Virus record (IMG/VR): IMGVR_UViG_3300040971_000025 | Coordinates: 1-36,845 of that record | DNA length: 36,845 nucleotides | Strand: one strand, 5' to 3' | From: a virus | Taxonomy: Duplodnaviria; Caudoviricetes | Part shown: positions 1-36,845 of the stretch, piece after piece | How positions within the stretch are numbered: position 1 is the stretch's first letter | Layout: each line of letters starts with the position of its first letter | Position numbers and translations under genes: made by a program | Notes under the pieces: model-generated | Databases searched by the model: none | The model's input: only the letters and a program-made list of their open reading frames with translations | What the model was told of the DNA's origin: nothing

Positions 1-132
1 TACCCCTGTAACACGTCACCACGTCGCGCCTCCTGCGTCCTGCGCTGCCATCCCACTCACGCATCATCCCAAACGCGCAACGCCTTAGAATCGAAATAAA
101 GGGGCAAATACGCCGTGCCGTTCTTCGGGCGC

Positions 133-157
133 AAAAAAAGCCCGCTCTTGGGCGGGC
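133..157 (-). terminator. Intrinsic terminator after Mor-like gene
   Basis: GCCCGC/GCGGGC stem (140-157) with A7 at 133-139 (U-tract on minus strand). Confidence 0.75.
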
Positions 158-178
158 ATGGGTTGGTCACGGATGGCA

Positions 179-613
179 CTATTCAGGCTGCACCCCATTC
201 GCCACCACCACGCAAATCGGCAACCTGTGCACGCCCCGGTTCTTAGACCGCTTCAACTTCGCAAATCCGCTATTCCCCAAGCGCTGCTCCTGGGCAATGA
301 GCGCGCTGTACCGCCAGGTGCAGCCAAGCTCGAAGGCTACCTCGTTGTGCGAGTAGCCGCGCTGCAGCAACTCCACGACCTGGGCCGCCAACCGCTTGGG
401 CTGTATGTAGTCATTGGGCACGCTGATATTCTCCCCGCCATAGTGTTTACAGAGCTGGTCCGCTCCGACCTCGCCAAGTGTTTCAACCCATGAATCCGTT
501 GGCCGCTTCGGGATGTAGACGGCCAGGCCTCCCCAACCGAGTAGGAACATGCTGGCCGACTCTGGCCCCATGATCGTCACGAGGCGATGGACGCAGACGG
601 ATTCGGCGGCCAT
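179..613 (-). CDS. Mor/C-family transcription activator (probable late activator)
   Basis: WGGLAVYIP and YGGENISVP motifs plus C-terminal HTH (GYSHNEVAFELGCT); last gene of the arm. Confidence 0.7.
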   Translation of the reverse strand: MAAESVCVHRLVTIMGPESASMFLLGWGGLAVYIPKRPTDSWVETLGEVGADQLCKHYGGENISVPNDYIQPKRLAAQVVELLQRGYSHNEVAFELGCTWRYSALIAQEQRLGNSGFAKLKRSKNRGVHRLPICVVVANGVQPE

Positions 614-957
614 CAGAGGACCACCTGGCCCTGCACCATGTCCCCCGCCTCAAACTTGATACCGAGCATCCCGCACAACCGCTCAGTCTTGACCTTGCGC
701 ATCTCGTCGCACCAAACCTCGAAGTTGTAGGCCGTGACACTGCCTGCCGTCATCTCTTCGACGACATGCGCCACCTGGTCGAGCATGATCCGCACGTCTG
801 CGATCTCGCTGGCGAGCTCCATGGGCTTAATCCTGCCCCGCTTGAACTTCGACAGTGCGGACAGCATTTCGCCAACCTCTTCGGCTACCATGGCCATTTG
901 CGAATCAACGCCCCACTGCTTCACGGCCTCACGGAATGGATTGTCGGTCAGAATCAC
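613..957 (-). CDS. MazG-like NTP pyrophosphohydrolase
   Basis: EEVGE...EIADV acidic motif (ExxE...ExxD); GTG start. Confidence 0.75.
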   Translation of the reverse strand: MILTDNPFREAVKQWGVDSQMAMVAEEVGEMLSALSKFKRGRIKPMELASEIADVRIMLDQVAHVVEEMTAGSVTAYNFEVWCDEMRKVKTERLCGMLGIKFEAGDMVQGQVVL

Positions 958-1311
958 TCACGCCTCCATCGGTAAAATTTCCACCCTCACACACCCGCCC
1001 TTGACCACCTCGCCCCACTCCACCACCTTGCGCCGGATCTGTGAGTCATCGAGCCACACGCCAGCCTTGGTCATCGCGTCGAAAAGCGACTTGCCCGCGA
1101 AGTTGTCTTCATCCCTTCGCCGCATGTCCGGTGGGCAGAGCGTGACGCGGACTTCCAGGGCGCCGGTGATTGGGCGGGCCATGCGTGAGGCCATGACCAG
1201 CTTTGCGACATCGGCGCGGAATCTGCGAGTCTTTGTGGACAGGAAGACACGTCCGCGGCCTTTCTTCCATGTGTGGTTCGTGCTCGGTGGCCAGGGTAAT
1301 TCAAGATTCAT
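958..1311 (-). CDS. rusA: RusA-family Holliday junction resolvase
   Basis: LPWPPSTNH N-terminus, RRRDEDN and DDSQI catalytic motifs; ATG at 1311 overlaps upstream stop. Confidence 0.9.
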   Translation of the reverse strand: MNLELPWPPSTNHTWKKGRGRVFLSTKTRRFRADVAKLVMASRMARPITGALEVRVTLCPPDMRRRDEDNFAGKSLFDAMTKAGVWLDDSQIRRKVVEWGEVVKGGCVRVEILPMEA

Positions 1312-1538
1312 TTGCGCTTGCCAACCTTGCGCCACTCTCTGCACGCCAAGGTCGTGTTCCCCGCCTCGTGCCTAAATTCTTCCTCTTCGCAGTGCTTCCA
1401 CCGACACAGAAAAGTTTCCTCGCCAATCGCGGTAATGACTAGCCATTGCGGTCCATACCCTTCGTCGCCCTCCAGTATATCGCCAACTCCCCACCCATTC
1501 AGTTCAAGCGTTTCTCGCTCAGTCTTCCCTCTTTTCAT
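1308..1538 (-). CDS. Hypothetical protein, 76 aa
   Basis: ATGA-coupled on both sides within the operon. Confidence 0.65.
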   Translation of the reverse strand: MKRGKTERETLELNGWGVGDILEGDEGYGPQWLVITAIGEETFLCRWKHCEEEEFRHEAGNTTLACREWRKVGKRK

Positions 1539-1699
1539 TCCCTTTCCTCCCCCTCTTCATACTTATACGGACTCACCCACCCCACACCAAACCCCACCAC
1601 CTCATCCACCAACCGACACTTGCCCCGTCCCTCGACCACCGCGAAGCCGCACACCTTCCCCGTCCAACATGGGCAATCTGCGCATTCCTTCCTACTCAT
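1535..1699 (-). CDS. Small Cys-rich protein, 54 aa (MSRKECADCPCWTGKVCG...)
   Basis: Read manually; GGAGG upstream, stop overlaps next ATG. Confidence 0.55.
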   Translation of the reverse strand: MSRKECADCPCWTGKVCGFAVVEGRGKCRLVDEVVGFGVGWVSPYKYEEGEERE

Positions 1700-1829
1700 C
1701 ATCCCGTAACCACCTCCTCAGCATCCTCGCCGTCGATCTCAGCAGCGCACGCCGGTGATGGTCGCGCGGATAGTGGAGGGAGAGGCGCTCGGCGGTCAGG
1801 GCGAGTAGCCATGTGAGTGCGTGTCTCAT
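1692..1829 (-). CDS. Hypothetical protein, 45 aa (MRHALTWLLALTAERLSL...)
   Basis: Read manually; ATG overlaps stop of the PAPS-reductase-family gene. Confidence 0.45.
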   Translation of the reverse strand: MRHALTWLLALTAERLSLHYPRDHHRRALLRSTARMLRRWLRDDE

Positions 1830-2617
1830 TCGAACCCCCGGAGATATGCGGCGTAGTAGGATGGAAAGTCTTTGTGTTTCTGCTCTGCATTTGGGTTTAG
1901 GACCATGCGCTCTTCAAACCATGTCCCGCATGAATTTTCAAAAGCCTTCCACATCCCAGGCCAGCGCGACATTGAAAGCTCCCGCGCCTTCGTCTTTCCA
2001 GGGCCACTCCCCATAATGAATGGACAAATAACGCAACCAATGCGGTGGAAACCCTCGTCGTACATTGCAGGGTAGGAAATGCCGTGCGTTTCAATGAACT
2101 CCCAGATATGAAACTCTTTCCACGAGAAGATGGGCTTTATCAGCGTATGCTTGTACTTCTTGAAATAATCTGTGCGCGGCCTGGCTGCTCTCCTAGAGGA
2201 CTCCTCCGCACGCACACCCATCACTCGGACATTAAGCGGGACGCTCAATCCTGGATCTTTCTTCAAAACATCGCAGCACCACCGCTGCATCCGAAGTGGA
2301 GGGGATTTCTTCTTGATCCCTTCCCAAAACGTCATCTTCGGCATCAAAAACGTCACATCCGGGTATTCCTGCCTGATAAACCGCACCACCTCCGGCGGGT
2401 CGATCCTTGTACATGAATAGTAAGCCTGATGTTTGACCCCTGCCATGCGGCACAGGTTGAGCGTGACGATGGAGTCTTTGCCCCCGCTGAACCCCACATA
2501 ATACCCCTCTTCCGGCTCATGCTCTCGGAGGTAGGCGATGGACTCAGCCACCATGGTGCTGGTGTCGAGTAGGCCGGGGAGGAACTGTTGCTTGCCGTTG
2601 TTCTTGGGGGCGCTCAT
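1826..2617 (-). CDS. PAPS reductase-family (PP-loop) protein, CysH/DndC-like
   Basis: GFSGGKDS PP-loop, WCCDVLKK, GVRAEESSRRA, PIFSW, RIGCVICP Fe-S motif. Confidence 0.9.
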   Translation of the reverse strand: MSAPKNNGKQQFLPGLLDTSTMVAESIAYLREHEPEEGYYVGFSGGKDSIVTLNLCRMAGVKHQAYYSCTRIDPPEVVRFIRQEYPDVTFLMPKMTFWEGIKKKSPPLRMQRWCCDVLKKDPGLSVPLNVRVMGVRAEESSRRAARPRTDYFKKYKHTLIKPIFSWKEFHIWEFIETHGISYPAMYDEGFHRIGCVICPFIMGSGPGKTKARELSMSRWPGMWKAFENSCGTWFEERMVLNPNAEQKHKDFPSYYAAYLRGFE

Positions 2618-2679
2618 GCAGACACCTCGGTATTCGGCCCGGCGGTCAGGGCCATGAGGCGGGTGAGGAGGTGTTTCAT
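2614..2679 (-). CDS. 21-aa ORF or remnant (MKHLLTRLMALTAGPNTEVSA), paralogous to the start of 1692-1829
   Basis: ATGA-coupled both sides; N-terminal similarity to 1692-1829. Confidence 0.35.
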   Translation of the reverse strand: MKHLLTRLMALTAGPNTEVSA

Positions 2680-3329
2680 TGCCTTCTCTCCAACATCGGC
2701 CTCGCCCATTTTGCCAAGCCCTGATTCACATGCTGCATTCCAGATGCTGGCAATTCATCCAACTTTCCTTGAGAGTGGATAACTTTTGCCTTTTCCACAT
2801 CACCAATAATCACAGGCTTTTCATCCCTTTCCACCCCAGTGAGTGCATTTTGTCCCTGCGAGATCCCCGGCAATGCGCCATAGTGACGCACGTTTTGTCG
2901 TGAGAAAGCTTGATATGCGGCCGCAAAGTCCTTGAGGAACCACTTTTCATTCTCAACGAGCATGTCGCCAAACTTGGCCCATCCACCGAACTGCTGGATA
3001 ATGACCGCCTGAGTCACTGCATCGTCAAAACAGACCGTCGTGTATGTGCCAACACTCTTGATCGCTTCGAGGACGCGGCAGGCTTCGACCATGGCCTTGT
3101 CTGCCAGACTCCCAGTTCCTCCTGTGATGCAGTCGATGAGCTCAACCGGCTTTGGGAAGAATTTACAGGTCGAGCAGGCTTTGGAAATTCCCTTCTCAAC
3201 TTCGTCGATGGTAAATTTTTCAAGGGCTCTGAAGTATATTTCGATTACGGCCGACTCTGGGTGCTTCTCGTAAAGTGCGCCCATAGCCGTGAGGGAAGAA
3301 ACGAATCTTGGTGCGTCTTGACGTGTCAT
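2676..3329 (-). CDS. Replication-associated protein (helicase loader/inhibitor-like N-terminus, DUF6475-like C-terminus)
   Basis: Directly after initiator; FFPKPVEL and VCFDDAVTQAVIIQQFGGW motifs; start 3329 coupled to upstream stop. Confidence 0.6.
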   Translation of the reverse strand: MTRQDAPRFVSSLTAMGALYEKHPESAVIEIYFRALEKFTIDEVEKGISKACSTCKFFPKPVELIDCITGGTGSLADKAMVEACRVLEAIKSVGTYTTVCFDDAVTQAVIIQQFGGWAKFGDMLVENEKWFLKDFAAAYQAFSRQNVRHYGALPGISQGQNALTGVERDEKPVIIGDVEKAKVIHSQGKLDELPASGMQHVNQGLAKWARPMLERRQ

Positions 3330-4159
3330 TGGTGGGCCTCCTGCATGGCAAGCCATTCCTGGCCGTTTGCTATGGCGCGTTCGATTACCGATGGCTTTCC
3401 TGCTCCTGAATTCTTTTGGAAGATCCGCGAAGCGCTCGCCTCGTCTTCCCATCCGCGCTGATTCAGCCACGTGACGGCGTCACGGGGAAAGTCTCCGTAC
3501 TGCGGAGCGAGGGCGATAATGCGGCCGGTGAGAAGTTCGGCCGTAATTCCTGCGTCGGCCGACACGAGTTTCCAGTAGGAAGCCCACGCTTGCGCCTTCT
3601 TTGTCTTTTGCCCATTCCGAGCCGGATAGGATGCCCAGAATGTTTCGAAGTCCTGGGAATAAACTGCGGGCACTTTTGGCGACTTCGATTTCGGCGTTTT
3701 CGCCGATGTATTTATTTCTTCCTTCTTACCTGTCTTAAAGTCTTTACTTCTAGTTAGTGTCCGTCTGTTGTCCGTCTGTTGTCCGTCTGTTGTATCGCCT
3801 GTTGTATCATCTGCTGTATCATCTGCTGTCGGCTTCGCCTGATAACTATCGAAATTTAATATTGAAATGACTGTCGTTTTGTTGTCCTGTTCTACGTCCA
3901 CCATTTCGCGTTTTTTCAACTCGGAAATGAAGCGTCTCACCTTCCCTCTTGACCACTTCCAGCGCTCGGAAAGGGTCAATTCGGAGTAGCCGACCTGCCC
4001 ACGATTAAGGTCAATTGAGATACCTCTGACCATAATCCAGCCAGGTTTCGTTTGGGCGAGCATGAGCAAATCAACCCAGGCTTGGCCCCTCGTGAAAGGC
4101 TCCATCAGCCAAAGGTCATGATGCGTAAGTTGGCAGTGCAATTTTATCCACCTTCCCAT
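3326..4159 (-). CDS. Phage replication initiator (lambda O/DnaD-like)
   Basis: GRWIKLH...AWVDLLMLA wHTH N-terminus, internal iterons, FETFWASYP...WLNQRGWEDE C-terminus; GAGGT RBS before ATG 4159. Confidence 0.85.
   Translation of the reverse strand: MGRWIKLHCQLTHHDLWLMEPFTRGQAWVDLLMLAQTKPGWIMVRGISIDLNRGQVGYSELTLSERWKWSRGKVRRFISELKKREMVDVEQDNKTTVISILNFDSYQAKPTADDTADDTTGDTTDGQQTDNRRTLTRSKDFKTGKKEEINTSAKTPKSKSPKVPAVYSQDFETFWASYPARNGQKTKKAQAWASYWKLVSADAGITAELLTGRIIALAPQYGDFPRDAVTWLNQRGWEDEASASRIFQKNSGAGKPSVIERAIANGQEWLAMQEAHQ
3758..3826. repeat. Iteron array / probable replication origin
   Basis: TGTCCGTCTGT x3 (3758-3790) then TGTATC(G/A)(C/T)CTG(T/C) x3 (3791-3826) inside the initiator gene, with AT-rich flanks. 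Confidence 0.8.
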
Positions 4160-4220
4160 TTTTACCTCTTGACCTCGGACGCCTATTCTGGCATCTTTGG
4201 GCTTGCTGTTTTTATTGTTT

Positions 4221-4255
4221 GCCCGGTACGTCCCGTCAGACTGCCGGGCTTTTTT
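4221..4255 (+). terminator. Intrinsic terminator antisense to the replication operon
   Basis: GCCCGG...CCGGGC stem followed by T6. Confidence 0.65.
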
Positions 4256-4356
4256 ATTCCGTCCAGTTCTCAAAAAGTTCCTGCCAAAACCGATCACATG
4301 CCGGATGCAGGAACCAAGATTGCTTGCGCACGATGCTCCGTTGTATTTCTCTTTTT

Positions 4357-4614
4357 TTATTTGCGTTCACGGAACGGAAAACCTTTTGTTGTTTCCATCC
4401 CAAAGAATCCAGCATAGCGAAGACTCACAAACTCTTTCTTCCCTCGCTTTTTTATTTCGAGCGATCCTGATATCTCGCAATCAACAACTGCTTTTTTCGC
4501 CTCAACGACTTTCTGTATCGCAATTTTGCGGAAAAACGGGTCATCTAAATGGCCCTCGAATAGCACATGCGAAGCGTCGGAAAATTTATCTACGTACTGG
4601 CCACACACTCCCAT
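4357..4614 (-). CDS. Hypothetical protein, 85 aa
   Basis: GGAGG RBS before ATG 4614. Confidence 0.55.
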   Translation of the reverse strand: MGVCGQYVDKFSDASHVLFEGHLDDPFFRKIAIQKVVEAKKAVVDCEISGSLEIKKRGKKEFVSLRYAGFFGMETTKGFPFRERK

Positions 4615-4634
4615 TTCTGCCTCCGTGATTTGTG

Positions 4635-5030
4635 TTATTCCACCACCGCCTTCTCCAACTCCACCGCCTTCTCCACCCCACAAACAAACACCCGCCACGT
4701 CCCTCTGAAGTCCAAAAAAGGAGCCGACACAGCCCAAGTCTTCACCCTGCGCGGCATCAAATCATCGTCGTAAACAACAGCCGTCACCCGCGCCCCCTTC
4801 CTGATCTGCACCGGCGGCACAGGCTCCACATCCAACGCTTCAGCTTCCCAGTTCAGAGCGTCACAGATCATCCCCACGACGTTCTCGCGGGAATAAAGCG
4901 TCTGCTTCTGCCCGGGGCGGTTCTGGCGGCGGCGGTTGATCTCGACTGTGAAAAGGCCGGATTCTGACGGGTCGGATAGTTTGATTTTTACCGGTGCAAG
5001 GTTGTCAGATTTGACAAGTATGGTGGTCAT
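4635..5030 (-). CDS. Hypothetical protein, 131 aa
   Basis: ATG 5030 overlaps upstream stop; GAGG RBS. Confidence 0.65.
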   Translation of the reverse strand: MTTILVKSDNLAPVKIKLSDPSESGLFTVEINRRRQNRPGQKQTLYSRENVVGMICDALNWEAEALDVEPVPPVQIRKGARVTAVVYDDDLMPRRVKTWAVSAPFLDFRGTWRVFVCGVEKAVELEKAVVE

Positions 5031-5335
5031 GGCTCGATGACCTCTGTTGGAATTTCGCGCGTCCACTTCCACGGCCCGAGGATCAATGTCACCGTGAACG
5101 GCGTTCCGTCCTCGTGCTTGACGATCTGGGCATTCTCAATCTCATGCGTAAAAGCAAATGCGCCAAACAACATCGACCCGCCCACCGCAATGCAAGCCAC
5201 TATTACTGCGAAGCAAGAGAGCGCTCCTCTTGTCCATCCTCCAAGCATGTGCGCTATTTGGCCGACACAATAGCCGGAAAAGAAGCCAGCTCCGATGAGG
5301 ACAAAAAGGAGGGTGTAGAGTTTGAAGTTGCTCAT
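5027..5335 (-). CDS. Small membrane protein with two hydrophobic segments
   Basis: MSNFKLYTLLFVLIGAGFFSG and ALSCFAVIVACIAVGGSMLFGAFAF; ATGA coupling. Confidence 0.6.
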   Translation of the reverse strand: MSNFKLYTLLFVLIGAGFFSGYCVGQIAHMLGGWTRGALSCFAVIVACIAVGGSMLFGAFAFTHEIENAQIVKHEDGTPFTVTLILGPWKWTREIPTEVIEP

Positions 5336-5490
5336 TCTTCCACCCGTTCGGCATACGCAGTCTCGGTCATAAAACACTCCAAGCAAGTGAGGCTCCGCGC
5401 ATTGTCCAGAGCCTCTTCCAGGCTGTCGGCGGTGACTGTGAGTTCGTGCTGGCTGTCGGAAGCGGATAGGTAGATTCGGTAGTAGTTCAT
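5332..5490 (-). CDS. Hypothetical protein, 52 aa (MNYYRIYLSASDSQHELTVTADSLEEAL...)
   Basis: Read manually; ATGA-coupled both sides. Confidence 0.6.
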   Translation of the reverse strand: MNYYRIYLSASDSQHELTVTADSLEEALDNARSLTCLECFMTETAYAERVEE

Positions 5491-5765
5491 ACTGCACCGT
5501 CCGGCTTAACCATGGCCTGGATAGCCAAGAGCGATGCTTCGCTGCGGGCCATGTCTTTTCTGCGCTGCTCCACAAGACGTTGCGCGTTAGCTAAAAGCGC
5601 GGCGTGAGCTTCGCCCCATGTGTCGTAAAAATTATCGTAGGAAGAACGCTTCAAGTTGCGCCGACCGTTTATAAACACGCTAGATTCAGTCTCCCGCTCA
5701 CACTCTACAGCGTCTATATCATTGATAAACGCGTAGTTTGATATCCTTGCCTTGTACTTAATCAT
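5487..5765 (-). CDS. Hypothetical protein, 92 aa
   Basis: ATGA-coupled in operon. Confidence 0.7.
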   Translation of the reverse strand: MIKYKARISNYAFINDIDAVECERETESSVFINGRRNLKRSSYDNFYDTWGEAHAALLANAQRLVEQRRKDMARSEASLLAIQAMVKPDGAV

Positions 5766-5962
5766 CTCCGCACCCTCGCCTTCATCCCTGCCTTGCGCCG
5801 GTTCGCCCTGCTCTTCTGGCTGGCGAAGCTGCGGCCCTTGGTGCGTTGGGGGTTGGTGGATGCGCGGGGAGCCGATTCTCTGCTTATTTTCAAAAGTGGC
5901 GCGTGGTTGGTATCATCCAGCGGTGCCATTAAATATGCCAAAACTCTGCCTATTGCGCTCAT
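5762..5962 (-). CDS. Small basic hypothetical protein
   Basis: GGAGGT RBS, ATGA-coupled. Confidence 0.55.
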   Translation of the reverse strand: MSAIGRVLAYLMAPLDDTNHAPLLKISRESAPRASTNPQRTKGRSFASQKSRANRRKAGMKARVRR

Positions 5963-6204
5963 GCTGCCGCACCTCCCGCTAACCGATACCGCCCAACACG
6001 GGCCTTCCTGCCGTTTGCCTTATCCACCGGGACCATGTCCGTTTCGATCCTGATGCCGGAGTCGCGTAATTCGCCCACGCGTGCGGCTGGACGGCCAACG
6101 CCAAATTCAAGGGAGCAATCCAAGGCTGTGAGTGCGCGTCCGGCCTTGAGCTGCGTTAAGATCCATTCGCGTTGGGTTTGGGCGGATTCTGGGATGTCGT
6201 TCAC
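5959..6204 (-). CDS. Small winged-helix DNA-binding protein
   Basis: ILTQLKAGRALTALD...RPAARVGELRDSG...VGRYRL pattern. Confidence 0.75.
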   Translation of the reverse strand: MNDIPESAQTQREWILTQLKAGRALTALDCSLEFGVGRPAARVGELRDSGIRIETDMVPVDKANGRKARVGRYRLAGGAAA

Positions 6205-6623
6205 TGCCGCACCCCCTGTTCCTTCCGGAATGCAATGAAGTCCTGCTCAAGCTCGCTCGTCGCCATCTCAAGGAGCCTGCCGACCTCTGTCAGCGCTGCC
6301 TTGCTCTGGATCGCCTGATGATAAGCCGCGATGCTCTGGTAGGTGTCGAGTAGCTCTTCCGGGACGGTTGGCTTGTCAGGCTGGCAATCAATGCGTTCCA
6401 GCCTGTAGCCCATGCGCTCTGCAAGGTACTGGAGAATGTCGGTGCGTCCGGTTGACCGCATGAGTGGGATCAGGAGTTCAACGCCGATCTTTGCGCCCTG
6501 GTCAAACGGGTTGAGTTCGCGGCGCAATGTTGAGTATTCGCGCCCCAGGTCTTCGGCCACTTCGCGGCGGTTTTTGCCGCTTCGGTCAACCATGTCTTCA
6601 AGAATCTCGTAAACGTCGCTCAT
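6201..6623 (-). CDS. CII-like regulatory protein (CP76 type)
   Basis: Follows cro; VAEDLGREYSTLRRELNP HTH-like segment. Confidence 0.7.
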   Translation of the reverse strand: MSDVYEILEDMVDRSGKNRREVAEDLGREYSTLRRELNPFDQGAKIGVELLIPLMRSTGRTDILQYLAERMGYRLERIDCQPDKPTVPEELLDTYQSIAAYHQAIQSKAALTEVGRLLEMATSELEQDFIAFRKEQGVRQ

Positions 6624-6703
6624 GATCGCTTGCCCCTAAATTGATAATTGACGGATAGATTACGAACCATCATTGTGTGACCATGGAAAAAGGAAACATT
6701 GGG

Positions 6704-6904
6704 TCATTCTCCGGAGGCTTTTTGGTGAGACGCGCCGCAGAGGAATGGGCGCAATTTCTCATAAGTGCGCAGGGTCATTCCGCCTCGCTCGCCGGTTAAA
6801 ATTCTGGTGATCATGTGCGGCCGTATCCCTGCTGCGGCCGCGAGTTGGGACGGCTTCCACCCATTGCTGTCAAGGCAGGATTGAATTTCACTCTTGATGT
6901 TCAT
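6704..6904 (-). CDS. cro: Cro-like repressor
   Basis: 66-aa XRE HTH (PSQLAAAAGIRPHMITRILTGER), divergent from cI. Confidence 0.8.
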   Translation of the reverse strand: MNIKSEIQSCLDSNGWKPSQLAAAAGIRPHMITRILTGERGGMTLRTYEKLRPFLCGASHQKASGE

Positions 6905-6913
6905 GAGAACCGC

Positions 6914-6963
6914 TTACCCAAATGGGTAAACTTTGTCCAGAAAATATTTATCCGCTTGGGGAT
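6914..6963. promoter_or_regulatory. OR-like operators
   Basis: Palindrome TTACCCAAATGGGTAA (6914-6929) and degenerate TTATCCGCTTGGGGAT (6948-6963) between cro and cI. Confidence 0.8.
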
Positions 6964-6988
6964 TTTTGAGAGACGGAGGTCGTGGTAT

Positions 6989-7357
6989 ATGAACGCAATG
7001 GGATTCATAGAAGACTTCACAGAAGGGCTAAACGCCCTTGTCGGGCCGGGGCGGGAATATGAAAATCCGCACCAACTAGCTCAAAAACTCGGAAAGTCAT
7101 CTAGCCAGGTGACGCGCTATCTTGCTGGCGAAAGGACAAAGCATCTTGGTGCCATAGGCGAGGTGCTTGACGCCCTTGAGTTCAAGCTCCTCAAGCCAAA
7201 AGAGCAGCCTGGAAGAAAAGAACCTTTCGATCTGAGTGCGCTACATACTGAAATCACGCGCGTCCTTTGCGAGATGGACGCCGACGCGAACATTATCAAG
7301 GCGGTTAGTAAGGTTGTACTAGACGTGCGTGACAAGCGACAAAGACGACGTGCGTGA
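6989..7357 (+). CDS. cI: CI-like immunity repressor, 122 aa, no S24 peptidase domain
   Basis: GGAGGT RBS before ATG 6989; HTH NPHQLAQKLGKSSSQVTRYLAGER; divergent from cro. Confidence 0.7.
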   Translation: MNAMGFIEDFTEGLNALVGPGREYENPHQLAQKLGKSSSQVTRYLAGERTKHLGAIGEVLDALEFKLLKPKEQPGRKEPFDLSALHTEITRVLCEMDADANIIKAVSKVVLDVRDKRQRRRA

Positions 7358-7417
7358 CAAGCGACAAAGACGACGGGCGGTTGGCGACAAAGACGACGGG
7401 CGGTTGGCGACAATTAA
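7322..7417 (+). repeat. Adjacent tandem repeats (25 bp x2, 23 bp x about 2) across the repressor stop
   Basis: GACGTGCGTGACAAGCGACAAAGAC at 7322 and 7347; GACGGGCGGTTGGCGACAA at 7372 and 7395. Confidence 0.95.
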
Positions 7418-7532
7418 GAGGTGCCGGAACTGCCCCGGTGGCGCGCCGCCTCAACTTGCGGCCCGATGTGACGTTGCGCCATGCGTAGCTTCACGGGCAA
7501 AAATTACGCTTGTCAAATAGGTGCCGTGGGCA

Positions 7533-7584
7533 TGTCATACAATTTGTATGACAAATTTTGTTGCTGAATGAGCAGGATGCTCAT
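7533..7584. promoter_or_regulatory. Two palindromes upstream of the exported-protein gene
   Basis: TGTCATACAA-T-TTGTATGACA (7533-7553) and ATGAGCA-GGA-TGCTCAT (7568-7584). Confidence 0.55.
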
Positions 7585-7616
7585 GGTGTGCTTCCGGGAT
7601 AAACGGAGGGAGTCTG

Positions 7617-8141
7617 ATGAAGAAATTTTGCACCTTGGCGTTCGTTGTCGTGCTATTCTTGACCTCTGTCGGGACAGTGCTTGCCGAAGGATGGTACAAG
7701 ACAAAATGGGGCATGGACCAGTCACAAGTAGCTGCCGCCGTGGGGGAACCATTGACGCCTGTTAATGCAAAATTTTCCGGGGATACCTACACCCACGCGA
7801 TAAGTCCATTCAAGGTCGGAAGTAGTGAGTTCAAGCCGTACCTCTGCTTCATGAGCGGATCGCTTAAGAAGGTCCATTTGAGATACCAGGGCGCGAATAG
7901 CGCCAAGGCTTACGCCGCGTTCGCGGGCGCCAAAGATATGATGATTGGAAAGTATGGCGCTCCGGTCGGCATGGACAATAAGAGAATGATGGGCGGAGGC
8001 GAGATCCAGTCCGCAAAATGGGTCTTTGAAGACACGCTCATCACCTTGAACTATTATAGTATGAGCCTTCCCGGCGGCGCGAGTTTCGGCGCGAATATCA
8101 CATACGAACCACGAACCTCTGGAGGGAGCGACAAACTCTAG
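7617..8141 (+). CDS. Exported/periplasmic protein (moron, possible superinfection exclusion)
   Basis: Sec signal peptide MKKFCTLAFVVVLFLTSVGTVLA, GGAGGGAG RBS, downstream terminator, immunity-region position. Confidence 0.7.
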   Translation: MKKFCTLAFVVVLFLTSVGTVLAEGWYKTKWGMDQSQVAAAVGEPLTPVNAKFSGDTYTHAISPFKVGSSEFKPYLCFMSGSLKKVHLRYQGANSAKAYAAFAGAKDMMIGKYGAPVGMDNKRMMGGGEIQSAKWVFEDTLITLNYYSMSLPGGASFGANITYEPRTSGGSDKL

Positions 8142-8171
8142 ATTCCGAATACAACAAAACACGTCGGCCCT

Positions 8172-8205
8172 TCCCGCCTTGGATCTTCCAGGCGGGATTT
8201 TTTTT
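8172..8205 (+). terminator. Intrinsic terminator
   Basis: TCCCGCC(T)TGGA-TCT-TCCAGGCGGGA followed by T8. Confidence 0.85.
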
Positions 8206-8215
8206 GGCCCATCGC

Positions 8216-8267
8216 TTACCCATTTGGGCAAAATAACTCTTGCATAGTTTTCCCATTTGGGTAATAT
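8216..8267 (+). promoter_or_regulatory. OL-like operators and PL-like early promoter
   Basis: TTACCCATTTGGGCAA (8216-8231) and TTTCCCATTTGGGTAA (8249-8264) match the 6914 operator; TTGCAT (8240-8245)-16 bp-TAATAT (8262-8267). Confidence 0.8.
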
Positions 8268-8296
8268 GGACCCAACAACGACGCACCACCCCGCCA

Positions 8297-8441
8297 GCTC
8301 ATCCACGGATCAGCCCACGGGAAGCGGAGTTTCCCTAAGCGCGGACGCGAAGGTGGGATGCAGAGCCAGGCACAGCTTGGACGCTCCGAAGGCCAGAGCG
8401 GATGCGGGGAGGGATGAGCAAGACGAACGAGTTCCTTGACA
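8297..8441 (+). ncRNA. Candidate structured leader RNA
   Basis: Closing stem GCTCATCC/GGATGAGC enclosing nested hairpins, followed by boxA-like GTTCCTTGACA. Confidence 0.4.
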
Positions 8442-8587
8442 GACAAATCAAACCGACCGGCAGAGATCAGCGGCTTCCAGGCCCAGGCTCCGGTCCTAAT
8501 ACAACGCAGCGCGGCATGGGGATGCAGAGCGCGGCGGTACAACAATAAAACAAGCGACGAGATGAATACAATATAACGAGGTGTGAG

Positions 8588-8815
8588 ATGAACTTCATTT
8601 TCAAGCACATTATGGCGCCGAAGAAAAAAGAGTTGATGTTTAGGGCCATGGTTGATTGTGACGGAGATTTTGCAGTGCAAGTTTCCGTAGACGACGCAGA
8701 ATGGTGGGACCTTTGTTTTGTCGATTGTGAAGACGGGACACTCGTATTGAACGCGTGTTTGCCGCGCAGCATTGGGCTTCAGTTGGACAATAAGGGCCAG
8801 ATCGTTGTCATGTAG
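8588..8815 (+). CDS. Hypothetical early protein, 75 aa
   Basis: GAGGT RBS; first well-supported ORF after the PL-like promoter. Confidence 0.65.
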   Translation: MNFIFKHIMAPKKKELMFRAMVDCDGDFAVQVSVDDAEWWDLCFVDCEDGTLVLNACLPRSIGLQLDNKGQIVVM

Positions 8816-9006
8816 TCTTTGTGATTTGAAACCGCCCTTCGGGGCGGGAACCAAAACGCAAATCTTCCCGAGCAGACACCATGGGGAAGCAAAAAAACCG
8901 ACTGGCCACATCGCCAGGATAATCCAGATGACCGCCTATCCCGACCGAGGCGGCCCATAACGGGGCGAGTAGGAGGGACTTTTTGAACACAACGCAGGAG
9001 GCATCC

Positions 9007-9210
9007 ATGAACAACATTTGTAAGCGCCTTGAAACAGAATTTGCGCGCGACCACTACCACGCCGCCATGCGCCTGATGAGCGACGAACAGGTCATTAGAT
9101 CCATGGCTAAGACCTGGGTGGACAGCGGCGGCGACTCTGGCGGGCTGGATGATGAGTATGTCGGGAAGCTTCGGGCTGAGATCGCAAGGCTGGAAGGCGG
9201 TGCGGCATGA
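9007..9210 (+). CDS. Hypothetical protein, 67 aa
   Basis: AGGAGG RBS before ATG 9007. Confidence 0.65.
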   Translation: MNNICKRLETEFARDHYHAAMRLMSDEQVIRSMAKTWVDSGGDSGGLDDEYVGKLRAEIARLEGGAA

Positions 9211-9281
9211 ACGGCAAGACCATCGCAATCGGGATCGTGGGGCTTTTGTACGTGGGAATCATTCTGTGGGTGGTTTTATGA
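9207..9281 (+). CDS. 24-aa single-helix membrane peptide (MNGKTIAIGIVGLLYVGIILWVVL)
   Basis: ATGA-coupled both sides; continuous hydrophobic stretch. Confidence 0.5.
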   Translation: MNGKTIAIGIVGLLYVGIILWVVL

Positions 9282-9436
9282 ACCAGCCCAAACCCTGCGA
9301 CCTCCGCGCATTCCTCAAGATCCAGTGGCCCTTTCCACCCAAGACAAAATTTATCGAACTGGACGGTGTGACCTTGGTCAGGCTGATCCGGATCGCACAG
9401 AACAGGGAGGTTTTTAGAAATGTACAAGCCAGATGA
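9278..9436 (+). CDS. Hypothetical protein, 52 aa
   Basis: ATG 9278 overlaps upstream stop. Confidence 0.45.
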   Translation: MNQPKPCDLRAFLKIQWPFPPKTKFIELDGVTLVRLIRIAQNREVFRNVQAR

Positions 9437-10262
9437 CATCGCAACGCTGACGCGGGCCGGGTTGATACCGGGCATTCCGATTGAAGAATATCACCGGGGC
9501 GCAGGGGTTTCCAAGAGCCAGCTCGACCAACTCGCCAAATCCCCGGCGCACTACCTCGCAAGCCTAACCACGCAGCGAAAAGAGACCGCCGCCATGAGGA
9601 TCGGCTCACTCTTCCACGGCCTTGTGCTGGAGCCTGAGCGTGTCAAAATCGCGGTGGCTCCGGCCTGCGACAAACGGACCAAGGATGGCAAGGCCACATG
9701 GGAGGCTTTTTGCCTTGAGAACGCCGGAGCCGAGATCGTGACCGCTGATGAAGGCGAAATGCTCAATGGCATGGTGGCAAGTGTCCGCGCACATCCTGCA
9801 GCAAACGCCCTGCTCTCCGGGCCAGGCATCGCGGAAGGATCGGCGTACTGGATTGATGAGCAGAGCGGGGAATTGTGCCGGTGCAGGCCGGACTTTTACC
9901 GGCAGGATTTGGGGATCATCGTCGATCTGAAATCGACGGAAGATGCTTCCCCGGAAGGTTTTGCGCGGTCAATCTCGAAATACTTCTACCACAAGCAGGA
10001 TGCTTTTTACTCTGACGGGCTGGCTGTTTCGACGGGCAAGCCCACTCGCGGCTTTGTTTTTGTGGCCACAGAAAAGACCTTTCCACACCTCACGGCAGTC
10101 TACGAGTTGGACGGCCAAAGCATTGAAGCTGGCCGCAATCTTTACCGCAAAAACCTTGGCACGCTTGCTGAGTGCAAGCGCTCCGGCATCTGGCCGGGAT
10201 ACTCTGATAAAATTGAAACCTTGAGCCTGCCCAACTGGGCATTGAAGGGAGTTTGGGAATGA
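9420..10262 (+). CDS. RecE/exonuclease VIII-like PD-(D/E)XK nuclease (DUF3799-type)
   Basis: YH...VSKSQL, GSLFHGLVLEP, CRCRPD, IVDLKST, YHKQDAFY motifs. Confidence 0.9.
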   Translation: MYKPDDIATLTRAGLIPGIPIEEYHRGAGVSKSQLDQLAKSPAHYLASLTTQRKETAAMRIGSLFHGLVLEPERVKIAVAPACDKRTKDGKATWEAFCLENAGAEIVTADEGEMLNGMVASVRAHPAANALLSGPGIAEGSAYWIDEQSGELCRCRPDFYRQDLGIIVDLKSTEDASPEGFARSISKYFYHKQDAFYSDGLAVSTGKPTRGFVFVATEKTFPHLTAVYELDGQSIEAGRNLYRKNLGTLAECKRSGIWPGYSDKIETLSLPNWALKGVWE

Positions 10263-11350
10263 ACGCACCTATCGCATTATCTTATCAGCAGGCCGTGGCC
10301 AACATCGACCCGGGCGCAGTAGCCGCCGCGGAATCCGTCAAGGCCCGTATCCAGAGTGCATACGTCATGGCCATGCAGCGGCCCCGCAACGAGATGCAGA
10401 GCCGGTCCCGAATCCTTGAGGCTTGCAAGCGGCCCGAATTTGCTGGCCGCGTCGAATACGCCAAACCTGTCGGCGGAAAGAAGATGGTCGGCCCGAGCAT
10501 CCGGTTTGCCGAACTGGCCGTCAGGGAATGGGGCAACGTCATCACCGAGACGCAGCTTGTCTACGAGGATGAGCGCGTGCGCCGGATCAAGGTGACGGTC
10601 ATTGACCTCGAAACAAACGCCACTTTCGGCAAAGAAGTGCAGATCAACAAGACCATCGAGCGCAAGGATGGCAAGGGCCGGGAGATCGTCGGGGAGCGCA
10701 AGAACACATACGGTGAGCCCGTCTTTATCGTCCTGGCTACGGAAGACGAGATGCACAACAAGGAAGCCGCCCTCATCTCCAAGGTCATCCGCAATGAAGG
10801 ATTGCGCCTGATTCCTTCGGACATCGTTGACGAGGCGATTGAAGTTGCCCGCGCCACCATCCACAACCGTGACGCAAAAGACCCCAAGGCCGCAACCAAG
10901 AAGCTGGTGGACGCTTTCGGCAACCTTGGGATCGCGCCGAAGCATCTGGAAAAGTATCTCTCCCACTCGCTCGACATCGTCAGCCCCGCCGAGTTGCAAG
11001 ACCTGCGCGGGATCTACCAGGCCATTTCGAGCGGGGAAGCGTCTTGGGCTGATTACGTGGCCAAGCCGGAAGCCAAGCCGACGAGCGACCTCAACGAGAT
11101 GATCAAGCCGCAGGCTGCAGCGGTTGAGCCCGAAGTGATGAAGCCAGAGCCAGAGAAAAAGCGCCACACCGCCGCCGAACTCGAAGAAATGCGCGCCGAC
11201 ATGGTTGCCGAGATTGAAGCCAAGGGGCTGGACCTGGGCGAGATTGAGAAGGCCGTGGGCGAATACAGCAACAAGTGGAGCGCGGCTCAGATTGAACGTG
11301 TCAGGGGCAAGATTGTGCCGAATTTAGTCGCGGAACTCCTGGGGGCGTGA
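10259..11350 (+). CDS. Putative single-strand annealing / recombination protein
   Basis: Coupled to the RecE-like gene in the usual SSAP position; family not recognised with certainty. Confidence 0.5.
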   Translation: MNAPIALSYQQAVANIDPGAVAAAESVKARIQSAYVMAMQRPRNEMQSRSRILEACKRPEFAGRVEYAKPVGGKKMVGPSIRFAELAVREWGNVITETQLVYEDERVRRIKVTVIDLETNATFGKEVQINKTIERKDGKGREIVGERKNTYGEPVFIVLATEDEMHNKEAALISKVIRNEGLRLIPSDIVDEAIEVARATIHNRDAKDPKAATKKLVDAFGNLGIAPKHLEKYLSHSLDIVSPAELQDLRGIYQAISSGEASWADYVAKPEAKPTSDLNEMIKPQAAAVEPEVMKPEPEKKRHTAAELEEMRADMVAEIEAKGLDLGEIEKAVGEYSNKWSAAQIERVRGKIVPNLVAELLGA

Positions 11351-11535
11351 TGTGCTACTCAAACTGCCCCTACGAAAAATGGTCGGGCGAGTGCAAGGGA
11401 CGGGGCCTCTTCGCAAAGACGAAAGCGCAGCCGCATTGCATGGACGATGAGGATTTCGAAGCCTTCGTCGAGGATCACGATTCGGATTTGTGTGACCGGC
11501 AGGATTATGAAGAGGCGCGGCAGCACGGGTTTTAA
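11350..11535 (+). CDS. Small Cys-rich acidic protein
   Basis: MCYSNCPYE...C...HC; start overlaps upstream stop. Confidence 0.55.
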   Translation: MCYSNCPYEKWSGECKGRGLFAKTKAQPHCMDDEDFEAFVEDHDSDLCDRQDYEEARQHGF

Positions 11536-11581
11536 CTTTGACCCCAGCGCGGCGGGGTGTGCCGCGCAAGGATGAAAGAAA

Positions 11582-11830
11582 ATGCAAAAATGGAGACACC
11601 GCGAAGACTGCGAGATAGTCCGCCCTGACTCTACATATGACGTGCGCATGGAAGGCCGTGCCGTGCTGATGGACTGCGACGGAGAACGCATTTTCTCTGT
11701 GCCAGAGTCATGGACGGACGATCAAATATGGAACTGCCTGGCAATAGCCAACAGGGCTTATTGGAACGGCTTTCAATACGGAGGGCGCGACAAGGCTCAC
11801 GAGATAACAAAGGCTCTCTATCTCAGCTAA
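11582..11830 (+). CDS. Hypothetical protein, 82 aa
   Basis: AAGGA RBS; flanked by similar hairpins. Confidence 0.65.
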   Translation: MQKWRHREDCEIVRPDSTYDVRMEGRAVLMDCDGERIFSVPESWTDDQIWNCLAIANRAYWNGFQYGGRDKAHEITKALYLS

Positions 11831-11873
11831 CCATACACCAGGGCCGGGGGCGAAACCGGCCCAAGGAATAAAA

Positions 11874-12932
11874 ATGAACACAGCAACACCTCTCCTCCTC
11901 ATGCCGACCGCGTCCGACCCGGTCGAGACGAAAGAAACAGTCCTCGCCATTATCCCGGAAGCCAAGGCCTTGGAAGTCTTCCTCGAAGGTAAAGGGATCG
12001 ACGAGCTTTTGTCCGCCTGCGAGGAAAAAGCGCTGGCCGTCACCACGGACGCATCCACCGCCAAGGGCCGGGCCGAGATCAAGTCCATGGCCTATCTCGT
12101 GGCGCGGACAAAGACGGCATTCGACGCGCCCGGCAAGGCGCTGAGTGCTGAATACAAGGAGAAGCCCAAAACCATCGACGGCAACCGCAAGCTGGTGGCA
12201 GATTTCCTTGAAGATCTACAGAAGCGCGTCAGGAAGCCTCTGACAGACTGGGAATCGGCGGAGAAGGCAAGGATTGAGGCGATTAAGAACACGATCCAGA
12301 CAATAAGGGATGAGGGCACGAAAGCCGGAGATGCAACCCATGCACTGGGCCTGCAGATTGAATTTGTTGAGGGGTACGTCATCGACGAAGCATTCGCAGA
12401 ATTCCAAGACGAGGCCCAGTCCGTCAAGGATTCCGTTCTGGCGAAGTTGTATGCCGCAAAGGAAGCAGCCCTCAAACGCGAAGCCGAAGCCGCCGAACTC
12501 ACCCGCCTCCGCGAAGAACAGGCAAAGCGCGACCAGGCCGACCGCGAGGCCAAGATTGCCCAGGAGGCCGCCGAGAACGCCACCCGCGAAGCGAACAAAA
12601 AGGCCGAGCTTGAAAAGGCCGAATCCGAGGCCCGGGAACTCCGCGCGCAGCTGGCCCAGAAAGAAGCCGAGCGCGAAGCGCAGCGGATAAAAGATGAATC
12701 CGAAGCTAAAACCAAGAAGGCCGTGGAGGACGAACGCCTCCGTGTCGAGGCCGAGGCCGCACGGTTGCGCGAAGAAGGGGCAAGGCGCGAGGCGGACAAG
12801 TCGAATCAGTTCCGCGTCCATTCCGAGGCCGTGGATGATTTGCAGGCCATCGGCATTGAAAAGGCGCTAGCCATCGAGATCGTTTACGCCGTCAGGGATG
12901 GGAAGATTAGAAACCTTTCGCTGAAATACTGA
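11874..12932 (+). CDS. Conserved phage coiled-coil protein of recombination regions
   Basis: STAKGRAEIKSMAYLVARTKT motif and long E/A/K/R-rich coiled coil. Confidence 0.75.
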   Translation: MNTATPLLLMPTASDPVETKETVLAIIPEAKALEVFLEGKGIDELLSACEEKALAVTTDASTAKGRAEIKSMAYLVARTKTAFDAPGKALSAEYKEKPKTIDGNRKLVADFLEDLQKRVRKPLTDWESAEKARIEAIKNTIQTIRDEGTKAGDATHALGLQIEFVEGYVIDEAFAEFQDEAQSVKDSVLAKLYAAKEAALKREAEAAELTRLREEQAKRDQADREAKIAQEAAENATREANKKAELEKAESEARELRAQLAQKEAEREAQRIKDESEAKTKKAVEDERLRVEAEAARLREEGARREADKSNQFRVHSEAVDDLQAIGIEKALAIEIVYAVRDGKIRNLSLKY

Positions 12933-12939
12933 GGTCGAA

Positions 12940-13074
12940 ATGACACCAATCCACTACATCGCCCGCGACCTCTCCCGCTCCGAGACGATCAAGAAAATGA
13001 ACCGCGACGGCTACGCGAAATGGGCGCGGCATGAGGCGGAGGCGAAGGAACGAGCAAAGAGGCTGAAGCAATGA
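12940..13074 (+). CDS. Hypothetical protein, 44 aa (MTPIHYIARDLS...)
   Basis: GAGGT RBS, stop overlaps next ATG; read manually. Confidence 0.55.
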   Translation: MTPIHYIARDLSRSETIKKMNRDGYAKWARHEAEAKERAKRLKQ

Positions 13075-13577
13075 CCCCAATAAGCAAACAAAAGTTCCAC
13101 AAGTTTGGAGAGTTCTACGAAATCTCGGTTGAAGGGTTCATCCGGCTCACGAAAGAAAACGGCAAAGCCATCGCTGGCCGGATGCTGATGCCGACGATGC
13201 GCACGGGTAAAGTCCATTACGTCCTGCGCGACAAAAAGACCGGCACCTCATCGCGGCACATCCTGACGAACATCCTTTTCCGGGAACTGTCGGTCAACGC
13301 CGTGGAATTGGGCCAGGCCGGATTTCCCGAGATTCGGGAAATGTGCCTTGCGCATAATGCGCGGCTGTCCGCAACGCAGGGGAAGAAAGAAAAGCGGGCA
13401 GAGCGGCGAGACTTTACGCCAAGTTATTGGACGATGGACGATCCATTTCCGTCCATGACAACCGGCATCACCGGCCTTGGCAGTTGGGATTGTCCCGAAA
13501 TGGACCCGTTTGGAGCGGGTCATTATCAAGTCCGGCTCGATATGGGCGAGGCGAAAATTGAAAGGAGGGCGGCATGA
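13071..13577 (+). CDS. Hypothetical protein, 168 aa
   Basis: ATGA-coupled. Confidence 0.7.
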   Translation: MTPISKQKFHKFGEFYEISVEGFIRLTKENGKAIAGRMLMPTMRTGKVHYVLRDKKTGTSSRHILTNILFRELSVNAVELGQAGFPEIREMCLAHNARLSATQGKKEKRAERRDFTPSYWTMDDPFPSMTTGITGLGSWDCPEMDPFGAGHYQVRLDMGEAKIERRAA

Positions 13578-13789
13578 CACTTTACAGCAGAGACACGAAT
13601 AGGCTTCTCGAAATCCAAGAGGCGATCAAGGAGGCGGAGCGGTTCGTGAAGAAGGCAAAGGACGCTCATTTGGCGCTCGTTTCCGAGAAAGAGAGCTTCT
13701 ACCACTCGCACAGCTTCGCGGCGGCAAAGCGAGCAAGCATGGATCTTACAAAAGCACTGGCAAAGGTGCGCAAACCGAGGCTCGCATGA
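13574..13789 (+). CDS. Small helical protein, 71 aa
   Basis: AGGAGG RBS, ATGA-coupled. Confidence 0.7.
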   Translation: MTLYSRDTNRLLEIQEAIKEAERFVKKAKDAHLALVSEKESFYHSHSFAAAKRASMDLTKALAKVRKPRLA

Positions 13790-14271
13790 ACAAGTCAACC
13801 ACAGGCCAACTCATCAGTCTGGCCTACATCCTCCACGGAGCCGCCGAGTCTTTCGCCAAGCCCGAAGTATCCGGTTGGAAACTCCGGCGCCAGGCAGGCC
13901 GCGCCATGAAGCACTGCCTCAACGCCATTGGCTCAATCGGCCTGGCCGTGATCATCGACAAGGGGCCACACCGGGAAGTTTCCGACGCGACGAAGAGACA
14001 GGCCCAGCGGACTTTGGATGAGTTCGTGGGCGTGGCTGGCCTGCACATGCAGCGCCGGCAGTTGTATTGCCCGGAGTTCGTCTGTGCCCGGATCATGGGT
14101 TGTCATCTGGCGATTGACCACCTCATTCGCAAGCACGGAGCTCCGAAGGAATGGCGGAAGTTGGAGGCGGTGACGGCCACGATGTTGTCAATGTTGCTGG
14201 TTGATTTGGGGGAGGAGGAGGCGTTGATGTACCGTGTAGCAGAAGGATTCGAGGAGAGGTGTGCGGCATGA
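13786..14271 (+). CDS. Hypothetical protein, 161 aa
   Basis: ATGA-coupled. Confidence 0.7.
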   Translation: MNKSTTGQLISLAYILHGAAESFAKPEVSGWKLRRQAGRAMKHCLNAIGSIGLAVIIDKGPHREVSDATKRQAQRTLDEFVGVAGLHMQRRQLYCPEFVCARIMGCHLAIDHLIRKHGAPKEWRKLEAVTATMLSMLLVDLGEEEALMYRVAEGFEERCAA

Positions 14272-14429
14272 AATGCCCAAAATGTGATTCCGAGGACATA
14301 GTCATCCGCACATCCACGACCAAGACCAAGCGCGTCACGGTTGGGTTCTGGTGGCACAAGGTTGAGAATGAGGAGAAGTCAATGACGGTCAATAAGTGTT
14401 TAGATTGTGGCGAGGAATGGGAGGGGTAA
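14268..14429 (+). CDS. Zinc-ribbon protein, 53 aa (MKCPKC...KCLDCGEEW)
   Basis: Two CxxC pairs; ATGA-coupled; read manually. Confidence 0.7.
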   Translation: MKCPKCDSEDIVIRTSTTKTKRVTVGFWWHKVENEEKSMTVNKCLDCGEEWEG

Positions 14430-14726
14430 ATGAAAATATCGTTTAGCCGTGAAGAATATCTATCTGTCTCCAGTGTTTTTGAGAACGAAACGCTCGACGA
14501 CATTGGTTCTGAGTTATCCGAGTTTAACGAGGACGTGGAAGACATGGCCTACGAACTCGCGTATACCCGCTATGCGTTGGCGAAGACGGAGCGTGAACTT
14601 GCCGCGCTGAAGGCTGCGGCTAACCTGCTGGTACTCACGACGCAGCCTGTCCTTGGTGAAGACGGCCACTTATGGGTCACGGACCACGCTGTAATCGAAC
14701 TCGCACGCCTGTGCGGGGAGGGGTGA
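14430..14726 (+). CDS. Hypothetical protein, 98 aa
   Basis: GGAGG RBS, abuts upstream stop. Confidence 0.65.
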   Translation: MKISFSREEYLSVSSVFENETLDDIGSELSEFNEDVEDMAYELAYTRYALAKTERELAALKAAANLLVLTTQPVLGEDGHLWVTDHAVIELARLCGEG

Positions 14727-14727
14727 A

Positions 14728-15165
14728 ATGAATCTTAATCTACCATTATCCCTTTATTATGAAACGTGTGACGAGGACGGGATGGTTGAACCGTATTTCA
14801 CGGGCGACATAACTGACTCCGAAGGCCGCGTCATTTGCAGGGCCGACAGCGAAGGGAAGGCGCTGGCTCTCATTGGGGGTTTTGATGACCTCCTCGCCAA
14901 CATTGAAGCCCTTCGCGCCCGTCTCGCTGAAGTCGAGCTTGAGACAAAAAAGCAGAAGGGGATAATCTTTGGCGAACGCAAGTTTTCCGAGGCTCTTTGT
15001 AACGACTTGCGGTCTAGGCTCGCTGAAGTCGAGGCGCAACGGGACATGATGAAGGGCGCACTAGAGAAGATTGCAGACTCGCGAAGATACGGGGAGTGCT
15101 CAAGATTATTAGGTGAAATAAGGGTTTGTGCCCGCGAAGCCCTCTCCAAACTGGAGGAGAAATGA
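14728..15165 (+). CDS. Hypothetical coiled-coil accessory protein, 145 aa
   Basis: GGAGG RBS; internal LR(A/S)RLAEVE repeat. Confidence 0.65.
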   Translation: MNLNLPLSLYYETCDEDGMVEPYFTGDITDSEGRVICRADSEGKALALIGGFDDLLANIEALRARLAEVELETKKQKGIIFGERKFSEALCNDLRSRLAEVEAQRDMMKGALEKIADSRRYGECSRLLGEIRVCAREALSKLEEK

Positions 15166-15320
15166 ACCACCTATGCGACACATGCAAGCACGACATACCA
15201 ACGTGCAAGGGAGATCCTCTTTTTGGGATAGACCACTATGGAAGTGAAGTCGCGTTCACCGCGAAGGCTGACGAGGTTGTGAAGTGCGATTGCTACGAGG
15301 AGGCCCACGATGGAAAGTAA
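15162..15320 (+). CDS. Small Cys-rich protein, 52 aa (MNHLCDTC...)
   Basis: GGAGG RBS before ATG 15162; CxxC...C...CxC. Confidence 0.6.
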   Translation: MNHLCDTCKHDIPTCKGDPLFGIDHYGSEVAFTAKADEVVKCDCYEEAHDGK

Positions 15321-15537
15321 ATGCCCAGTGTGTCAAGCCGGCACGCTTGAGGACTGGAACCGCAAGGTGCGGCAGTGCGATTCCTGTGACTTCAAGTGCG
15401 ACACGGACGACCTCCCACGCATAGCCGCCGCGATGGAGTTTGCTATGAAAGTTCATCTATACCACAATAAAGATGGATACCTCGACGAAATAAATGACGC
15501 AGAAAAGCGCGTCGTCGAAGTCTTTGGAGGTGAGTGA
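15310..15537 (+). CDS. Zinc-ribbon protein, 75 aa
   Basis: CPVC...CDSC; AGGAGG RBS. Confidence 0.65.
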   Translation: MESKCPVCQAGTLEDWNRKVRQCDSCDFKCDTDDLPRIAAAMEFAMKVHLYHNKDGYLDEINDAEKRVVEVFGGE

Positions 15538-15794
15538 TGGCACTATTGATGACCACACAAACGCAAGAAGAAATGGTGTGCATGTGGCCCGATGAATACA
15601 AAGACCTCAACTCCGCGCTTCGCGCTGCCCGCTCCGACTACGCGGCTCTGGTTGAGGCGGTGAAGTGGGAGAGTGAGTGTAGATATGTGCGAAACGTGAT
15701 GCGGCTTTGGCATCGCTGGCCCGCGCAGGACGAGGCACAAACATCATATCTGGCAGCCCGTGCCGCAGTTGACGCGCTGGTGGGGGAAGGATGA
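15537..15794 (+). CDS. Hypothetical protein, 85 aa
   Basis: GGAGGT RBS; coupled. Confidence 0.6.
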   Translation: MALLMTTQTQEEMVCMWPDEYKDLNSALRAARSDYAALVEAVKWESECRYVRNVMRLWHRWPAQDEAQTSYLAARAAVDALVGEG

Positions 15795-15952
15795 AAAAGC
15801 TACTTCAAATCGACAACTGCATGGATTGCACCGATTCGTTTGCAAATGGCAACGGTCTATATTGTCACGCGCTCGAAAAATATGTGGACAGTACGTTCCC
15901 ATACGACATCCCGGAAGACTGCCCGTTGCCGGACGCGGAGAATGCGGAATGA
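15791..15952 (+). CDS. Small Cys-rich protein, 53 aa (MKKLLQIDNCMDC...PEDCPLP)
   Basis: Read manually; ATGA-coupled; paralog of the next gene. Confidence 0.65.
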   Translation: MKKLLQIDNCMDCTDSFANGNGLYCHALEKYVDSTFPYDIPEDCPLPDAENAE

Positions 15953-16113
15953 AACTCTACACCAAACAAGTCAACAACTGCCAGGAATGCCCCTACTTCT
16001 GCGACGAGGGCGAGTTTTGCAAGCATCCGTCGCGGATCATGCAACTACACGTCGTCGCGCAGTGGTGGACCGTGCCGGGGGATTGTCCGTTGCCGGAGGT
16101 TAAAGAAGGATGA
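15949..16113 (+). CDS. Small Cys-rich protein, 54 aa (MKLYTKQVNNCQEC...PGDCPLP)
   Basis: ATGA-coupled; same motif as previous gene. Confidence 0.65.
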   Translation: MKLYTKQVNNCQECPYFCDEGEFCKHPSRIMQLHVVAQWWTVPGDCPLPEVKEG

Positions 16114-16319
16114 CCCAAAAATGGCTGACCCTGGCCCAAGCCTGCGCCTACACTGGGCGCTCCGCATGGACGCTCAAGCGCAAAGCGCAGGAGGGCCTTA
16201 TCATCGGCCACCGGCCAGAGGGTAGCCAGTGGCAGTTCGACAGGGAGAGCATCGACGCATTTTTCACCCCGCCATTATCCAAGGCGGCATTTGACATTGT
16301 GAGGTCTTTGCGGAAATGA
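16110..16319 (+). CDS. xis: Excisionase (HTH_17-like)
   Basis: WLTLAQACAYTGRSAWTL...WQFDRESID; overlaps int start. Confidence 0.8.
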   Translation: MTQKWLTLAQACAYTGRSAWTLKRKAQEGLIIGHRPEGSQWQFDRESIDAFFTPPLSKAAFDIVRSLRK

Positions 16320-17335
16320 AATTGACCATGAGGCTTTACCAAAAATCACGCGACAGCGTTTATTACGTGGAGTTCGAGCGCGGCAAGTCCAGGTCGTTGA
16401 AGACCAAGGATCTGGCCGAAGCGCGAAAACTCTACAACGCGGTCAAAAAAGAGTACCTCGCCGGGCGTCTGTCAGAGATTCGCGGCGAGTCTCGCGTGAC
16501 GCTTGGTGAGTTTCGTGGCGAGTACGACAAATGGGCGCGGGATGCCCGGGAGCCGAAAACGTACAAGGCGGACATGCTGGCCCTGCAAAAGCTCGTTGAC
16601 GTGGCCGGGGAGTCGGCGAAGCTCGACAAGTTGACCCTGCGCCATGCGGACCTGATGATTGCCGCGTGCCGGAAGCGTGGGAACAAGGCGGGCACGATCA
16701 ACGCCTATGTGCGGCACCTGCGCACCGTGTGCAACAAGATGGTGGAATGGGCCTATCTGCCCGCGTCACCGTTCCGCACGCTGAAGGAAGTACCCAAGGA
16801 TCAGAAGGCCCCTCAGTACATCGAGTCGCGCTCCGTGGCGGCGTTCCTGGCCAGCATTGGAGACATGGACGAGAGGCGCATCCTGACGGCATACATCTAC
16901 AGCGGGAGGCGTCGGGCAGAGTTGTGCCGGTTGACGTGGCAGGACGTGGATTGGGAGAAAGAGGAATACTTCGTGGGCAAGTCCAAGGCCCACCTGAGCA
17001 AGTGGTATCCCATGCACCCGCTTTTCAAGGCCGTGCTCGAGTCCATGCCGTCGCGTGAGGGCCGCGTGTTCTCACGCTGGGCGCACCCGGACAGCATCAC
17101 GCATCTGGCGAAGGACGCCCTGCGCAACGCCGGGTATCCAGAAATGAATCTACATAAAATGAGGCATACGTTCGCCACGCTGCTGCAGGACCAGGGAGTT
17201 GACTTAGGAACCATCGGAGCGCTCTTGGGCCACACGGACAAGCGGGCGACCGAGATTTATACACACGTTACCGACACCAGGCAGAGAGAGGCCATCCGAA
17301 AGGTGATGGCTGGTCCGGTGGATTTGGGGGATTGA
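16316..17335 (+). CDS. int: Tyrosine integrase
   Basis: YSGRRRAEL (R), LHKMRHTFAT (HxxR), LLGH, TEIYTH (Y); N-terminal arm-binding-like region. Confidence 0.95.
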   Translation: MKLTMRLYQKSRDSVYYVEFERGKSRSLKTKDLAEARKLYNAVKKEYLAGRLSEIRGESRVTLGEFRGEYDKWARDAREPKTYKADMLALQKLVDVAGESAKLDKLTLRHADLMIAACRKRGNKAGTINAYVRHLRTVCNKMVEWAYLPASPFRTLKEVPKDQKAPQYIESRSVAAFLASIGDMDERRILTAYIYSGRRRAELCRLTWQDVDWEKEEYFVGKSKAHLSKWYPMHPLFKAVLESMPSREGRVFSRWAHPDSITHLAKDALRNAGYPEMNLHKMRHTFATLLQDQGVDLGTIGALLGHTDKRATEIYTHVTDTRQREAIRKVMAGPVDLGD

Positions 17336-17336
17336 G

Positions 17337-17642
17337 ATGGGTATCAAGGGCTATGACGAAGAAACGGACGAATCGTATGAGATTCACGAACTTCGCGCCG
17401 AGACCGAGCGACTCAAGGGCGAGGTGGCTTTTTTCGACAACAGATGCCCCAGGTGTAACTCAACACTTGGGTTGTTACATGAGAGTGAATGCCCGCTGTG
17501 CAACTCGCGCTCAGAGGTGGAGAGGTTGAGAGAGGCGTTGCGAGAAATTGGAGCTATGGCAGACGCACCACTCTGTCAGCGATCATGGATGAATGTGAGG
17601 TGTGTTGTTAGACGCGCCGAGGCGGATCGGCCGGTTTGTTAA
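17337..17642 (+). CDS. Accessory protein with double CxxC and coiled-coil motifs
   Basis: CPRC...CPLC flanked by LRAETERL and SEVERLRE. Confidence 0.6.
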   Translation: MGIKGYDEETDESYEIHELRAETERLKGEVAFFDNRCPRCNSTLGLLHESECPLCNSRSEVERLREALREIGAMADAPLCQRSWMNVRCVVRRAEADRPVC

Positions 17643-17646
17643 TTCT

Positions 17647-17685
17647 AAAAAAAAAGCGGCCCTGCAAACCATTTGCGAACCGCTT
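17647..17685 (-). terminator. Possible minus-strand terminator overlapping arm-type repeats
   Basis: AAGCGG..GCAAA-CCA-TTTGC..CCGCTT interrupted stem with A9 on its left. Confidence 0.45.
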
Positions 17686-17894
17686 ATATCTAACTACCTA
17701 ATTTTATAACTACTGGCTACTGATTACGAATCAGTTGCTGCTACCAACTGAGCTATCCTGGCGAACCGTGAAAACAGTAGGTATTCAAGTGTTTACTACG
17801 AGTCAAGAACTATTCAAACTTGGGCAAACTTGCGACGATGGTTCGCGCCCTGCGGACCTCTTTTTACCCACACCTGCGAGCCATTTGCAGACCG
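17661..17894. other. Probable attP: arm-type repeats flanking the tRNA-Thr core
   Basis: TGCRR(A/G)CC at 17663, 17674, 17851, 17875, 17886; AT-rich spacers; symmetric core CAACTGA-TTCGTAA-TCAGTAG (minus strand). Confidence 0.75.
17717..17762 (-). tRNA. 5' half of tRNA-Thr(CGT) (fragment, att core)
   Basis: GCCAGGA TA GCTC AGTTGGTA GCAGC A ACTGA TT CGT AA TCAGT AG; no T-arm or 3' acceptor follows; one extra C in the D-stem. Confidence 0.85.
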
Positions 17895-17917
17895 TAAATT
17901 TTGAAGAGGCACAAAAG

Positions 17918-18319
17918 ATGCATATCAAAAAGCGACACCCTAGAAGTTATCCAAAAGTTTTCTCAAACGGAAAATGGCGAGACGCCCACCGGGTAGTCAT
18001 GGAAGACTATCTAGGACGGCCCCTTGATCGGTGTGAAATAGTCCATCACCTCAACGGGAATATCACTGACTACAGTCTTGAAAATCTGGACATCATGCTG
18101 CTTTCTGCCCACACCAAGGGCCATAAGCATGGGCGCCCGATCCCGAAGGTCCAGGGCGAAAACAGCCCGCACGCAAAGCTCAACGAATTGTCAGTCGCAA
18201 AAATCAAAGCGCTCCTCAGATCCGGAGCAGTACAAAAGGAAATCGCGTCCCTTTACGGCGTCCACCCTACTCTCATCGGCAAGATCAAAAACCGCATTAT
18301 TTGGGCACATGTGGCATAG
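17918..18319 (+). CDS. HNH homing endonuclease with C-terminal DNA-binding HTH
   Basis: AHRVVME...VHHLNGNITDYSLENL...H; GENSPHAKL; QKEIASLYGVHPTLIGKIK. Confidence 0.85.
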   Translation: MHIKKRHPRSYPKVFSNGKWRDAHRVVMEDYLGRPLDRCEIVHHLNGNITDYSLENLDIMLLSAHTKGHKHGRPIPKVQGENSPHAKLNELSVAKIKALLRSGAVQKEIASLYGVHPTLIGKIKNRIIWAHVA

Positions 18320-18336
18320 GCCAACAGGAGTTTTCT

Positions 18337-18855
18337 ATGTACAAGTTATCCAAGGATTATGAAACTCTCCACGACTTGCTTTTACAGGGGCAAGAGCCAG
18401 TGTGTTTCGTTGAGAATAGGCGCGATTTTGCACCAAAGGTTGTACGCGACGTGTGCCAGGCCAAGAGACATGGGGCCTTTCGCATTAATGTGTCTGCCCG
18501 AGGGATAACATATGCCGCAGTCTACCCTTTTGAGTTGGAAAATGGTAGCCTAGGAGAGCGCGAGTTGTTTATTTCTTCCTGTCAAGAATGTGGACTTGAA
18601 TGGCTGCTGCCGTCCGCTGTTGATGCGGTTCAGCTAGAAGTTGAAAGGCTTGATGAACGTGACGGAAGGGCAAGCATCGAACTTTGCTTCGATGACGGGC
18701 TTAACCCATTTGCGAGAGAAACGCTGAAAATCCTTGATTTTGGAGTATCCGACAATATTTATGTCGTTGAGTCGCAAACGGTTGTCGCCCTTCGCGCCGA
18801 GGTGGAGCGTTTGAGGGAGCATATTCGTATGGGTTCGATGATACGCGAGGGGTGA
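18337..18855 (+). CDS. Hypothetical accessory protein, 172 aa
   Basis: AGGAG RBS before ATG 18337; EVERL motifs. Confidence 0.7.
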   Translation: MYKLSKDYETLHDLLLQGQEPVCFVENRRDFAPKVVRDVCQAKRHGAFRINVSARGITYAAVYPFELENGSLGERELFISSCQECGLEWLLPSAVDAVQLEVERLDERDGRASIELCFDDGLNPFARETLKILDFGVSDNIYVVESQTVVALRAEVERLREHIRMGSMIREG

Positions 18856-18880
18856 TAACATAATCCCCCCGCCCCCAACC

Positions 18881-18925
18881 TTCGCAATGCAGAGGCCAGG
18901 AGTTCGATCCTCCTCATCTCCACCA
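18881..18925 (+). tRNA. 3' half of tRNA-Ala(CGC) (fragment, att-type core)
   Basis: TT CGC AA TGCAG AGGCC AGGAG TTCGATC CTCCT CATCTCC A CCA; U70 and A73 Ala determinants; similarity starts exactly at the anticodon loop. Confidence 0.9.
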
Positions 18926-18932
18926 AGATTTC

Positions 18933-18968
18933 AGGCAGTTAGAGGAGCACTCTGACTGCCTATTTTTT
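18933..18968 (+). terminator. Terminator after the tRNA-Ala fragment
   Basis: AGGCAGTTAGAG-GAGCA-CTCTGACTGCCT followed by ATTTTTT. Confidence 0.8.
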
Positions 18969-19009
18969 CGTGGGTTGTGGATGTGGGTAATGACTTTTCA
19001 AATCATTGA

Positions 19010-22000
19010 CTAAACCACCTCGTGAACCCTCAAATAATAAAGCAGCGTCGTGACCCCGGCATACGTCGTGTACCTGGTATTCGTCAGCCCAATACTCGTG
19101 ATCGCACCGCCGTCAAATGTCCCTGTGCACAACAATGATCCGTCAACATACGCCGATATTGTTGTCCCGGAAATCACCAACTTGGCGTTGATCGTCTTCT
19201 TGTCTGGCTGATTTGAAACCGTAGTGCTTGTGGCCCCAGGAATCACGGCGAGAAGCTGCCCAAGCGTCACGTTGCTACTATCCGTCATGCCGACCATATA
19301 GGCAGCGGTGGCAGTGGTGATGCGCAGCATCAGCTCGCCAAGGCAGTTCGCGGCGTAGATCCAACCGAATTGGGCTTCGATTTCGCAGTCTCCGGTGGGC
19401 ATATCTCCCACAAACTCGACCATGGACGCGTAATTTTCCCAGGTCGAAGCGTTGCCGATGAACGACAGGTATCCGTTCGCAACTGTGGCCGAGGCCATGG
19501 CGGTCGCATCCCACAGTTCTGCGTCATAAGTCGAGTCAAAAAGATACAAATTGCCCGCCAACTCAGATGCAAACTCTTGGATGGCGAAATCGTCCCACTT
19601 GGTGACGACAGCGGCATATGTCGTGTAGCGCGTATGCCCGAGCCCAAGTTTTGCTACCTGCGCGAAGCCGACTGCCTCGGTAAAGACCAGGGCCCCGCCT
19701 ACCCAGAGTTGCAAAATGCCGTCGAGAATTTTCCATTTCAAATCTCGGTTCGAAACGAAGTCAACGCCTGTTTGATAGGCGACAAATCCAAGCGGCCTTG
19801 AGTAGTAAATGCCGCCTTTTGCTACCGCGCTTGAGTCATATAGACCGACGTAGCACTGCGTTCCGTCTGACAGCTCAATCCAGAAGTAGACCTCGCCCAT
19901 ATTCGAGTTCCCTGCCTCTTCCCATGCCAGATTTATAGCAGCTTCGAAGTTTTTAGGTATCGCGCCTTTCCATTTCACATAATTCGAAGCCCACGCGCCC
20001 CATGTGCTGGCATTGCTCATCGGCACGAGTTTCCCGTCTGTGGCGCTCAAGGACGCCAGGCCGATACTCTCCCAGTATGTCGCATTAAGCGTGTCAAATG
20101 TGTCCATGTATGAGAACAGGCCAGGATCAGGGAGCGTGAGGCGCAGCGCGGCTCGCTGCCAAGATTCGTATCCGTCACGGACGGCACCGACCTGCACCAG
20201 CAGCCCATATGCTCCGCTTCCTTCCAGCTCTGAGCCCTCAATCGTCCTTGTCAGGACAGACAGTCCTGTGTCAGACAATAAGACAGAGCCTGCACTCCCT
20301 GTCTCGTCGAGGGGGAAGACCTCGAAATCGTAGGTTGTCCCAACTTCAGGGGTAACGCTTCCTGCGGTCCACTCCAGCGGTTCGCCCCCGGTTTCCTGTA
20401 GCCGGTTTCGATGCGCCCACGTAATGACAAGTGGAGCGGTAAAAATAGTCGCTGGATCTGGGGCTGCGTCACCGTCAACGGCAAGATTCGCGGGTCTATA
20501 TGGCCTTATCGCCCGCTCCGACATCGTCACAGTGTCTTCCGGAGCGTCTACGATAGAGAGCCTCCCCATGCCGGACGCTGTCAGAATCTTCGCTGAGACT
20601 TCGTCGCTGGTGACATACTCCACGTCGTCGCTGGCGGCGTAGTTGTCCCACACGAGCATCGCCGCTCCGTCCGCATGTTGAGCAGGAACAGTGTCAAGAC
20701 ACCCACGCCGCAGTGTGGCCAGGGTATCAGTAACCGCCTCGACAAACACAATCTCGTCATCGATCTGCGCGAACGATCTGGCCTCAACCTCGTCTAGGTC
20801 AACACCGTCCTTGATCGGAACTGCTGTCTCAAATTGCCCGAGAGCTCCATCAAGATAAGCGATAGGGCAGAAATCGAGCGTCCCGCTTTCGACATACCCT
20901 GCCCCGGAATCAACAAGTATTTCCGCGTTGATCTCTCCTGCACTGCGGCCTGCGGCAACCATCAGGTATCCAAGTTCTGGTAGGCTTGCCAACTTCGCTG
21001 CTGCGTCAGTCTCTCCGAGTTGGCGCACGATCTCATAGTAAGGGGTCTCTGTGACAAGACGCGGAGATGCGGCCAGTGGGGTAAAAGACGGGTTTTCCCA
21101 CACCGTAGGCTCAGCCTCGACGTATGTGATGTCGGGCAATGCAAATACGTCCTGGACGCACTGAATGCGGACCACATTTTCAACGCCATCACCGAAAGCG
21201 ATTTCAGTCACGCGCATGACATAAGATGTGGTGACGCCTGCTCCATCTTCGTCCTGCTCTGCCCATTCCCACACAAACACGTCGCCGAGGTTGAGCCCTG
21301 CGGCCGCGCGGTTGGCGTAGATCGTGGCGGACACAAGGGGCGTACTCATGGCCTTGAGATCACGCGCCGCAACCTTGGCTGCAATGGCCTGATTTGCAAA
21401 ACCCATATACTCGACGCTTGCCGGGATGATTGCGCCCTGTTGCTGGATCATCGCCAGATTCTGGAGCGTGACTGTCTCAATCTGTCCGGTTTCGTTCGAG
21501 TTGTAAGAGAGCGTGACTTCGTTCGCCAGTTCCGCCATTGTCTGTTTTGAGTATGTCTCAACTCGGCTGATGTTCGATTTGTCCAGCACGAGCAGTGAGG
21601 ACTCGTCGTATCCTCCACGAATCAGCTTGAGCACAAACTTTCCGGTGGACCTGTCAACGTAGAGTGCGGCGTCGATATGCCGCATAACCTCTTCCACAAA
21701 ATCCCAAATGTCCGCCTGCTGGCTCCACAAAAGAGAGATGCCCATGCCCTCGTCAAAAAGTGTATCAGCAGCAGCAGCAAAGCTGACGTCGTCGATGTCT
21801 ACGTCTGTGTATCCGATGCCCCAATTATCATCGGTCAGACACTCCCGGATGGTGTGCACGGGGTTCATGTCTGAGTAATAGCCGTAGCGATCTTCTCCCG
21901 CAGTGCCATGGTACTGGGTTATGGAAACAAGGTCATATGATACGCTGCCTGTGTCCAAGAACGCCCCAGCCGCCTCAAGCCCGAACTGGTAGCCCCTGAC

Positions 22001-22930
22001 CTCGGCAAGAGATCCGGTGATTATTTGCGATGCAACCACCCCTCCGCCAGAGTCTTTCAGCACCGCCGAAAGCCCGGCTCCTGTGTCGGCTATCGCCACC
22101 CTGTACCACACACCAACGGTCAAGAACTCGTCCGTCAAGTCTGTGCCCTTGAACGTCGGGAATCCGCTCCACGTTTGGCCTGGATACGGCTCGAACGTGG
22201 CTACTGGATCTCCTGCTGCGTCCGTGAGCATAAAAACTGCAACGTCTCTCTCTTCTTGCACGCTGTTCAACTTGAAAGAAAACTCAATTCCGCCGACAGT
22301 CCATTCACCAAGCGAACCGCCCCACACAGCCCACGCCTCCCCGCCATTCTGCTTGGTTGGGTCATGCGTGATACCATCTCCAGAAACATAATACACATCA
22401 GGGAGCGACCCTGCAGGTATTTCGAGCGTGTAGTTGTTGAGGCTGGCCGTCTCCTCTTCGTAGATAGGTGGGACGTGATCTTCCACTGAATAGTAGCCAA
22501 TGGCTGCTTTCTCGACATACCACTGCTCGGCGCCATTATCGCGCACGCGGATGCGCTGCGGGAGCCATCCCCAGTCTTTCGGGTATGGATTCAGCCCGAT
22601 ATAGCACTGTCTCAAGACGGCGCAGCACGCGCCGCGAAATGCCGGAAGCAGAGACGCTCCGAGCTTGGCCGCGAGGTAGGAGTTCTGTCCCTGCGTCGGA
22701 CCGCCCATTTCGATGTCAACTTGACCAGTGACGCCACCTTCTCTTTTCTCTCCGCCGAACAAATCGGGCTTGTTGATCGCCAGAGGGCCGCCTGTATTAT
22801 TTCCAACCCATGCCTTGTTCCCGCCAACCCTAATGCGCACGAGTTTATCGACAGGCCCATGGCACAGGGCCATGTGCATTCCGACGTAGTATTTGTAACC
22901 AACGGTTACGCTACTGCTACTGCCGCCCAT
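19010..22930 (-). CDS. Tail tip / central fibre protein (D3112/GTA-type tail domain) with extra beta-rich domains, 1306 aa
   Basis: VTVGYKYYVGMHMALCHGPVD, LFGGEKREGG, MNPVHTIRECLTD motifs; last tail gene; ATG 22930. Confidence 0.85.
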   Translation of the reverse strand: MGGSSSSVTVGYKYYVGMHMALCHGPVDKLVRIRVGGNKAWVGNNTGGPLAINKPDLFGGEKREGGVTGQVDIEMGGPTQGQNSYLAAKLGASLLPAFRGACCAVLRQCYIGLNPYPKDWGWLPQRIRVRDNGAEQWYVEKAAIGYYSVEDHVPPIYEEETASLNNYTLEIPAGSLPDVYYVSGDGITHDPTKQNGGEAWAVWGGSLGEWTVGGIEFSFKLNSVQEERDVAVFMLTDAAGDPVATFEPYPGQTWSGFPTFKGTDLTDEFLTVGVWYRVAIADTGAGLSAVLKDSGGGVVASQIITGSLAEVRGYQFGLEAAGAFLDTGSVSYDLVSITQYHGTAGEDRYGYYSDMNPVHTIRECLTDDNWGIGYTDVDIDDVSFAAAADTLFDEGMGISLLWSQQADIWDFVEEVMRHIDAALYVDRSTGKFVLKLIRGGYDESSLLVLDKSNISRVETYSKQTMAELANEVTLSYNSNETGQIETVTLQNLAMIQQQGAIIPASVEYMGFANQAIAAKVAARDLKAMSTPLVSATIYANRAAAGLNLGDVFVWEWAEQDEDGAGVTTSYVMRVTEIAFGDGVENVVRIQCVQDVFALPDITYVEAEPTVWENPSFTPLAASPRLVTETPYYEIVRQLGETDAAAKLASLPELGYLMVAAGRSAGEINAEILVDSGAGYVESGTLDFCPIAYLDGALGQFETAVPIKDGVDLDEVEARSFAQIDDEIVFVEAVTDTLATLRRGCLDTVPAQHADGAAMLVWDNYAASDDVEYVTSDEVSAKILTASGMGRLSIVDAPEDTVTMSERAIRPYRPANLAVDGDAAPDPATIFTAPLVITWAHRNRLQETGGEPLEWTAGSVTPEVGTTYDFEVFPLDETGSAGSVLLSDTGLSVLTRTIEGSELEGSGAYGLLVQVGAVRDGYESWQRAALRLTLPDPGLFSYMDTFDTLNATYWESIGLASLSATDGKLVPMSNASTWGAWASNYVKWKGAIPKNFEAAINLAWEEAGNSNMGEVYFWIELSDGTQCYVGLYDSSAVAKGGIYYSRPLGFVAYQTGVDFVSNRDLKWKILDGILQLWVGGALVFTEAVGFAQVAKLGLGHTRYTTYAAVVTKWDDFAIQEFASELAGNLYLFDSTYDAELWDATAMASATVANGYLSFIGNASTWENYASMVEFVGDMPTGDCEIEAQFGWIYAANCLGELMLRITTATAAYMVGMTDSSNVTLGQLLAVIPGATSTTVSNQPDKKTINAKLVISGTTISAYVDGSLLCTGTFDGGAITSIGLTNTRYTTYAGVTTLLYYLRVHEVV

Positions 22931-23123
22931 TTTTCCCCCGGACATATGCGGCCACCATGTCGGCCATTGCATCCCCAAGCGCGTCCATCTTGGAGATCGG
23001 GATTCCGCCCTCTTTAATCAGTGCGCGCCGCAAGTCTGGATGCGAGTTGAAAAACTTCAACGCTCCCCTCCCGCACGTATGACAGGCGCGTAGATCTCTC
23101 ATGGTCACGAGTAGCTCACTCAT
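22917..23123 (-). CDS. Small tail-tip module protein, 68 aa (MSELLVTMRDLRACHTCGRG...)
   Basis: ATG 23123 overlaps upstream stop; resembles the small gene at this position in D3112-like tail modules. Confidence 0.65.
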   Translation of the reverse strand: MSELLVTMRDLRACHTCGRGALKFFNSHPDLRRALIKEGGIPISKMDALGDAMADMVAAYVRGKNGRQ

Positions 23124-23350
23124 TTCTTGCCGCCCTTCTTTTTTATCGCCACGGTTTTCGTGTCTCCCCACCATACAATGTTCTGGCCGGTAATCTCTCT
23201 GGACCCGAACAACACAGGGATTTCCCCCCCGGCAGTGGCAACGGCCTTCACCTCGATCTTTCCAGGGCTTGGAGAATCGTACTTTACTTTCGACCTGGTC
23301 AGGTATGAGATGACCAGCGTAGCTACGAAAAGAACCGCGTTCCACCACAT
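23120..23350 (-). CDS. Small tail assembly protein, 76 aa
   Basis: Hydrophobic N-terminus, EIPVLFG...NIVWWGD motif. Confidence 0.75.
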   Translation of the reverse strand: MWWNAVLFVATLVISYLTRSKVKYDSPSPGKIEVKAVATAGGEIPVLFGSREITGQNIVWWGDTKTVAIKKKGGKK

Positions 23351-24156
23351 TATATGAGGCTCCTTCCGTCAAAAGGATTGCGGGAAGGTATCCAGGGCCA
23401 GCCGCCGTAATTGAGGATGTTGTCGAATTTGTCTTTGCACGTTTCACGGTTACGGGCGCAGCCTGGGTAAAGGGCGATGGAGTCAGAAGCGGCCAACGCG
23501 CATGGGTTGGCAAGCGTGATGGATGCGCCTGTGTGCCCGGTGATGAAAAGAAATCCGCCAGTTGGAGTCTGCACCATGCCGCCCGTAAACCACCCATCAG
23601 CCAGGACATCAGCCTCCGAGACAGTCAGCACAGTCTTTGCGGCATTGATAGCCGAGACAGTCCCGGCGACGGCGTAATCATCCTTGTCCACGTTACAGCC
23701 AGCCAAATAGAGGGCACGACGGCACATGCGCTGGTAGCGAGCCCGAAGACCGGGCCGCTTGAGAGACGTGAAGACGCTCTCGCACGTCAACCGCGCTTCG
23801 ATGCCAGACCATTCGACGGAGATGACGCGGCCCTTCCAGTACACGATTGGCCCATCGCTGGCCCCTACATGGAGTCTATACACGGTCAGCGTGACAACCG
23901 CCTCCGGGTTTCCAACAAGGTAGAGCAGGGACAGTTCGCACGTCCTGGGCAAGAGCACGCTGAGGCCGCCTTTATGTAACTCTTTCGTCTGGCCGATCTC
24001 ATCACGGCCAATGGGGAACGCGGCATATGTCTCGCCACCATGGACAGCTTCCGGCCCGCTTGAGTAAGTCCAGACCGTGGCGCCATGTACGAACTTGAAA
24101 AGCTCAACAGGGCGGCCGCCGTGGGCAGAGAGTTCGAGCTCCGCGTATGTGCTCAT
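23350..24156 (-). CDS. BR0599/DUF2163-family tail hub protein
   Basis: YQRMC...GC and PGCARNRETCKDKFDNILNYGGWPWIP Fe-S motif; ATG 24156 coupled. Confidence 0.85.
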   Translation of the reverse strand: MSTYAELELSAHGGRPVELFKFVHGATVWTYSSGPEAVHGGETYAAFPIGRDEIGQTKELHKGGLSVLLPRTCELSLLYLVGNPEAVVTLTVYRLHVGASDGPIVYWKGRVISVEWSGIEARLTCESVFTSLKRPGLRARYQRMCRRALYLAGCNVDKDDYAVAGTVSAINAAKTVLTVSEADVLADGWFTGGMVQTPTGGFLFITGHTGASITLANPCALAASDSIALYPGCARNRETCKDKFDNILNYGGWPWIPSRNPFDGRSLI

Positions 24157-25313
24157 CCGGCCACCCCCGTCATTGTTGCCCTGCATTCAGCCACGCCGAC
24201 GCGGTCCCATGTCAGGGAAACGCGGTCAGCGGCGAAGCGGTGCAGGCAGAGGAAAGAAATTCTGGTCACGTCCGTGAAGCCCAGTGCCGCGCTGATCGTC
24301 AGGTTTTCGCGCCCTGCGCTGCCTGCAGTGGCGTTGGTGATCTTCCGACACACGAAAGCCCCGGATGCCGAGAACGCCGCGATATGCGTCATGCCCGGCA
24401 CGTTCAGCCCCACGTTGCGATAGTTGACATCCTTGATCTCCAGCGTCGTGGCCGAGGACGATGGCTGCGCAGCAAGGGATAGGTCGTGGCGCCTAGAGGG
24501 AATCCAGACCGGGTTCAGCATCCCGGAGCGCCTGTGTATAAACTTGCGGAAAACCCAAGCCTCAGCCCTGTTGTTCACTCGCCAACGGTGATCAGTGGAA
24601 ATGAGCGGGTAATCCGTCCGCGCGAACGTGGCCCAGGCACCAGGGCCAGGGTCAAGCGTCTCAATTCGTCGATCAAAAGTGCGCAGCATCGTTTGTCCGG
24701 GCATCAGCAATTTGTCAGTCAGAACATCGTAGCCAAGATACTGAGTTGCCGAGGCCTCTGTTGCCATGGCAGCATTGTCGGAGACGTGCATCGTGACGGA
24801 GTATCTGGACCGACCTTTCAGGCTATCATCCCTCCGCGCCTGTGCTCCCATCCTGGCCATGCGCAGAGGCATGACGGATGATCCTGCGGGATGGTCCAGA
24901 GTTGTGACCTCGGCCAGCGTCATCGATCCGGAATCAACCGTGTTGACCTCAACGACCTCGTAGGCCGTTGGCGATGAATGGATGATGGCGAGTCCACCAG
25001 CGCGGAAGTCTGCCAACGTGGTGTCAACGGAGATGAGGCCGGAACCGGACGCGAGAGATACGCCAATCTTGACCGCCTCGTGCCAGCATGGCCAACCCCA
25101 CTCACGCCCCTGCCATGCGGCCAGGGCCACGCGGAGTTTCGACAACTCACAGTGGCTGTCGAGCAGGATGGATGCCTCGAAAGACTGCCTCGGCTCCTGA
25201 CGAACCTGCACGCGTTGCTCGGTGCCGTCGTGTGCCTCGATGATGTCCGTCAGCCACTCAAGGCTTTCAACCATCCCGCGTTGTGGGCGCCAGGGCCAGA
25301 CAACGTAACTCAT
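24153..25313 (-). CDS. Distal tail-type protein, 386 aa
   Basis: Follows tape measure; ESLEWLTDII...GTEQR...PRQSF motif. Confidence 0.7.
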   Translation of the reverse strand: MSYVVWPWRPQRGMVESLEWLTDIIEAHDGTEQRVQVRQEPRQSFEASILLDSHCELSKLRVALAAWQGREWGWPCWHEAVKIGVSLASGSGLISVDTTLADFRAGGLAIIHSSPTAYEVVEVNTVDSGSMTLAEVTTLDHPAGSSVMPLRMARMGAQARRDDSLKGRSRYSVTMHVSDNAAMATEASATQYLGYDVLTDKLLMPGQTMLRTFDRRIETLDPGPGAWATFARTDYPLISTDHRWRVNNRAEAWVFRKFIHRRSGMLNPVWIPSRRHDLSLAAQPSSSATTLEIKDVNYRNVGLNVPGMTHIAAFSASGAFVCRKITNATAGSAGRENLTISAALGFTDVTRISFLCLHRFAADRVSLTWDRVGVAECRATMTGVAG

Positions 25314-27961
25314 AGACCCAACATGCGGCGGACTGCCTGCGGGTTTCTGCGGATGTGGTTGAAAATGACCTGCTCGCCCTCGGAGCCGGATAACTCGTTG
25401 GCGATTGCTCCCTTACCAATGGCGTTGACGACCTTGGTGGCCTTCTGTGCGCGGATGCCAGCGGCGATTTCACGGAGCAGCCCGGTCATTTCGGAGTTGC
25501 CACCGCCGCCGCCCAAAGCCTTCATCTGGCCTTCGGTAAAGACGCCCTCGCCTCGCTTGGCGATGATCGGCACTTCGTCACCGACGAGGCCTCCAGTGTG
25601 GTACTTTTTCGCAGCTGAGAAGATTGTGGAGTCAACGGCCCGCATGAATGTCGGCTCGGAACCGGCGATGCCTCCGGCATGGTGACCCGCAGAGTAGAAA
25701 AGGCCGGAAGCGCCAGAGGGGGCAACCGATGGATTGAGCGAAGCGCCGCCGCTGAAATACGAACCGACGGCAGACATGCTCGTCTTGAGCAGGTCGCCAA
25801 GAAAGCTGTACGACTCGCCAGCAAGCGACTTGAACGCCAACCGCGCAATCTCAGCGTTGATGCTGGTCACGAAATCAGCGAACTCGAACTTGCCGGTCTT
25901 CACGAACTCGACGATCATGTCTTCCATGCCTTGGAAAGCCGTGTTCATGACGGATTCGACGGCCATGGCAGAATTCCCAGCCTCATCGACATAGGCCTGC
26001 AATGCCCTGGTCGCCCCGTCCTGCCATTCGCGGGAATACTTCAGTTTCTCGGCTTTGACGTACTGAGCGACGGCTATCTCATCGGCACCGGCACTGCGGT
26101 AGGCATCGGCCTGCGCGTCAATCTGGGCCATTTTGAATTCAGTCTCGCCCAGGACGATCTCTTTGTACTTGTCGGCAAATTCAGTGACGAGGGCGAGGTT
26201 CTTTTCATTGGCGGCGTCCTGCGCGGCCATGCTGTCGGCAATGGCGTCAACGCGCTTGTCCTCGTAGTCGTTCCAATATTTTTCAAGTGCGTCGGCGGCT
26301 TTTTTGCCGTCGGCAATCATCTTGGCGTGCGCGGCTTCGCGGGCCTTGGCTTCGCGTGCTCCGGTGTTTGCGGAAGAGCCACTTTTGCCAGTGGGCGACG
26401 AATTTAAAATTGCGGCTGCTTCTTCCGCACGGCGTGCGTTTCCGGCTGAAATCCTGGCCTGTTCGGTGACTCGATCCGTGGTTTGCTGGTGAACCGTTGT
26501 CGATAATTTCTCTTGTTCACCAATCAACTTATTGAGGTATGCCTCGCTGTCCGCGAACTGCTTCTGGTAATCCAGATACGCCCCCGCGAAATGATCAAAG
26601 CCTTTCTCGCTGTTCCCGATACCGAGCGCAGATCCTGGCCCATATACGCCCATCCCGACAACGGACGCGGCCTGCCCGGCCTTGGCAAGCACCATATTTA
26701 GGGCCGCGCCCATCTGCATGATGTCAAGAATTTCGCTCTTGATTACCCGTGCCCACTTTTCAATCACGTCGGTATTATCAAGTTCGGCATTTACGCCCTT
26801 GAGGGCCGCCGTGTAGGTATCTACAAGGAGAACCATTGCGGGCTGGAATATGGCACCGATTTTGACCTGTGCATCTTCAGAATACCGGGACGTTGACGCC
26901 AACTTTTTGCCGACGGTTGTCAAACTCTCTTCGTAAACACCGGCGATACTCGGGGCCTGCGCAAGAACGGCATTGAGCCGCGATTGCATCTTTTCGTTTT
27001 CGTTCAGGTCGGCAGTATTTTTCCCGAGTTGCTCGGCTGTCTTCTTGTAGCTATTCTCGAAACTCACGTTGATGCCGATGGTCCGCAGGACTTCAACCTG
27101 GGCAGATTTGATGCCAAAGATCATCTGCTTGAATGCTTCGGAAGAATTGACGTTGCCAACGACAGCTGCATCTTGCGCCATCCGCGCCAACTGTGAAGCC
27201 TTGGAAAGGTCCATGTTGGCGCTGGCCATTGCCGACAAGTTGTTGCGGCTCTCAATGGCCGTGATGCCAGTCTTGCGCAATGAGGCTTCAAATTGGTCCA
27301 TTTCGGCCCGCGTGTATCCGGCATTATTCCCGACAACGCCCATCACGACGCCAAGCGTCTCATAGCGGGCGGCCAGCATTGCCGATTCCTTCAGTCCGCC
27401 TACCATACCAACCATCTCGGAAGTAATCTTCGCTAGGGCCATGCCAGCGAAGACTCCAGCGGCAGTCTGGGCGATGGTGGCGAGACCACCAACCGCCTTT
27501 TCTGCCTGCTGCGTGACTCCGGTAACGGCGCTTATGCCGGCGGCACTCACGCCCATTTGGCGGCCTAGCCTTTGGATCTCGTCAGTAGACAATCCGGCTG
27601 CCCTGGCGATATTCCGCAGCGCCTGTTCCTGCTTCTGCGCTGATGCCGTCTGGAGCATCTTGGCCTGAAGGCTTGCAAATTGGGTTTCGGAAAGGCCGGT
27701 AAGCCGCCGCAACTCGCCAAGGTCAGCGCCCATAACGCCAAACTCTTTCCCGGTCAGCTTTGACGCGTTGGAAAGCGTGTTCAGGTCGCGGACAAGGCCA
27801 TTGATGGATGATTTGAGTTGAGCCGGGGAGAGAGCATTGTTCAGCGCATTGGACATGCCCTGCGCTTGCTCGGTGACGACTTGACGGGCCGCCGCCAACT
27901 CTTTTTTGAGCTGGGTAGAGTCGCCTCGAATTTCGACGTATATTCCGGAAATTTTAGCCAT
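25310..27961 (-). CDS. Tail tape measure protein, 883 aa
   Basis: Long Ala-rich helical protein; lambda-type C-terminal AFQGMEDMIVEFVKTGK. Confidence 0.92.
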   Translation of the reverse strand: MAKISGIYVEIRGDSTQLKKELAAARQVVTEQAQGMSNALNNALSPAQLKSSINGLVRDLNTLSNASKLTGKEFGVMGADLGELRRLTGLSETQFASLQAKMLQTASAQKQEQALRNIARAAGLSTDEIQRLGRQMGVSAAGISAVTGVTQQAEKAVGGLATIAQTAAGVFAGMALAKITSEMVGMVGGLKESAMLAARYETLGVVMGVVGNNAGYTRAEMDQFEASLRKTGITAIESRNNLSAMASANMDLSKASQLARMAQDAAVVGNVNSSEAFKQMIFGIKSAQVEVLRTIGINVSFENSYKKTAEQLGKNTADLNENEKMQSRLNAVLAQAPSIAGVYEESLTTVGKKLASTSRYSEDAQVKIGAIFQPAMVLLVDTYTAALKGVNAELDNTDVIEKWARVIKSEILDIMQMGAALNMVLAKAGQAASVVGMGVYGPGSALGIGNSEKGFDHFAGAYLDYQKQFADSEAYLNKLIGEQEKLSTTVHQQTTDRVTEQARISAGNARRAEEAAAILNSSPTGKSGSSANTGAREAKAREAAHAKMIADGKKAADALEKYWNDYEDKRVDAIADSMAAQDAANEKNLALVTEFADKYKEIVLGETEFKMAQIDAQADAYRSAGADEIAVAQYVKAEKLKYSREWQDGATRALQAYVDEAGNSAMAVESVMNTAFQGMEDMIVEFVKTGKFEFADFVTSINAEIARLAFKSLAGESYSFLGDLLKTSMSAVGSYFSGGASLNPSVAPSGASGLFYSAGHHAGGIAGSEPTFMRAVDSTIFSAAKKYHTGGLVGDEVPIIAKRGEGVFTEGQMKALGGGGGNSEMTGLLREIAAGIRAQKATKVVNAIGKGAIANELSGSEGEQVIFNHIRRNPQAVRRMLGL

Positions 27962-28340
27962 TGCTTGCCCCTCCCTTGAACTTGACTACAGCGTGGCGGA
28001 TGCCCTTTTCTAGCGCAGGGCGAAGGAATGGCTTTGGAGGAACGCGTCTGCCCTCAAGTTTTCCTGGAGGGATTGCGACGTGGCCATATTCGACAAGATG
28101 GGCGTGCGGCGCGCGGGCTTGAACAATCCACCCGCCGTCCTCAAATTTTGACTCTTTGAGTTTGATGCTTTTCCTGAGCTTTCCGGTCTTATCCTGGAAC
28201 GCGGCGCTTGCCTGAGCCTCGCGCTCGACAAATTGCGCCGTCTCCTCAAGATTCTGGTCAATGGCGTCCATGATATCGCCAAGTTGGGCGTCCAGCCCGT
28301 CCAACTCCATGACAGATACCCTTGCAGACATGAGCGCCAT
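27954..28340 (-). CDS. HK97 gp10-like tail component
   Basis: TGKLRKSI, HAHLVEYGH, PKPFLRPALE motifs. Confidence 0.85.
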   Translation of the reverse strand: MALMSARVSVMELDGLDAQLGDIMDAIDQNLEETAQFVEREAQASAAFQDKTGKLRKSIKLKESKFEDGGWIVQARAPHAHLVEYGHVAIPPGKLEGRRVPPKPFLRPALEKGIRHAVVKFKGGASNG

Positions 28341-28341
28341 T

Positions 28342-28668
28342 TTAACCCCCAAAAAGCCTATCAAGTTCGCGTTCGATTTCTGCGTCGGTCAGTTCGCGTT
28401 CCGGCTCCGATGGCCCATGCAGGAAGTCTTTCTTTCGCGCAGGCTTCCCGTTGATTGTCACACCCCCTGACGCGGCCACCACTTCGCAAAGCGATGCGTG
28501 GCTGTCGTCTAGGAACTTAAATCCCCATGGCTCCACCGCGTAGTATTCTTCCCACTCCTTCATCTGCTTCATGCTTAAGAGCGGCAGCAGATAATCCGGA
28601 TGCGGGTAGCCGAGTTCTAAAGCGAGCCTGAAGGCGAATCTTCTTCCAGGCCCGCCTCCGCGTTTTTT
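28342..28668 (-). CDS. Tail assembly chaperone, -1 frame extension (gpT-like)
   Basis: Open -1 frame from the slippery site: RGGGPGRRFAFRLALELGYPHPDYLLPLLSMKQMKEWEEYYAVEPWG... Confidence 0.8.
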   Translation of the reverse strand, partial: KKRGGGPGRRFAFRLALELGYPHPDYLLPLLSMKQMKEWEEYYAVEPWGFKFLDDSHASLCEVVAASGGVTINGKPARKKDFLHGPSEPERELTDAEIERELDRLFGG

Positions 28669-28991
28669 TCGTCAACCGCAGGGAAGTTGAGCCGGAAGGA
28701 TGCGGCAACGAGCGCGTCCTGTGTCTTCCGATTCATGGTCTGGAAATCATCGACCGTGAGCAGCCTTTCCCCGGCATCGTCCACGCAGGCCCACGAAGCG
28801 ACGGTCAAAAGGAACATCCTGTCGTCGAGATCGCCTTTTTCCTGCTTCTCTTTGGCAAAATCGCTGCACATGACGGCGTAGTCGATTGCGCCAAGTTCGA
28901 TGACGCGAATCTCGCCAACGGGCACCTTGACCAGTTCTTCCTTGCGTGAGACCGCCCCCAAGAGGGCGGCCTTGTCGTTGATGATCGCCAT
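28617..28991 (-). CDS. Tail assembly chaperone (gpG-like)
   Basis: Follows tail tube gene; ACVDDAGERLL motif; slippery site near 3' end. Confidence 0.8.
   Translation of the reverse strand: MAIINDKAALLGAVSRKEELVKVPVGEIRVIELGAIDYAVMCSDFAKEKQEKGDLDDRMFLLTVASWACVDDAGERLLTVDDFQTMNRKTQDALVAASFRLNFPAVDEKNAEAGLEEDSPSGSL
28662..28668 (-). other. -1 ribosomal frameshift heptamer A AAA AAC
   Basis: GAA AAA AAC codons in frame with the chaperone. Confidence 0.8.
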
Positions 28992-28992
28992 A

Positions 28993-29646
28993 CTAGGACA
29001 CCGTCACGGCGCCGGAGACACGGAGTTCAGCGGTGCCCGTCTGGATTCCGTTGACCGTCGAATCCGGGATGGTGGGGAACTTCAGGAAGCCTCCGTTGAA
29101 CGTGCGGGTCTTGCTCGGACTCTCCATCTTGAAGTTGGCGTTACCGGAGGCGAGGAACAGCGCTAGAGCTGCGGCCTGGCCGGGGTCGCTCTCCAGGATG
29201 TGGATCTGGAAGGAAAGCGTGCCGTTGTCGGCCAGACCGAACTTGTACTCCATGGCGTCGGAGTCCAAGTCGCTGGCGTCGATCTCGGTGACGGACGCAC
29301 CGGAAGGAGAAATGCCCTTGATTTCCTTGATCTGCGTCCAGGCGTTCGGGGTCGCCGTGCCGCCGGAAGTGTAGGTCAGTCCGACAGTGTTGGCCTCGAT
29401 GCAGAAGGTGTTCGCGGTCACGTTTTTTACCACGAAAGACTTGCCGTTCAGCCCGTTCGTGGCGTCGGTGCCCATGGTTCCGGTAATGGACGCAATGGCT
29501 ACGACATCGCCATTTGACAGGCCGTGAGCGGTGCTGGTCAGGATCGTGGGAAATCCGGCGACGGCGGCGGAAAGGGTCTTGGCGGACCCACCTGTTCCGG
29601 CGATGGAAAGTTTCGTTTTCTGTGCGAGTTGCGCGTTGACGCTCAT
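28993..29646 (-). CDS. Major tail tube protein
   Basis: EIDASDLDSDAMEYKFGLADNG motif; beta-barrel insertion HGLSNGDVV...LNGKSFVV. Confidence 0.85.
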   Translation of the reverse strand: MSVNAQLAQKTKLSIAGTGGSAKTLSAAVAGFPTILTSTAHGLSNGDVVAIASITGTMGTDATNGLNGKSFVVKNVTANTFCIEANTVGLTYTSGGTATPNAWTQIKEIKGISPSGASVTEIDASDLDSDAMEYKFGLADNGTLSFQIHILESDPGQAAALALFLASGNANFKMESPSKTRTFNGGFLKFPTIPDSTVNGIQTGTAELRVSGAVTVS

Positions 29647-29660
29647 GATGATTGCTCCTT

Positions 29661-30014
29661 CTAGTCCTCAGACCAGATAGAAAATTCAGTGATGACGTGG
29701 TAATCTTTGACCACTTCGTTGTATTCGCCGTCCATCTGCCCGATCTTCACGTTCGGGATCGTGGACGCGGCCAGTGCCGCAGAAACAGCAGCGGCCAAGC
29801 CCTTGGCCCCGCCGTATGATTTCGCAAAACAGTCAATCTGCATTCGCTTGTTTGTGAGCCCCGCGTATCCGTCGAGAACAGCCTCGGGGATGCCGATGAT
29901 CTCCTGAAAGCAGATGTACGGATGCGTGATCGTGGCCGACGTATTGACCATGGGCCAGCATCCACCAGCAGCAAGCGGTGCAAGCAGGGCTTGGAGTGCT
30001 GATTCTGTGCTCAT
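29661..30014 (-). CDS. Tail terminator (DUF3168-like)
   Basis: PYICFQ and RMQIDCFAKSY motifs; position. Confidence 0.8.
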   Translation of the reverse strand: MSTESALQALLAPLAAGGCWPMVNTSATITHPYICFQEIIGIPEAVLDGYAGLTNKRMQIDCFAKSYGGAKGLAAAVSAALAASTIPNVKIGQMDGEYNEVVKDYHVITEFSIWSED

Positions 30015-30343
30015 GATGCTTTGAGTGCCCTGGCCATGACTTCGTGCTCCATACCCAGTGATTTTATGTCCACTGGTTGCCCTAAAATCTCATAAAGCGT
30101 ACCCTTGAAGAGTATCACCATGCTTGAGTTGATCCCCGCCAAATAGCGGTGCTTGAACTTGATCTCAGCCGTGGATTGTCCAGCCATGGAGGTGAGGAGG
30201 TCTTTTCCGGAAAGCGGCGATGCCTCTGCCCTGCGCTCGCCAAAGTCAGCCCACGTTTCGACCGGGCCGCCGTATTCGTCCAGGGTTTGGGATTTGACGC
30301 GGTAGGTGATGATGTGGCGGAGGGAGCCGGAGCGGATCATCAC
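30011..30343 (-). CDS. Head closure protein (SPP1 gp16-like)
   Basis: GSLRHIIT...DEYGG...W motif. Confidence 0.85.
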   Translation of the reverse strand: MMIRSGSLRHIITYRVKSQTLDEYGGPVETWADFGERRAEASPLSGKDLLTSMAGQSTAEIKFKHRYLAGINSSMVILFKGTLYEILGQPVDIKSLGMEHEVMARALKAS

Positions 30344-30900
30344 ATTCCTCCAAACACGATATGGGCGTCCAAAAGGCTGTCCACGAACGTCCTTGACAAC
30401 TCGGACACATTACCAGCCGTCAAGGACTCTCGCTGCGCATAGAGGCTCGCCACCCTGATCAAAAGCCACTGCTTGAGCGCAGGGGGGAAGTTTGCAGATG
30501 TCCAGCCTGCGACGTACCGGACCCGCACGGCGTTGATCTTGTCCGCAGTTTCTGGCCATTCGTCGGCAACGATGCGGCCCACAATAGAGTCAGCGTCCAC
30601 GGTGTATCCGGTGCTTGCCATGGTCTGCTCAACGCCGTCAGCGTCGAGGTATTTAATGGACGTGACGGACGTAACCGGTGACGCCGGAAGTTCAATGGCC
30701 CCACTTGGAAACGAGTCCAGGACCACTTCCAGCGCCTTCGGAGCCCAACTCCGACCCGTCAAAGACTCGCCATGCTCCCGCGCCGCACTGATCAGGACAG
30801 CCAGAAGCGCGTCATCTGCGGAGTGCTCGATATATGCTTGCGCCTTCGCCTCTGCGATAGTGACGGGCTCGACGGTCGGGGCGGTGACGAGTTTGAGCAT
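30340..30900 (-). CDS. Head-tail connector (HK97 gp6 / phiE125 gp8-like)
   Basis: EPVTIAEAK, LISAAREHGESLTGR, VASLYAQRE. Confidence 0.88.
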   Translation of the reverse strand: MLKLVTAPTVEPVTIAEAKAQAYIEHSADDALLAVLISAAREHGESLTGRSWAPKALEVVLDSFPSGAIELPASPVTSVTSIKYLDADGVEQTMASTGYTVDADSIVGRIVADEWPETADKINAVRVRYVAGWTSANFPPALKQWLLIRVASLYAQRESLTAGNVSELSRTFVDSLLDAHIVFGGM

Positions 30901-30902
30901 GG

Positions 30903-31070
30903 CTATTCCTTGGGCTTTTTCGCTGGCTTCACTTCTTCGGCGCCGTAATGCTTGATCGCCATCTTCCCGACAGATTCGGGCACTTCAACGGCTTCGCCTG
31001 GGTCGAACGTGGTGACAGTCAGGCCCTTGTCGAGGCTCGCCTGAATATGTCGATCGCATTTGATGATCAT
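30903..31070 (-). CDS. Small hypothetical protein, 55 aa (MIIKCDRHIQASLD...)
   Basis: GGAGG RBS; read manually; post-capsid position. Confidence 0.6.
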   Translation of the reverse strand: MIIKCDRHIQASLDKGLTVTTFDPGEAVEVPESVGKMAIKHYGAEEVKPAKKPKE

Positions 31071-31080
31071 GTTTCCTCCG

Positions 31081-31107
31081 AAAAAAGGGGCGGGGTTCCC
31101 GCCCCTT
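31081..31107 (-). terminator. Terminator after capsid gene
   Basis: AAGGGGCGG-GGTTC-CCGCCCCTT with A-run on its left. Confidence 0.8.
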
Positions 31108-31112
31108 CGTGA

Positions 31113-32312
31113 TTATTCAGCAGGGTTCTGGAAGACCTTCACGGCCCCGCCGACGTCCATGTAGTTGCCGCCGGAGCGCAGGAAGGCGAGGAAGCCGACC
31201 TGGCCCTTCTTGGCAAAAGCGGAGTCGTCGAAGCGGTGATAGGTCAGAGACATGACATCACGGATGACGTACTTGGACAGGTCGCCAAACACGACTGACT
31301 TTGCAGAGGCGGCGGGAACGGCCACGTCCTGGTTGATCTGGTAGCCGTAGCCGAGGATGGTTGCCGGGGCGTTGCCAGCAACGTCAGGGAGCCACAGGGG
31401 GCGGTTCTGGGAGTCCAGGAGCTTTTTGATGAGCTTCAGCACGGTGTCACTGAACATCCACTTGCCGTTCACGCGGTATGCAGGATCAACGCTGTGTTCA
31501 AGATCGACCAGATCATTATAGATTACGGACGCAATCTGCCCGGTAGCGCCGGTTTTGCCGACAGATGCGCCAGCAACAATGCCGGTAGGCTTGCTGGAGC
31601 CGTCGCCAACAGTGAAGTGGGTGTTGGTGATGCGGCCAAGGCGCTGGGCGATACGGCTACGAACGAAAGCTTCCATGTCGACTGAAGAGTCCATCAGCAA
31701 TTCGATGGGAACGGTGACAACCTTGGAACTGTACTTGTAAACCGGGAGGGCCTTGGTTCCAAAGCTCGGATCTGCGTCAGCAGCAGCGGCGTTTTCAGCC
31801 AGGATTTCACCAGTCTCGGAAGTGCCGTCAGAGGTCGGCCAGGACATGGGGTTGCCCTGCGCGGTGCGGATGACGGTCGCCACGTTGCGCATCCCGCCAA
31901 AAGCCTTGAGCGCATCAAGGACCACAGAAGCCACTTCTTCGGCTACGGTATATCCGCCCTGCCCGTCGGTCGTGGTGCTCATGGTGTTGCGGATCTGGGT
32001 CCAGTCTTCGGCAGACATGGCCTTATCACCACCGCGCATCCACTTGTCGAGCAGCGCGCTCGCAGATGGGCCTTCCTTGCTACCCTTGCGCGCGACATGC
32101 TCGGCGGCATTGATCACCGCCACTTCTTCGGCGGCAAACTGGATGATGCGCTCTTCGCGGGCGAGGCGTTCATCGAGGTTGGTGATGTCGGATTCAAGCT
32201 CGTTCAGCTTGGCGACAACCTCTTCGGAGAGTTTGCCGGGGTTGTTGTCCAGGGTGTTGCGATATTCGCGGGCCTTTGCCGTCCGCTCTTCGCGGAGATT
32301 CTGGATGCTCAT
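31113..32312 (-). CDS. HK97-fold major capsid protein
   Basis: N-terminal coiled-coil delta domain, GGYTVA, IELLMDS, FGDLSKY, GQVGF. Confidence 0.95.
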   Translation of the reverse strand: MSIQNLREERTAKAREYRNTLDNNPGKLSEEVVAKLNELESDITNLDERLAREERIIQFAAEEVAVINAAEHVARKGSKEGPSASALLDKWMRGGDKAMSAEDWTQIRNTMSTTTDGQGGYTVAEEVASVVLDALKAFGGMRNVATVIRTAQGNPMSWPTSDGTSETGEILAENAAAADADPSFGTKALPVYKYSSKVVTVPIELLMDSSVDMEAFVRSRIAQRLGRITNTHFTVGDGSSKPTGIVAGASVGKTGATGQIASVIYNDLVDLEHSVDPAYRVNGKWMFSDTVLKLIKKLLDSQNRPLWLPDVAGNAPATILGYGYQINQDVAVPAASAKSVVFGDLSKYVIRDVMSLTYHRFDDSAFAKKGQVGFLAFLRSGGNYMDVGGAVKVFQNPAE

Positions 32313-32372
32313 GTAATTCCTCCATGAGTGTATCCCCGCGCCAATGACGGCACGGGCCTAAATTGTTCTTGC

Positions 32373-33083
32373 CTATCTTCCCGTGTCTTCGACGATGAAG
32401 AGGCGTTTTTCAAAACGCTCCCGGTGCTGCGCGGAATCGTCGTCTTGATTTTTGAGTGCAGCCGGCGCGTGCTCGTAAGCGGACAAATCCCACTTCGTGC
32501 AGTCCGCAGGCTTGCCGTCGAAAACAGAGTCGATGAACCCGAAGTCCATGGCTTCCTGAGCGGTCATCCATGTTTCGGCGGCCATCATCTCTTTGATGGA
32601 ATCGGCGTCTTTCCCGGACTTGGCGACATAATCTGCGATGATGGAGTCATCCACCTTGTCGAGCAGCGCGGCCAGGTCGCGCAATTCTCCAGAGTTTCCA
32701 ATAACCCCGGCCCATGCCTGGTGGATCATGAAGAACGAGCCCTGCGCCATTTCCACGGACGATGCGGCCAGGGCCACATAGGTGGCGGCGGACGCGCATA
32801 CGCCGTCAATGTGGGCAACCACAGACTTTCCGCACTGCTTCAATGCCGTGGCAATGGTGCGGGCCTCAAACACATCACCGCCGGGGGAATTGATGCGCAG
32901 ATGGATGGTCTTGGCGTCGATTCCGGCCAGTGCCTTGCAAAAGTCCTTCGCGCTGACGCCGTACCAATCACCAATGGCGTCATACAAATAGAGAGTGGCC
33001 TCATCGCCTTTCTTTTCGGCGCGGATGGGACAGCCCTTCTCGGCGTTACTCTTCAACAGCTGCATCAGTTTGCTTTTCAGCAT
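32373..33083 (-). CDS. ClpP-type prohead protease
   Basis: RINSPGGDVF, DGVCASAAT, FMIHQAW, ETWMTAQEA. Confidence 0.93.
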   Translation of the reverse strand: MLKSKLMQLLKSNAEKGCPIRAEKKGDEATLYLYDAIGDWYGVSAKDFCKALAGIDAKTIHLRINSPGGDVFEARTIATALKQCGKSVVAHIDGVCASAATYVALAASSVEMAQGSFFMIHQAWAGVIGNSGELRDLAALLDKVDDSIIADYVAKSGKDADSIKEMMAAETWMTAQEAMDFGFIDSVFDGKPADCTKWDLSAYEHAPAALKNQDDDSAQHRERFEKRLFIVEDTGR

Positions 33084-34356
33084 TCTGTTCTCCTTTGCCC
33101 TGCGGCACATAAAGTTTGTCGCCGCCGCTCATGGGCGGGAGCCCTTCGGCCTGACGCACGTCATTCTGTGTCATCCATCCCGGCGCCTGCGTGCCGCCGA
33201 GTGCGGCCTTGAAATATTCTGCGCGGGTCTTGGTGTCGCCTCGCGTCAGTTCTGTTTCGTCGAACTCGGCCCGGAATTCGGAATTCGGGAAGAGCTTGAC
33301 GGCAACTTCCTGCTCGATGTCGGTCAGGTGATCGTTCAGCGTAAACATGACAAACCACCGCGCCATCTGCTCGACGCCGGAACCCCAAGATGAGGTCTTC
33401 TCGGTCTCGCCAATCATGACCGGTGGGACTCCGAAGAATCGGGCGATGTCAATGACGCTGAACTGGCGAGTCTCCAGAAGCTGGGCGTCCTCGGCATTGA
33501 GCGCCAATGTCTGGGCGGTTCCGCCCTCGGTCAGGATGAGCGGGCTGTGATGGTTTGCCGTCCCTGCGTGCCTGCTCGCGATATACGCCTTGAGCTTGTC
33601 CTGGGCCTCTGCGTTCAGCTTCTGGGGATAGGAGAGCGCCAGTTGGCTCACCATGCCGTTCTCGAAGAGTTTGGCCGCGCTCTCCTCCGCAGAGAGCGAA
33701 AGCCCCATGGCCTGAGAGCCAGCAGCCACGGTTGACATACCCGTCTTGCCGTCAAAATTTATGTTTGGAACGTGGATCATGTCGTCACGATCGAAAACGC
33801 TCTGCGTTCCGTTGTCCCACATCACGGCGTAATAGAGCCGGTGCGGGTCAACGCCGTACTTTTCATCCATGTGTAGTTCATAGGCCTGGTACACTGTCAC
33901 GCGGGGAGACCGGAACGGGACAAGCCCTATTGCGCGGCCAGAAGGCTTCGCTCTGAGAATCGCGGCATAGGCGTTCCCGTTGAGCACCTTTTGCATGGCC
34001 ATGACCTTCCAGAACGTGCTGGCGGTCATGTACTCGTTTGGGCGCAGGGAAAGGAGCCGCTGCAATGGATGCTTCGCAACTTCGCGGCCCGTGTCGGTCT
34101 GTTTGTAGACCAGCAGCGGAGCGGATGCGATTGCGCCGGAAATGAGCCGCACGCAGGCGAACACGGCAGAGCACCGCATTGCTGATTCTGGGCTCTTGAC
34201 GCTGATAGACCCGTAGTTTCCGCCGTGGATCATCTCAAGAAACGCTTGAGAATCGCGCATGGGGATTTCGTTCTGGATGGTCGCCAGGCGCGTTTCCAGA
34301 TCGGCTACTTTCGCCGCCAAGTCTTCGTCAGGCTTCTTTTTTGTCCAGAGCATCAT
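33046..34356 (-). CDS. HK97-family portal protein
   Basis: SAVFACVRLISGAIA, RPNEYMT, DAQLLETRQF, IARFFGVPP. Confidence 0.95.
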   Translation of the reverse strand: MMLWTKKKPDEDLAAKVADLETRLATIQNEIPMRDSQAFLEMIHGGNYGSISVKSPESAMRCSAVFACVRLISGAIASAPLLVYKQTDTGREVAKHPLQRLLSLRPNEYMTASTFWKVMAMQKVLNGNAYAAILRAKPSGRAIGLVPFRSPRVTVYQAYELHMDEKYGVDPHRLYYAVMWDNGTQSVFDRDDMIHVPNINFDGKTGMSTVAAGSQAMGLSLSAEESAAKLFENGMVSQLALSYPQKLNAEAQDKLKAYIASRHAGTANHHSPLILTEGGTAQTLALNAEDAQLLETRQFSVIDIARFFGVPPVMIGETEKTSSWGSGVEQMARWFVMFTLNDHLTDIEQEVAVKLFPNSEFRAEFDETELTRGDTKTRAEYFKAALGGTQAPGWMTQNDVRQAEGLPPMSGGDKLYVPQGKGEQNAEKQTDAAVEE

Positions 34357-36071
34357 AACTCCACGAATCCTTGGTCGCCGCCACTATCCACTTCCGCCTT
34401 CGCCCGCGCCATGGCCATGACAGCCGCAACAATGGGGTCAATCTTCGCCGCAACATTCTGCTTGGCCGGGTAGTAGAGCTTGTTTCGCAACTCTTTCAAG
34501 ATCACGTTGCCAGCCGCCCATTGAAGTACTGGGTCGCCGCAATGAAACAGCGAACCATTACAAATTTCACCCTCGAACTCCTTCATAGGTTCGCTGAGAC
34601 TCGCGGCGGATTGGGTCATTTCGACAACTGGGCAGGAAACCTTGGCTTGAATGGCGGGCATGACGTAGGTGGCTTCGCGCGGGTCATAGACAATTTCTTC
34701 GATGCTCAGGATGTCGTAGATGCCTTCGATCTCTTCATCTCCGTCCTGCCAATCAGGATGCGCAGGGTGATGGCCGCACAGATCCCGCTCCAGATACCAG
34801 AAGTCAGTTCTGGCCCCTGGCGTCTCGGTGATCCATCCTTCCATGACCCACTTTTGGTAGTGCTCATTACCCTTGATCTGAATCGTTTCTTCTGGGAGGT
34901 AGTATTTCCCAAACAGGTAATAGGCGCCCTCAAACTCGATCAGGATCATCATGGCCACGAGGTCGATCTTGCTGGCTAAGTCAATGCCGACCCACGCCTT
35001 GCACCCGGCGAAGCGTTCAAGTTCAAGGCCCTCATCTGCGTTGGCGTTCCATTTCGCCATGTTGATCCAAGCGGTTCCGGCGTTGACCCAGCAGTTCAGG
35101 TGCTTCGTCTTGACGGTGTTCTGCAGGCTCGTGCGCTGGATGGCCTCGGCCAGTTTGCCGCGCAGGTATTCCTCGGAGACTGAGACGCCAAAGTTTGGAT
35201 TTGCCTTCTTCCAGACGGCAAAATCAGTCCAATCATCCTCGTCATCGATGCCGTACAAAAGCGCGAAAAATGAGTCGTTCGAGAACGCACCCTCAAGGAC
35301 TTTGACGGCGTAATCGTCCAATTCTTTGCACGGGGATGACGTGTCCGTGCCAGCCGTGGTGATGATGAACTGCAAGGGCTCTTGGCGGGCACCCATGCCG
35401 GTGTCCATAGAGTCAACCTGCTCGCTCGTCTTGTGTTCGTGGAATTCGTCATGGATGGCGCACAAGGGGCTTTGTCCCTCGCCAGGCTTGGAGATGATGC
35501 GCTGGAAAAATGACAGGCCGTCCTCTCGGAAAATGGAGGATGCGGCGATGGTGAGCCCAAACGTCTGCTTGAAGCCCCTGGCCCGCTCCGCCATGGCTTT
35601 TGCTGGCCGGAATACCTCATTGGCCTGGGCCTCGGACGTGGCCCCGCAGTATACCTCTGCCCCTGGCTCTGCTTCGACCGTGAGCATGAGTAGACCGACG
35701 GGCGCGGCAATTGAGGTCTTTCCGTTCTTCCTGGGCACGCGGATGTAGGCCCGGCGAAAGCGCCGTAGCCCGTCCGGGCCTTCCCAACCGAACAGATTGA
35801 CGAAAATGAAGGATTGCCACGGCTCCAGGGTCATGGGCGAACCTGCCCACTTTCCTTTTACATGCGGCATCAGTTCGACGAATTCACACGCCCTTTCGGC
35901 CCGGTCGCGGTTGAGTTTCCACTTCTTGGATTCGAGGTCAGACAGGAATCGTTGACAGGCAAGAACGGTCAGGCGGCACGCCGGAATCTTCCCGCCCACA
36001 ATATCCTTGGCGTACTTCGTGGCCCGCCGACAATGCGGATGCGTGCGGCGTTTGCGGATCTCTCTTGGCAC
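34353..36071 (-). CDS. terL: Terminase large subunit
   Basis: Walker A VPRKNGKT, Walker B IHDEFH, GIDLAS, KIDPIVA. Confidence 0.96.
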   Translation of the reverse strand: MPREIRKRRTHPHCRRATKYAKDIVGGKIPACRLTVLACQRFLSDLESKKWKLNRDRAERACEFVELMPHVKGKWAGSPMTLEPWQSFIFVNLFGWEGPDGLRRFRRAYIRVPRKNGKTSIAAPVGLLMLTVEAEPGAEVYCGATSEAQANEVFRPAKAMAERARGFKQTFGLTIAASSIFREDGLSFFQRIISKPGEGQSPLCAIHDEFHEHKTSEQVDSMDTGMGARQEPLQFIITTAGTDTSSPCKELDDYAVKVLEGAFSNDSFFALLYGIDDEDDWTDFAVWKKANPNFGVSVSEEYLRGKLAEAIQRTSLQNTVKTKHLNCWVNAGTAWINMAKWNANADEGLELERFAGCKAWVGIDLASKIDLVAMMILIEFEGAYYLFGKYYLPEETIQIKGNEHYQKWVMEGWITETPGARTDFWYLERDLCGHHPAHPDWQDGDEEIEGIYDILSIEEIVYDPREATYVMPAIQAKVSCPVVEMTQSAASLSEPMKEFEGEICNGSLFHCGDPVLQWAAGNVILKELRNKLYYPAKQNVAAKIDPIVAAVMAMARAKAEVDSGGDQGFVEL

Positions 36072-36262
36072 TAAATCAGCGGCTCCCCGGTGTAGTCACA
36101 CCAGGCGCGGCGCGCCCTTGCCCATGCGCCAAGCAACTTGCGCGCATCCACGCCGTCGGCGTTGGCCGCGTTGAACCCATCGGCGGTCACGCGAAGAGGA
36201 TGGTCTCGGGGCAGCCCGTCCTTGTCAGCGCGAGCAATCATCTTTTGTCCAAGGTCGGCCAT
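36071..36262 (-). CDS. Hypothetical protein, 63 aa, between terS and terL
   Basis: GGAGGT RBS; abuts both terminase genes. Confidence 0.6.
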   Translation of the reverse strand: MADLGQKMIARADKDGLPRDHPLRVTADGFNAANADGVDARKLLGAWARARRAWCDYTGEPLI

Positions 36263-36729
36263 TACAAACCTCCAAATCCCTGCTTCTTCTCCGGCTCTTT
36301 CTTCTTCGCCCCCACCTTGCCAATACTCGACGGCGACAACCCAAACTCAGCCAGCAGGCTTTGAAGATGCCTCATGGCCTCGTTGCGCATGGAGACGGCA
36401 GGGTTCGCCCGGAGGAGTTCGCCGCCGGTCACGGTCTTGGCCATGATGAGGGCGCCGTGGTCCACGATGGCCTGGTTGCACGCGTCGATTTCCTCCAAAC
36501 GCATGGCGGCCAGGGTCAAAACTTCCGTGTAGGTAGACGAATCCAACCCGAGCAGCGCGATGCGCCACCGGAGCGTTTCAAAATGCTTCAGCGCGCCCTC
36601 GGACAGCCCTTCAGGTGCCTCCATGGGTTCATCGTTCTGGCGTTCGCCAGACTTCGAGCTGCGGCACTTCTGAAATGTTCCGCTGATGACCTTGAGTTGG
36701 TCGGGCAATTTCTTGCGGCCCTTCGCCAT
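36262..36729 (-). CDS. terS: Terminase small subunit (P27 family)
   Basis: GRKKLP, ANPAV, EFGLSPSS motifs. Confidence 0.92.
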   Translation of the reverse strand: MAKGRKKLPDQLKVISGTFQKCRSSKSGERQNDEPMEAPEGLSEGALKHFETLRWRIALLGLDSSTYTEVLTLAAMRLEEIDACNQAIVDHGALIMAKTVTGGELLRANPAVSMRNEAMRHLQSLLAEFGLSPSSIGKVGAKKKEPEKKQGFGGL

Positions 36730-36730
36730 A

Positions 36731-36844
36731 TTATTTCATCCTTCCGTGGTGTTTTTCGTGGCAATCCCGGCATAATGCCTCCAGATTCGACCACAAAAGG
36801 CGCAAGTCTGGGGCCTCTTCGACCGGCTTGATGTGGTGGGATTG
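36731..36844 (-). CDS. Packaging-associated HNH endonuclease (HK97 gp74-like), 3' part only
   Basis: Manual translation QSHHIKPVEEAPDLRLLWSNLEALCRDCHEKHHGRMK*; truncated by window edge. Confidence 0.85.
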   Translation of the reverse strand, partial: QSHHIKPVEEAPDLRLLWSNLEALCRDCHEKHHGRMK

Positions 36845-36845
36845 C

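What the first reader, a model, noticed from the sequence alone, without database searches (positions are those of the whole stretch)
17661..18990. Two different tRNA half-genes beside a single integrase: dual or switched attachment site
Seen: a minus-strand 5' half of tRNA-Thr(CGT) at 17717-17762 and a plus-strand 3' half of tRNA-Ala(CGC) at 18881-18925, each breaking at or just past the anticodon arm. Their 7-nt loops differ by one base (TTCGTAA vs TTCGCAA). The Thr site has arm-like repeats on both sides (18/22 identity between 17661 and 17873). The Ala site has a terminator and GTGG(G/A)T repeats on its right only. Known: tyrosine integrases often cross over in anticodon loops and attP restores the disrupted half. 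Inference: either one integrase can use two tRNA targets, or the phage has switched from an Ala to a Thr site and kept a relic.
Basis: partly seen in the sequence, partly recalled or inferred. Interest (0 to 1): 0.8.

Follow-up and report, generated by a model that had tools for sequence, protein, structure and literature searches.

The report
Leftover attachment site after integrase swap
This bacterial virus genome carries pieces of two host tRNA genes: the threonine piece is likely the working docking site of its one integration enzyme, and the alanine piece is likely a leftover half of an older docking site whose different enzyme was lost, which would make it an ordinary scar of gene swapping between viruses rather than a two-target enzyme.

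Summary
Both half-genes are real, at the stated coordinates, and match tRNA genes of one Desulfovibrionales family. The Thr(CGT) 5' half has a promoter-like leader and arm repeats on both sides. It belongs to the adjacent integrase: 24 of 42 related loci sit at Thr(CGT), none at Ala. A 37-kb prophage with a 72%-identical integrase shows the integrated product, a tRNA rebuilt from a phage promoter and 5' half. The Ala(CGC) 3' half, terminator and repeats match the right arm of attP sites served by a different integrase family (26% identity; L161, L283). Here that integrase, its left arm and its left core half-site are missing. A complete phage keeps the same orphan half with no detected integrase. 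Best reading: a Thr cassette replaced an Ala cassette, and the terminator-bearing right arm stayed. One integrase using both tRNAs is unlikely (about 4%). The extra D-stem base at 17740 is probably an assembly error. The scan noted similar relics and 5'-restoring sites on other DNA. Ordinary phage mosaicism, with an uncommon but known 5'-restoring site.

The parts
16110..16319 (+). Excisionase (xis), HTH_17
   Evidence: PF12728 E 9e-8; PHROG 66; 66% identical to the gene before the G001 prophage integrase
16316..17335 (+). Tyrosine integrase, 339 aa, of a Desulfovibrionales family that mostly targets tRNA-Thr(CGT)
   Evidence: PF00589; R, H, R, H, Y catalytic-type columns invariant in the alignment; 24 of 42 family loci at Thr(CGT); only PF00589 match in the record
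17337..17642 (+). Small ORF of unknown function between int and attP
   Evidence: No Pfam or PHROG match
17645..17684 (-). Left arm of the Thr attP: two arm-type repeats (17661, 17672) folded into a hairpin plus U-run that would end the transcript of the 5' half
   Evidence: Repeat D7; hairpin z -3.3; the same arm-in-hairpin layout in L080 and the G001 junction; PWM 8.6 bits at 17672
17717..17762 (-). 5' half of tRNA-Thr(CGT), core of the likely live attP; predicted 7-bp crossover at the loop 17724-17730
   Evidence: Matches host genes; identity ends 2 nt past the loop at the G001 junction; extra base at 17740 is probably an assembly error
17763..17806 (-). Phage-borne promoter-like leader for the rebuilt tRNA (-35-like hexamer 17806-17801, 17-bp spacer, -10-like hexamer 17783-17778)
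   Evidence: Same TTGAC-N17-TA spacing in L080, in the G001 restored gene and in host Thr genes; not called by the generic sigma-70 scan; function inferred
17849..17894 (+). Right arm of the Thr attP: repeats at 17849, 17873 and 17884
   Evidence: 17884 is the best site in the genome (17.1 bits) for a PWM trained on relatives only
17918..18319 (+). HNH endonuclease
   Evidence: PF13392 E 8e-7; PHROG 59
18337..18855 (+). ORF of unknown function; partial homologues in other phages and contigs
   Evidence: no Pfam or PHROG match
18881..18925 (+). 3' half of tRNA-Ala(CGC): orphan core plus restored half of a former attP; left core half-site missing
   Evidence: 45 of 45 identical to host genes in 11 genomes and to L161 and L283 attP; the bases 5' of the loop differ from all relatives with a left flank
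18933..18968 (+). Intrinsic terminator of the phage (Ala-attP) type, facing the convergent tail gene
   Evidence: the 85 nt after CCA are 63/86 identical to L161 and 41/90 to a host locus
18969..19009 (+). Right-arm repeats of the Ala-type integrase (18969, 18982) and a conserved motif after them
   Evidence: Aligned with L161, L283, L317, L323; 18982 ties for top Ala-arm PWM site
19010..22978 (-). Tail protein, last gene of the virion operon
   Evidence: PHROG 1101; 54% identical to the tail gene next to the Ala attL-type junction in L381/G405

Best explanation
The window's one detected integrase likely inserts the phage into the anticodon loop of host tRNA-Thr(CGT), supplying its own promoter and 5' half to rebuild the gene, and the Ala(CGC) half is likely the inactive right arm of an older attachment site whose different integrase was lost when the Thr cassette replaced it. 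Shown: both halves; arm repeats on both sides of the Thr core; the integrated form in a relative; homology of 18881-19009 to the right arm of Ala-type attP sites; no Ala-type integrase or left core half-site in the sequence held. Inferred: crossover at the 7-nt loop; promoter and terminator activity; the order of events (Ala first, Thr incoming); retention of the right arm because its terminator likely stops transcription from the HNH/ORF genes running into the convergent tail operon.
For: Thr side. The three closest distinct relatives (72%, 69%, 53% identity) all have the Thr 5' half on the minus strand after int. Of 42 family loci examined, 24 lie at Thr(CGT), 5 at Asn(GTT), 3 near Arg-like pieces, 1 near Ser, 9 have no tRNA piece, and 0 lie at Ala (L080 and L081 are duplicates). 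The G001 prophage has direct repeats of the 5' half 37,311 bp apart: host promoter plus fragment beside int, phage arms plus phage promoter plus a complete tRNA at the far end. Ala side. L283 has an intact 372-aa integrase, left arms, core, the same terminator and the same right repeats. That integrase is 26% identical to the window's and lies across a 100/100 split in the tree. Its family lies at Ala(CGC) in 2 clear and 1 probable of 30 genomic loci. L381 shows host gene, full tRNA-Ala, this terminator and tail genes 54-64% identical to the window's. No Ala-type integrase remnant was found in the window (tblastn and blastn). A parallel orphan exists: a 40.7-kb genome with direct terminal repeats (G406) has a 45-aa integrase stub fused to the Ala half and no PF00589 or PF00239 match. 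Direction: the window's early genes are 73-92% DNA-identical to Ala phage L161, while Thr phages G004 and the G001 prophage share only 26-52% protein identity outside xis-int. 0 of 2 long Thr-type records carry the Ala half.
Against: No recombination was assayed. Public data are k=31-style contigs that break inside each 45-46-nt half, so neither attL/attR junctions nor the join across the Ala half are shown. The record is rated 52% complete and the same integrase is on record on a 41,020-bp contig, so an Ala-type integrase in about 4 kb of unseen DNA is not excluded. An Ala-type arm motif at 17864 inside the Thr arm is unexplained: 94 of 5000 shuffles gave one, and it is one of only two such sites in the genome. 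G405 (L381) showed neither an integrase nor a second Ala piece (61% complete). No contig with an integrase above 72% identity could be read with its flanks, so it is unknown whether the two-site layout recurs. Mosaic genomes make the direction of the swap uncertain.
Confidence: 0.78

Rival explanations
1. Reverse order: a phage that already used tRNA-Thr picked up tail genes from an Ala-type phage or prophage, and the Ala right arm came along attached to the tail module. The site is still inert.
For: In L161, L283 and L381 the Ala right arm abuts the tail end; the window's tail genes are 54-64% identical to those of G405; the junction falls exactly at the loop edge.
Against: The early genes on the other side of the cassette are also closest to an Ala phage (73-92% DNA identity to L161), so both flanks look Ala-type and xis-int-attP looks like the incoming piece.
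Confidence: 0.1
2. The Ala right half is a helper-dependent site: shaped like an attL (foreign left side, loop, right arm), it would be recombined by an Ala-type integrase supplied by a co-resident prophage, giving a second way to dock or to trade modules.
For: The 45-nt half is perfectly conserved against hosts, and both right repeats and the motif after them are kept; orphan halves recur (G406); an Ala-type repeat lies at 17864 in the orientation of the inverted left-arm site of L161 and L283.
Against: The left core half-site seen in host attB and in intact attP sites is absent; the 17864 copy is 1 kb away and sits between Thr arm sites; recent loss or terminator function explains the conservation as well.
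Confidence: 0.06
3. One integrase uses both sites: Thr(CGT) through the 5'-half site and Ala(CGC) through the 3'-half site.
For: The loops differ by one base; for mv4 Int any overlap works if both partners share it (10.1101/2023.11.06.565760, section 16 read), so an Ala core could pair with an Ala attB; the family has changed targets before (Asn, Arg-like).
Against: 0 of 42 family loci at Ala; no Thr-type arm site within 250 bp of the Ala core (best 1.9 bits); the bases flanking the loop differ from the Thr core on both sides; the Ala site's repeats belong to another integrase family; the orphan persists in a phage with no detected integrase.
Confidence: 0.04
4. Assembly artefact: two low-coverage phage genomes were joined through the 45-nt tRNA-Ala repeat, so the two sites never share a molecule.
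For: No contig bridges the half with 31 or more letters on both sides; host tRNA depth is far above phage depth.
Against: Both junctions exist in the runs at similar depth (about 3-4 on each side); the left junction (X1 record 6) would still be an Ala core without integrase or arms on the same piece as the ORF; together the two sides give one non-redundant lambdoid gene set.
Confidence: 0.04

Closest known systems
Islander anticodon-centred (A-site) islands with a 5' tDNA fragment (Hudson, Lau and Williams, PMC4383910; parts 1-2 of 3 of the text read)
   Same: Tyrosine integrase, crossover in the anticodon loop, element restores the split tRNA; 159 of 3919 islands leave a 5' fragment, as the Thr cassette's relative does in G001.
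   Different: Seen here as a free attP in a phage of a Desulfovibrionales family; the same family also uses the 3'-restoring layout and both orientations at the same tRNA.
Lambda-type heterobivalent attP with arm repeats flanking a tRNA core and a terminator between core and right arm, e.g. mycobacteriophage CrimD and Pixie (PMC3203893; passages read) and Cluster J (PMC3706429; passages read)
   Same: Pairs or triplets of 9-11-bp arm repeats on both sides of the core; a terminator between core and right arm, as in the Ala-type site; related phages with different integrases and targets.
   Different: In the passages read each of those phages has one complete site; the window has one complete site plus half of another family's site.
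mv4 Int / tRNA-Ser system (bioRxiv 10.1101/2023.11.06.565760; abstract and section 16 read)
   Same: 7-bp overlap between inverted core sites; overlap identity between partners sets specificity.
   Different: mv4 retargeting keeps one integrase and its arms and changes the core; here the second core comes with arms of another integrase family.
Partial loss of an integration cassette, as in TM4 (PMC3203893; passage read)
   Same: A temperate ancestor's cassette is partly deleted and a neighbouring piece is kept.
   Different: TM4 lost int and attP and kept xis; the window lost int and the left arm, kept the right arm, and gained a replacement cassette.

Membership tests
tRNA-targeting tyrosine integrase attP (Thr site) | Adjacent PF00589 integrase with catalytic residues | tested here: met
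tRNA-targeting tyrosine integrase attP (Thr site) | Identity block to a host tRNA gene that includes the crossover subsite | tested here: met
   one extra base is probably an assembly error
tRNA-targeting tyrosine integrase attP (Thr site) | Arm-type repeats on both sides of the core, shared with relatives | tested here: met
   PWM from relatives: 17884 (17.1 bits), 17672 (8.6 bits)
5'-fragment (5'-restoring) A-site islands | Integrated form has a 5' fragment at one end and a full gene with element-derived 5' half at the other | tested here: met
   Shown for the 72%-identical relative in G001, not for the window's own phage
tRNA-targeting tyrosine integrase attP (Thr site) | Site recombines with attB | not testable with these tools
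   Contigs break inside the half-gene; no assay
Complete Ala(CGC) attP of the L283/L161 type | 3' half, terminator and right-arm repeats | tested here: met
Complete Ala(CGC) attP of the L283/L161 type | Left core half-site and left-arm repeats within about 120 bp of the loop | tested here: not met
   Left flank unlike relatives; best PWM site within 120 bp is 5.5 bits, against 11-14 on the right
Complete Ala(CGC) attP of the L283/L161 type | Cognate integrase of that family upstream | tested here: not met
   No remnant in the 36.8 kb held; record incomplete
Dual-target integrase system | Both cores carry the same integrase's arm sites | tested here: not met
   Best Thr-arm score near the Ala core 1.9 bits
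Dual-target integrase system | Family members found integrated at both tRNAs | tested here: not met
   0 of 42 at Ala; none of 104 metagenome loci with the Ala 3' piece encodes a close relative of the window's integrase

The most novel reading that the evidence does not exclude
Orphan tRNA-Ala right arms in these phages are kept as helper-dependent recombination sites: a phage with its own Thr integrase, or with none, borrows the Ala-type integrase of a co-resident prophage to dock at a second tRNA or to swap tail modules at a fixed joint.
Probability: 0.07. Interest if true: 0.65.

Novelty: new member of a known kind. Interest (0 to 1): 0.25.

Why it matters
As read, it is a clear snapshot of an integration-cassette swap in a phage of sulfate-reducing bacteria. 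It also warns that att-site finders can call the wrong tRNA target when an old half-site stays in place. It supplies a predicted int-xis-attP kit for tRNA-Thr(CGT) that could seed an integrating vector for this host group, and an example of the uncommon 5'-restoring layout in which the phage's promoter would drive a host tRNA. It would matter much more if the orphan arm proved active with a borrowed integrase.

Tried and rejected
ARAGORN finds no whole tRNA in the window. Rfam gave only a sub-threshold permuted-tmRNA match (E 0.59) on the Ala T-arm; rejected. Single-protein scans of viral contigs found no close integrase relatives, and annotated phages gave only hits under 60% identity, 22-29% among the 20 listed. 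Inversion between the two inverted loops was considered: by inspection, joining the Thr 5' half to the Ala 3' half pairs neither the acceptor nor the anticodon stem, and relatives show the Thr site already in this orientation; rejected. Capture of the Ala half by imprecise excision from the host was rejected: the two tRNA genes lie about 350 kb apart in G022 and the downstream DNA is phage-type. Laying contigs could not show attL or attR, because the halves are longer than the apparent word length. Run X5 holds only diverged relatives (share 0.07) and is not used as habitat evidence. A weak C-rich likeness between 18864-18880 and the DNA before Ala-type integrase genes was noticed but is low-complexity and not counted. 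No integrase lies in the 9.6 kb downstream of the G001 tRNA-Ala. The G001 family gave only one member of the Thr-integrase family in 35 genomes. Williams 2002 was not held, so its subclass names are not used. Five paper searches (listings and abstract starts seen) showed no report of this arrangement; that is weak evidence of absence. No look-alike stretch was found among earlier scan findings. No structure or complex prediction was run.

Full report
Setting. The window is a whole virus record, linear and rated 52% complete. It is a lambdoid siphophage with HK97-type head genes, tail genes on the minus strand and an early operon on the plus strand ending in xis and a tyrosine integrase. Named relatives of the integrase come from Pseudodesulfovibrio, Maridesulfovibrio, Desulfovibrio and Bilophila. 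The order is xis, int, small ORF, Thr half (minus), HNH, ORF, Ala half (plus), terminator, then the end of the convergent tail gene.

Observation. The Ala piece matches 16 of 301 genomes drawn from the order, all within the 35-genome family of G001, with a reversed control of 0. The Thr piece matches 22 of those 35. Nine genomes hold both exactly, so one host can offer both targets. The Thr half in the window has one extra base at 17740. No contig in four runs of one sample carries it, and a phage-depth contig overhangs by the 7 letters expected without it; I treat it as an assembly error.

The Thr site belongs to the integrase. I examined 42 loci of the integrase family: 14, leaving out the distant hits, L088, L091 and two duplicates of genomes already counted. 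Of these, 24 lie at tRNA-Thr(CGT), 5 at Asn(GTT), 3 near Arg-like pieces, 1 near Ser, 9 show no tRNA piece and none lies at Ala. L080 and L081 (69% identity, duplicates of each other) have the same free attP: arms, 5' half, promoter-like leader, arms. G001 holds a prophage with a 72%-identical integrase between direct repeats of the 5' half 37,311 bp apart. Beside int is the host promoter and 5' fragment. At the far end are phage arms, a different promoter and a complete tRNA. Identity at that junction stops 2 nt past the loop, which points to a 7-bp crossover in the loop (inferred). A weight matrix trained only on relatives ranks 17884 first in the genome and also finds 17672. This layout is uncommon but known: 159 of 3919 Islander islands (PMC4383910).

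The Ala site belongs to another integrase family. L161 and L283 carry the same 45 nt, a homologous terminator, paired right repeats and a shared motif after them. On their left they have an inverted-core half-site, three arm repeats and an integrase. The L283 enzyme is intact, 26% identical to the window's, and separated from it by a fully supported branch in a 17-protein tree. Its family sits at anticodon loops of several tRNAs, including Ala(CGC) in 2 clear and 1 probable of 30 loci (read by eye). L381 shows an integrated junction: host gene, whole tRNA-Ala(CGC), this terminator type, then tail genes related to the window's. No integrase was found in that 61%-complete record. In the window, homology to these sites starts at the first base of the loop and runs to about 19020; nothing of the integrase or left core remains.

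Loss of the Ala integrase recurs. L161's gene is internally deleted (an assembly fault is possible). In L323/L382 a 45-residue stub, 91% identical to the L283 N-terminus, is fused to the Ala half. That genome has direct terminal repeats and no PF00589 or PF00239 match. So the orphan half persists without a Thr integrase. Conversely, the G001 prophage and G004 have the Thr site and no Ala half (0 of 2).

Mechanism. The likely history is replacement of xis-int(Ala)-left arm by an incoming xis-int(Thr)-attP-HNH-ORF segment, with the right crossover at the old core. Both flanks resemble Ala-type phages more than Thr-type ones: 73-92% DNA identity to L161 in the early genes and 54-64% protein identity to G405 in the tail, against 26-52% protein identity to the Thr phages outside xis-int. 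The retained piece holds a strong plus-strand terminator facing the tail operon, a plausible reason to keep it (inferred).

Against this reading. No recombination was measured. Contigs break within each half, so integration at either tRNA and the join across the Ala half are not shown. About 4 kb may be missing, judged from a 41,020-bp contig with the same integrase. An Ala-type repeat at 17864 is one of only two such motifs in the genome and arose in 94 of 5000 shuffles of a region chosen after the fact; I cannot explain it. The mv4 work shows that overlap sequence itself is flexible when partners match, so dual use is not barred in principle; it fails here on arms, core flanks and family distribution.

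Comparison and novelty. It works like a lambda-type attP at a tRNA anticodon loop and passes each membership test that could be run for the Thr site. The Ala site fails the tests for a complete attP. Five paper searches did not show this exact arrangement; I saw listings, parts 1-2 of PMC4383910, passages of PMC3203893, PMC3706429 and PMC13709724, and the abstract and one section of the mv4 preprint. No supplements were read. Earlier scan notes describe similar relics and 5'-restoring sites in other genomes (unchecked). Verdict: real, explained by known processes, a new member of a known kind; interest 0.25.

Noticed in passing
L002-L004, L080-L086, L345-L370: One integrase family uses tRNA-Thr(CGT) in several layouts: 5' half or 3' half supplied, and tRNA on either strand relative to int. 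How it flips layout at one target was not studied.
   Followed up: partly
L185-L206 (host tRNA-Thr genes): 8 of 22 host genes have a leader like the phage attP leader, 8 have the leader of the displaced host copy in G001, and 6 have others. These may be promoter scars of decayed prophages, or the source of the phage leader.
   Followed up: partly
window 17864-17872 (-): An Ala-type arm motif inside the Thr right arm, one of two in the genome; 94 of 5000 shuffles gave one. Unexplained.
   Followed up: partly
L382:3396-3570 (G406), also L323: Complete 40.7-kb phage with its integrase deleted to a 45-aa stub fused to the tRNA-Ala half; short similarity to the loop at the breakpoint suggests self-deletion or microhomology; no recombinase detected, so possibly now non-integrating.
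   Followed up: partly
L161:6055-6830 (-): Ala-type integrase with an internal deletion and frameshift just after the N-terminal arm-binding part, close to where the L323 deletion starts; a PAPS-reductase gene lies between xis and int.
   Followed up: partly
L163/L179 (G001:C21:9620-9740): Host tRNA-Ala(CGC) followed by the phage-type terminator and arm-like repeats, then ORFs that look like copper-resistance and UV-repair genes (by eye); possibly an island end or scar.
   Followed up: partly
L240, L182/L183, loose ends at 18884 in X2-X4: Other elements with other integrases also leave 3' fragments at tRNA-Ala(CGC), so it is a shared hot spot in this host family.
   Followed up: no
window 17337-17642 and 18337-18855: Both small ORFs contain a shared short coiled-coil-like motif, also seen at DNA level (repeats D2 and D4); a possible recombination joint between early-gene modules.
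   Followed up: no
L090:7400-7480: A distant family member (32%) appears to carry a 5' half of tRNA-Gln(CTG) (by eye).
   Followed up: no
window 6914-6929 and 8216-8264: Palindromic repeats similar to the Ala-arm motif lie in the immunity region; more likely operator sites. Part of 8330-8463 is 79% identical to G406.
   Followed up: no
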